Source of the DNA: Octopus vulgaris
Taxonomy: Eukaryota
Direction: 5' to 3'
DNA length: 64,000 nucleotides
Assembly: GCA_951406725.2 (NCBI GenBank)
Contig: OX597817.1
Location: forward strand, 18,786,001 to 18,850,000
The notes under the pieces are model-generated. The model worked only from the letters and a program-made list of their open reading frames with translations, ran no database searches and was not told where the DNA came from. How positions within the stretch are numbered: position 1 is the first letter of the stretch; the number at the start of each line of letters is the position of its first letter. Shown here piece by piece: positions 1 through 64,000 of the stretch. A program made the position numbers and the translations under genes.

Positions 1-69
1 TCGGAGAGTCTATGCATTACATATAGTTCTTGTGACGAAGTTGTGTCACGTAAGGAGGTAGTGCCTTAA

Positions 70-752
70 AATTTCCAATTGTTAAAAGCAAATTCACTGC
101 AGTCGTGCTGTGAGGAAAATATACTCTCTTATGGTAAAAAGGTGTAAAAACATCATATATCTCCAGTGCTGACGTCTGTCGGATTCGCAGACAGCGATAC
201 TTCTAGCTTCTTAAATGTTATCACTGGGAAATACTAAGGAGAAGCAACTCTGGACAGATCTAATCAAGCCGTAGGTTTTCAATAAAATCAACAGGAATGA
301 TTGATTTATGTCAGTAGGCCGCCAAAGTTGTGAAATTCACCGTAATGTCAGTGCCAAGTACTGTTTCGGCATAGGCGAATTTTGGGTTAGTTAAAATATA
401 TTTCTAACATATTTCAACTGCTAACGACAAATTCACTGCAGTTAGTGTGGAGGAAACATTCGCAAACACTTCTTTCTGCTATTATCGTAATTTTCACTAC
501 AATAGCAGCCTACTTGTGCAAATCAGTCAATGTAGCAGCCTGTATTTTATTTGAAGCCACGGTTTCATTAAGTCTGTCCAGAATTGTCTTTCTTAGGTAT
601 TTCCCATTGATAACATCTAAAGAGGTAGAAACACTGATGTCTGAGAATCTGGCAAAGGGCAACACTGTTTTTACACCTCTTTTTGCTCATACGAGAGAGT
701 TTTTCTCCACAGTTACTACAGCGAATTTGACTTTAGCAGTTGCAAATATATC
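70..752. repeat. Diverged inverted repeat (~280-bp arms) plus a partial third copy
   Basis: 70-350 aligns by eye to the reverse complement of ~475-752. Shared blocks include aggtgtaaaaaca, atgttatca-tgggaaatac, tctggacaga and aataaaat. 408-456 repeats the start of the unit (caactgctaacgacaaattcactgcagt). Confidence 0.65.
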
Positions 753-760
753 TTAACTAA

Positions 761-773
761 TCTCTCTCTCTCC

Positions 774-852
<79 letters not shown>
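761..852. repeat. (TC)n(TA)n microsatellite
   Basis: Direct reading of the sequence. Confidence 0.95.
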
Positions 853-854
<2 letters not shown>

Positions 855-858
<4 letters not shown>

Positions 859-1060
859 AATCCAAAGATGAAAGCACAAAAAAACACAACAACACGAGGA
901 CGTGGAACAAATATAGCATTATTGGACGCCCAGGAAAGAAGGAAAGAAGAAGGGTTTAAGGTTTCGAGCGGAGCTCTTCGTCGGAAACATGTGAGAAGGA
1001 AAGATCCAGAGAAGGGAAGACAGAGGAAAAAAATCGCCAACGGTTCACAAGCGGTCACAT
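855..1060 (-). mobile_element. Short non-autonomous repeat, family A (Penelope-like/retrozyme-like), with hammerhead-like motif at 954-988
   Basis: Minus strand reads GUUU-CCGACGA-A-GAGC-UCC-GCUC-GAAAC-CUU-AAAC. Homologous to 46268-46457 and flanked by (TA)n on both sides. Confidence 0.7.
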
Positions 1061-1085
1061 TTATATATGTATATATATATATATA

Positions 1086-1330
1086 TGGTCGTTGTTTACT
1101 CTTTATGCAGAGTCCGACCACTACTTGTATTACACCTTAGATTCATCATGGCATCTAATGTAGCTTTTTAAACCAGACAATGTATTGAAGAGACAACCAC
1201 ATAGATTTCATATCTGATTTGGACCGCCAATAGCTGCAGTTAGGCTCTGATCTTTTTGTATCTTAAATTGTCTTTTGAGGTCTCCGTTAGATTTGCAAAC
1301 CTTATGGCGTACACTGCATGCAAAGTATTC
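1086..1330 (-). mobile_element. RTE-type LINE 3' end fragment
   Basis: Minus-strand remnants KVCKSNGDLKRQFKI and SGLKSYIRCH resemble the C-terminal zinc-finger tail also seen at 52805-53040. Ends against (TA)n. Confidence 0.45.
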
Positions 1331-1686
1331 ACATAGGTAGAATAATTGGTGGAGGCTGGTATTTTATGAGTCTGAAAGTGAGATTTGAGCCCAGCAAAAG
1401 AAAGGCATAAACATGCTGATATAGCTTACCATGTATATTATGTTTGCGTTCGTGTGCGAACGTATATAACCTTAATTTCATTGCAAATATATATAAACCC
1501 TGACTGTGATGAATTCGAAATCGAAAGAAAATATGAAAAATCTTGGAAGTGCTATCATTTAGGAATACACAAACACATACACACACGCATACACAGAGAC
1601 ACATACACACACGCATACACAGAGACACAAACACAGACACACACACACACACATACATACATACATACATATATACATACATACGT

Positions 1687-1735
<49 letters not shown>

Positions 1736-2349
1736 AACACACTGTATTGGGGTGACCGTCTGTGTGTGCGGCCTGCGAGTATGTTAAACTGTCTATTAAG
1801 GAAGCGTAAATAATGTCTGTACCACCATTATTGCTTTTTATACTATCTATGTTTTCGAGTAATCTATTGTATAGCAAACGTCTATTGTTTCATTAGAGTG
1901 TTTTAAATGATATAGCATTGAAAAAAAACAACACTTTTACCGTACTAGATGTAGCTTATTTTGAGACGTTGGCACAAAATTACATACATTTATCTATATC
2001 TATACACACGCAGGTAAATATATATTTATATGTCTATATGCAGAAAAGGACATACGCAAACGCAGTCATGCGCGCACAGGTACTGAAACACATACACCCA
2101 CAAACGTGCGCACGTGCCAGCACGCAGAGTAGGAGTGTACATATATTTAACCAGTATATATTTGTGAAATAAATTTCGTTCTGTGAAAACTACTATGGTT
2201 TTCGTTTAAATAAATAAATGAATATAGCGATTATATTTATCAGTTAGGTTTTGTTGCGTAGAGATATATGTTGATATCCAAACTTTAATTCTACATATTA
2301 TTTAGCATGTATAATTGGCATAGCGTGTGCAATCTATGTACGCAACTAT

Positions 2350-2362
2350 GTGTATATGTATT

Positions 2363-2418
<56 letters not shown>

Positions 2419-2568
2419 AAACTTAGATAAAACTTAGATATATATGTGTGTTTGTTTGTGTGTGTGTGTGTGACTATGCTTATATGTATATATATATGTA
2501 TGTATACATATATATACATATATATATATATACATACATATATATATGCATACGTACATATATATTAT

Positions 2569-2615
<47 letters not shown>

Positions 2616-2616
2616 C

Positions 2617-2687
<71 letters not shown>

Positions 2688-2700
2688 CATATATAAATAT
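2350..2700. repeat. (TA)n/(TG)n compound microsatellite
   Basis: Direct reading; this is the source of the spurious YIYI ORFs. Confidence 0.95.
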
Positions 2701-3639
2701 AAACACAATCGCACACATTCTTTTCTCGTTGAAAATTTAGTTGCGAAACCGATTTTGTTGGTTTCCTTTATAATTATTTTAATTTCTCAAATGCAAACAA
2801 GAAATTTAAATATAATACATAGGACAGTGTTACACCGAAGAAATTTGAATTATAATCAACTTTCCCCACCATTTAAAAATACTTTGCCATAAATTTTATA
2901 ATTTAATAATTTTAAGATTTCTCACGTTCCGTAATTGTACTGTGAAAAGTAAGAACAATATAAAAATAAAAATATAAAAAAAACTATATGATTTATTCAT
3001 ATTTAAAACCATCTTCGAGTGTCATCAACATCTTATATTTAATTGGATGATATGAGGAGGTCATGTTTAACACTAGAGATTAATACACATTGTTAAATGC
3101 ATTACAAGTACATACAGCAAGTTGTTATGTCGTGTTTAATTATACTTCGTAGTCTCTTTGATTAGAAATGAAAAAAATAAAAAATTAAAAGAATTATGCA
3201 AGCTCCCACTTTACTTCTAAATTTTTTTTTTTATATAGCAAGTATCGCTGAGTATTTACACTCTTCATCATTTTAAGATATTTCAACTCTAGTCATTGCA
3301 AGATCTTCCAGTTATGGTTAATTTATGGGTCGTCGTGGAGTTTCGGGATAGTCAATGGACTCTAAAGAAGCATTCTGTATTTAATTAATAGATTATAAAA
3401 ATTCGGTGTTTACTCCCTTACATCTTTATCATAATTAGTGGTTAAACAATGATTTGTCCTCACCATTATCTATGTAATTCATTATTTCATTGGGATTTCT
3501 TAGTATAATACATGGAACATATTACTGTATCTCAAAACTCCATGCTTTAGGAAAGACTGAAATAAGAGGCTTGACATTAATGCTTTTCGAAAGGCATACG
3601 CTTCGTTAAGCCTTGTAATATTTTGATATCTTAATGACT

Positions 3640-4215
3640 TTATTCGCAAGTTAAAACAAAATCAGCCCAGCATTGATAGTAGAGGCCATCGTAAAATTCC
3701 GTCTGAAACCAGCTTTCTGCATGTTCTTTGATCCCACGCTGATACCAGTTCTCGTTCTTCGAGGCGAAGAAATCCATCAATAAAGAGTTCACCTCGTCTA
3801 GGTTGATGGAGCAACGCGAGCATAGGAAGTAAATCATGGATCATAAGAAGTAATAATCCGAGGGAGCTAGGTCCAGATTATAAGCTGTTTGTGACATTTA
3901 TTCAATTCTAGTCAAGTTCCTGGCGTTATTCCGGGTCGTTCGAGGGGTATAGGATCGTGCGTTGTCTTACTGCAGAAGATCTTGCTTTCTGTTAACCAAT
4001 GCCGCACATTGACATACATTCATTCGTTCCAGCTGAGTGGAGTACAGGTCGGCATCGTTGATTCGACTGTCCGGAACGACCTCGTAATGAATTATCCCCT
4101 CATAATAATTTCATCAGACGTAGAGCATCACTTTGTGTTCGAAACGCTCATATTTGGCAATAGGTTCCGGAAGCTGACCCTTGCTTGACCACTGCTTAAG
4201 CACGTTATGATTGAA
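3640..4215 (-). pseudogene. Mariner (Tc1/mariner) transposase pseudogene fragment
   Basis: Minus-strand motifs with stops and frameshifts: KVMLYV**..EGIIHYEV (KVMLCVWW-like), LLQ*DNARSY (HDNARPH), AYNLDLAPSDYYF (YSPDLAPSDY), FFASKNENWYQRGIKE. Confidence 0.85.
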
Positions 4216-4221
4216 TAAAAA

Positions 4222-4447
4222 ATACCTATTTCTTTATTACCCACAAGGGGCTAAACACAGAGGGGACAAACAAGGACAGACATGGGTATTAAGTCGATTA
4301 CATCGACCCCAGTGCGTAACTGGTACTTAATTTATCGACCCCAAAAGGATGAAAGGCAAAGTCGACCTCGGCGGAATTTGAACTCAATACGTAACGCAGT
4401 CGAAATACCGCTAAGCATTTCGCCCGGCGTGCTAACGATTCTGCCAA
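4222..4447 (-). mobile_element. SINE, family S1 (truncated)
   Basis: Reverse complement matches 34014-34260 (tttgcctttcatcctt..ggggtcgataaattaagtaccagttacgcactggggtcgat). Confidence 0.85.
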
Positions 4448-6375
4448 TACCACCATCGTATTATTACTTGCTCCGATCTATGGCTCCCTTCCTGCTCTCG
4501 TGGCATTCCCTCAAATAAGATGTGGAGGCTCCAGTGTAGGAGTTCTTCGCTTCGAAGGATAGGAACTAGTATTAGCGAGAAATCAAAGAACTGGCAGAAA
4601 GGTGACTCCAGACGGTGCAACACGATGGTCTCTTCTTTAAATGTTAGGGCTCTTTTGTTGTAGTTTGACGAATAAAGGAAATAAGTTACAAGAACATTGC
4701 ACAACTTTTACCTCAACAAAATATTTGATTTGCATGCGATTGCTAATGTAGGTCATCCCTGTAAATGCCTCACGTAAGAAGATGCGTATTATATTTTTAT
4801 GTTTTACATTTGCAAGAATAATTATTCATCTGTTTCATTCATAATGATATTCCACCACAATTTAGTGTGTCTCTTTGACTTGTTTTAATAATTTTCTTCA
4901 TTTTATTATTTCGCTTTTCAGTTTCACTTTCTTTTGCTGCGTTATTTATTCGTCTTTATGAATGCATTTATTCTACATGTTTTAATATAACACATCAGTT
5001 GCGGTATGTAGAAATGCCTATCCCACCCATGCAAACGCACCATGGAAATATGATTCCATGTGTATGTATGCGTACTAAATTGAATGTAAGCATAATTTTC
5101 TGTGGAAGTGTGCATACGAAGTTTAATAAATAGCATTATAAATTGAAATATAGTTTCGTCAATAATTCATACTTTTTCTTTAGTTGTCGGAATGGTAGAA
5201 ACAGAAACCAAGTAGCTAAGAATGAGAATGATAAAGGTTGTTTTTTTTTATACTATAATTCAGTTTATAGTGAAAGTTTAACTATGTTTCTTGCATTTTT
5301 CTTTATATTTTTCCTTTTCCGTTTTGGATAGCAATGTTGGCAAAGTAAGTCGCTTAAACGACAAACTTGTCCGAATACATAAAAATTTAATAAATGTTGA
5401 TAGACACATAATGTGGATTTTCCTTCGCTTGCTATGACTGGCAGAAAATCCATGGAACCTTTTAAAATCTCTGCTTTTCAGAATGTTAATCTAAATGCAC
5501 ATATTGACAATTAATACTTTAATCTTCTTTGATTTCTTTAAAAGATCAACTAAATAAAAAGACGTTAAAAGAAGTCTGAGTCACATTGAAAGTATACACT
5601 TATCGAGTAATAATAATGTAATAACAACAACAACTACAATAACATCAATAACAATAATTCATCGTTTTAGACGGATCAGCGTCTATTTTAATAAATTCCA
5701 ACCATTCTTATAGCTAAGTCCGAATAATATATATCTGAAGTTACAGACAAGCTTAGTTTTATTTATAGAACCTACATTTTACTTTCATTTCAAATATAAG
5801 AATTATAAATGTATATATCTTCGACGAATGTTAAGTCTTCGGATTTTAGACAAACGTACATAGGGACAAAAACGGTACTAATAATAACTTACAATATTTG
5901 TGTCATGAGTGTTTTCAGTGAGATTTAGAATTCGTGTTCTGAAGCATTTAATGTGTTGCGACGCATTGCTTTGTGGAATAAGTCATTTAACTAGAATGAA
6001 TTTTTCAAGCGTAAATTACCGTTAAGTAACACTCTCTCAATGAAAGAAATTCAGTCTTAATATATATCTCCTCAAGGAAGCATTCTGTATTGTGTAAGGT
6101 TTAACAAATGTATATAGCGAGTAGAACGTCTTCAATTAACTAAGATTAATCATGCAATTCATACACACAAACTCACTATAAGCCTCATTGAGGTTTAAAG
6201 TTGTGAGGTAAGAGATATATAACCTGTAATATTAAGTGATTTTTAAAAAATATATACAATTTACTATGGGAGTAGATCTCTTTGTTAAAGCCAATTGATA
6301 GAATCCAAGAGCAAGCTTCGGTTTTAAACTTCCTCAAGTATATTCCATGCAGCTGCCAAGAGTACAGAACACTCT

Positions 6376-6389
6376 ATCTATCTATCTAC

Positions 6390-6447
<58 letters not shown>

Positions 6448-6560
6448 GTCTGTCTGTCTGTCTGTGTGTCTGTCTGTCTGTCTGTCTATCTATATATCTA
6501 TCTGTCTTTCTGTCTGACTGTCTGCCTGTCCGTTTGTCTGTGTGTCCGTCTGTCTGTGTC
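6376..6560. repeat. (TCTA)n/(TCTG)n microsatellite
   Basis: Direct reading. Confidence 0.95.
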
Positions 6561-6845
6561 TATGTATTTATTTACCGATAGGTATGCATATGTATATGCA
6601 ATGAGCACAAATCGAACAGATGGGGAAGTTAGGTTATAAGAAATGTATTAATTAAACTCTTAAAAAGTGAGAAAAGTATCTGGGAGTTTTGGATGCTAGT
6701 CCATCATAACCAAATTTCAAAAAATCAAGAAAAGCTGGTGAGGAAAATAAGAAGGGAGGGAATTAGAAAAAATGCAGTTTAGGCTCTGACAAGATGCTGA
6801 TATTGTATATATCCGGTGCCCATGGCAGACGATTCTAATCTATTA

Positions 6846-8199
6846 CATAATGTAACACGTCTTGTTTATTTGTATTTTTTAATGTTTATATATGCAGTTT
6901 TTTGCCACCAAATTCAAAAATCACATTCGTTTTGATGTAACATCAATAGTTATTTATTTATTCCTAATTTCATATTTGCTCGTTATATTTGTAACTTTTC
7001 ACTACAGCACTTTGTTGGTTCAATCTATTCTAATATTGTAAGGATAATTACACAACATTTAGTACTTTTCCATATATTGAAAGGTATTTAGGAAGTATAA
7101 TATTAGTCAGAACAAAAGGAAACAATAAATCTCTGCACTGTAAATGCCTTGATAACTCTTTTCTTAAGATGAGAAGTGCTTTGACGATCGAGGTTTTCTG
7201 GAGTGTATACCTTCATCTCTTCTGACTAGAGACCATATATAATCTCCCATCATAGCAGTATCCTATCGTCCTTGGTATCTTCTTTCCATAGTTGAGATGT
7301 CCTGATGAAATCTCTCACCATGCTTCTCAATGACATCACCCAAGTTTTCGGGGAAACAATCTAGGTGAGAATGCAAAAAATGAACCTGTAAGGACATACG
7401 ACAACCCATTTTCTTGAAGTTCTCAATAAGCTTTGCTACCAGCTGTTTGTAATTAGGATCCTTGTGATTTCCTAGGAATCCACGAACTACAACACGAAAT
7501 GCACACCAAGCCTCTTTTTCAAAATTTGTCATCGCTCTTTCCAGTTTCTTCGACTTTAACATTACTTTTACTTGGGGCCCAACAAACATGCCACTCTTGA
7601 TCTTAGCCTCAGATATCTTTGGAAAAATAAGAGAAATTTCTTGAAAAGTTTCTCCTCTAAAATCTAAGGCCTTCACAAACTGTTTTACCAATTCGAGTAT
7701 GATATGAAGTGGGGGTAATATGATTTTGTTGGAATCTACTAGAGGCTGTTTGAGAACATTAAACATTCCTGGCTGCAGTTCTACTCGTTGGGGTGGGGCA
7801 ATGTACTCTCTCGTACTGATCATCATCAGCTCTGCTGTCCCATAAGCAAAGGAAAGATGAATACTTTGTGTATTTCCCTTGCAAGCCAAGCAAGAACGCA
7901 AGCATCTTGAAATCACCATAAACATCCCCCTTGAACTCAGTGTAATTTATTTTGTCGAGTAGCCATCATGAAAGTAGCAGAACTTAGTAATTGGTCTGAA
8001 AGAGAAATTTAGACATACATTTAGTAGCAGAACATTATAACAATACCGAATATATAACATTGAAAGTCGACATATATTTTTTTAACTGTTGATGATACAT
8101 AAAAAATAATTTCATTTTTGGAAATAGCAGAAAAATGGATGGATAAACAATAAAAAAATACAATAAACGAATTTTTTTTTGGAAAATTGTTACGTTGTG
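6846..8199 (-). mobile_element. Chapaev3-like (CMC superfamily) DNA transposon, internally deleted
   Basis: Imperfect TIRs (cataatgtaacac at 6846, ttgttacgttgtg ending 8199) and an identical TTA on both flanks (6843-6845, 8200-8202). Contains a transposase remnant. Confidence 0.7.
7150..7975 (-). pseudogene. Chapaev3-like transposase C-terminal half (frameshifted)
   Basis: ORF 7263-7925 has LPPLHIILELVKQFVKAL, FPKISEAKIKSGMFVGPQV, GFLGNHK, MSLQVHFLHSHLDCFPENLG and HGERFHQDISTMERRYQG. An upstream frame gives GDFKMLAFLLGLQGKYTKYSSFLCLWDSRA. Confidence 0.8.
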
Positions 8200-9329
8200 T
8201 TATCTATGTGTGTATCTTTATGCACCAAGCACCTATTTAACATATTATACATTATATGTTTTACACAGTTTCTTCTGGCTGATTTTCTTTCAGTTTTTTT
8301 CTTACGGCAATAAATGATGTTTAACTAACTAAATCTACAATCATTCTATTATTTACTCCACCTACCTATCGCATACATTTTGTGTTACTCGAACCATAAA
8401 AGTGAAAATAAACGAGACGTTTGATTAAAGGCTTGTTGTAATACGAAAATGTTATGGAAGTAAATTTATGCTGAATCCTGTAATAGCTAATATGACATAC
8501 ATCGTTTGCAACAAAGAGGTATAGTTTGTGAAATATTATGAGACTGATCAAAGTACACTTAACACAACTAGGTGTTGATACGTTTGTATCAAGGAAGGAA
8601 TTAGGACTCAATATTGTAGGCTAGGAAAAATTAGGCTTTTTGTATAGCCGTTCTGTCTATCTCTTGTGTTGAGGGATTTATTTTAAGCTCAATATTCCAA
8701 CATCCAACATCTATTATTAAAATCATTTTTAAAAAATGGTTATACATTTAAACTTAACAATTTCTACACCAGTAAATTATAGGTTCGTTAAAAATTTGTT
8801 TTTTATAAGAGAAATGTTTTTATTTAATCGGGTTAGTTTTGATTATGTTATGGACTTTTTAACCTAATTATATATGTATGCTTATCTTCATATTGCAGTG
8901 ATATAAATTGAACATAAATGCATGTATCATTAACTCTATCAATGAAGCAAATTTAATCTCCAAGCTACTTAAGGATTTGCTAAATTTAGAATTGCTAAAT
9001 ATAAAATATCTGAGAACACTTGGCAGCGGCAAAACCAAAGGTACATAAGTGAAGGAAACCATCAGTAAAGAATATTTTCTCGGGGTGAAGATGGTTCTAA
9101 AATTTAAATTAAAGTGGACTTGTTTTATTGAAAAAGAGCAGAGGGAGGAAATCGGCTAATAAGTCTCTAAGGTATAGTGGAACCACAGAACAAAATGTTG
9201 CGTTCCTATCTATTAAAAAAGAACACAAAAGTATACATTTCAGAGGCATCATAAATGAATAACTATTGGAAAACCTGGTACTTACGAACAAGGACCTGGA
9301 ATACCAACTAAAAGAAAAAAACACAAACA

Positions 9330-9681
9330 ATCAACCACATCCTCTTCATGGATCATTTGAAACTGTATGGCAAAGATGAGATACAAGTGAGTTCTTTGGT
9401 GAGTACGCTCCACCGGTTTAGTACCAATGTTAGAATGGAATTTGGACTCAAGATGTGCTGAATAATCTACCCAAATTCAGACAAATACATAACAAAAACA
9501 TCTGGACTTACAAACACATATAACATACAGAAAATTGCACTACTAGGCACTGCACACATCCTACGCAGAACACTTTCCATACAATAACCATCAGAGCATC
9601 ACAACAAATCACAGCACATACCTAAGGCACACAGAGCTGCGCTCGGTAGTGAAGTGAAAGCACACTATAAAAATAAAACTA

Positions 9682-9690
<9 letters not shown>
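9330..9690 (+). mobile_element. R4/Dong-clade LINE fragments (RT piece plus 3' end) ending in (AAT)n
   Basis: HILFMDHLKLYGKDEIQVSSLVSTLHRFSTNVRMEFGLKMC (RT motif region), then NIQKIALLGTAHILRRTLSIQ* (typical R4/Dong C-terminus), a 3'UTR and (AAT)n. Confidence 0.75.
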
Positions 9691-9737
<47 letters not shown>

Positions 9738-9739
<2 letters not shown>

Positions 9740-9855
9740 GTTGTGATGCATGTATCTTGTGTACGCTTATCAGACGAGTAGTGATAATGGGTATTCTGGG
9801 CTTCATATATTTTACCCCAGTGTCACATTGAAGTCATGCCCTCTGACTCAACCTT
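9738..9855 (+). mobile_element. 3' fragment of the (AAT)n-associated retroelement also present at 41042-41560
   Basis: ggttgtgatgcatg...ctgggcttc.tatattttaccccagtgtcac matches 41449-41535. Flanked by (AAT)n. Confidence 0.75.
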
Positions 9856-9880
9856 AATAATGATGATAATAATAATAATG

Positions 9881-9941
<61 letters not shown>

Positions 9942-10417
9942 TAAAATATTCGTAAAATGGAAAATAGTGTGGAACTATGTTAACTAAACTATATGCACCA
10001 ACTCTTCTTATACTCGTAGATAACTTTACTTGAAATGGATAAAATTTTGGTACAGAAGTAATACAATTATAATGAATAAACTAATAAAGCCACGGAGGAA
10101 ATAATGTTAATATAATTATATAGCTGCAGGTTTCAAAATATATTCTACTATCTGTTGATATTATTTGTAATCGCATTGAATCTATGCTATATCGCATTGC
10201 AATTCTTTCCTGCAGCTTGTTTTGCTATCTCTGCATGAAAATACCTTTAAGTGAAGATATTAAATTTCGAATAGATTAGTATTTATTTACATTTATCTAT
10301 CCACTACCTACATACTTACCTACATACCTACCTACCTACCTACCTACCTACCTACCTACCTAACTACCTACCTCTATATTTTATCCCTTCTGACTGCATA
10401 TCTATCTATTTATCTAT

Positions 10418-10480
<63 letters not shown>

Positions 10481-10484
<4 letters not shown>

Positions 10485-10757
10485 ATATAATAAATGCGAA
10501 AACTAATGTCTGTGTGTTAATGTGTCACACTTATACCTTCTGTCTCACTATTCAATAACACTCCTACTATTCCTCATGATGAGGTGAGAGTAATAGTAGA
10601 CATAGAGATGGTGCGCGAGTTGGCGAAGAGAGAGAGAGAGAGAGAGAGAAAGAAAGAGAAAGAAAATAGAGAGAGAAAAAGAGAGACAAAGAAAGTTAGG
10701 GAGTGTTGATGATGTTTTATTAAAAGTAGTAGTGTTGATGGTGGCATTGGGAGTAAT

Positions 10758-10809
<52 letters not shown>

Positions 10810-10930
10810 TGTGAGAAAAAGGGAGATGTACAACTTTGTTTAACCATGTCTTTTTGACTGAAATTCATGTCACCAAAATACTGAACACTATCATTTTTTC
10901 TTTTTCTTGCTTTCTTTAATATACACACAT
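10481..10930 (+). mobile_element. Probable non-autonomous Helitron 5' part
   Basis: Starts TCTAATATAATAAATGCG...aatgtgtcacactt, like the heads at 13271 and ~13555. No 3' end identified. Confidence 0.4.
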
Positions 10931-10992
10931 TAAACTAATACATCTGCTGGTTGTTTACACACCCGTCTTCGTCTTTTGTTTTCCTGTAATTC

Positions 10993-11033
<41 letters not shown>

Positions 11034-11037
<4 letters not shown>

Positions 11038-13118
11038 ACAATAAAGGAACGGCCATAATAGGCCATTCACCCACTAGAAATAACAGCCAAAGCTTCAACC
11101 GCAAATAAAAGTTAATTCAGTAAACCAGGAGAAAATTTAAAAAACATTTACCCTGTAATTTCTTATACGATATACCGTTCCATCTGCTGATTAATGGTAA
11201 ACTAACCTGATTAAATTAAATCAAGCCAATCTTCCACAGGCCCTCAGATTCTTCAGTAAGAAATAGCCCAAGACGGAACAGATATTTTCACGAGGCATTT
11301 CCGACGTTGCCAAGTTAATATCTGACCTAAAATTTTCAAATCGTCGCACTCGCGCCAAATTTATCGGCAGCAAATAAATATAAGCCGTCGATTCCATTAC
11401 GGAATTAACCAGAAAATTCATAATTAATCAATATAGGGTGGCAAAAAAATTTTGTAGAATTCTTTTGCCACCAGCGGCCTAGTAGGAAAAAATTAAAATA
11501 GTCATAGACCATTTTTAAGTTCAACATCAACAATAAAGGAACGGCCATAATAGGCCATTCACCCACTAGAAATAACAGCCAAAGCTTCAACCGCAAATAA
11601 AAGTTAATTCAGTAAACCAGGAGAAAATTTAAAAAACATTTACCCTGTAATTTCTTATACGATATACCGTTTCATCTGCTGATTATTGGTAAACTAACCT
11701 GATTAAATTAAATCAAGCCAATCTTCCACAGGATCTCAGATTCTTCAGTAAGAAATAGCCCAAGACGGAACAGATATTTTCACGAGGCATTTCCGACGTT
11801 GCCAAGTTAATATCTGACCTAAAATTTTCAAATCGTCGCACTCGCGCCAAATTTATCGGCAGCAAATAAATATAAGCCGTCGATTCCATTACGGAATTAA
11901 CCAGAAAATTCATAATTAATCAATATAGGGTGGCAAAAAAAATTTTGTAGAATTCTTTTGCCACCAGCGGCCTAGTAGGAAAAAATTAAAATAGTCATAG
12001 ACCATTTTTAAGTTCAACATCAACAATAAAGGAACGGCCATAATAGGCCATTCACCCACTAGAAATAACAGCCAAAGCTTCAACCGCAAATAAAAGTTAA
12101 TTCAGTAAACCAGGAGAAAATTTAAAAACATTTACCCTGTAATTTCTTATACGATATACCGTTTCATCTGCTGATTAATGGTAAACTAACCTGATTAAAT
12201 TAAATCAAGCCAATCTTGAGTGCGACGATTTGAAAATTTTAGGTCAGATATTAACTTGGCAACGTCGGAAATGCCTCGTGAAAATATCTGTTCCGTCTTG
12301 GGCTATTTCTTACTGAAGAATCTGAGGGCCTGTGGAAGATTGGCTTGATTTAATTTAATCAGGTTAGTTTACCATTAATCAGCAGATGAAACGGTATATC
12401 GTATAAGAAATTACAGGGTAAATGTTTTTTAAATTTTCTCCTGGTTTACTGAATTAACTTTTATTTGCGGTTGAAGCTTTGGCTGTTATTTCTAGTGGGT
12501 GAATGGCCTATTATGGCCGTTCCTTTATTGTTGATGTTGAACTTAAAAATGGTCTATGACTATTTTAATTTTTTCCTACTAGGCCGCTGGTGGCAAAAGA
12601 ATTCTACAAAATTTTTTTTGCCACCCTATATTGATTAATTATGAATTTTCTGGTTAATTCCGTAATGGAATCGACGGCTTATATTTATTTGCTGCCGATA
12701 AATTTGGCGCGAGTGCGACGATTTGAAAATTTTAGGTCAGATATTAACTTGGCAACGTCGGAAATGCCTCGTGAAAATATCTGTTCCGTCTTGGGCTATT
12801 TCTTACTGAAGAATCTGAGGGCCTGTGGAAGATTAGCTTGATTTAATTTAATCAGGTTAGTTTACCATTAATCAGCAGATGAAACGGTATATCGTATAAG
12901 AAATTACAGGGTAAATGTTTTTTAAATTTTCTCCTGGTTTACTGAATTAACTTTTATTTGCGGTTGAAGCTTTGGCTGTTATTTCTAGTGGGTGAATGGC
13001 CTATTATGGCCGTTCCTTTATTGTTGATGTTGAACTTAAAAATGGTCTATGACTATTTTAATTTTTTCCTACTAGGCCGCTGGTGGCAAAAGAATTCTAC
13101 AAAATTTTTTTTGCCACC

Positions 13119-13125
<7 letters not shown>
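11034..13125. repeat. ~492-bp tandem array with internal inversion (~2.4 forward units 11034-12217, ~1.8 inverted units 12218-13125)
   Basis: Landmark tcaagccaatctt recurs at 11221, 11713 and 12205 (period 492). From 12218 the sequence is the reverse complement of the unit. Bounded by (TA)n at both ends. Confidence 0.97.
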
Positions 13126-13207
<82 letters not shown>

Positions 13208-13311
13208 GTATATATACACACGTATAAAATACACTTTCGTTGAAATAATGTTTCCCTAAAACTAAACATATCTAATATAAACGTGAATGTGTCACACTTT
13301 AATAAATCATT

Positions 13312-13500
13312 TCTTCTGGCAGTACAAGGCCTCAAATTTTGAGGAATGAGATTGAGTGGATTATATCGAAACTCCAGTACGTAACTGGTACTAATTTTAT
13401 CGACCACGAAGGATGAAAGGTAAAGTCGACCTCGGTGGAATTCGAACTCAAAACCTAACAGAAGACGAGAGACCGCTAAGCATTTCGCCCGGCGTGCTGA
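13312..13500 (-). mobile_element. SINE, family S1
   Basis: Reverse complement matches the S1 head (cacgccgggcgaaatgcttagcgg) and core (cctttcatccttcgtggtcgataaa). Confidence 0.8.
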
Positions 13501-13554
13501 CTATACTGATATAATATAATATAATATAATATAATATAATATAACATAATATAA

Positions 13555-14097
13555 TATGATATAATAAATGTGAATGTCAGTGCGTCACACTTTTTGAACT
13601 TTACTCCTATAGGCCGTTGCATAACATATACCATTTTAGAGTCAGGCTGATTTCGTGAGTAAATTAAAAACATTCCGGGCCGAATCTGGACCCACAATCC
13701 CGACAGTTTGGCTTCCCAAGTTTTCATTAATGTGATTGTTTTCGATGATATTTTTACGTGACATTTTGCGACAAACTTTTAGTACAATAACAATTTTTAT
13801 AATCTAAAGGCAAATCCGCGAGTAAATTAAAAACATTCCTGGCCGAATCCAAACCTGCAATCCTGAAATTTTGGATTTCTATGTTTTCATTACTGCGGTT
13901 TCTTTCGTCGATTTTTTTAATATGATTTTTCGCGACGAATATGATCGTGATTGGGGTATGACTCTGGAGGAAGTAATTGCAACGAATTCCCCAAAACAAG
14001 TCAGGGATCTGTTTGCAGATCTTCCCATTCAGGGTCAGTTTCTTAAAATCTATATATTAGCTCAAAAGCAGCCCGACAGGGCGGTTTTTAAGCTTGT
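13555..14097 (+). mobile_element. Helitron-derived element with RepHel remnant
   Basis: 3' hairpin aaaagcagccc-gaca-gggcggtttt followed by agCTTGt (decayed CTAG|T). Peptide EYDRDWGMTLEEVIATNSPKQVRDLFA resembles the RepHel linker motif D.EW...L.EA....P.QLR.LFA. Internal ~164-bp duplication (13654/13818). Confidence 0.65.
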
Positions 14098-14251
14098 ATA
14101 TATCTATATTTGACATCTAGTTATCAGCAAGAACACCGTTAGATAGCCCAACTAGCATTTTATAATACATCGGTAACCCCAATCATTTCTCATAGTGTCG
14201 CAACTAAACAACAATGATCACAAAGCAAGACCCTTAATTAGTGAAAACAAT

Positions 14252-14665
14252 AGGCGCAGGAATGGCTGTGTGGTAAGTAGCTTGCTAACCAACCACATGG
14301 TTCCGGGTTCAGTCCCACTGCGTGGCATCTTGGACAAGTGTCTTCTACTATAGCCCCGGGCCGACCAATGCCTTGTGAGTGGATTTGGTAGACGGAAACT
14401 GAAAGAAGCCCGTCGTATATATGTATATGTATATATATGTGTGTGTACGTGTTTGTGTGTTTGTGTTTGTCCCCCTAGCATTGCTAAGGGGACACCGATG
14501 TTGGTGTGTTTACGTCCCCGTCAATTAGCGGTTCGGCAAAAGAGACCGATAGAATAAGTACTGGGCTTACAAAGAATAAGTCCTGGGGTCGATTTGCTCG
14601 ACTAAAGGCGGTGCTCCAGCATGGCTGCAGTCAAATGACTGAAACAAGTAAAAGAGTAGAAGAGT
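14252..14665 (+). mobile_element. tRNA-derived SINE, family S2
   Basis: Head aggcgcagga.tggctgtgtggtaag (A box) ...ggttcagtccc (B box), internal (TA)/(TG) tract and gaaacaagtaaaaga tail. Homologous copies at 45799, 54222 and 55720. Confidence 0.9.
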
Positions 14666-16192
14666 AAAGGGGCATATTAGCACCGACATTTTATCAATGT
14701 GCATAAAGTATAAAACCATCCATCAATCCATAAAAATGGGAAGCTCCTTCACTGAAGATTGCATTTTCTTTTGTCAAGACACTTCTTTATCTAAACTGGA
14801 ACGCATTTCGAAAACATGTAATTAGAAGCTGACGTGACAATTTGACACTTTACAAAAATTCATGGGGATCGCCATCGTGGAACAAACGGAGTATTTGCCA
14901 TTTTTTAAAGATGCTTTCTTGTTGTATTCACGCGCACACACACATACACTGTCCACGCACAGAAACTCTTGCCCACACACTCTTGCGCACACACACTTCG
15001 CGCAAACACACTCACTTTGCTCATCTTTGTATGTGTTGTATGTGTGTGGGTGTAGGTGCGTGTTGATATGTGTGTCTGTGTGAGAGAGAGAGACGGTGTG
15101 TGTATGTGTTTCGTGTGCACTCAGTTGAGTTGTGGTCCATAAATGATCCAACTCCATTTGAGTCGTCTATTCGCCTATGAATCATCGTTAAGTCATGCCA
15201 CCCCTTCTGCACATACACAAAATCTGTGTTGGAAGAGTTGATGCAAGAGAAAAACAAGATCATTTCGGAAGAAAAAATAAGGTTAACGCTTGAGAGGAAG
15301 AGGAGGATGTTGGCTTAGTGTAATGTAGAGAAGAAAAATATTTTTTCAGTTATAACCAAAGTCGCTCCTTTATATATGTGAGATGCCTACTCTTTATAGG
15401 CTTCAGTTAAGGGTCCTTGAACGCTTCCGTCAGAGTTGTTTGAAATACATTCTGAACGTTGGCTCTTACAGAATTCTTGCGGGGAATCGACGTCACGATG
15501 AGCTTTGACGCTAAGGGGCAAAAGTACCGATTATGTTGGACCGGAAACCTTGATCGAATAAATGATTAAAGGATCTATAGACAAATGTTATACGGTTAAC
15601 TTGTTTGTGGAAAGTGCCCCATCGTATAAAGTTCTCGTTGAAGGCATATGAAGTCATGAAAGTCAATTGTAAAAGCAACGCTTGTCACCAATGGAGGAAA
15701 TGCGTAAAGGATGGGGAGGATATTTTTTAGAGAAATACGCTCTGCACCGAACCGTGAAGTTACTTCGACTTAAAAATACCACCATCGGTTGTTAACTGAA
15801 CGTGTAGGATAAATACAATCACAAAGACACACCCACGTACACGCATACTCACACACGCATATGTAAAGGGCTACCTTCAGTTTCTGTCTACCAAGTCGAT
15901 TCACATGGCTTCTGACGGCTGTAGGCTATGGCAGAAAAATCATACCTACGTAGGTCCCTCTCCGCAGCTAGTCAACATTTGATCCGCAGGGAGAGACTCA
16001 GCGTACAGTTGCTACACACCAGTCTATCTCTGAGGAAATTTCTGTCGAAGAAAAATACAACAGAGTGCAAAATTCAATAAAGAAATACCTTACGAAGGGT
16101 CAAATTCAGAATTTCAAAGTTTCCATCGGGGCGGTCCAACGCAACGGGAGCAATTTCATGAACAACTGGAAGGAACAACATGAAACAGACCG

Positions 16193-16206
16193 GTTGCTAT
16201 AGCAAC
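16193..16206. promoter_or_regulatory. Perfect palindromic RFX X-box-like motif GTTGCTATAGCAAC
   Basis: Exact 14-bp palindrome matching the RFX consensus GTTGCYATRGCAAC. Function not demonstrated. Confidence 0.3.
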
Positions 16207-16420
16207 ACCAGTCTGCACATGCCACCTCCCTCCATCACCTCCCCCAACATCTGAGCAATGACCTATTCCAAATGTCCTGAGGAAGGAGTCTTCACCCCGA
16301 AATATAGAAATACAAGGTAAAAGTGCAACTTGGTTCTGTTTCCTTTTCATTTTGTAGTTTACTTTGTACCTTCTCGCATTGTTCTGGTCTTACAAAACAA
16401 ACTCCTTTCAAGTTACACAC

Positions 16421-16462
<42 letters not shown>

Positions 16463-16528
16463 GTATATATGCATATACGTACACATACAAATATATACAT
16501 ACATATATCTGTGTGTGTGTGTGTATGT

Positions 16529-16559
<31 letters not shown>

Positions 16560-16562
16560 TTT

Positions 16563-16594
<32 letters not shown>

Positions 16595-16595
16595 A

Positions 16596-16654
<59 letters not shown>

Positions 16655-16840
16655 GTAGCTGAAATTTAGAGAAAAACAAAGGACGAAGACAATTGTATAA
16701 ACAAGAAGCAGGCGTATTAATTTGACGCTCGGGAAGGGGAGAAAGTACTTTGCATTTCGAGCCAAAGTTCTTCAACGGAAAGGAAAGACGATGAAATAAA
16801 GAGAGAATAAATTTAAAAAAAAATTGTGGATTTACCGGTC
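16655..16840 (-). mobile_element. Family A-related short repeat with degenerate hammerhead motif (~16745-16785)
   Basis: Minus strand reads CUUU-CCGUUGA-A-GAAC-UUUG-GCUC-GAAAU-GCA-AAG then ccgagcgtcaaattaatac. Homologous to 23790-23975 and lies between microsatellites. Confidence 0.55.
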
Positions 16841-16907
16841 TATATATATACATATATACATATAATAAATACACACACACACATACAAACACACACGCAC
16901 ACACATG

Positions 16908-16957
<50 letters not shown>

Positions 16958-17603
16958 TATCCAAATAATAAGAGAGAGTCCACCATGTGGTCACTCTAAC
17001 GCTAGATATAGATCCGCAAAGGGAATCCGCCACTAAAGAATTTCCAGGAATCGCCACTGATATCAATATAGATTGACACAATTTCATTTCAAACTTTCGG
17101 AACAGAAATATGGAACCACGTTGAACTTTAAATCAATCTTCTATTATTACTAATAGATTTTTATAGATTTTTTATCGCAACACGAGTATAAAACATGAAA
17201 TTACAATTCATTACAAAGTCTATAACTTTCAAAAATAGCGCAATTTTATGAAATATATTAAGAGAATTACATATAAACTGTGTAAAGAAAATGAATTATT
17301 TTGCTACTATTTATCGAATATTGTACTCTTCTGGTAGAGACGAATGTGACTGTTTATTGAAAGACTACGTAGTGATATAAAAAAACCCATTTATGATATA
17401 TACAGACATATGCACATGTATACACAAACACTTATATGCTTAAAAGCATCCATTATCTTATCTTTCCAAATTCTTTTCTTCGCCTAGTTAAAGAATTTTA
17501 ACATATTCATATCTAACACCAGGTTATCACATAGATGCATAGAAAAGTATAAATGCAAAATTTGTTGTAGGTGTGTGTGCATATTTATAATATATATATA
17601 TAC

Positions 17604-17645
<42 letters not shown>

Positions 17646-17688
17646 GTGTGTATGTATAGTATATATAATATACATGTATGTATTTATA

Positions 17689-17721
<33 letters not shown>

Positions 17722-17729
17722 ATATACAA

Positions 17730-17817
<88 letters not shown>

Positions 17818-17928
17818 TTGCACACGTATACATTTATAGATAAAGAAGTTCTTTCCTACATAAGTATGTATGTATGCGTGGGTATCTATACTCTATACAT
17901 GCATTCATACATTCACACACACATACGC

Positions 17929-17965
<37 letters not shown>

Positions 17966-17979
17966 CGTGTGTGTGTGCG

Positions 17980-18812
17980 GGTGTGTATGGTGAATATGGA
18001 TATGTCTGAATTACGCAAAAATAAAAATAAACTTCACGTCTCATTTTAACAGATATTTTCAGCAAAATTATATTAAAATATTTTGAAATACTAAAGAGTA
18101 CATTTAGTCAATAAAATCGCCATTCGCCTCAACCACGGCCTCCAGACGACCTCGGAATTTCCTGTAACTCGTCTGGACAGTCTCCTTGTTTAAGATGGAT
18201 AATGCTGCCATGATCCATGCCTTCTGTTCATATTTGGTGTTACAAGATTTCTTGGTTTCTCGGTCAACTGAGCCCCACACAAAACCGCTAAGGGATTGTA
18301 GTCTGGTGAGTAAGGTGGCCAGATGTTCGAGTGGTGTGGCCGCAGAAATTGTCTGACAGCCATGCCTGGGTTCTCATGTTTGTGTGGTATGGTGCAGAGT
18401 CCTGTTGGCAGACATAGGCTCGTCCAGCAGCCACCCTCTTGACCCAGAGTACTACTACCTCCTTCGGGCATTTGATGTAGTCCTCCGTGTTGAGTCTGAG
18501 ACCGTGTGCGAAGATGAATGAAGGCATAACGTCGCCATCACTAGTGATCACTCCAAAGACCATGATGTTGACTGGATGTTTGTTATCACTCTAGTTATAT
18601 GATGTCCTCAGACTGACACCGGAACACTCTGAAGTATTCGTATTGGAGCTTCCGGCACGGGTCGTTTACAAATTGCGTCATGGTGCTCTTTTTTCACAGA
18701 CGGTGCCCGCCTAAGCCTACTATACTGTGTAGTCGACAAAAAAAAAAAACAATCAATGTGCATGCACGAAAATAAATAGTATGAAGTGGCAACGATTTAC
18801 CTATTGCACCAA

Positions 18813-18815
<3 letters not shown>
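17980..18815 (-). mobile_element. maT/Tc1-mariner transposon remnant
   Basis: MVFGVITSDGDVMPSFIF, VCQQDSAPYHT and IWPPYSPDYNPL motifs split over frameshifted ORFs 18288-18563 and 18190-18471. Inserted in TA-rich repeats. Confidence 0.85.
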
Positions 18816-18902
<87 letters not shown>

Positions 18903-19388
18903 ATGTATATATAAATATGTGTGTGTGTATATATATGTATGTATGTATGTATATATTTATAGAATATTTATTTAGTCAAACAATTTGTTTCGGTAAAATT
19001 ATAAGAATCTAATTGCATTTGTTGACCACCTGTCGTTTAAAAACTTATGGCAATATGAAGATGTCTCATAACGTTGATATCTTCCATTTCTAAATACGAA
19101 TGATTATTTATTTGTTTCTATTTAGTTGTATATTTCAATTAAGTTTCAAAATGCAATTTAAGTTTATATTTATGTTAATTCCCTCCTCAAAACCGACGGG
19201 CTTTCGGGGGGAATCCTCTCAACTAATTCGGTATTGAGATATAAAGAGTGTGGTTGTGTACACTCTCAGGGTGCCATTTTGCTATGCTTCCCTCTGTGAA
19301 GCACTTATCTATACTTACATTGTTATTTTCTGTCTGAAAATATGAGTTAAGTTCAGAAGATAAAGAAAAATACAAATTATATACATAC

Positions 19389-19447
<59 letters not shown>

Positions 19448-19559
19448 TGTATATATTTATATATATATATATATATACATATATGTATGTATGTATGTAT
19501 GTATACATTCACATACATACGTTTGTGTTGTTGTGCATAATTTCTAAAATCACACAGAA

Positions 19560-22260
19560 ATACAAATGAACATAAAATTCAACATTGATTTCGATCATTT
19601 TAAGAAACGTTGACAGACCTAATCGAAAACATTTTAAAACGCAGCACAAAAAAAATCTGCTTTTCCATTGTAGAAGAAATATCTCCACCAATAGTTGCTT
19701 AAATGTAACTAGAAACTTGTTTGACAAACTTATTTACATATATTCATAAACACGGTAACAAAAGTTAGGTATAGAATAACAAATATACTTATAATTTTGT
19801 ATGTTGAGGAATCGATTCATAACAAGATTTTTTGCAAAAGAAACAAAAGCAAAAAGAACACACTACTGTGAGCGATTTCTATCAGCACCAAGTTACAGTT
19901 GAGATTTAAAGTGTTAAATTGTATCAAGATAAAACAAACAATAAAGGGAAATGAATACGAGTCTAAAATAGAAACAATAATATAGTTTTTCAGTTCAATC
20001 ACATGTAATGTAGCTCTCGGCAATCTACTAATCTGTATTGAATTCCATTCGTGTTATTCAGTGTATGAAATTTTAACTAGTACGTTGTGTGGTTATCACA
20101 TTCTTTGTTTTTCTCTCTCTCACTTCTTGAATACAAGTACTTTTCACCGAGTCTACTCCAAACATACTACGCAAACATAGCCAAACATAAGGTACATCAT
20201 AGAGAAGGTGGAATGGCTACATCTGAACACAGCCTCCTAATCCCGGAGTGTTGGAGTATAATTACTAAGGGGAACACCCCATGTGGGAACTACTATATGA
20301 AAACAGTGTATAATTCTGGGCTTCATAAACGTTCACTTTTAAATGCCGCGAACATTACAAAATACGATAGGTAAATGAACGTGGACAAAAGTTACAACTT
20401 TGTGACCGTAACAGTTACAAGGAAGATACAGGCCCTGATATATCAGTGCAAAATAACGATAACCCTTGGTCTCAAAACTTCTGACAAAATTTATCCTTAT
20501 GTTGGAAAGTACACGTGCATTAATAAACTTAATCAGAAGGAATTATGATAGTGCATTTAATTAGATGCATACAATCACATAACTTTGTCGTCTTGCCTAT
20601 CAAATCCACCTGGTGTTTGGTGACAGTAGAGGTGTCCAGATTTCCCGTCTGGAGATAATTCAAGAGTTAATTGCACTATGCTCTAACTTAGAAAATCATA
20701 ACTCACTGAAAACCTGCAAGAGGTAAAAAATCCTGCCTTTATTAGACTTCTCCTAAGTCTAATACAAATCCATCCTGAAAGAAGAAACATTCATGAATAA
20801 ATACGTAATAATGATACGAGATGTATAAAGCATTTTGACTCTAACTAAACACGCTGTTGACTATCTAAAATAATTATAATCTTCTTGCGACTGAGATATT
20901 TTGTATGTCTTCCTTAATAATACTGTTAATGTACATGCAGTGAAATTGTTCCAATTTATAATAACAGAGGCAGTAGACTAGATTTTCTTTTTATTCAAAA
21001 TATCAATTGCGACTGATCTTCAAGTCATCTCAAAAATCTTTGCACTTAACAGAACTATAGACTTCTGACGATACTTGATTTGTTCTGACTCACACATACG
21101 ATAATAACAAAAATGTGGTGGCAGGTTATGAGAATCCTCTCTAAGTTTAATAACTGTTCCAATTAATTAGTATATAATTAATTGGAACATAATTTCTACC
21201 CATACTTTTTGGCATTATTACTATTCTTAGACAATTATTATCATGAAATCTCTTTACCTTTACACAAATTAACTCTCTAAAGTAACTTTATTTACATAAC
21301 ACAGAACTATCCAGTTTGATCTCACGAGATGCCAATCAATGTATATCTCCATTAGCATTATATCCTAAGCGATTATGAAACAGCCCCCCACCCATTGTGT
21401 TATTTTAACCCCAGTAATATATTGCCAAAAACTAATTATATTCTCTTTAGTAAACTATACTGGAAAGATCATGTTTTTTTTCCGTTTCCAATACCATACA
21501 TATGTGAAGATTAAATACATTTTTTGATGATCAGAAATATTATCTTTGCATCTATTTTCTCTATGCGCTTACGGTGGATGATAGAGTTATCTGATGTATT
21601 AATTTTTAATTGATAAAAAGCGATCGGGGTATTATGGAGCAAATATAAGATTTTATGTGAAACCTAACGGGAAAGTCCTAAGTAATCGATCATATGGTCG
21701 CCGAACAAAATATTTGGTTGATATTTGCAGAGAAATATTTGCTTTTATTGATACATATCATGACTTTCAAACAGAATTTGTACTGTGTTTTCTTTATGTG
21801 TGATTTGTTTATTCAGTTGACCATTTGATGGATGTGTAATATACAATTCAAATCTAATTCAGTACTAATTTATGTAATTGACACCGTTATTCTCCAATTT
21901 GCTGGTGACTTTTGATTTAGGAAGTTATTTAACTGGATTTATATCTCTTGGTGTTAGACTGTTTTGGAAAGTGATTGTTTTGGTATATTTCATTACATAC
22001 TGTCGAGCAATATTTACTTTGATACATAGAGAATATTTACTTATGTCCTCACATGCTGTCATACATTGTTGCTATATAAATGTCACTATTAACATAGCAC
22101 AAAACGTTATTTCCTCTTTATTCTCTATATCCTTGGTGTAATTTATGTTCTGTTTTCATTATAGTATTTTCAAAGAATTACAATCTGATCTCACGAAAAT
22201 AGTATTCATTGAGCTCGACTAACTTCCATCCAAGTTATCATATTAACACACATTATTTAT
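19560..22260 (+). pseudogene. Decayed intronless Toll-like receptor-like pseudogene (LRRs, TM, TIR)
   Basis: LRR-like pieces: LDFS*..KSILKEETFMN (~20742-20797), LLFLDN (~21218), TFTQINSLK*LYLHNTELSSL (21256-21318). LRRCT-like KGNTPCGNYYM (~20267-20299). Hydrophobic IIFASIFSMRLRWMIE (~21538). TIR-like (G)DFDLGSYLTGFISLGVRLFWKVIVLV (~21904-21985). Many stops and frameshifts. Confidence 0.5.
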
Positions 22261-22281
22261 TTGTAGCCTCCTATTGGATCA

Positions 22282-22664
22282 GGAGGCGCAATGGCCCAGT
22301 GGTTAGGGCAGCGGACTCGCGGTCGTAGGATCGCGGTTTCGATTCCCAGACCGGGCGTTGTGAGTGTTTATTGAGCGAAAACACCTAAAAGCTCCACGAG
22401 GCTCCTGCAGGGGGTGGTGGTGAACCCTGCTGTACTCTTTCACCACAACTTTCTCTCACTCTTTCTTCCTGTTTCTGTTGTACCTGTATTTCAAAGGGCC
22501 GGCCTTGTCACTCTCTGTGTCACGCTGAATATCCCCGAGAACTACGTTAAGGGTACACGTGTCTGTGGAGTGCTCAGCTACTTACACGTTAATTTCACGA
22601 GCAGGCTGTTCCGTTGATCGGATCAACCGGAACCCACGTCGTCGTAACCGACGGAGTGGTTCCA
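22282..22664 (+). mobile_element. tRNA(Arg)-like SINE, family S3 (OR1/OR2-like), full length
   Basis: Head ggaggcgcaatggcccagtggttagggcagcggactcgcg...ggtttcgattccc. 12-bp TSD cctattggatca at 22270-22281 and 22665-22676. Confidence 0.95.
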
Positions 22665-23358
22665 CCTATTGGATCAAACTAAGTCATTACAAAGTATTGA
22701 ATATGAATAGATATTTAATTTATGATCACAAATTAGTAAATTACTTATTTTCTAGTTTTCATAATATTCTATTTTGAGAAAATTATTTGGAACATTCAAA
22801 CACTATCCTAAGGCTCAAGAAAATTCAATGTAAAAATAAATCTTCTAATGTAACTCTCCCTAATGTTTTCGCATGAAAAGCAATTATGTGAAGCTGGCGC
22901 AATTTATAGGTTAAAATGCAAGCTACATGCATTTCATCCGAATCAGAAACATCAAAACTCATGAAATTATAATCGCTAAGTTCAAAATGTAAGCCTGATG
23001 AAACAAAAAGCATTGGTTTTATACAGTTTTAATTAACACGCGACAGCCATCAAGGAAAAAGGGAAAAAAGATCTATGTACAATAGAATACATAAAAACAA
23101 ACACTAAATATTTTATAGATATATAATAGAAAAAGCCTCACTATATCAGTAAATACGCCGCAATCCAAGGAAATGGTTCATTGACTGCAGTCCTCAAAAA
23201 GAAAAGTAAATACTAATTGAAAAATTTTAAAGTATTTTCATTTCCTCAAGGCAATATATTGACATAAGTACGACAAATGAGTTGTTAAAAACAACAAAAC
23301 TGCAGAGGGAAGATGCAACCATCAACTGCCTTGATGCATAAACTTAAGATGCAATATC

Positions 23359-23434
<76 letters not shown>

Positions 23435-23789
23435 CTCTATCTATCTATCTATATATATATATATATATATATATCTACGTCATTACTTTACCGCTTTCTC
23501 TCCTCTTTCCCTTTACTTCCTTTCCTTTCTTTCCTTTTTCAAGCATGCTCGATTACAAATCTTTCCTCCACCTTCACCACCGCCTAAAGAAATAATTTCC
23601 ACACATTACAGACGCACACACACTTACACACGCACAACCATACGTCAATGTAAGAAACCCCTATCCACACACACACACACTCACATACGCACACACACAC
23701 ACACACCTTCCTTTTGGGGTCACTAGTACTTTATTATCTCCCTTTATTTCTAGCTCTCCTGTCAAACTATTTTCCCAACCAGTCACCGT

Positions 23790-23969
23790 CATTGATCGCT
23801 AAATCCATATTTTTTTTAAAAATTCTCTCTCTGTTTATTTCCTCATATTCCTTTCTGTTGAAGTGCGTAGTCTCAAAACGTAAAAGACTTTCTCATTTTC
23901 CCGAGCGTCAAACTAATACACCTACTTGTACATACATCTGTCTTCGTGTTTTGTCTTTCTGTAAATTTC

Positions 23970-23975
<6 letters not shown>
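23790..23975 (+). mobile_element. Family A-related short repeat with degenerate hammerhead motif (23851-23886)
   Basis: CUUU-CUGUUGA-A-GUGC-GUAG-UCUC-AAAAC-GUA-AAAG followed by ccgagcgtcaaactaatac. Ends directly in (TA)n. Confidence 0.55.
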
Positions 23976-24047
<72 letters not shown>

Positions 24048-24482
24048 GAAAGAATGGAGTTGAACGACGATTTAACAAAAGCATGTAGCTTCAACCGTGT
24101 TTTTCTGACGTGAATTTGCTACCCAGGTATCGGTTAACCGAATTATCCATACTAAGATAATTCATTCAACTACTTATATATATATATATATTTGAGTCTA
24201 ACTGGAAACACTAGGGTCTGATAAGTTACGATACTTTTCTTGAAAACACGAGTAAATGTTTCAGAGATATGACTTGTGTAATATATTAAAGATTGCCTGA
24301 AAATGGTACGCTCCCACAACGTTGAATGCAGACTCTGCAAAGGAAGGAAGTAGAGTTGATGCAAAATTACCGATTTCTCTGACTTCATATATATACAAAC
24401 TTAGGGAGTGATGATTGGATAAAAATTTAACAAGTTCGAAAACAGAAAAAAATGAAGCAGAAGCAAACGCGAAATATCCATT

Positions 24483-24580
24483 CAGGGTCGATAAATTAAG
24501 TACCAGTTGTGTACTGAGATCGATCTAATCGACTAGCCGCCTCCCCAGAAATTTAGGGCCTTGTGCCTTGAGTAGAAAAG
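24483..24580 (+). mobile_element. SINE S1, 5'-truncated
   Basis: gggtcgataaattaagtaccagtt...ggccttgtgcct..agtagaaaag matches 34316-34412. Confidence 0.8.
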
Positions 24581-26246
24581 AAAATTATGTAATGTAAATA
24601 AGTTTCGAATAAGTACGGAAAGAGAACAAAATTTCGTTTTAATAATCAGTCAGTCTTTGAATTTATGTATAAACTTAGAGTAAGCGTTAATTTCTTTATC
24701 AAAACGTTAATGACATTCGATATCAGAAAGTTTGAGTAGTTATTGTATCTATAGCAACAAAACTTGACCGTGAGCACCTAGTAGAATATTTTTAACTCCA
24801 GTTAACATTTGGTATGCAAAAGCAGGTGCCAGTGGACATCATTATATGTAATACTTCACATCATTACAATGATACCTGATACAATTACTGTTTATTTTGG
24901 CTAATACGGAACCCTTTATAGCTGAATCTATAGTTAGAAGTATGTGTATGGTGTATTTATCGTGAAAACAGCAGTATATCAAAATGCATTCGATGAGAGA
25001 ATAGTGATCAAAAACCAAATAGAATGGCTAATTAAGTGATATATTTGGGGATTCTAATCTGATGGATTGATACCTGTGAACCTGTAAAAAAGGAAATTCA
25101 ATATCAAAATCTACTGCTGTTGTAATTGAGTACGCAATGACCTTGTTATCAAACTGTGGAACATTTTAACTACATGTCGCAGTGAGTCAGAATAATAAGC
25201 CTATAACAATAACCCAAGCTGACAACTGTGTTATTATTTTTGCTTTAAAGCTGTCCTTATTTTTGTTGATGTTGCTGTTGTTATTTCGTCCAAGTACAGC
25301 TCTAATTCGGCAGAACTATTGTCGAAGTTGTTCCAGCTGGGATCATGCTACCTTATTTTTAAAAGGAATACAACCAGGATTACATTATCAAATGTGCCTT
25401 TTGTCAAGATGGTTATAGCATGAATTGAGAAAGATTTGGTTACAGGTTGCAAGACCGCGTGTATTTTGCATCGTTGGTCCGTTGTCTATTATGCCATTCG
25501 GATAGATACCGTCAAATTACTAGCCGACATTTCATAATTCCATTGAATCAATCATTCTTTAATCTATAATTACATAACTTCAAAGATTATATCAAGATAT
25601 AATATCAAATTTTGGCATAAATGCCAACACAAATTATTGTAACATGATTTGTATTTAGTGTTATATTACATCAACACATAATAACAAATATCATTTAAAA
25701 TCTATAAATGGAATCAAACTCTATCAGTGAGAAAAATTATCATATAAGTCGGTTCGATCTATGAAAGAGTCAGCAACAAATTTATACAAGTTAAATTGTA
25801 CGTATATCATAACATTTTCTAAATAATTTAAAGTTAGTATAAGATGATTTAAATTGATAATAAGATTGTGAATCTATTCCAGAAGATATATAATTCAAAG
25901 TTTATACATAGTATACACATGATTTTATCAAGGTTGTTAGCAATATATAATTGAAGTGACATGTGTGGCACTAACGGTCAGATCGGATTCATTACAAAGG
26001 TTAAAAAGGAACGGGCACTTACCTACAGTGATTCCCCGTCGAATTTTAACTATAAACTAATTCGAGCAAGCAATAAATAGATTTATATAGGATGTAAAAT
26101 AAAAATTAATCTATGAAAAGAGTAGAAGTTAAACTGAATACCATATTTGGGGTTGACTATTAGGAGTGTGAAATTATAGATAAAATACGAACAAAGTTAA
26201 ATTAAATAGCAGAATGTATATTGGACACGGAAATACATGTGACATT

Positions 26247-26626
26247 GGAGGCGCAATGGCCCAGTGGTTAGGGCAGCGGACTCGCGGTCGTAGGATCGCG
26301 GTTTCGATTCCCAGACCGGGCATTGTGAGTGTTTATTGAGCGAAAACACCTAAAGCTTCACGAGGCTCCTACAGGGGGTGGTTCTGAACCCTGCTGTACT
26401 CTTTCACCACAACTTTCTCTCACTCTTTCTTCCTGTTTCTGTTGTACCTGTATTTCAAAGGGCCAGTCTTGTCATACTCTGTGTCACGCTGAATCTCCTC
26501 GAGAACTACGTTAAGGGTACACGTGTCTGTGGAGTGCTCAGCCACTTGCACGTTAATTCCACGAGCACGCTGTTCCGTTGATTGTATCAGCTGAGACCCT
26601 CATCGTCGTAAACGACGGAGTGTTCC
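26247..26626 (+). mobile_element. SINE S3, full length
   Basis: Same sequence family as 22282. 13-bp TSD tacatgtgacatt at 26234-26246 and 26627-26639. Confidence 0.95.
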
Positions 26627-29600
26627 TACATGTGACATTATTTAGTTTGTGTCTTATCAGATGAAATCGATTATAACCATCCTCGGTCTCACTGCAATAT
26701 AAGAAATGATAATTAATTTTGGAAGCTAGTATATGTGGAATTCACCTTGCAAAACTTTTACGTCTCAAGATTTAGGAAACTATGAAAATTTATGATCGAA
26801 AATTATTAAAGATAAGTAGAAAATCCAGCTCAAGTTCGTTATGAAAACATACATTTGGATGGAAATGTATTAAAATTCAAACATGAATCTAAATATAAAC
26901 TGCCTCATCAATTCTCTGACTTGACACACATGGTTTAAGAACAGAGCGGTTACACTTAATTCTCTTACAAGTTTGTAATTGCTGTTAAGGCAGGCACTGT
27001 GTCTTTGTATGGACAGTACAGCATAAGTGGTTGGGGAGAGTGTTACGATGATTAATTGCACATACTAAATGATTTACTATATCCTAATGGTTAATGTGAA
27101 AATCAATTACATTATAACGTGAAAACCAAATATGCTTTGAAGGCATTCGATGTTTTATCCGAACACCGAAACTTGCTTGGATATAGTTTTCTAAAAATTC
27201 AACATTATGTGGATTCTAATTTTACAAGAAATCTGATCATAATTTCCTTACATCATATTTCGCTATTGGGCGATATTGTTTACAGTGCCGGAACTCCAAA
27301 TACTGTCGTTGGGATTTCACATTGTATGTATGAGCATGTTCCGGTTTGTAAGTCATGTGATGTGTAGCAAATATAAGGGAAACGTTTCCGGAAGTGACAA
27401 ATACAATCCCACCACTCTTTTTGAATAATCTACGTGTTGAATTAAAAGTTTAACATAACTTAAATATATGAATATAATAACATTTTATACTACATTTCTG
27501 GAACTTTAAAATATGTTCTATATATTTCCTAATCCTGCTTAACAGATCAAATAAATAATAATAAAACTCATCATTTCCAATATAGTCACCTCATTGTCAA
27601 ATATTTCCATATTTAATATTTCATTTCGTTTTTGGATTTGGTTTATTTCATTGATATTTTAAAACTTTCTCTCTATCTTTTATTTTCCTCAATATGTGTG
27701 CTTCGAAGTCTTACTCAAGAGATTCCCTTCAGTCGTTTAAATGCGTGCCCTAGTCTACTACGGTTTCCCTTTTATAGTATTCATGTGTTAGCGTCCACAT
27801 CTCACAATTATTCTTTTCCTGATCACCACTACTTTTCAGAAATTTTTCAGTACCTTTCAAAACAAGCAGTTTTGTGTCGCATTGATTTATTCGAAAAAGA
27901 AAAATAGCAGAGATTCTATGTTTAGCAATATTCAATCACTATAAAATATAGTAAATCCAATGAAAGTATTTGCTCCGGGGAGCCATAACCTTTTAGACCA
28001 ACGAAAGAGAATCTTTTAAAAGGAAAACTTGTCGCTTGTTGCCGGAGCGATAAGCAATACTATTTGCTACTTTCTGTTTTTCGTTTTTATTCCCCAACCT
28101 CTTACATTTTTAACTCAAGAGAGTTAATCTTTAGCGATGCTTTGCAATGTATAACTATAATACCATCTTCTTGTCAGGAGCTTCTTAAAAGATAACAAAA
28201 ATACAGTAATGAAAAATGAAAAGAGATGCCAAGAAAGTAGCAAGCCAAGAAATCTAAATAAAGAAATAAAACAATCTCTCGTAATGTCGGTTGCTATTTT
28301 TCTTCTAAATGCATTGACATTGTTCCTTTTCGTAAAAGCTTCACTTCAGAAGAAGCCATATGATCTCTTGACATTCTGATACCATATTTTGTATAAGTCC
28401 CCTCAGGTTTTAAGATCATACGCTGTTTAGAATAAAATTTTTCTTATGATAATTCCCATAGAACTAAGTGCAAAAAGGAAAAAAACAAACAAGTTAAATA
28501 TTAATAAAATAAAGTTAAATCATGTCAAAATTGAAATGATATTTCTTAAACATTTGCACAGCAGGTAAACATTTCTAATATGCAGTGCATTGAAGTACAG
28601 TGCAATAACAGCAAAAATCGATTGGTAAGAAATAATTGCAGAACTTTCACCCTGGAAAGATTACATTAACTATTTGAGCGCAATGAATACTTCTCTGTTT
28701 CAAATAGAAAAATGAATATTCAACTTCGACACGAATAAATCATTACAATATAAAACAACAAAGAAATAACCAAATTGTACGTTTATAATCAGTCGTGTTT
28801 TCATCAGTTGTTATCTGATATTATCTGTGTTTTATCCTTGTTATGTAATTTTATTTGTAACTTATTTTCTTAACACACTGGTGGATTCTATTAAATTATA
28901 TGGCCAGTTACTAATTATTTCATTTTTTATTTATATGTAACAATATTTAACTGGAGGTGTAATGTCTGATATAACATTTTCAACACGTTTAGAAATTATT
29001 TCCATTGGTTATCAAATTAAACTGCTACCATAGTTTCATATTTATACTATTCCTTCAAACCGAGAGTATTCATACAATTACATAATTAATTTATGTAAGT
29101 GATTTTAAAATTTAATTTCTAATAAACAGTTTAAATTCATTGCCACTAATATTTAACATATCGATGCTTCAAAACGATCACACTTACACACACACACACA
29201 CACACGCACACACACACACACATACATACACACAAACACACACACACACACATTAAATTTCGTTTACTCTTCTCTCAGGTATTTCTCCTAAAGGTTCCCG
29301 TGACACAATTAATCACAGAGGCAATATGTTGTTTCTGCTTCATTTGTAATAATAACGTCCAACTGTGACAACATTTGAAAGAGAAAAGAACAATAAACTA
29401 AAAATACATACGGGTTTCCGATTGTAAAACTCATGTTGTATGCGATAACTTTCAGGTGAATGGATAACAAGTAACTCTGCACTTCATATGTCAAACAGCC
29501 TTTCGTTGCTTTGCCAACTCTCCCTTGACAATGAGGCATATTTACTGCGTGTAAAAAAAATTACTCACCTCGTGATATATATAAAGATTCACAAATTCTT

Positions 29601-30485
29601 GAGGTTTTTAACTAAAAATTCAGAGAATATATTTCATAGTAATATTTGTGTGTGAAAACTAGAATGCACTCATACACAGTTTGGTGCTACTGCACGGATT
29701 GTATGGATCAATTAATTGCAGAATATTGTCATTCTCTGCACTCCAACGCTATTTCCAGTTCATATTTTGATAATATAATATTTCATAAACTTAAGCATTT
29801 TTTCCGCTGTTCTTCTAGGAAATGATTTACAAAATATAATGCAAATTCTTCAATGAAGACTGTGGTAATACATCTTAAAAAAGTACATCAAATTAGAATT
29901 CTCTGCAATGTCGATGTTCATGCCCACTTATAATTAGAAAAAAAAAAACCCAACATAAACAGAAAGCAAAACAATACAATTATTCTGCTTGCCAGAAACG
30001 AGGGATTCTTCTATATTTTTTGCCACATTGCAAAACTGCATTTAACTGTATTGATGGATTGATGGAAGGGATGTATTTTGCTCAATAAACCCTTTATGCG
30101 TTATAACTTCTTCTACAAATTGTATACTTACTTTCTTCCCCAGCTATGTTAATACCCTGTCTGGTATAAGTTTTAGAACCTTATAAGATGCCAAAACAAA
30201 GTGTCATGAGATGAATTCTTAGAGTGCTTAGTTCATGCCTTTTAGCAGAACATAAATCGGTCTTATTTACGTAAAAAAAGAAATATTGTTTGGTTGGGAA
30301 TTAAAGAAGTGGGCTATTCAAACGAAGATTGCATCCAATCGTTTGGTAATTTGTTATGGCAACTAATGCATAATGCCTATTAAATCTTGCTATTCACAGC
30401 AATGAAACCGAATGTTACATATATCTCACAGTATATACGAGTTCAAATAGTTTTGAGCTTATTACTGCAACTAATCAACTGTTTT

Positions 30486-33300
30486 TTTTTTTTCTGTTTC
30501 TTTTGTAGTTTCAGCTCGAGAGTTGTGGCCATACTGGGTCACCATCATTAGCTTTGCTACACTTTCACTACTTGAATTTTCTTCTAGTTTGTAGTATTCG
30601 GTGAATGATGGAGTTTGATGTTGCTGCCTTCATCCGCGTTTCTTGCTACACGTTAGATTCAACCGGAACTCTTGACTGGAGGAGATCCAGTTTTGTTATG
30701 AAAACACTCCATGTAGAGCTCTGAGGCATATGTGACAGGGGGACGTTGAGCTGATGGCCATTGAAATTCAAGCTATTTCAGCATCTGGCTCTGCATCCTG
30801 ATGGTAATGTAATGATTTTTGGTACTATACATTGGCGACCCGTTCTGTTTCTTGTGTAACTTCCAATGCTAAAGTTTGGTACACGTTCTTCTAGGAATTT
30901 CCAGATGTATCACTGCATATCTTTCCTGCTTCCGTTCTAAGAAGTAGAGTTTCAACATTTTCAGTCTCCCTCAGTAGCTGACATGTCGCATTAAGACAAT
31001 CTTAGTTGTGTAGCTTCACTGGATTGCTTCGAGTTCTGTCGTTAATTTTACTCTGTGTGCTAACCATAGTTGGGAGGAGCGGTAGTCTAAACGGCAGAAG
31101 ATAGATGTTCTCCTGAGCTCCATATTAGTTTCCTGTACTCTCGTTCTGGAAAACTTTAAGTAACGATCCGTCCAACCGTTTTATTCTGTTGCCAACTTAG
31201 TAATATGCATCATTACTCATGTTAATGATGAGATCGCACACTGATTTTGATTCAGAGATTGTTGTCCCTACTGGGCCAGTTTATCCTCTCTGCATTCCCC
31301 TCAGCTTTGTGTGTTGGTAACGCACGACTTGGAAGTTTCCAGCATTAAACTGCATGTTAGAGTCCTCAGCCCTTCTGTATATTGCATTGAACTGTTGTAT
31401 GTGCACAACATTTCCAGCGTTATGTACCCTCTAAAAGAGGATAGCTATATAGCTTGCAAGTGTGGCTATTTGAGCGGCTGAGAACATTTCTAAGAGGCCA
31501 CTATGAATAGTAGTGGTCCCAAGAAAGTGCCTGTGTGAAACTACTCATTATTAGCGTTTTCTTAGAGGTAGCCACGTTGGCTAGTACTAATTTCTATTGT
31601 AATGTAGCCACTCTCCAAGTTTTCCGATTATGACGAGATTACACAACCTGTGACATATCGTACCATGATAGACCTCATCAAGTTCTTTTGCAAAGTTGAG
31701 ATATATCACGTTCATATTTGAGTGGTTGAGCAGCTGCTTTAACACCCGGTGGTAGTGCTGCAAGAGCAGTGCCAGGCAGCTTCTTCCTGGTCGAAAACCG
31801 TGCTGGGTGTCAGTCAGCAAAGTTCTATTCAAAGAATGCAATTAATTTCATTCGGATTATTCATTCTATGACTTCGCTGATGTTTGAGGTCAGAGAGATA
31901 GGCCTAAAACTTTTAGCATCTGCTCTGCTTCCTCTTTTGTGAATAGGACATATTATTTCTTCCATTAATTTGTCTGAGAACTTACCACTTGCAAAACCGT
32001 ACCAGAAATGAACCTGAATTGGTTTTGCAAGGGCTCGAGAAGGATTGCTGGCAATCCATTGCGGCCAGAGGTTGAGTGTGCGACTAAATCATCTTCGGTC
32101 AGTATTACATCCTCCTCTTTTATGTTGAAGTAATCAATTGTTACTGCGTACCATTTTACTTCTGTGGTGTTAAAGAATTTTACAAGTTTGCTGACTTGCA
32201 TGTGCCATAAGTGTAAGTTGAAGTCACCTTTGAATTGTTCGTACACTTATCCTTATTGGGCTTCCCTGGGGGTACCGTAGCATGTTTTAGAAGGAGTAGC
32301 CCTACCCTAAAACACACGGAAGCAGTTTCTTTGACATACGTAAAGAAGGATTTGGGGTTTGCTTTTATATAATTTATAACCTTGACTTATTGCTGCTCTT
32401 TGTTTTTTTGTGGAAGCATTTAAAATTGTTCTCAGTCCCTGTAGTGTTGCTCCCAGGCGGAATTTTCATTGTCATCAAGTTCTCTGTTTAGGTGGTTTGC
32501 GATATTTGTGCACTGTCTCATAAGAACTTTCCTCTCCCTAGGAATCTTATTCTCATGTGCAGTAGCATTTCTCTCTAGGACAATCTTGTAATATATGCCT
32601 TGCATTACGGAGATGAATGATTTAAATTCCATGTCGGTGTCAGGTGTAAAAAGACATTAAAGTCAATCCTGCTTGATGACCTCTTTCTAAATTGACTTCC
32701 AGTCTGCTTTATGGAAGTTTAGATTTGATGGATATAGGGCGTTTCTCATAGGTGGATGTATGCTGACTCCTTTGATCCATACATGCTCAGCTGTATTATA
32801 CTGTGATCCGCGACTTACGTTGGTGACATTTTCAGATTACGGAAAACATCCCATATTGTTTGTGAGACAATGATAAAATATATCGTTTGCCCTGGGTGGA
32901 CGGAGTATTATTTGCTCAATGTATAACGTGTTGGTGAAGTTGAGCAGGGATTCCACCTGTCGTTGTCCATATGGCGTCATTCTTGAGAGGAAAAGACCCT
33001 CAGACCCCTTACGTTGAATAAGTTGAAGTCTCACATGAGAAGTACATAATGTGCAACTCTAGTTGGATAGGATTTCTATTTTTGCAAGGCAGTCTTCGGA
33101 TAGGCCTGTATGATTTGGTGCATCTGGTGGGTGATAAGTAGTACATATAGCTATAACGAGTTGTATCATATGTACAATTAGTGTGTCACACAAAGAGCTT
33201 GAGTGTGAGAAATTGATCTACGGTGTGAGGTCTTCACGACTGTAAATTGCAACTCCAGCATGTCTCCTGTCTTTTCTGTCACTTCGCAATATACCATAAT
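30486..33300 (-). mobile_element. CR1-group LINE, decayed ORF2 (endonuclease plus RT)
   Basis: ORF 31587-31841 has QHGFRPGRSCL...VIYLNFAKELDEVYHG...GKLGEWL (RT motifs). Other fragments (SGRNGLPAILL, EQIILRPPRANDI) are collinear. A-rich tail at ~30482-30494. Confidence 0.8.
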
Positions 33301-34013
33301 TCGGTACGTGTGTTTCTGCATCTGCGATGTCGCGTTGTTTAACTTTTTTATTATCCATAACATTTTACAGGAATAAATAGTTAAATTTTTGTTATTTGAC
33401 CCTAAACATTTTGTGGTGTTATCAGTCCGAATATTCTTGAGGCACGTTCAAACCGGTGAACAAGCTACACACTGCGTTTTGTCACGGAAAATATTACCCG
33501 TTTGTTGACAAATGACGTGTATACCCACAAATCAGCTCGCAGCACCACCTACCCACACCGTGAGACGCAAGCATTTCGGAGCAGTTATCCCCACTTCAGT
33601 CACGGGCATCAAGCAGGCGGCGCTGCGAGCTGATTGAAGAGATTAATTCTCGTATGCTTATCTAGTTGCCTTGTTGAAAATGGAAGGGGAGTTCCAGAAA
33701 AAATACTAAATAAATTTCACCAAGTTTGATAAATAAATTAGAACTAACGTCAATTTGATAATGACAAATAAAAAGATCTTGTTAATAAACGCCAAAAATT
33801 AATAATCGTATTGTTGTTGCTTCAGGACAGCTGAATCAAAGTTTTATTCAATATTAATGGGAACTTGCGTAAGATTGATAACATGTTTTTAGATTTCCAA
33901 CACCTTTAGTGTGTTTTCAGAATTAACTTACACCCTGGTGTATTTAAAACACTGCAACCACTCTCGTGCTCTCAGCTCAGATGCAGTTATGATCCAATTA
34001 CTTGGCGACACAA

Positions 34014-34412
34014 TAAGGCGGCGAGCAGGCAGAAACGTTAGCACGTCGGGCGAAATGCTAAGCGACATTTCGTCTGCCGTTTCGTTCTGAGTTCAAATTC
34101 CGCCGAGATCGACTTTGCCTTTCATCTTTTCGGGGTCGATAAATTAAGTACCAGTTACGCACTGGGGTCGATATAATCGACTTAATCCGTTTGTCTGTCG
34201 TTGTTTGTCCTCCCTGTGTTTAGCCCATTGTGGGTAATAAAGAAATAGGTATTTCGTCTACCACTACGTTCTGAGTTCAAATTCCGCCGAGGTCGACTTT
34301 GCCTTTCATCCTTTCGGGGTCGAAAAATTAAGTACCAGTTGCGTACTGGGGTCGATATAATCGACTGCCTCCCTCCTCAAAATTTTCAGGCCTTGTGCCT
34401 AGAATAGAAAAG
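34014..34412 (+). mobile_element. SINE S1, full length, internally dimeric
   Basis: Head aaggcggcgagc.ggcagaaacgttagcacg. The block atttcgtct...cgttctgagttcaaattccgccgag...gtcgatataatcgact occurs twice (~34067 and ~34251). Degenerate TSD tacttggcgacacaa / taattggagacacaa. Confidence 0.9.
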
Positions 34413-35419
34413 TAATTGGAGACACAACTCCTCAGCATTTTAACTGTAGCAACAGCCATTTTTGCGAGTACTTCGTGCTTGGGGTGACTACTCAACTGAA
34501 TAAACTCTACACTCTTCATTAACGTAATTTAAAATATTTCTCTGGTTCATGGAATGATTATTCTAATATGTTTCAATCGCATCAACCTAAACTTTATCCT
34601 CCAAAAGAGCTGTGTATTGACATATATAATTTTACGGTCGCAAATCAAACAATTTTTTCAACCACGTTTATGAGGTTAAACACTGGAAAAAATAAACCTG
34701 GATAAAAAATGATTCGAGATTGCATTTCGAATCCTAATTTTCGCATCTAGTTCTTCATGATAGTCAGACCACCGAAGTGGCTGGTATATTGAAATAACTT
34801 TGTGATATATCTTTAAATTCATTACTTGATTGTAATTTTATTGTTATGACGATCTGTTTAGTAATATTGGTGAGTTAAATCCAAATTGTGTGCTTAGAGT
34901 TAGCTTAAATCACGTATTGAAACCATGATTAGAGTTTGAGTATATGATATTAAATTTGCAGAGAATTGTCATGCATTTCCCTTGAGTAAAATAAACTTTA
35001 ATCACGCTTCACTTATTTCTATTACTGAACACATTTAACGAGACACTAATTGCAAGATTAAATTGCCTCTTATTTCATCCAATTTATTACAATACGAGTA
35101 ATTCTGTGTGAGTTTTAATAAGCTGATCTCATCGAATAGATTAAGTTGCGTTTAAGTCAATAGATTCCTATATCTAATTATATCCCTAATGAAAATTTTG
35201 ATTTAATGAAAGAACAGCTAAGATACATACATTCTCATTGCTGATTATACATTGTAAATATTCTGAATAAGATGTTTAAAACTTTTATGAGTGTGCTATC
35301 GATATAGAATATGACGATTCCTCATATGACTTACTAGATATATGTCTGCCACCTTTTCAGAATTTCGCTGCAGTCTCGTAACCAGTTCTTTGGAGTAGTT
35401 CATAATAACTGGGGATATG

Positions 35420-35492
<73 letters not shown>
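35420..35492. repeat. (CTA)n(CTG)n microsatellite
   Basis: Direct reading. Confidence 0.95.
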
Positions 35493-35529
35493 AACAGAGC
35501 CTCAAGACTGCTCCAGAACCTGACACATG

Positions 35530-35745
35530 TGTTCCTCACTGCCTGTTTAGGAAGGTAAGGTCATCGAACACATACTTGATCTTCGATACTAGCTTGGCCT
35601 TGGTGTTGCAGGCAGAGCAGTTTGTCCTTCTCATTCGCACCCCACACATTGTAATCTATGTGATTACAAACTGGGTGCAACAACAGGCGCTCAGAAACTG
35701 GTGCTGGTGAAGTCGTGGAAATTCTCCGACAGCCACTTCTAACTA
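35530..35745 (-). mobile_element. Tc1/mariner (maT-like) transposase fragment
   Basis: Minus-strand peptide CNHIDYNVWGANE resembles NPLDYxVWG of maT transposases. Confidence 0.55.
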
Positions 35746-35789
35746 TTTCCGGAGATATGGCGGGTAGCCGAATATTACTGTTACACATA

Positions 35790-36975
35790 TAGCTTCTAGA
35801 AGCAGCCCTTTTAAACTTAGTTTTGAGCACAGTCTCTGGCAGCTTCACTTATCCATTCAACCGATAGAAGAAGGCGTCTCGGGGTACCCCAATCTCCGTG
35901 ATTTCCCTGAAACCTCAAGAGCAAGTGCTCGCTCCAATTTCTTCTCCCCGACTCACAGGTCTACACTTAGAGTGGTACCATTCATTCTTGCCATTGTCGC
36001 TACTTTCACCCGCCTTTCAATAAACTCATTCGAGGACATTATATCCCTCTCCACTCTCAATTTCTTTCACAAGTGAAACTTGAAGAAGTCAATGAGAGCT
36101 GTACCAAAAGCAGTGTATCTGTCCTCATGCCTTTCAGCCTTGGTCACCAAACAACTTCTTCCGCCACAGCCACCAGGCAAAGAAAAACTGTGTTGCCTGA
36201 CCATTAAAGGGGGGTGGTAGTGCGATCATCACTACATTCTCGGTCGACAGCAGCTTTCGATATAACCCCACAAGTCAGCGATGCTAGGACACTGAACAAG
36301 GGCGTGCAGAATCGTTTCGTCACACTGCGCGCTCCTCGGACAAACCCGTCTGACAGCACAGCCTGTAGAGTTCATCTCGAACCGGTGCACCCCCCCCCCC
36401 CGTGACACTGTCAGGCCAAGGGCATCTGGAAATTATCCCTGATAGTTCCCGACCGGGAAGTCCTGCGGAACAGACTAGACAATTCGTTCTCGTCGACACC
36501 CGAAGCCTCTCCAAGAACATCGTCGCACTTCACCACTAATCCGCTATACATTTCTAAAGCAGAACGTCCACCGATCTCATTACCCGTCTGGTAGAGGGTT
36601 GTGAGCGACTGACAATGTCCTAGGTGTCAGACGCCCAGTCTTCGTCTTTTCTTAACCCAGGACTGCAGGTCTGTCAAGGAGACGAGCTGTGGAAAGACGA
36701 GCCTCACAAACGGAGTCCACACACGCTCACCGTCCAGAAATCGTTGCAGGTGGGGCAACATAAGAGTATGTCTACGCATTAGGAGCCACGACATACCTAA
36801 TCCGCCACTCAGAGGATGCTGGCAAGAGACTGACCGCTTGACCAGTGGAACACGAAGAATTTAAATATGAGACGATGCAACCTGGTCAAGTAATAACTGG
36901 TACAAGGCACGCCGGGAGGCGATAAATGATAACGGAGCTGTGCAATGGTATCATGCTGCCTTTCCAGGAGCCCAA
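35790..36975 (-). mobile_element. L1/Tx1-clade LINE, ORF2 3' half
   Basis: Minus strand VKRSVSCQHPLSGGLGMSWLLMRRH (PxxxGGLG motif) and CPRSAQCDETILHALVQCP (zf-RVT-like). Confidence 0.75.
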
Positions 36976-37289
36976 CCGCAAAATTTTTTAAAGTTTTAAG
37001 TATGTTTTTGTATCAGTTTTTATCAGTTGTCATGGGGAGTTCTCGGCAAAAGTTCGTCGAACCCTACACATTTTGCACGAATATTTCTATTTCTCCCTAC
37101 TTCCTATAACAGCTTGCTGTTGCTTTTGCGAAAAACTGTGAAGGTGATGAGTCGTTCGATTTCTCTAGTAAGTTGTAAGAGTTGTTCTTGTGATTGTTGT
37201 TTCTCTTCGTGTATTTGTTTCAATTTGGTGCTTTTTTTTTTAGTTGTGGTTGTGCTTAAATGAGCGTGCATTGCTTTTGTTGCTGGGAT

Positions 37290-37850
37290 TTGAGTGAGTA
37301 TGTTTGAGTGAGTATTTGAGTGTTGTTGTTAGTGTAGCTGATGGATTAGGCGAATTTTCTGCGTCCTGTTTTTTCGCTTTCAGCTTAGGACTGAACTATT
37401 TTCCATGAACTATTTTTCCGCTTTTCCTCAACATAAATTCTTCTTGGGGGATTCAATTTCTTCTCGTCACATGATAGGTCACCAGTGTCGGGAGTAGATG
37501 CTGTATCTGTGTCGCCTGTCTGTAGGGTTAGTTTCTTCTGCTACAGTTGTTGATGCCATTGTGGTAGTGGTGGAATTCTGTTGTTGAAGTTGTTGCTTTA
37601 ATTGCTGTTTTTAACGACTATTCCTGCATTGAGTGTTGTTGCAGCCTTTAGCCTTCTTGTGGGGATAGTGGTAAAAGAGCCGCCGTTCCTCGAGCTTCAT
37701 TTTGTTGTTTTTTGTGGGCAGAGGGTCTTCAAATGTGTGTTAGACCCACAAGTCTGGCACTAATTTTCTCGCAAGAACTCACAATATTTATCAACATACA
37801 TCCACGATATTTTCTATTTCCTTTGAATTGGATCATAGAGAAATCGTTGT
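37290..37850 (-). mobile_element. LINE ORF1/gag-like remnant with CCHC zinc knuckle
   Basis: Minus strand CQTCGSNTHLKTLCP (C-x2-C-x4-H-x4-C) at ~37715-37760, upstream of and co-oriented with the Tx1-like ORF2. Confidence 0.6.
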
Positions 37851-38775
37851 GATTATTTCAAGTGTTATCAGATAGAACTATTTAAATTTTTTTTTGTGTG
37901 TGTATAAATAGAAAAAAACATCCGTGGGCTTAGCAACGCACAAATAATTTACATTGATCCTACAGTACACCTCTGTGACGGATTGTGAGCAAAAAGTACT
38001 GCTATGATTAAGTTCTTTTCGTCGCATGTTCCATATTTAGGGTCTCTTTCGTCTACACATTTTGCCTTTCATCGTTTCGATGACAACGAGCACCGGCGTC
38101 GATGTAATCGACTACTAGCTTCCCATGAAATTTCAGGTCTTGTACTTATAGATGAAAGCATTATCTCTTACCATACTTTTTCTGTCAAAGTAAGCGCATG
38201 CGTAGTGTTGTTGTCTTGTTGCTGTCAAACCTATCGTTAGCCAAGCCATGTTTATTTTTATTGGAATTTAATATCTTGTTTTCCTTATTACTCACATTTG
38301 TTTCTATATGTGTTCATAGATATTTATGGATACATTAATAATTTATTAAACCCTTATGCTTATATGGTAACTGTTTTTTTTTAATACTTAGAGGCAGTTT
38401 CTGGATGATAATAATAATAATAAGCAACAAATGAGCCCTGAAAAAAAAAGGAAACTTAATTCTTTGAGTTCCTCTTCAAATCATTGCGAATTATCTGAAC
38501 AAGATCTTAATACGTTTGAACGATATCAGCAAATAATAATAATAATAATAATAATGATGATGATGATGATGATGATAATAATGATGATAATAATATCAGT
38601 AACAATCTTCTTCTTCTATTTCTTCTTCTAATTATTATTATTATTTATGGGTTTTTCTTCTTTCCCCAGAAGAAAAAAAAAACCATAGATAATAATAATA
38701 ATTAGAAGAAGAAATAGAAGAAGAAGATTGTTACTGCTATTATTATTATTATTATTATTATCATCATCATCATAA

Positions 38776-38821
<46 letters not shown>

Positions 38822-40308
38822 TTTTATTATAACAAGAAGAGAAAGAAGGAGTAGAAGAGGAAGAAGAAAAATGTGTCAATTCAAACAAAACTAACTTAAT
38901 TCCAACGCCATTTAAAATCAGTTCAGCTGCATCCATGGATAAATCAATAACCAACAAAGCACGGCTGTTCGAGTCATGATGTATTATGACGGTTGTAGCT
39001 TGAATTTAATGTGATTTAAATCCAAAGAAAAAAAAACGTAACATGTAGTCTTCTTTGAACGTTAACTATCTCATTTATACTGTCCAAAATAAAACAAAAT
39101 TAAAACTCTTTTAATTTTGGACTAAGAACACTACGTATATGTGTTACATTGCTATTACATATCAACATTACATCCAACACTATGAAAGAAGTGTATGAGT
39201 TGTGGAGGAAAGCAAACGCAGAAATGGGAAAAAAATACGAATAGGACTATTTACGAATGTAAAAAAAAATGTATTAAACAATATATAGAAGCTCAAGTAT
39301 TGAACTGGAATGGAGAAGCATATAGAAAGAATACAGGTGGAATATATAAAACGTAGTACACATGAGAAAGATTATCTACCGCAAACCAAATGCGAGCTCT
39401 CATCAAATGCACCGCGTATAAATCATAAAGAACTCCGTAAAATAAAAAGAAAGCAGCAGAAACGACCACATATACAATAAATATGCCCTGACCCCCCACC
39501 CCCGAAAATGTAACAGTAAACATAGAAAAACGATTGAAAATGCTACAGAACAAAGACATACAACAAGGATGGCATAAATGCAAAACAAAAACAGTCACAA
39601 GAAACGGACTAAAATTCAAAGTGTTGATGAAGTTCAAAGTGGTCCCAATGCAAACATTCAACTAAATACACAGCAACAATAGAACTATATACATGACACT
39701 TTATTTAAGAATAAACAGAATAAAAATATACGCCATAACAGATGAAGAGTATTTGACAGAGGTTCTATTATTACAATAAAGAAACAATAAGGAACCTAGA
39801 AGAAAACAGAATATTCAATGTATATCGAGTAATGTAAATAATTGTTTGACTTACACATCCTCTAAAAAGTAAATCTATATAAGAGGTCCTTGCTTGAAAC
39901 TGAATGCGCTATCGAATTGAAAGAGAGGTATCTCTCTTAACCAAGAAAAGAACCCAACTAATTAAAATGTCTATTAATAAAAAGAAATTCTGGAAGCAAA
40001 AGAAAAACAAATACTTAGACATGTCATATCAATAAAAGCATACGACGTAGGGGTTAATTTGGGGGTTAATTTGCAGAAGAATTTTGAGCGTGCCTTCCAG
40101 TTGTGGGTTGTGGAAAAGATTAGCTCTGCGTAAAATAGCAGTACAAATTTGCAGTTACTTAAGCCATGCCATTAGTGTATAGTAAACAATTTTGCAACTA
40201 AAGCGTGGGAGTGAATTATCAAAACTCATGGCATCCCTATTAGAAGAACAATGTTCTATGAGAATTCTGTTCATGTACTACACTTTACCATGACATTAAT
40301 ATCTTTAA

Positions 40309-40613
40309 CTAGCAGTATGGCTCGGCGTTGCTCGGATTTGTAAGGGAAATAACTATATAAGCATTTTTAGGGAGTTACTTCCCTTATATAAACCGAGCAA
40401 AAAATGCATTAAAAATGCTGAAAAATGATGGTAATTTTTTTTTTAAATCGTAGACTCATCGTAGACGCGCGCTAATACCCAGAAGGGCTCGATATGAATT
40501 TCGACTATAAGATACCCGCTTTTGGTTAAACTGCACTGCAACATGTGGGAGTAGTTAGGAATCTACATCGGAGTAGACAGACACACACACAACTTCAGTT
40601 TTATATATAAAGA
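40309..40613 (-). mobile_element. Complete non-autonomous Helitron (305 bp)
   Basis: Minus strand begins A|TCTTTATATATAAAA and ends ccgagcaacgccgagccatactgCTAG|T. This gives TC/CTAG termini, an A|T target and a subterminal GC-rich hairpin remnant. Confidence 0.85.
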
Positions 40614-40788
40614 TTAACATGTTGAACCAGGCCAGACTTAAATACAAATACTGCATCAAAGAACGAGAAAGACTGTCACACGCTGGGCATGAATTTAGTT
40701 CAAGGGTTGATGTGAAGTTGCACTAAAGCAATCGTGGTAGGGTAAAAATCAATAATAATCCAGTTCTATATTTAATAGATGACGAATT

Positions 40789-40925
40789 ATGTACATTATT
40801 TACATTTCACGGATATTTGTCCTCGTCTTGTTTGTTGTTAATACAACGTTTCGCTTTGATATACCCTCCAGCCTTCATCAGGTGTCTTGGGGAAATTTCG
40901 AACTTGGGTTCTCATTCCTAAAGTA
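40789..40925 (-). mobile_element. Short repeat family B with hammerhead-like motif (40840-40886)
   Basis: Minus strand reads GACAC-CUGAUGA-A-GGCUG-...-UCAAAGC-GAAAC-GUU-GUAUU. Inverted copy of 41701-41837. Confidence 0.75.
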
Positions 40926-40961
40926 TTGTTCTATGTTGTTGTTGTTGTTATTATAATAATA

Positions 40962-41041
<80 letters not shown>

Positions 41042-41042
<1 letters not shown>

Positions 41043-41560
41043 CAGTACCAGGCAGTGGCTCTCATGGCTTCTGATCTTAACTGATTGGAAGTGTTATCAT
41101 TACATTGTTTTGTCTTGGTATAAAAGATACAGCAAATATTCTGCTCAATACCACAGATTTGCTTTCAGTTGTTTGATTAACCAGTTGAGCATGTCCCTTA
41201 GTGGCTGACGATATGTGCATCTCTGATCACGAGCAGAAGTAGTGGGATAGCATTAGCCATGTGTTGAGAAGGATTCTTTGGGGTTTATTATTATCTGAAA
41301 CATGGGTGTTTCGTTCAACGTCCTTAAACAACCCTTATTCAGGGACCTTTTGAGCGGGATGGGTTATCGATCTGAAAAATTCTAACTGGGCTCCATGCAA
41401 GGTATGTGCTGTTTATCTTGATATGAGATCACCATGTCGCGCACATATGGTTGTGATGCATGTGCCTGGTGTACCCTTATCAGACGGTAGTCATGATGGG
41501 TATACTGGGCTTCGTATATTTTACCCCAGTGTCACTTTGATGGCATGCTCTGCTCGCTAA
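41042..41560 (+). mobile_element. ~520-bp (AAT)n-embedded retroelement/SINE-like repeat
   Basis: Flanked by (AAT)n on both sides. Its 3' ~110 bp recurs at 9738-9855. Confidence 0.7.
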
Positions 41561-41572
41561 TCAATAATAATG

Positions 41573-41660
<88 letters not shown>

Positions 41661-41700
41661 GAAGAAGAAGAAGAAGAAGAAGAAGAATAACATCGAAAAA

Positions 41701-41837
41701 TACCTTAGGAATGAGAACTCAAGTTCGAAATTTCCCCAAGACACCTGATGAAGGCTGAATGGTATATCAGCCGAAACGGTGTTAACAACAAGCAAGACGA
41801 GGACAAATATCCGTCAAATGTACATAATGTAAATAAT
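41701..41837 (+). mobile_element. Short repeat family B with hammerhead-like motif (41740-41783)
   Basis: GACAC-CUGAUGA-A-GGCUGA-auggauua-like loop-UCAGCC-GAAAC-G-GUGUU. The core and stem II are intact; the cleavage triplet is lost by a 2-nt deletion relative to the 40789 copy. Confidence 0.75.
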
Positions 41838-44439
41838 GTTAATAATAATCATTAATACAATGTTATATAAATCAACAGAGGTAAGAGTAACACAGATTTG
41901 GAAAAACTTAATAATTATTGAACTAGATAAAGTATAATACACAAATAAAAGAAAAATGTTAGTAAGCAATTTCATTGCGACATTAGGTTAATGTGTCTAT
42001 AAACTATATAGAGCTAAATGCCAAACTTGAGGCGATAGGCATCAATAAACTAGCAGTTCTAATAATAAATGTATGACTGGAAGCTAGGTGAATTAGTGAA
42101 ACTAGACAGGAGGACGAAAAGAATAATGACTTCATTTAGTATATACTATTCAAAAGCCAACGCTGAAATACTGTAGAGGTCTTCAGGAACTATAAACAAC
42201 TTGTTACAAAATATCTACTGTGCACTTACAATAATACTTACTAAAATGCGAAAGGAAACAAATACAAGTAGCTGAAATATGCCAACGACACACAATAAGA
42301 TCCTGTTTGTTTTTTTTAATGAAGGCAACGTAAGGTAAGAAACTTTTGTGAGGCGGACTGAGAAAGAGCAACAACGTTCTTAAAAGTTTATAAACGAAAT
42401 CGAAAGTGAATTATAAAACGTCACACTCAGAATCTGGTAATAAAAGGACTTGCATGAGAAGGTCAACGTGGGATAAATTAATTTAAAATTGACTGTGATG
42501 TGGAGGATTAAAAGATGAAACAGTGTAAGTTTGCCTCTCAGCCAAAAATATTCTCATTTGAAATTCTGAAACGTATACAATGTAGCAAATATGGATAACT
42601 GTAGAATATATACAAAGTTAAAACAAATATCTAGCGATATTGTTTCTGTCCGTTCGATGTGTATATATTCCTTTTTACATAAGCTTGATAGAAATATGTA
42701 TACAGGTCTGACAACGCTTGAGATTTCATCAATGAAAACATTATAGATATTATGAAAAATACCTTGGAAATTGATGGCATCTATATTTCCACCAAAGTCT
42801 CTCAAGGAATGATATGCTTGAACATTACAATGTAAATATATACAAAGTAAGTATTGATAACATAGAAGGTGATACTAAACAGAATAAGTAGATATTTCTT
42901 AAAGTTAGTGTATCATCCCAAAGAAAGACAAAATATGTTGGCAAAATAAAGAAAATATCAAAATATATTGGTTTTGAAACAGAGATAAGAAGTTCCATTG
43001 ATGGAAGCAGAAATAATCTTTGTAAAATTAGGTGTCTTGATTGTGATGAAAAATACCTAGAAAAATGCATAATCAAAACATCAAGGTAGGGGCAATATTA
43101 TTAATACTCACTGTAACACATTACTTAAAATAACTTTCAATACAATTGAGAACCAAAACCAAAACTGTGCATCTGCCTAAACACAGAGTATCCAGCTTAC
43201 TTGTATAATCTATGTATTCATTAGAGATAAAATGAGTTAAAGAGTAGTGAAAGTTATAATTAGTATTTTGTTTTTAATGATAATGGAGTTTACATTCGAA
43301 TGAGAGGTCACTGAATTTTACGGAGAAGTGTATGCTGGTTGCCAATAAAGGTAACATTTCCCAAAACCATTTTATGAAGACACTGAGAATTATTACGAAA
43401 TTAAACCAGGACATGTATTCCAATTTAGAAACGATTGCTGCAGTAATATACATAGCATCTTATGTAATGATTGTTTCTTTCAAATATTCTGCCCTGTAAA
43501 ACGAGTAAACAGGTGTGTTTTACGTTATGTAAGAGAAGTTAACTAGTTATCGAAATTTATGCTTTCTCACCCCAAATACCATTTCTTAACATAACTAACA
43601 TAAACAGTAAATAATTGCCTGTGAAACGACCGAATAAATTTAAACATATACAGACACAGACACAGACAGACACACAGACACACACAAACACACCGGTACA
43701 CAAGATGTAATCTGTTATGCTATTTTGGTGCAATAACAGATAAATAAGTTACGGGAAGGAAAACATCGTACAGAGTAAATTTATCATAATTAAGGCTATT
43801 TGTTGATCACTTACACGATTTAAACATTTGTAACATTTCCTGGTTTCTCTAACAACGGTAATTTCAGTCTCACACATAGCTATTTACTACTCGATAAAAG
43901 TTCTGACAGTAACCATAAACACAATATATAAAAATAAAACAAAATAGGTAAATGAATATGTAAAATGTGATAGCGGGAGATTAAGTATGATAAAACTTTC
44001 TTAAAAGTTTTAACAATATATGCATGGTATTGAATATATTAATCATATATTAGGAATATATTAAGGGAAACGAAAGCCGTCAGACATATCAAAATTGGTT
44101 AATAGTTAAATCCTGGCTCATTGATTTCATTGTTTTGCATTTTAATTTTAGAGATAGACCTATTGCAAAATCTATATGAGCAACCATTTATACGTTGCTT
44201 ATGAAGGTATGCACGATTTCACGCGCATATATATCAGCAAGCAAATACATACACGTCCCTACGCGCATAGTTGCACATTCACTCACACATAAGCACGCAC
44301 ATGCATAAGTTGAAAGATTCGAATTTTTTTATATACACAAATTCGATTTTAAATATACATGTACTTCTTCACGTGAGAATAGATATCGATAAGGTTACAT
44401 ATGTGATGGGCGTCTGTACGCATGCATTTACACCTGTGT

Positions 44440-44475
44440 TTTACACACACACACACACATGCACATATACATGTG

Positions 44476-44529
<54 letters not shown>

Positions 44530-44631
44530 CACGTATATATATTTATATCTATTCATCTGTCTATCTATCTGTCTATCTATCTATGTAATTATCTATTTAT
44601 CTATCTATCTGTCTCTCTGTCTATCTGTCTG

Positions 44632-44709
<78 letters not shown>

Positions 44710-44710
44710 A

Positions 44711-44744
<34 letters not shown>

Positions 44745-44780
44745 ATCTGTGTGCAGCCCTGTGTGGCTAATAAAGAAACA

Positions 44781-44847
<67 letters not shown>

Positions 44848-44866
44848 TTATCTATCTTTCTATCTA

Positions 44867-44957
<91 letters not shown>

Positions 44958-44960
44958 GCA
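44440..44960. repeat. Compound (CA)/(TA)/(TCTA)/(TC) microsatellite
   Basis: Direct reading. Confidence 0.95.
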
Positions 44961-45767
44961 TATATAAATATGTGTATAAATATGCAAGTATGTAATACAC
45001 CAAAAAGATGCTGATGAACCACAGTAATGCTACTCGTTTTCTCGTTGTTTCCCTTGGTTCAGGCGTAGTTGTCTTATCGATTGCTTGTATGAAGAAATTT
45101 TATATTAGCTTCTTCGGTTAAATTAACTCCACTCTATGTATTGAGTACTCTTTCTCTCGATAGCACCCTGATCAAATACCATGCTTAAATCTTATGACAA
45201 ATTTCTAGTCTAAGCGGAAATACAACAAAAAAATATGACTTGAATTATTCTAGTATTTCAAGAACCTTAGAAATGGAATTACAATACATATTGATCCCAA
45301 ATTAGAAGACAAATTTAAGTAAAAAAAAAAAACCCCAAAAAACAAACAAACATCGACAACAACACAGTAAATATTTCTCTTAATACGAATGGCAAGCTAA
45401 CTCTACAAATACTGATAAATAACGAAAATGATAAAAGTAACATCCGCGTTGAAGAAAGATAAAATATCGTGAAAATAAATTGTCTTCTTGATGTTAACAG
45501 CTTATTCAGCAACATTACGCAGGATACACGACCTGGCTTACAGTTAAAGTGAGCAAATGCATTTCTGCTGCAAATGCTCGACACTTCAATATAGTCATAC
45601 TTGTTAATGTATGTCAGAACGAAAAGATGTGTCTTATGTGGTTGTGTAATGCATATTTCTCTGTCTGTATGGATGTATATATGTATGTATGTTTGTATGT
45701 ATGTACGTAATTATAACAACAGATGTGCATATATATATAAGCATGTATGTATATGCATATGTGTGTG

Positions 45768-45798
<31 letters not shown>

Positions 45799-45801
<3 letters not shown>

Positions 45802-45959
45802 CGCAGGGGCGGCTGTGTGGTAGCTTGCTTACCAACTACATGTTTCCAGGATCAGTCCTACTGCGTGGCACCTTGGGTAGGGGTCTTCTGCTATAGTCTC
45901 GAGCTGACCGAATCCTTGTGAGTAGATTTGATAAATGGAAACTGAGGGAAGCCTGTCAA

Positions 45960-46008
<49 letters not shown>

Positions 46009-46235
46009 GAGTGTATGTATTGTGTGTATGTATGCTTGTGTGTCTATGTTTGTCCCGCCGATGGTGGTGTGTTTACATCCCCGTAATATAGCGATTCGGC
46101 AAAAGAGACCGATGAAAATAAGTACTCGGCTTGCAAAGAGTAAGTTCTGGAGTCTATTTGCTCGACTTAAGGCGGCGTCCCAGCATGGCCGCAGTCAAAT
46201 GACTGAAACAAGTAAAGGAATGAAAGAATAAAAGA
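45799..46235 (+). mobile_element. SINE S2
   Basis: Homologous to 14252-14665 along its length. Confidence 0.85.
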
Positions 46236-46267
46236 ATATATATATATATATATATATATTAAAAAAT

Positions 46268-46457
46268 GTGACCTCTTGTTGGCGATTTTTTTTTCCTCTG
46301 TCTTCCCTTCTCTGAATCTTTCCTTCTCCTAAGTTTCCGACGAAGAGCTTCGCTCGAAACGTTAAATCCTCCTTCTTTCCTGAGCGTCCAATAATACTAT
46401 ATTTGTTCCACGTCCTCGCGTTGTTGTGTTTTTTGTACTTTGTTGTTTGGATTAACT
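46268..46457 (+). mobile_element. Family A short repeat with hammerhead-like motif (46333-46367)
   Basis: GUUU-CCGACGA-A-GAGC-UUC-GCUC-GAAAC-GUU-AAAU, flanked by (TA)n on both sides. Confidence 0.75.
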
Positions 46458-46519
46458 TTATATATATATATATATAAGAATAAAAGAATATATATATATA
46501 TATATATATAAGAATAAAA

Positions 46520-46565
<46 letters not shown>

Positions 46566-47236
46566 GGAGAGAGAGAGCGGTGAGAGAAATACATAGATAT
46601 GTTGTCATAGCAGAGATAGATAAACAGAGAAACAGATATATACATAGTCATACAAGCACAAATAATCACACGCAGTGACACAGTCAAATAGCCACAAACA
46701 CACAATCATGAATATGTTTCTTGTGTTCATGGCTGTTTGATTAAAATATAATGCGTATAAATATATACATATATATTTTATATTTAAAAGGTAAAGAACT
46801 TAATGGTCGAGAGAAAGATAAATTACAGAACGAAAATGAGGATATGAACAGAACTCGTGTTTGTATGATATTGGGATAGAGTTAGTTTTCTTTTATAAAA
46901 CCTTTTGTCGTCTCTCGTAGGAGTCAAAGTTGAAAAGATTCCAATAATACTGCACTGACTCACCATGTCGATAAGGATTGTTATCATTACAGTGAAGCAG
47001 TCATGAAACATTTCGCTTTTGTTTTCAAATTCCCTAGGAAAAAGCCAATAATCTGTTGATTGTTTTATCATCACACATATGAAATGCTGAAATGCTCATA
47101 CACTCTCACACACACACACATGCATGCACAAACAGACACTCACACATATATTTGTTTTATGTATGTATGCATGTATGTATGTATATATGTGTTTATGTAT
47201 GCATGGGTGAGTGTATGTACGTATGCATGTATGCAC

Positions 47237-47295
<59 letters not shown>

Positions 47296-47305
47296 AAGTG
47301 AGAGT

Positions 47306-47343
47306 GAGAGAGAGACGTGTGTATATGTTTAAAGATAGATAGA

Positions 47344-47401
<58 letters not shown>

Positions 47402-47441
47402 CATCTATCTATCTTTAAACATATACATACGTCTCTCTCTC
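47306..47441. repeat. Near-perfect palindrome centred on (TA)n
   Basis: gagagagagacgtgtgtatatgtttaaagatagatagatgt (47306-47346) versus acatctatctatctttaaacatatacatacgtctctctctc (47401-47441), one mismatch. Confidence 0.9.
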
Positions 47442-47472
47442 TCTCTATGTATATATATATATATATATATAT

Positions 47473-47511
<39 letters not shown>

Positions 47512-48061
47512 AAGAGCGCAAAAGAGAGGATAGGGTGGAGAGTGAAATATAAACAGAGACAGACATATGTATATAAACGAAGGTAAGATAAACAGCGAGA
47601 GCTTTCCTTCCTGAAAGTAGGGTTAAAAATATTATTATATGTTATTGAAAAATAGAAATTCAGAAATATTTATTCGGACGTTAGTGAAAAATATTTGTTT
47701 ACACATTTAGACCAGTGAAAGCAGTGTTGCAAGTAAACAAACAATTATATAATTTCAGATGTGCTTGGTACATATGTAACATGTACTAGAATTCTTGCTT
47801 TAGGCTTTTCCCTAACTTAGAATTGAAAAAAAAAAGTAGGTGTAGCGATTAGTGCAATATCAGCTTTCTGTCTGTTTGTCTGTCTGTCTGTCTATATGTA
47901 TGTATGTGCGCGTGCGTATACATTTGTATTTGGATGAAATATACAAATAAATATTAATCGGTGTCTATTTATTTGAATATATTTATAGAAATATATATAT
48001 ATGTACACACATACACGTACACACGCTATCATATATGTCTCTGTGTGTATAAGATAAATGC

Positions 48062-48098
<37 letters not shown>

Positions 48099-48439
48099 TG
48101 TGTGTGCCTGTGTGTGGCGGGTTGCGCGTATATATGTATACATCCATTAATGTTTACACAAATTGAAACTGACCAAATTAGCACAACATTGCCAGCTGTA
48201 ACGACGTGAATGAATTAATTCATAGGACCACTATTTCGCAGTAGGTTAAATAAGACTTTAAATTGAAATTTGTAAAGGTGTTTTATGTTTAATCGCAACT
48301 TAAATGTCGTGTATGGACTTCTATACTTTTAATGTATTCTGTGCAGAATTTCTACAGTCGAGAAGGCAAACAATAACAACACTTTTGTATTTTATAGCAG
48401 TAGCTGTTACTGTCCAGTTTTGTACAATATACTACACAT

Positions 48440-49265
48440 CAAGGGATCATTAGATATTTTTCCTTGTATCTTGGTTAAAAAGAGACGATGAGCGATGGCT
48501 AGAAGTATATTGAGCTCTTCATAACCAGCTGATCTAGCAAGCGGGGCCTCATATCAGCATTGATGCCGTCGATTGGTAGGCCCCGAAACAGTGCGCATTC
48601 TCTCCTGATGACCCCATACACTTGCTAGCTTCCGGTATACGGAGCTTTTAACTGGTAGCACTTGCATGTGCAATTTGGTTGCAAGACATTTATGAACACG
48701 AGCAATATGTATCCTTATTCGTTCACAGGCATGGCTTTCGGTTTCTGTCCTCATTTTCCTTTGCTCGTTATTGAGTCATAAATTTCCATCATTTGATCAG
48801 CCTGAACATCCTCAAATGCCCATTTTCTTTTTTTTTTTTTCCATGTAACTTTATTCTTCTGAAAGCCTTTTGTTCACTATGTAGCATTGGCCATCGACAA
48901 ATTGTCCCCTTTCTCTTCAACTCTGGGTTGTTTGCTGCCCTTCAGTTTGATCCCTATTCCTCCTTGCGACTTTCGTCAGGATTTTGCTGCTCCGCATGGT
49001 ATTTTTCCCTGAAGAGGTGCCTTTCCTCTCACAAGTTTTATTGGTTTGCAATTCCCGTCAATGCTTCTGTAATTTTGCTATTTTCCAGACAGAGTACGTC
49101 AGTCTTAGACCATTTTTTTCTCTCTCGGAATAGGTGATCCACATTAGTCTACCATCTACGATTTGAAGTATCCTGCGTGGGAGGCTCCACCTCAATATTG
49201 TATTCCACTAGTATAACTCTTAGAGTCATGGAGGCACATAAGCTTCTCCCGTCAACAAGGACTGG
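48440..49265 (-). mobile_element. Probable decayed RTE-type LINE fragment
   Basis: Minus-strand remnant MLHSEQKAFRR (EQxGFR-like) and RTE-like flanking sequence. Highly degenerate. Confidence 0.35.
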
Positions 49266-50220
49266 ACAATGTGGTAAATGAAAATATTACTCAGGGCAAA
49301 TTTAGCCAGAATACTCATTCATCTTTAAGACGAAATTTGAAGGAAATTTTTCATGAAAATTTTCTAGTATGTTTGGCTCTTTATAGATTTATGTTTATCT
49401 TATAGTTTTTGTTTCAGCGTATGTGTGTATGTCGGTAATTTTTTTAAAGTTTTGTTTCGTTTTTATTGTTGGAATTGCTTCCTCCTTCATCATTTCATAA
49501 GTTTCTCGTATGAAGTCTTATAAACACACATTTATAATTTTAATTTATCGGTGGTAATTGCATTTTAAATCTTGACGTACAGAGCCAAAAACCTTTACTT
49601 GATTCATAAAACATTATTTTCTCAATTTCCGTAGACGTTTTTAAAAACTAATTCATCTTAAGCCACCCTCCCTCATTATTTTTCTTTGTATTTCTTACTT
49701 TCTCTGTCATATACATACACACATACACACGCGCTCGAACACACACACGCGCGCTCGCACACACACACACACGCGCTCGCACACACACACACGCATACAC
49801 ACAAAGAAGCAAACACAGACATTAAACAGCGTAAATTAAAGTACGATGTTACCGCTATATCTTTTTTAACTAAGATTTCCGATATTAGCATTCGAAATCA
49901 GGGGGTCGAAAATAAAGTCTGTAGGTTATTTACTGCTTGTATTTATGGTTTCTTTGAATTCTCTGGCAGCATAACCCCAATAATGACAAATATTTCATGA
50001 ACCGAAAAGTTAGGAATTGGAGTTCTATAAGTTTTCAACGCCGTTTTACTAGGGTTAATATACGCATAAATTCACTACTATAATTAATCGTAACACCCAC
50101 TTTCTCTCCTTATCGCTGTCTCTCTCATATTCGTACACTCAAACACACACACACATACATACATACATACATACATACATACATACATACATACATACAT
50201 ACATACATACATACATACAT

Positions 50221-52695
50221 GGTTCCCCACTCATGGATGCTAGAAGCCCTTCAACTTGCTAAAGTTCCAGTGAGAAGTCAAAGCTATAGCTGTTACAACT
50301 TCATCGTGGGCCACTATCTTGAAATTAAAAACTGAGTGAATGCACTATCACTGATAGAATACCGTATCGCAAAAGCATATTCCGAGGGGACAGCCTCTCT
50401 GTAATGTTGTTTATACTTTCCGTGAACCCCTTGTCGTTCATGTTAAAGAAGTCTGTAGGATACGTCACTGGTTCACAAGGAAACAGAAATACCAAAATTA
50501 CACATTGTGTCTTTGTGGATGGCTTAAAACTGTATGCAAAGAATAAGCACGAGATGAAAAAGAGCCTTGACCTAGTTACATCATTCTCAAAGGATGGAGG
50601 ATTGAAATTTGGTCAGAATAACTGTTGTTATATGGCTCTGGGAAGCGGGGAAAACTATACACCAGATTAGTAACATCTCCATTAATAGTGTGACAGTTTC
50701 CCCTGTATCTAATGAGGAATGTTACAGGATACCTAGGGGTGGATGAAAATATATCTTACAGTGGCACATGTAACAAAACACTTATCACCAAACATATTAC
50801 AAACGAATAAAGAAAATTTGGATCTTTGAACTCTCTACATTCAATAAAACAGTATCCCCCAATGTGTTTGCAGTTCCAGTACCCGTGACAATATTTGGGA
50901 TGCTTGACTGGACGCTTGATGAGATCCGAGCCATTGATGTGAAAACACGAAAAATACTAACAAGCACACACAGTTTCCACATAAACAGTGATGTAGACCA
51001 CCTCTACCTAACGAAAGCAAGGCAGAAGAGGCTTAACATCGATTCAAAATGCCTTTGAATGTCGCATTATATCCCTTCGGCAACATCATTTAACCACCAA
51101 GTATCAAAGTGCATCCCATGACCAAGTTTGCATACATGAGGCTGATAACATCATCAGACTTGGAATGCAGCTCCTTTAGCAACACTCTTTGTCTTTGTCT
51201 CATAACGTAGAATACATGCGGGAGGCGCAATGGCCCAGTGGTTAGGGCAGCGGACTCGCGGTCGTAGGATCGCGGTTTCGATTCCCAGACCGGGCGTTGT
51301 GAGTGTTTATTGAGCGAAAACACCTAAAGCTCCACGATGCTCCGGCAGGGATGGTGGTGATCCCTGCTGTACTCTTTCACCACAACTTCCTCTCACTCTT
51401 ACTTCCTGTTTCTATTGTACCTGTATTTCAAGGGGCCGGCCTTGTCACTCTCTGTGTCACGCTGAATATCCCCGAGAACTACGTTAAGGGTACACGTGTC
51501 TGTGGAGTGCTCAGCCACTTGCACGTTAATTTCACGAGCAGGCTGTTCCGTTGATCGGATCAACCGGAACCCTCGTCGTCGTAACCGACGGAGTGCTTCC
51601 ATCCCAGAATACATGCCCAAAGAAATCGCACGAGTCTACCGCAACGTATCATCAGATAAAAGATGAGCCTATATGAACATAAGCCTATGAATAGATATGT
51701 TATTAGAACGCTCCGTGATGATAGTGACATCGATCATCAAAGCTGTTTATCATGGACAAATAGCCGGATTACCACCTCCCACTTTGAAGGGTATGAGTTT
51801 GCAATCCAGGAACAGGAAATATCAACCAAGTACTTGATGCACAAAAGGGACAGAGATGCAGGAAAAAGCCGTAAGATGTGACAACCGATGCAGACTTTGT
51901 GGATTTCACACTGAAGATACCACCTACACCATAAGCAGTTGTCCGAAAATGTAATCACGGTATTATCTACCGATGAGACATGTCGTTGCAGCTAGGAAAC
52001 TCTATAATAAAATCCGTCGGTTGGATAATCCCTAGGACAAAGAAATAAGAACCTACAATATAACAGAAGCCATAGCTACTAATAATAAAAAGGAATACTG
52101 GTGGAATGTTCCAGTGAATACCTCAATAAAATGTAAGCACAACAGACCTGATATAATGATTTAGGATAGAGAATAGAAACTGTGCACAGTTGTGGAATTT
52201 AGCAGTCCAGCGGATGTTAACAAAGCTCAAGATCAGTAAAAAAGAGAAAACTTATGCTGATATTTGAAAAATCTGCAGTTACTCTATCCAGATTGCAAGG
52301 TCAAGTTTATACCTGTAATTATTAGGGCCTTGGGATATGTAATACACCGCCTAAATACCAATCTTGACAAATTCTCAAAATCAGAAAGGAGAAAGTTAAT
52401 TCGAAGGCTACAGATCCAATCCACCACTGGAACTGTAAAAATCTGTAAAACTTTCCAGAAGTTTATCCTTTAAATATATATGAACATGTTTATATATGCA
52501 ACTATATGCATGAGAATACATACATGAAACATACAAGTCTGCACAGACATACATACATGCATACATACATACATGCATACAAACAAACAAACAAAATACC
52601 TTGTTGTTGATGTTGAAATTCCAATGAAGGAGCCTTAGATCTAGGTTAGAAACTGGTTCTTTCTCTACTGGCAAAGAATGTTGAAATAAACTGAT
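50221..52695 (+). mobile_element. R4/Dong-clade LINE (RT plus restriction-like endonuclease), 5'-truncated, between (TACA)n tracts
   Basis: VPHSWMLEAL, IFRGDSLSVMLFILSVNPLS, HCVFVDGLKLYAK, FAIQEQEISTK, CRLCG...C.....RH, KHNRPDI, VEFSSPAD and KFIPVIIRALG, with stops and frameshifts. Confidence 0.9.
51221..51605 (+). mobile_element. SINE S3 nested in the R4/Dong LINE
   Basis: Family S3 sequence with 11-bp TSD agaatacatgc at 51209-51219 and 51606-51616. Confidence 0.95.
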
Positions 52696-52804
52696 AATGA
52701 CATACATACACACACATACATACATACATACATACATACATACATACATACATACATACATACATACATACATACATACATACATACATACATACATTAT
52801 TATT

Positions 52805-53040
52805 ATTATGGCTGCCCACTCGTTATCGAGTATGGCCATTGCACGAAGCTTAACTGTTACTGGTGCTGTGATCGAATGTGACTTTTTAGCCCAGCTAAAG
52901 ATCTACAATGTATTGTACAAAATTGGCAACTAAAACCTTTACTGGTAATAGCCGGCTGTAGTTGTAACTGGGCTTCATGTACCTTTGCATGTCGTTTAAG
53001 TCCTTCTGCCGAATTACACTCTCTTCCACATGCCCGACAG
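52805..53040 (-). mobile_element. RTE-type LINE 3' end with two C2H2-like fingers
   Basis: CRACGRECNSAEGLKRHAKVH and CQFCTIHCRSLAGLKSHIRSQH, then a short 3'UTR and an (AAT)n tail. 5'-truncated at (TACA)n. Confidence 0.65.
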
Positions 53041-54221
53041 ATACATACATACATACATACATACATACATACATACATACATTCATATATATAGACTAGG
53101 CTCTCGTATTTTTGGACACGTAGGCTGATGTAAAGTACCCTGAATCCTATATCGTAATACCTTCTTTGTCTTTGACCGTATTTGCACGTCTCATCCCCTA
53201 GCCACCAGTATTTGCCCTCTTGCCATTGCCCACCCCTAACGCCTTTTAGCAGATTATTGAATTATCCCACCATCCCATCATGCACTTTACTCATAACATA
53301 TGTATCTTCTGAATACACCAAACGGCCTGAACTTCGACGTCTATCTGTATAGCAACCATCTTAGCAATTTAGAACATTTCTGATTATATCTCTGCTATTC
53401 ATTCGCTCTGAGGATGACCTGTTACACTGGTTGGAACTTATACGACCTTTTGCTGCACTTTAAAGAACAGATGATAATGCTAATGGCGAGGATGGCTGTG
53501 ACGACAGTGACAATGCTTGCGATGATCAAGATGATGGTGATTTTAATGAATACGATGATGATAAGTAGATGATAGTGGAAGATGATCAGTGTACTGTTTA
53601 GGTTACTATTGTGTTGGATGTAGATTTTGAAGAATGGAGAAACACATACTATTTGAAAAGTAGACAAATAGACGATTAAATATCAGTAAGGTCAGTGCTA
53701 AGTAGAATTTTTCTCTGTTGTGTAGTTTGTTTTCATTGGTGCTGAAGAAAAGAAGAATAAAATATTAAATGAACATATTAAATATCTACGTGTCTTTGCT
53801 ATATTTTGTTCTCTGTGTGTCTCACCGATCCATTACTGAACAGTGGATCAATCATTCCCGAAGCTTCAACAAAACCTGTACAATACTGTCTTTGGAGATG
53901 TCCCACGAGACGTCGCCGGCATATCAATTTTATTGTCCATCCAGTTCCGCGTATTGTAGACATGTTTATTGTGATGTACGATTTCGTAGTAGTATTCCCG
54001 GCATAGCTTTCTTCTGTTTATTTAAATGATATTTACATATTTTTGTTTCTCTTAAATGTTTAGTAGAAGCTTAGATTCTTTCTATCTCATAGTAGACAAT
54101 GTGAAAATCGTCTTAAAAGTAATTTCAAGTACGTGTTTGTGCAAGAAAGACCAACATCATATATTCATGGTTCAATATGATACATACTGTGGGTATATAA
54201 TTAAAAAATAATCTTATTCAA

Positions 54222-54487
54222 TTCTTCTGCCGAACTGCTAAGTTACGGGATATAAACGACACATCAACAGTGGTTTTCAAGCTCTTGTTTGTGGGGGTAT
54301 AACACAAAGACACGCCCTCCCCCACACACATACACACACACCCACACCCATGACTGCCTTGTTTCAGTTTCCCTCTGCCCGACGCTATAGTAGAAAACAC
54401 TTGCCCAAGTGTCCAAGATGTCACGCTGTGGGACTGAATCCTGAATCATGTTGTTGGAAGTAAATTCCTTACCACACTGGCCGCCCA
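54222..54487 (-). mobile_element. SINE S2, diverged
   Basis: Reverse complement has cagtgtggtaagga...gattcagtcccacagcgtgac...ttgggcaagtgttttctactatagc. Confidence 0.75.
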
Positions 54488-54980
54488 AATATTTCTGAGG
54501 TTTCTGTTAGTGTGTTTGGGGTTTATGCATGTGTGAGTAAATGAAAGAACATTTACTGGTATCGAAACGTTTGTACATAAACTACTCTATGCTCACAAAT
54601 AAATTAAATCTTTCAAGCAGCAACTGTATATTTAAACGGTCTTCAGCTTCCTGACTGACTTTTGCAACTCACTTGAAGATGATCCACAAAAAGAAACGCG
54701 TTTGCTTTATCTGACTGTTATTTTATATTAATTGAATGAAGAGGAGTCCCCCACCTCGTGCTTTTGAGGTTAATGCAACCGACTCCGACATCTGCATATG
54801 TATGTACATAAAGGCCAAGAACTTTCCAGAGAAATAACATTAAAGAGTAAAGATAAAAATGTAACTCTATATTTTCATCTTTGACCTTATCATTAGTTAT
54901 TATCAGGAAGAATATATATTAATTCATTGAACATTGATCTTTATTTCGGATTAACCTACTGTATTTTTAGTAGAGTAGTA

Positions 54981-55430
54981 TGACAACTTTATTTCTGTTT
55001 ATTTTTCCTGTTTTCAGCTTTACGTTCATTGCTCCACTTTCTTAAAATCGCATGTTGACAACTCTATTTCTGTTTATTTTTCCTGTTTTCAGCTTTACGT
55101 TCATTGCTCCACTTTCTTAAAATCGCATGTTGACAACTCTATTTCTATTTATTTTTCCTGTTTTCAGCTTTACGTTCATTGCTCCACTTTCTTAAAATCG
55201 CATGTTGACAACTCTATTTCTGTTTATTTTTCCTGTTTTCAGCTTTACTTTCATTGCTCCACTTTCTTAAAATCGCATGTTGACAACTCTATTTCTGTTT
55301 ATTTTTCCTGTTTTCAGCTTTACTTTCATTGCTCCACTTTCTTAAAATCGCATGTTGACAACTCTATTTCTGTTTATTTTTCCTGTTTTCAGCTTTACTT
55401 TCATTGCTCCACTTTCTTAAAATCGCATGT
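54981..55430. repeat. Minisatellite, 6 x 75 bp
   Basis: Unit tgacaactctatttctgtttatttttcctgttttcagctttac(g/t)ttcattgctccactttcttaaaatcgcatgt starts at 54981, 55056, 55131, 55206, 55281 and 55356. Confidence 0.97.
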
Positions 55431-55719
55431 CACTCCAAAATTCTCCGACTCCAACGTCTGAACAACTCTATATATAAAACTTTTTTGCTTCATACGTGTT
55501 GGCTGTGACCGTTATTGGTGATAAAATTTCAAGAATTGAATTCTATTTCTTCTGCATTTTGAGAACCTTGTAGTCTTGTTCAGCTCTTCTTTATCAGCAC
55601 AGATATGGTCTTCTGCATTGCTGTCGTCTTCGGATAAGCTTTTGATTTTGAATTTCCGTTCTGATGCCTCGCTCACCGCTCAGATTTTCTTCTATTCTGG
55701 TACTCTTTTTCTTTTTTTT

Positions 55720-56090
55720 TTTTTACTCTTTTACTTATTTCAGTCATTTGACTGCGGCCATGCTTATTCTTTTGTAAGCCCAGTACTTATTCTATCGGTC
55801 TCTTTTGCCGAACCGCTAAGTGACGGGGACGTAAACACACCAGCATCGGTTGTCAAGCAATGCTAGGAGGACAAACACAGACACACAAACATATACACAC
55901 ACACTTATATATATATATACATATATACGACAGGCTTCTTTCAGTTTCCGTCTACCAAATCCACTCACAAGGCATTGGTCGGCCCAGGGCTATAGCAGAA
56001 GACACTTGCCCAAGATCCCACGCTGTGGACTGAATCCGGAACCATGTGGTTGGTTAGCAAGCTACTTACCACACAGCCACTCCTGCGCCT
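55720..56090 (-). mobile_element. SINE S2
   Basis: Reverse complement of the 14252 family, head ending cctgcgcct at 56090. Confidence 0.9.
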
Positions 56091-57249
56091 ATATTGTATA
56101 TATGTATGTGTGTATGTATACACACACTCTCACACACGTATATGTATATTATTTATATTCATACAAATTTCTGTTTATTCACCAAGAAAGGATGTATTAC
56201 TGAATGTTTCTATAATACAGTCTTCATGCATTTTTAGTGAATAAACAGAAATTTATATGTATGCATTAATGTACGTATGACAGGAGAGATGAATGCATGC
56301 AAGCATTTATGCAAGCAGGATCTTCGTCAAGTTAGATTTTATGAGAAAAATTATAGCAGTTTCATTAAGTTTGTTTACAGAATCAATGTTTTAATCATTA
56401 ATATATGCACGATAACGTAGCGGCTCCGTTTATTGCATGCGATTTTGTTCACGAAGGACTGCATAAACTATACAAAATGTTAATTTGCCAACATAATGAC
56501 CCTAATTGACGATATTATTCCAATGTTTATTCCAAGTAGATTTTGTTAGGCTACTCGGTATTTTAAGAGATGGAAATTTTTCAAATCAATCATACTACTA
56601 TTCAGTAGCATTTCATCACCAAATATGAGCGACATGTTGTCTAGTTTGTTCGGCTCTTGTAATACTGTGCTGACGAAGTGATCTTTGTAGCTAAACAAAT
56701 GTAAAGCCAAAGGCAGGTTTTCTTTGTTAGATGCAAGTGTAACTAAGAATTATTTCAATAGAAATATTTATACTTATCATGCATGTAATCTATTTATAGT
56801 GAAGCAAGACTCTTAGGTAGTGATACGGCATATATGTCAACATTTAAATTACTTGTATCCTTATACATCATAGGTATCACATGGGAACCCTGCGGCCATG
56901 TGATTCCTATCAAAATACTTAAGGCCAGTTCTCGGGCATTTCAATATATTTATGCTTTCTATAATAAATGTTTTTCATGAGTTTAGGCATTTCATGCAGT
57001 CATTTCTGTTTTCTTTTTTAAATTCTAGCTTAAAAATATGTACTATAGGCATTTACTGACAAAATGAAAAAAAAGCTAATAAATATGTTATTTAAAATGC
57101 AATCGTGAATATTCAAGACGTTCCTAATGTCTTTGAAAAAATATTACACATAATGATTTGTGGTTCACTAGCAAGCTACATTTACCAAAGAATACATCCT
57201 TGAGATATAAAAAACAACAAAAACATTCTGTTGGAGTATATTTAGAGTA

Positions 57250-59138
57250 TATTTTATCTTGATATCCGATATTATTGAATATATTTCTGAATTTATGATA
57301 AGCTGTTCAGAGATGAGCTAATACAATATTTCATTTTTATCTGAATTGTTTCTCGGCTCAATTTGATGTAGCTGTATTTGCTTTGTTTTACGGATAATAA
57401 ATCAATAAAATGTTGGGACAATGAATACTAATTAATCTTTTTAGCTGCCAAATATTGCAAATAAGTCCCTGGGGGCGAAAAGGAGACAGTCAATAAGTAT
57501 CGGTTTCATGTCATATAATATCGCTCCGCTCCTTACGGGCATTATTGATAGTTAACAATAGAATTGACTTCAAATAGATTTGGTGTGATTTGCTGGAAAT
57601 ATATCACAATAACAAGAAATAAAATAAAAAATGATAAACAAATTCAAGCGATATTTAGCAAAAGTTTACAAGATTGCTTTCGAAATTCTAGATTGTTTAA
57701 AGAAGATAATATATAATGAGAATAGATATATTATATGTTAAAAAGTATATATGGTTTGGTAGATTCACAAGCTATTAAGGAGACCAATCTTATTCATTAG
57801 TTGTGTTTCTCTTCCAGAAAAATATATGGTTATATAGCTCGTTTTCTAAAGTGACAATTACTATTTAGAGTAGTTCTTATTGATTCCAAATACGTACACA
57901 AAGATTACGTACTCTGCAAGAAAACGTTAAGTATGCATTCATTTAACGAGCGCCATTTCGTGTTGCATGGTTTCATAAAGCCTGCTGGGAAAGTGCCACT
58001 TTGTTTCACTCACTAGTATATCTACAGACGAAGAATCTAAAAGCCATTTATTAAATGGTCTATAGCTATGCGGGTAATACTTACACAGCATGAATATTTT
58101 CTAGCAAAATATACGTAAGTTATATATCCTATATTATAAATAATTTTTATTGAAGATTACTTGTATCCAGTCTTAACCATTTTACAATTCACACGTTCAA
58201 ATATGAAAAAAATATTTTCTGTTATAAAGGTTACATTTTAATCCCAATACATTGAATTATATTTTGAATATTGCACAAATTTTTTAATGAATTTAACATA
58301 CGGATTAGAAAGGGCTTTCTCTCTATATATTTGAAATCAAGCATTTGGATGAATTGTTAAGATAAGTAGATAAACATTTTTACAGTTAAATGTCTTAGAT
58401 AATGCTAGAGCTACAGGAATGATTTTCATACATTTAAAATCTAATATGGCGCAATACCTTCTATAGGATTAAACATATGATGTATAATTGTTAACCCATT
58501 AACAAACAGTTTAGAGTCATGTTTATTCCAGCCTTATTGGTCTCACGAAAAATAGTCTGATGATATTAGATACACGGTAGAATGTTGACCAGATGCGTAC
58601 GAATTAAAACACATTAACTGCGGTGCATCATAATATCTTCTAATATTTTATTCTCTTTTTAAATGATACTAAGATAAAATAGTATTGAGAAGTGTTCTGT
58701 AATGTCTGTTTACAATTTGTTGTTCTAACATGAAAGCTTTAACTGATGCTAGTTTGTTATTTCAATAATTTCATTTTAGATATTTTGTGGAAAATTGAAT
58801 TGAATTATGACATGAAAGATTAGAATTTTTCTGATACAATTTCCATTTCATCATTTTTTCTACATATAATTTTTGATTTTACATTTAGTTTTCTTTTTTA
58901 ATTTTTTCAAATCTACTGAAATAATGATTGTTCCATATACTTTTAAAGAAACATAAGTGATTGAAATCTTGTTATTTGTTTTATTTAACGTCATTCCGAA
59001 TTCCAAACAATACAGCGTGTCTTTGATTGAACAACAATTTTTAATTGATTCAAAGCAATAATAATTCTCATCATCAACACTGCCAGAATCACTTCCACAA
59101 GCATTTAAAACTAAACAATAAAATAAAACGAAGAACAT
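57250..59138 (-). pseudogene. Possible decayed LRR-containing GPCR (LGR/GRL101-like) pseudogene
   Basis: Signal-peptide-like, Cys-rich ORF 58860-59138. LRR-like LRHLTV and LILTIHPNA* (~58335-58400), YVYFARKYSCC hinge-like, TM2-like FLAEYVIFVYVFGI (~57880-57922), FWKRN, TM3-like LVSLIACEST (~57758-57787). Very degenerate. Confidence 0.33.
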
Positions 59139-59769
59139 TTTTAATCTTAATTATTGACATTTTAAATCAACGGAATATAATTTTATCAAAATTGGCTCAC
59201 TGCGCAAAAGAATATATATTTAATCACAGAGCTATTTAATTGTTGACACGAAAAGTTTAAAATGTATAATAATTAAACTTTAAATAGATTTAATTAAGAT
59301 ATTGTATATATCTCGAAAATATACAAAAAGCTCTTGAAGAATTGATATTATTATTAAAGAGTGGAGTGTCTCTAGTTTTTCATTGGGTTTAAGTAGAATA
59401 TTTTTGATGCTCAAATTTATGATGCACCCACATTTATTCAGGCCTTCAAGTTTTAAATCATTTGAAAAACAATGATATACAAATCTGAAAGAACGTTCCA
59501 GTTTAAAAAGAAATAAATAAAATGGTCGGTTGAGATGTTTTACATATATCCCACTTAATTTATACTGAGAGGGAATTCGATAAATGTGTGTTCACTATAT
59601 CATCACATATAATCTTGCCTTAAAATTTGTGATACTATTTTTAGATAATTCCCTTTGGTGATGCTCCAAAGACAGTTTAAATTTCTAAGACCTTTCCTGT
59701 AGATTCCCATGAATTCAAATATGAAAGATTAAAATTCTATCTATTCTTGCTTCAATTAAAATCTATAAA

Positions 59770-60055
<286 letters not shown>

Positions 60056-60091
60056 TTGATATATGTTTACATGCATGTATATATATGTATG

Positions 60092-60172
<81 letters not shown>

Positions 60173-60204
60173 GTATACACATACATATATATATATATGT
60201 ATAC

Positions 60205-60235
<31 letters not shown>

Positions 60236-60340
60236 GTATGGGTATCCAGAAGACTCAAGGTAGCAGGTAATGCTATGTATGTGCTATGGAAGGACCGTTG
60301 CTAGATTTTTGCTAATGCGGATCTTGTTTGAATATGCATA

Positions 60341-60611
60341 TGTTAAATAAAATGAGACAACATAACAACTTTATATATTTTTTATTTTACAGACATTCTC
60401 TTATTTCCCTATATACTTCTTATTTCTTTCCTTATCCAACATAACTCCTCATGTTGAACTCTAATATTTTTCTCTATTGAGCCATCTCACATCGTCTCTG
60501 ATGAAGGGATATCGCTAATATCCCGGAAACGCCTGTAAGACTAATTTTCACCTTATAAATGTTCGGAAAATTCCACACAGCCTTGGCTTTGTTGTCTCAT
60601 TATATTTAACA
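60341..60611 (+). mobile_element. 271-bp element with 21-bp TIRs carrying a hammerhead motif (family C)
   Basis: tgttaaataaaatgagacaac (60341-60361) versus gttgtctcattatatttaaca (60591-60611), 20/21 match as inverted repeats. Confidence 0.7.
60494..60541 (+). ncRNA. Type I hammerhead ribozyme-like motif
   Basis: GUCU (stem I)-CUGAUGA-A-GGGAUAU-cgcua-AUAUCCC (7-bp stem II)-G-GAA-AC-gccu-GU (stem III)-A (GUA cleavage triplet 60535-60537)-AGAC (stem I). Confidence 0.75.
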
Positions 60612-60897
60612 CACACACTCATACACACACACACGAATACGTGGAATACGAGATATACTCCTATTTCCTTAAGATTACAGGTTGCACTTAATAGTGCTCA
60701 TGAAATTGCTCTATAGAGACATCATTTACTGTGATGAACTTAAATCCCCAACAAAGATATCTGACGAATATAGGGCGATCAATTATTACAAGGAACCCGA
60801 TTTCTGGTCATACCGCTTGGACACAGGTCTTGGCTTGACCAAGATATATACTTAGGACACAATGCTATATATCTGCCTAATTATTGTCTCTCTAGAT

Positions 60898-61117
60898 CAG
60901 TGGTTTTCCACCAGGGTTCCGCGGAACCTTAGGGTTCCGCCAGTACAGTGCAGGGGTTCCGCAAGAAGTTACAAAACTGCTAAAATCGGCAGTAATTTTT
61001 AATTCTCCTGTGCAGATATGTGTGCATAAGACTATTAAATTATTGCACAGGGGTTCCTCGAGCCAGTGGAATATTTCCTTGGGGTTCTGCTCCAGCAAAA
61101 AAGTTTGAAAAGCACCG
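60898..61117. mobile_element. hAT (Charlie-like) MITE, 220 bp
   Basis: TIRs cagtggttttcca / tgaaaagcaccg, perfect 8-bp TSD CTCTAGAT (60890-60897, 61118-61125), repeated subterminal gggttcc motifs. Confidence 0.9.
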
Positions 61118-61731
61118 CTCTAGATAATTCATTCATCGCTATCCATTTCATATTTTGCAATCTCACGTTCTTCTCTTCTCTTACCCTCGTCTCTTTATTG
61201 ACAGCCTTCTGTCACACAAAAGAAAATGTCATGCTTAATTTCAGTTCACATATGTCTACTTTAATCGCTACTCTAGAATAGTCTGTTATTCCTTTGACAT
61301 TCACAGTAATATTTGTAGAATTGTTTAAAGAGATTATTGCAATGCAAATTACTGTCACATGTGGCATTCATTCTGTCTATCCTGAGGCAAATCATCAACC
61401 ATGTAATGGAAGGGTTGGTTTGTGATTAGTTGACCAGATTAACACTACTAGCTCAATATCGTTATATTCTACTTAAGCAAACTGTCATTCCACCTTTAGA
61501 TAAATCCTCTTCTGTTATACGCTGTCCCAAGTGCAATAACTATAAAATAATAGCAACAACAATAATTACAAAACTATGATTTACTTCATCTTGTACAAAG
61601 ATAATACTAAGTATAGTATGAAACGAGATACCATACATATTCTGGTGTACGTATTGCAATATCGCACGGTACATCTATACACAGCAGATGTACAGTGTTC
61701 AAATTAACGTTGCAATCATGTATTCTAATAT

Positions 61732-62039
61732 CACATGATCACATGACCGACCAGACCATCAGATGTTGCTACACATCGCTGGTCACAATGCGTTCGCATT
61801 GTTTTAGCCTTCGAATGACGCCACCCCGCTGGCTAAGCGTCAGGCCAACAGAAGAAAGAGTGAGAGAAAGAGTGGTGAAAGAGTACAGCAGAGATCACCC
61901 CCCCCCCCCTGCCGGAGCCTCGTGGAGCTTTAAGGTGTTTTCGCTCAATAAACACACACAACGCCCGGTCTTGGAATCGAAACCGCGATCCTACGACCGC
62001 GAGTTCGCTGCCCTAACCACTAGGCCATTGCGCCTCCAC
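61732..62039 (-). mobile_element. SINE with S3-type tRNA head but a different body and tail (sister family)
   Basis: Minus strand head ggaggcgcaatggcctagtggttagggcagcg... is shared with S3 to about tactcttt/caccac, then diverges. Tail (tcatgtga)n. 12-bp TSD gtattctaatat at 61720-61731 and 62040-62051. Confidence 0.9.
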
Positions 62040-62749
62040 GTATTCTAATATGCACATATAAATGGCTTACATACAAATACACAAATTATTAGCCTGTTTT
62101 CGCCATATATTCTTGAAAGGTGAATAAAATCAGCTTCATAAAGACAAAATCGCTGACAATTTGGATATTTGAAGCAATCCTTGATATATTATGAAACTTC
62201 CTTTCTTTGTAGATTATTTCAGTCAGCTTGTTTAATGTCATATTCAAAATTCTTGCATAAACGGAATATAATTTTCTCGATGTTAACCTAAAACTGAAAT
62301 TATTTTAAAATTCACATGAGTATTACTGTTTATCAAAACGAATATGTGGCAGCCTGTCTGTCATAATTTTGGTTTGTAAGGTTGCGGTAGTCATTCCTAG
62401 AGCATAGCTCTTCCAAGAATAGTCACTTTGGAATGATTTCATGTGTCGTATTAACTACGAGACCTCATCAACCTTACAATGTTTGAACATGCAAAGACCG
62501 CAATATAACGTATATGCTCTTGTCAAGAAATATATAAAGCTTTTCAAAACCTCTTTTTACTGGATGGTCTTCAACGGTTCAGAACATTTTGAATTTAATA
62601 TCCATGCTTCACAACCACTCAGCAAAACAGGTAAAAACATGCTTTGTAATATTGTAGAGTAATTTTATAAATATTGATGAGACCATAATTTTAGATATGG
62701 TTTCATATCTACCAAGTTAAAGATCAACCTATCAATCCTGGTCATCACT

Positions 62750-64000
62750 TTTCCGTCTGCAAAAATGAATCCAGCCGACTATCAGTATAGCAACAAGTAA
62801 ACACTGCTAAGCTGAGGTGATGAATTACAAAACGCCAGATTTAAATGGTTAAATAGTTTTCGTAATGTTACTTCAGTTTGGCAAGAATCGCCTTAAGTTG
62901 TGGTGTATGAGATATCGTAATGATAATATTGTCCCCGGTACATCAAACTGTCATTAAACAGATTCATACAATTTGCTCGTTGTAACCAGTTTTGTCATCG
63001 TTAGTACTGGTTTTCAGAATTCGTGTAATGAGCCCTATCTACTTAATATTTGTTAGATAACTCCATCCGCTCGTTCGACCTCCTTAGCTCAATTTATCTC
63101 TTCAACGATCGATTGCCATGGCGTTACTGGGTCTGATTAGGGACCTCTTTGACACGGACATTGTTCTCTCTAACTTGATTTAATGCTGATTTAGTTTCCC
63201 TTTAATTCCAAACTTACATGTCATTTGAAAGTTGGCATATTTCATACATAGCATTGAAGTTATCGTTGGCAGGCAATAGTAGATGACAGCGTCTCTGTTT
63301 GTTTCTTATAGTTTGTATGGAGTATCATGGTTAATTTCCTAGTTAGACCTGGTCGAAGAATAAATATCCCATTTGTTCTGGATCCACATATCGAGAACAA
63401 TATTCTTTTATATCCTACTATACAAAGCGAGTAGGTTATAGTTAGAGAGAATTTGAAAGTCAATGCCAGAGTGTGAAAGTTTATAGATAATTTATTTGCG
63501 TAAAGATTAACCCTAGTCATAGAGGCACTCAAGTTTCGTTGAGGCATGGTATATTGTTGTAGCAGATCGGAAATAGAATGTTGAAACGAACTTTTAAGTC
63601 CTACAAACGAAATGGTTTGGTTGTCTGACATTTGAAGAGAAATATATCGAGGTGAATTGTAATCGTATATGACAATTATTTCAGACATTACGTTCTCCAT
63701 TTCACTATTTAGCAATTGGCAACGGATATTAATAATAATACCACAAATATTATCAATACAAAAGCATTAGGGTGATCTTTATTCAAACATCTCTGCGGTG
63801 TTTTTCTTCACATTCATCTTTGTTTCCTATTCTTCTGTTACAATTAATTGCATGCAATGCAGTTGCACTTAGTGTAAGCACATATTTATCGACACTTTCT
63901 TTGTCATTCATTCTATGATAATCACCAGACCAGGTAAAAGACATAATTGTTGGAGTACGAGACAAAATGCTTTGCGGCATTTCTTATGGTCCTTTACGTT
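62750..64000 (-). pseudogene. Decayed cadherin/protocadherin-like ectodomain pseudogene (extends beyond the window)
   Basis: Cadherin-like motifs in order on the minus strand: NDKESVDKYVLTLSA, FCIDNICGII, IVIYDYNSP, ETLSST followed by frameshifted ANDNF, STNDDKTGYNEQIV* (62960-63008), TGDNI, SPQLSSVYL. Many stops. Confidence 0.5.

Follow-up and report, generated by a model that had tools for sequence, protein, structure and literature searches.

The inverted array of the window

The window, that is, the whole stretch of 64,000 nucleotides analysed, is part of a chromosome-scale contig of the 2.8-Gb, microsatellite-rich genome of Octopus vulgaris. Between two (TA)n tracts it contains an array of 493-bp units that reverses its orientation once. 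A tandem-repeat search of the window detected the forward array at 11034-12217 (period 492-493, 2.4 copies, 98% matches), and an inverted array of 908 bp follows at 12218-13125. The features of the array are as follows.

10997-11035, no strand: left (TA)n target tract (sequence, repeat search)
11034-12217, plus strand: arm A, 2.40 units, starting at the fixed site A (unit phase 98; unit alignment)
12217-12218, no strand: inner junction, joining phases 297 and 415 without overlap or insert (unit alignment)
12218-13125, minus strand: arm B, 1.84 units; its start, on the right, is site B (phase 1; unit alignment)
13029-13125, plus strand: 'tail', the A-to-B segment, at the B end only, with two hairpins (comparison with sister families)
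13126 to about 13196, no strand: right (TA)n target tract (sequence, repeat search)

The plus strand of arm A corresponds to the inferred cDNA strand and its minus strand to the RNA sense; in arm B the plus strand is the RNA sense. Arm B starts here at phase 1, and the commonest B start in the family is phase 484. Both hairpins of the tail, the stronger of which lies at 13082-13118, are kept, with changes, in sister families. The unit has a GC content of 0.353. No ORF of at least 100 aa lies within the array, the last 54 bp of which are entered by one stop-to-stop frame coming from the right flank, and no further copy of the unit exists elsewhere in the window.

About 11430-12217 pairs with 12336-13125 around a spacer of 118 nt. 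The halves of the resulting stem of about 790 bp differ by four substitutions and two one-base indels. The sequence-only reading had described a forward and then an inverted array, a sharp junction at 12217/12218, a palindrome around a spacer of about 120 bp and (TA)n at both ends, and all of this was confirmed. The four variant pairs that it named (at 11180, 11686, 11733-11734 and 12835) are also real, and two homopolymer length differences exist among the unit copies besides them. Judging from its sequence, the stem could possibly extrude as a cruciform or give rise to hairpin RNA.

Several other repeats occur in the window. An abundant dispersed repeat at 13265-13510 matches 76 fetched loci at up to about 84%. 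A young 75-bp tandem array with one open frame is found at 54981-55430 (6.0 copies, 98%), and a reverse transcriptase (RT) fragment at 50329-50670 (RVT_1, E 2.8e-6). Two frames without a credible Pfam match, at 7263-7946 and 18288-18590, are presumably transposase-like. Two further, older inverted repeats are present in 40786-41837 and 47301-47446 (87% over 167 bp and 95% over 146 bp).

A hammerhead motif in every unit

Each unit contains a type I hammerhead motif, which lies on the complement of the strand that reads inward from the flanks. CUGANGA is followed by stem II, which carries a long insert, and then by GAAA, a stem III that is nearly palindromic and a cut triplet (GUA or GUC); stem I encloses them all. 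The loop II insert is 60 nt long in the family of the window (family 1), within a range of 52-60 nt. The following copies are present in the window.

11147-11272, minus strand: type I hammerhead of unit 1, core GAAA altered at 11180 (A13 to G); covariance model 44.4 bits; predicted cut 11165/11166
11639-11764, minus strand: type I hammerhead, core intact; 46.9 bits; predicted cut 11657/11658
12131-12217, minus strand: hammerhead 3' half, truncated by the junction; 22.8 bits
12297-12422, plus strand: type I hammerhead, intact; 47.3 bits; predicted cut 12403/12404
12790-12915, plus strand: type I hammerhead, intact; 47.9 bits; predicted cut 12896/12897
12404-12896, plus strand: predicted 493-nt monomer between the two intact hammerheads (predicted release), a candidate circle

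The change at 11180 presumably cripples the hammerhead of unit 1, which leaves arm A with one intact motif; arm B has two, predicted to release 12404-12896.

Three sister families with the same motif exist in the genome. Family 2 (467 bp, 2526 candidates) was found through a diverged palindrome beside one family-1 locus. Sequence flanking hammerhead matches yielded family 3 (483 bp, 1441 candidates) and family 4 (about 520-530 bp, 1671 candidates). Families 1-3 can be aligned over the whole unit. In the MAFFT alignment the 5' halves of families 1 and 4 were shifted by three columns, and stem pairs were hence counted from core anchors, with one copy per family. All 39 of 39 pairs are held in families 1-3, as against 12-17 of 39 in slid controls, and 9 of 13 stem positions differ on both sides across these families. 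With family 4 added, 50 of 52 pairs are held, the two unpaired positions lying at the base of stem II in family 4. The lineages behind this covariation are related and number three or four; they do not amount to many independent events. A covariance model trained on families 2 and 3 alone detected the four whole copies of the window at 44-48 bits (E 1.6e-9 to 1.2e-8), and its best unrelated match scored 16.8 bits. An Rfam scan of arm A (E up to 10) returned five weak matches, none of them a hammerhead, probably because of the loop II insert.

The core is unchanged in 144 of 147 family-1 units, and one of the three changed units carries the variant at 11180. These 3 changes in 1989 core bases are not distinguishable from the singleton rate given below. 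In predicted minimum-energy folds of the monomer, stems I and II form and stem III does not, so that activity may need a dimer or a protein. The unit is present in contigs of public runs guessed to be RNA; such contigs are silent on ends, strand and circles and may be DNA. A 472-nt contig of one such run spans the predicted cut site, as would be expected of a circle, an uncut multimer or DNA alike. A visual comparison of the block that precedes the hammerhead with sequence upstream of 12 U2 and 12 U6 matches revealed no convincing common element. Two other readings were dropped: a type III hammerhead reading of the core, once family 2 had revealed the type I register, and a Helitron-like reading (a hairpin followed by a CTAG motif), because the ends of the element fall elsewhere.

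Non-LTR retrozymes of metazoans have been reported from coral, mussel and axolotl by Cervera and de la Pena (2020, PMC7229834), who proposed a cycle of cleavage, circularisation and tandem cDNA synthesis. The footprint in the window fits these steps. A hammerhead motif in each of a series of short non-coding units, together with low GC and no LTR layout, makes it very probable that the element is a retrozyme of this class. Like the elements described in the main texts of that paper and of Li, Clavereau and Pollet (2026, 10.64898/2026.07.22.740005), it has short tandem units with one type I hammerhead each, a GC content of 35%, no ORF and few units per locus. Its unit of 493 nt compares with 150-450 nt in the former and 51-972 nt in the latter. 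Penelope-type elements (PLEs) are proposed there as the helper and circRNA as the template, as inferred here. Unlike the retrozymes in these texts, the octopus element has a loop II insert of 52-60 nt and a near-palindromic stem III, and most of its insertions, placed in (TA)n, are pairs of opposed arrays whose ends are fixed at A and B. The words 'inverted' and 'microsatellite' do not occur in the main text of PMC7229834. Li et al. have also reported that eight of nine predicted Xenopus retrozymes failed to cleave.

Outer ends and inner junctions of a dispersed family

A genome-wide search with one unit returned 741 first-look candidates, and the 493-bp unit thus represents a dispersed young family. 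At least 220 matches to one unit exist, nearly all of 97-100% identity among the matches listed. The loci studied were the best 39 of the 741 candidates by match to the full unit and are therefore biased to young, long copies. One of them (L058) has its flanks in common with L057 and was dropped, leaving 38 non-duplicate loci. L057 and L058 lie 63 kb apart on C11, with the same flanks and junction and a different B-arm structure; they represent a duplicated or doubly assembled locus with differing unit number, possibly a change after insertion.

Two opposed arms are present in 31 of the 38 loci. Among the seven loci of single orientation, one stops at an assembly gap and another (L050) has a 16-nt stub of a second arm. 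Read inward from the flanks, both arms present one and the same unit strand. The outer ends occupy one of two ranges of unit phase, 94-100 (A) or 482-7 (B), about 107 nt apart, and the 31 two-arm loci comprise 28 A+B pairs, two of B with another end, one of A with another end, and neither A+A nor B+B pairs. TA-like sequence lies on both flanks in 29 of the 31; where (TA)n is present on both sides, any target-site duplication is masked by it. Many other loci thus have the inverted layout and the (TA)n flanks for which the sequence-only reading had recommended a search, and its view of a recent mobile insertion of a concatemer of the rolling-circle kind gains support from the same layout at many loci. 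Its suggestion of a nascent satellite was not borne out, the longest arm in the loci studied being 9.35 units.

Ends of the same kind were found by eye in the sister families with a query anchored at B. Family 2 contains 10 A+B and two B+B loci among 27 distinct loci, and family 3 nine A+B loci and no B+B among 19. Small fold-backs, for the most part next to TA or TAA tracts, occur as well in unrelated families with Rfam-type hammerheads (L157, L164 and L173), so that the footprint is general in this genome. Left of the window array, an older repeat end at 10927-10996 precedes the (TA)n tract and is about 80% identical to 17 fetched loci. Fuller copies of this repeat have a minimal-hammerhead-like motif upstream and (TA)n at the end, and the retrozyme therefore appears to be inserted in the TA tract of an older PLE-type end.

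That the palindrome is a fold-back read chimera or an assembly artefact is scarcely credible. The junction at 12217/12218 is spanned by no listed piece of four public runs (X1, X9, X2 and X4), which is uninformative, as the contigs are short and the insertion may be polymorphic. Chimeras would not stop at two fixed unit phases in 28 of 31 loci. The joints are non-mirror, with 118-nt spacers, the arms have private differences between them, and three sister families of different ages have the same layout. It is also highly improbable that the element is a DNA fold-back transposon or MITE with long terminal inverted repeats containing tandem units. Inverted arms, no coding capacity, a TA target and the two B+B palindromes of family 2 agree with such an element, but the termini are not identical (A versus B in 28 of 31 two-arm loci), there is no family-wide centre, the centre being different at each of 29 loci, and a ribozyme with covariation lies on one strand. 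The hammerhead, the two fixed starts and the Penelope-type footprint, none of which figures in the sequence-only reading, argue for an RNA-based retrozyme. Of the earlier proposal of a 'mobile tandem or fold-back element', mobility therefore stands and the fold-back DNA element does not.

The inner junctions, unlike the outer ends, are placed at random. Their phases are uniform over the unit (KS p 0.76, 58 ends), no two of 29 loci have the same junction, and only 4 of the 58 ends lie within 10 nt of the predicted cut site, which is no enrichment. Near-palindromic junctions number 1 in 29, against 1.2 expected. Exactly walkable junctions (26 of 29) include 16 without an insert and 10 with 1-47 extra bases, some of the small inserts possibly being variants next to the joint. 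Overlaps of 1-6 nt occur in 15 of the 16 insert-free junctions, the chance expectation of at least 1 nt being 45%. When insert-bearing junctions were counted as zero overlap, the excess of at least 1 nt was not significant (p 0.14), and that of at least 2 nt had p 0.03. Two loci have nearly the same insert of 31-33 nt (unit phase 142-174) at the inner end of arm A (L039:4790-4822 and L040:5112-5142), as if the cDNA end preferentially snapped back there before being joined. Among the matches listed, contigs of runs X7 and X10 contain inversion joints at further phases; the sides of these joints are under 30 letters, and this observation is weak.

Arm A is longer in 11 of 26 loci and arm B in 15 of 26, and arm lengths are uncorrelated; neither arm is therefore a copy of the other. 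The template-switch origin considered by the sequence-only reading, a fold-back of one strand, does not fit these counts, because either arm may be the longer and the joints are not palindromic. The self-priming model of PLE inversions in Arkhipova et al. (2013, PMC3846280), which as described there predicts palindromic joints, likewise does not fit, because such joints are not enriched here.

Probable two-ended priming on one RNA template

Endonuclease-bearing PLE insertions have been described by Craig et al. (2021, PMC8557442) and Arkhipova et al. (2013, PMC3846280) as a partial tandem with an inverted, 5'-truncated copy and a tail. The octopus retrozyme resembles the insertions in these accounts in its head-to-head inversion, its extension at one end and its preference for (TA)n. 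It differs from them in having no ORF, in that both arms are multi-unit runs of one short unit, and in a tail of about 107 nt versus 30-40 nt. Frangieh et al. (2024, PMC11167929) have reported that the anole Poseidon PLE in vitro cuts and extends both strands of an AT-rich target, and that two internal start sites define the tail. The octopus footprint fits this description in its putative two-strand cutting and extension, its two internal starts and its AT-rich target. In the Poseidon experiments as described, the same start sites were used on both strands, whereas A is found at one end and B at the other here. The inverted second copy (31 of 38 loci), the tail at one end (28 of 31) and the (TA)n target (29 of 31) are all features of a Penelope-type footprint, and two-ended Penelope-type priming is a quite likely origin of the insertions.

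In L1 twin priming, one RNA is primed by two target ends, and the resulting inversion has a joint with microhomology; the position of the second priming site is variable, and the joint is close to it. Here both starts are fixed, and the joint may fall anywhere in the unit, after up to several turns.

A GIY-YIG search of the genome returned 6136 candidates, the best 150 of which were scored. The commonest family among those scored, a young one, has a 781-aa ORF with RT and C-terminal GIY-YIG domains and a linker of the CxxC type described in Neptune and Nematis; 16 such ORFs differ by 1.0%. Like the retrozyme, the family ends in (TA)n, at either a short or a long end, the two lying about 35 nt from each other. 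Long and short ends of PLEs were read by eye, and in four of five resolvable inverted insertions they lie at opposite ends. In L135 and L137 the long end belongs to the main copy and the short end to its inverted counterpart; the pattern is reversed in two other PLE families (L220 and L146), and L222 has no difference. The 781-aa family also has tandem repeats downstream of the RT ORF and a separate upstream ORF (L130:1906-2985 and L133:1768-3207), 479 aa when whole, without a credible Pfam match. No canonical hammerhead core was found in two end regions of L130 that were scanned. Searches with BLAST, the covariance model and nhmmer of 70 PLE-search and 30 hammerhead loci, a small part of the 6136 candidates, revealed no autonomous element sharing unit sequence or pLTR homology; pLTR homology is reported for 24 of 57 Xenopus families in the main text of Li et al. 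(10.64898/2026.07.22.740005). Matches that had been candidates for an autonomous partner proved to be separate small insertions of retrozyme families. With no sequence common to PLE and unit in these 100 loci, it is the footprint that points to a PLE helper.

The variants within loci bear on the template. No locus among 33 with several units mixes the two states of a common dimorphism at phase 381, as against a mean of 23.3 mixed loci and a minimum of 15 under permutation; 23 of the 33 cover both arms. At sites covered by at least two units there are 135 locus-variant pairs, 36 of them fixed, 88 singletons and 11 partial. Fixed variants span both arms in 21 of the 36 cases. Singletons account for 88 of the 99 non-fixed variants, at a rate of about 0.12%, and there is no nested sharing. 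The 11 partly shared variants, some in adjacent units and some not, are unexplained by a single pass round one monomer and call for a later conversion event, an error in polishing or now and then a multimeric template.

It is improbable that a short Penelope-type fold-back stub was inserted first and its arms then grew in place by unequal exchange, a course of satellite birth of the local-amplification kind proposed in the main text of 10.64898/2026.07.22.740005. Variants common to adjacent units of one arm in L037, L046, L061 and L063 agree with local growth. Local duplication, however, requires more than one starting unit, and both arms are multi-unit in most loci; the predominance of singletons without nested sharing also argues against it, and their low rate leaves little time.

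Arms exceed one unit in 55 of 71 cases and cross the predicted cut in 65 of 71, so that a cut linear monomer could have served as the template only if the enzyme returned to the same molecule by a jump. The main rival, although unlikely, has the same element and the same two-ended Penelope-type priming, with an uncut linear multimer from a homogeneous parent array as the template and a ribozyme that matters only occasionally. A homogeneous parent would likewise yield locus-wide variants, and the 11 partly shared variants are compatible with a multimer. In the in vitro work on the anole PLE in PMC11167929, linear RNA was used, unprocessed RNA was the dominant substrate, and ribozyme cleavage was dispensable for insertion. 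Arrays copied from uncut multimers could, however, only shrink in each round, yet arms reach 9.35 units. The parent junction is never inherited (none shared among 29 loci). A new mutation of the parent would be expected in one unit of several, but 36 variants are fixed across whole loci, and the ribozyme stems are maintained by compensatory change across diverged families. A circular RNA is thus the somewhat likelier template.

According to the circular-template reading, a copy with two intact ribozymes (here arm B) would be transcribed, and self-cleavage would release a 493-nt monomer that becomes a circle. A Penelope protein would cut both strands within (TA)n; of the two target 3' ends, one would prime at A and its partner 107 nt away at B, and each primed end would copy round the template for about 0.1-9 turns. 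The two cDNA ends would then be joined by microhomology-type end joining. Against this reading stand the tail of about 107 nt, compared with 30-40 nt in published PLE insertions and about 35 nt in the 781-aa family, the 11 of 135 partial variants, and the two B+B beside 10 A+B loci of family 2. The monomer folds without stem III, the two unpaired positions of family 4, the dispensable cleavage of the anole PLE, the Xenopus retrozymes that failed to cleave and the fruitless search for an autonomous partner in 100 loci also weigh against it. Overall, the array in the window is probably a young retrozyme inserted in a TA microsatellite by a Penelope-type RT/endonuclease, with both cut ends priming on one RNA, probably a circle.

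The retrozyme class and the PLE footprint are each already in print; their joining in this way appears to be new. A literature search, which included few subscription papers and covered main texts, found no paper on fold-back retrozyme arrays. Figure S9 of PMC7229834, which presents a model, and repeat libraries could also be relevant to this novelty. The words 'retrozyme' and 'ribozyme' are absent from the main text of the 2026 octopus repeat annotation (PMC13282606).

The return of animal retrozymes to DNA has so far only been proposed, with a circRNA template and a PLE helper, and the origin of the PLE inverted copy and tail is described in the literature as undefined. Hundreds of near-identical insertions with both signatures allow starts per end, joints and arm haplotypes to be counted. 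The chances are even that each insertion is a one-step record of two Penelope RTs that were primed by the two ends of one break and copied the same circular RNA, rolling-circle fashion, from two dedicated starts. In that case, obligatory two-site, two-ended priming would account for the inverted copy and the 'tail' in every Penelope insertion, and the octopus arrays would be direct genomic evidence that animal retrozymes move via their circles.

Follow-up and report, generated by a model that had tools for sequence, protein, structure and literature searches.

Minimal hammerhead ribozymes have been described in Penelope-like elements (PLEs) by Cervera and de la Pena (2014, PMC4209133), and both the element class and the hammerhead motif considered here are therefore already known. 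As in the octopus repeat, the motifs in the parts of that work drawn on here follow the type I order, carry an extra base after A9, a G10.1-C11.1 pair and a palindrome at positions 15.2-16.2, and occur mostly as single motifs from truncated PLEs. Their cores, however, are CUGANGA or have U3-A8, whereas the octopus repeat mostly has C4 or U6, and a stem II of only 4 bp also sets it apart from them. The EN+ PLEs of the Neptune and Nematis type (Craig et al. 2021, PMC8557442) resemble the coding partners of the repeat in their reverse transcriptase (RT), C-terminal GIY-YIG domain, cysteine linker, pLTRs (pseudo-LTRs), partial tandems and insertion bias toward microsatellites; in contrast to the elements in the available portions of that account, the octopus lineage A1 and a related young family (both introduced below) have a ~2-kb CA-rich 3' UTR, and there is a very large excess of fixed-length solo ends. 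The tails found here (104-130 nt) are also longer than the 30-40 nt published for PLEs.

Among the mechanisms described for PLEs, that of Poseidon of Anolis (Frangieh et al. 2024, PMC11167929) is the closest, with internal priming near the pLTR-ORF junction, an AT-rich target, an AC-rich site, protein-assisted hammerhead cleavage and insertion that does not depend on cleavage. As far as the consulted text describes it, Poseidon primes within its ORF, and the priming site has no homology to the target; the main 3' end of the octopus copies instead maps to a TA-like junction, ~300 nt ahead of the start codon, that probably offers microhomology to the target. In Penelope itself, the transcription start site is reported to lie inside the upstream pLTR (PMC2377424, PMC6765202). 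Animal non-LTR retrozymes (bioRxiv 10.64898/2026.07.22.740005) are likewise short, PLE-derived hammerhead units but, in the sections of the preprint used here, are defined by tandem units, unlike the mostly single, (TA)n-separated octopus copies. Finally, natural U4C and A6C hammerheads (Perreault et al. 2011, PMC3088659) vary at the same core positions and are reported to have lower but non-zero activity; those are rare viroid or phage cases, whereas here the changes are fixed in thousands of copies, and A6U is absent from the main text of that paper. An octopus repeat annotation (PMC13282606) lists active PLEs and, in its available text, never mentions hammerheads.

The window analyzed here is a stretch of 64,000 nt of Octopus vulgaris DNA, for which the original prediction, made from the sequence alone, proposed one non-coding family with five ribozyme-bearing repeats in the window. 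Five related repeats are indeed present at the predicted positions, align within groups (blastn E 1e-61 to 1e-11), and had their cores, loops and stem I sequences read correctly. They do not form a single family, but split into three sister lineages: A1 (the copies at 46268 and 855), B (59872) and A2 (16655 and 23790). No A1-A2 match was found by blastn within the window, despite which the ribozyme region can be aligned between lineages. In addition, the copy placed at 23790 starts near 23598, and the count of five omits a sixth copy, an A2 stub. The features are as follows:

46263..46457, + strand: solo pLTR copy of lineage A1, from the 5' wall to the fixed 3' end, with (TA)n flanking both sides
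46333..46367, + strand: predicted minimal type I hammerhead motif of this copy, with the predicted cut after 46363; stem I 46333-46336/46364-46367, core CCGACGA (U4C) 46337-46343 followed by the extra A, stem II 46345-46348/46352-46355, then GAAA and the ACGU palindrome
856..1062, - strand: solo pLTR copy of lineage A1, core CCGACGA, palindrome mutated, 92% identical to L172
59872..60055, - strand: solo copy of sister lineage B, canonical core CUGAAGA, with the 5' strand of stem I taken out by a ~13-nt deletion
23598..23975, + strand: lineage A2 copy of ~380 nt that continues into PLE 3' UTR, 87% identical to L178; core CUGUUGA (A6U), stem II and G12 decayed
16651..16840, - strand: decayed lineage A2 copy, core CCGUUGA (a private change)
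10932..10998, + strand: 3'-only A2 stub without ribozyme, followed by (TA)n (blastn)

The 46268 copy has a ~10-nt deletion near its 5' end; in its aligned columns, it shares 95% identity with a copy from L172, a locus that holds an ORF. Its surroundings (45811-46259 and 46459-46544) are the (TA)n tail array of a different, common dispersed repeat, and a 34-bp unit on both sides of it is a possible target duplication. The ACGU palindrome attributed to the best copies is intact in three of the five (46268, 59872 and 23790), the last of which lacks G12. In an Rfam scan of the window, the best 150 of 188 weak matches included no hammerhead and were nearly all microsatellite artefacts. PLE coding sequence was absent from the window, as judged by Pfam on six window ORFs and by tblastn with a partner protein; the window does hold a frame of 227 codons that Pfam does not name and a short piece of RT (7263-7946 and 50329-50670), both unrelated to the repeat.

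Outside the window, the repeat is found next to PLE genes. One copy, in L038, has a PLE-like ORF start upstream, and this ORF as query returned 150 scored matches, many of them within frames 800-1,000 codons long. The repeat lies beside the ORF, on one side or on both, in 20 fetched loci, and in L171 and L172 an A1 repeat 87-92% identical to the window copies (blastn) flanks the PLE ORF on both sides. As the repeat stands on both sides of an RT–GIY-YIG ORF, it is not an orphan family: an autonomous partner, raised as a possibility in the original prediction, exists for A1 (L171, L172) and for A2 (L386), and what had been taken for a non-coding retroelement family is the terminal repeat of coding PLEs, the inspected subfamilies including long or ORF-linked members. 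Direct pLTRs with the hammerhead (200-766 nt, 96-100% identical) flank the ORF in L093, L094, L171, L172 and L386. Two of these loci look intact, namely L093, with a 1008-aa frame and pLTRs 99.7% identical, and the A2 locus L386, with a 1119-aa frame between 625-nt pLTRs that are 100% identical and carry the core CUGUUGA. This core follows the ORF in all 12 A2 long-frame loci fetched, and a GIY-YIG fragment lies upstream in L178 (A2); in lineage B, homology to the A1 3' UTR lies upstream in 2 of 20 copies.

The single partner ORF has RT and C-terminal GIY-YIG regions, whose motifs are visible in the translations and whose Pfam matches (RVT_1 and GIY-YIG) fall below the curated cut-offs. Its homologs number 630 at E<=1e-20, with PF00078, PF26215, PF28514 and some PF01541 among the matches listed. 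A Zn-finger-like cysteine motif, C-x4-C-x2-C, a Neptune/Nematis trait, lies between RT and endonuclease in P0001, P0002 and P0123, and a partial tandem with a ~6.2-kb period occurs in L099/L100. Based on these sequence features, the repeat of each lineage is almost certainly the terminal pLTR of a PLE, or closely homologous to one, and domain and motif features point to the Neptune/Nematis type. The 3' UTR of A1-type elements includes ~2 kb of CA/TACA-rich repeat inside the element (L094:1100-3500; L172:5330-7400), and these PLEs thus spread microsatellite-like DNA.

The very high copy number anticipated for the repeat is borne out across the genome (2.8 Gb, 227 contigs), with at least 16,764 A1 copies by an exact 19-mer at the 3' end and at least 16,109 A2 copies by an exact 31-nt ribozyme pattern, the reversed control giving 0 in both cases. 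As the 19-mer is present in 20 of 30 A1 copies picked by their 5' end, A1 should number roughly 25,000 copies. The young family has 833 exact ends, and its copies are 97-99% identical. Targeting of (TA)n, also part of the original prediction, is evident from the (TA)n directly 3' of 78 of the 91 copies picked by 3' end, compared to 5-9% of random positions. Nearly all of these copies are single; tandems are occasional, among them three head-to-tail copies with (TA)n spacers in L172. In L044:1419-1668, two A1 copies stand head-to-head across a short (TA)n, an inverted arrangement known for PLEs.

The non-canonical cores suspected to be naturally fixed are inherited and not products of decay: C4 is present in 24/24 young-family copies, and U6 in 96/100 A2 copies as well as in the intact L386. 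Of the variants seen in the window, CCGACGA and CUGUUGA are inherited in this sense, while CCGUUGA at 16655 is private decay, found in 1/10 copies of its cluster. Seventy-four A1 copies were long enough to score, and two misaligned ones were dropped; in the remaining 72, position 4 is C in 54, U in 16 and A in 2. The U4 copies represent a subfamily trait, as a linked mark occurs in 15/15 of them vs 2/50 C4 copies, which rules out CpG decay as the main source of the U4/C4 difference; decay does account for the cores CCAACGA and CCGAUGA. All 24 young-family copies covering the core read CCGACGA, although both repeats of one intact member have U4. Lineage B has canonical CUGANGA in 12 and C4 in 4 of 22 copies. 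The A2 figure refers to the first 100 matches to a pattern with positions 6 and 7 free, in which U6 (CUGUNGA) is accompanied by all four bases at position 7 (41 U, 25 A, 18 C and 12 G, hand count). The standard PLE core CUGANGA with GAAA is therefore found in lineage B and one A1 subfamily, and is absent from most A1 copies, the young family and A2. Since two normally fixed core letters are changed even in young intact elements, the altered hammerhead likely cuts slowly or not at all. A PLE family with C4 or U6 did not turn up in our literature searches or in a keyword search of one of the two 2014 supplement files; such families may be listed in Lunse et al. 2017, which lay outside these searches.

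Despite the altered cores, there is a pattern of retained hammerhead fold. The PLE-type features of the original prediction (the extra base after A9, G10.1-C11.1 and the palindromic stem III) are all present, and are invariant in 13 subfamily majorities and 14 representative copies. When six lineage majorities are compared, mean identity is 0.84 in the 35-nt motif vs 0.37 upstream and 0.49 downstream (best flank window 0.74), with variation confined to positions 4, 6, 7 and 17 (the last U, C or A, never G), loop II, a single mismatch in stem I and a single compensatory pair. Stem cells are paired in 99% of cases vs 18-49% in slid controls. Covariation is limited to one event: both sides have changed in one of the eight pairs, a stem I pair, by a single inherited change, and stem II never varies. 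The ribozyme is better kept than the flanks across lineages and only slightly so within subfamilies (A1 divergence 0.022 in the ribozyme vs 0.030 in the flanks), as expected of dead copies; differences of up to twofold come from sets picked by core or best score, which are biased. The hammerhead is not the predicted minimum-energy fold, either as monomer or as dimer. A conserved GAGCG block 20-30 nt behind it (window ~46383-46387, all lineages) may instead base-pair with the 3' side of stem II, with a predicted share of 0.02-0.83 depending on lineage, as a possible alternative fold. Inspection by eye for an intron ending before stem I gave no conserved AG.

The ends of A1 copies were mapped at 92 of the first 100 listed 3' anchors, all in the first 18 Mb of one chromosome and requiring the exact 19-mer; the other eight comprised six anchors from other searches (five at the wall, one past) and two more without data. 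Removal of one duplicate and three sister-family copies left 88 A1 copies. These share a fixed 3' end at (TA)n, and their 5' ends are scattered between 27 and 195 nt upstream of it, at ~0.003 per nt, up to a wall: 43 of the 48 copies reaching 196 nt stop within 196-216, compared to 3.0 expected, and 5 pass (41/51 stop under a looser alignment). Ends lie no more than 5 nt from the predicted cut (103 nt) in only 2/75 copies, which is the background rate and rules out copy ends defined by the cut site. Extension of copies into PLE 3' UTR likewise rules out a fixed internal 5' end of a stand-alone element. The position homologous to the wall has smaller peaks in the other groups: 3 of 24 young-family copies stop there and 21 run past (Fisher P 1e-10 vs A1), and in A2 ~11/30 copies end near it and 9 extend beyond.

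In full elements, the upstream repeat runs through a TA-like junction, with 45 exact matches, into the 5' UTR. Thirty junction-spanning copies were examined, 9 of them long and ORF-linked and 21 short, the latter necessarily originating at the front of the RNA. Six of the 30 have the 104-130 nt tails, ending at (TA)n, and 15 continue for 248-515 nt into the element and then rejoin a second pLTR, 11 of these joining at +248 to +294, within AC-rich sequence immediately ahead of the start codon. All 21 short copies end at or before 227 nt upstream, while 5/9 long ORF-linked upstream pLTRs extend past the wall and 5/15 downstream copies in rejoined elements cross its position. The repeat is covered by assembled contigs of four presumed RNA runs, although such contigs cannot show start, strand or level.

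Starting from the observed identity of the repeat with the pLTRs of coding elements, its fixed 3' end, (TA)n target and 5' wall, and the fixation of C4 and U6, we lean slightly toward a mechanism in which solo ~200-nt copies are made by internal priming at the pLTR/5'UTR junction and run-off at the RNA 5' end. The element's enzyme would nick (TA)n and prime internally near the RNA front, presumably via the TA-like junction sequence, and the cDNA would run off the RNA 5' end ~210 nt upstream to leave a solo copy, such that the 5' wall would mark the transcription start. Run-off cDNA may also jump to the AC-rich site before the start codon, giving the rejoined copies. Reading the wall as the RNA 5' end draws on the Penelope start inside the pLTR and on the internal priming of Poseidon, as cited above. 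Selection would preserve the hammerhead fold, whose most likely role is that of a slow, protein-assisted or protein-binding element, and cleavage is likely not needed for insertion. The contrast between A1 (43 at the wall, 5 past) and the young family (mostly beyond it) counts, however, against run-off alone, and leaves room for solo pLTRs acting as their own masters. The 5/9 long ORF-linked upstream pLTRs that extend past the wall, and the non-homologous priming site of Poseidon, also weigh against the proposed mechanism. Self-mastering solo copies, in essence the view of the original prediction, would have an internal promoter, their transcription into (TA)n would recreate the priming junction, and they would be copied in trans like SINEs, which can coexist with run-off. 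We consider this unlikely as the main route, yet far from negligible: the 16,764 exact 3' ends greatly outnumber the 45 exact junctions, the shift from 43:5 to 3:21 between A1 and the young family fits it, as does the (TA)n-spaced head-to-tail triplet in L172, and pLTR sequences alone are reported to have mobilized unrelated DNA in a rotifer (PMC3846280, in the text available). Against it, each A1 subfamily inspected by eye has long or junction-linked copies, and the short junction-spanning copies share the same wall.

Ordinary 5' truncation from the 3' pLTR, with the peak caused by a polymerase pause or by microhomology to the microsatellite, would explain the steady rate of staggered ends between 27 and 195 nt, the 10/88 A1 copies that end at one target-like ATGTG, and the young family, which resembles plain truncation. 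It is nevertheless improbable as the source of the wall, as internal AT-rich sites stop only 2-4 copies each vs 43/48 at the wall, and the young family and the 5/15 downstream copies in rejoined elements cross that position. Far less probable still is a retrozyme route, in which hammerhead cleavage of tandem transcripts would give unit RNAs that are circularized and re-inserted, as proposed for related motifs in the relevant parts of PMC4209133 and bioRxiv 10.64898/2026.07.22.740005. The conserved fold, the palindrome and the occasional tandem copies are compatible with such a route; however, there is no end peak at the cut site, the copies are not circularly permuted, and the dominant cores are altered at positions reported in PMC3088659, where its text treats them, to lower activity. 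Nor are tandem hammerhead units, the retrozyme trait, what is seen here, nearly all copies being single and the L172 tandem being (TA)n-spaced.

There is also a more speculative picture, which we regard as doubtful: the hammerhead may have given up cutting and now act as a handle for protein binding, with its fold conserved and positions 4 and 6 free to vary; promoter-bearing solo pLTRs with a (TA)n tail may serve as SINE-like masters; and the 5' wall and AC-rich jump sites may record, like fossils, where PLE transcription starts and where the template jumps occur. These results bear on the role of hammerheads in PLEs and on the origin of pLTRs and solo ends. Canonical, C4 and U6 cores occur side by side in sister lineages of one genome, and two of these core types are carried by young intact elements; the need for cleavage is thus directly testable; the 5' wall, in turn, predicts the RNA start to within ~10 nt.

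Additional features were noted along the way. At the 5' wall, an ATG in start-codon-like context is found in A1 (window 46266), B, the young family and A2, with a stop following at once in A1 and B. An unrelated minimal hammerhead with a canonical core and a 6-bp stem II lies at window 41700-41830 (+ strand) beside (TAA)n/(AAG)n; similar motifs occur in L193, L140 and L174, and are likely another PLE end. Finally, a 492-bp unit occurs at window 11034-13125 as 2.4 direct copies together with an inverted arm; these are 98% identical, have (TA)n flanks and look like a recent PLE-type inverted partial tandem.
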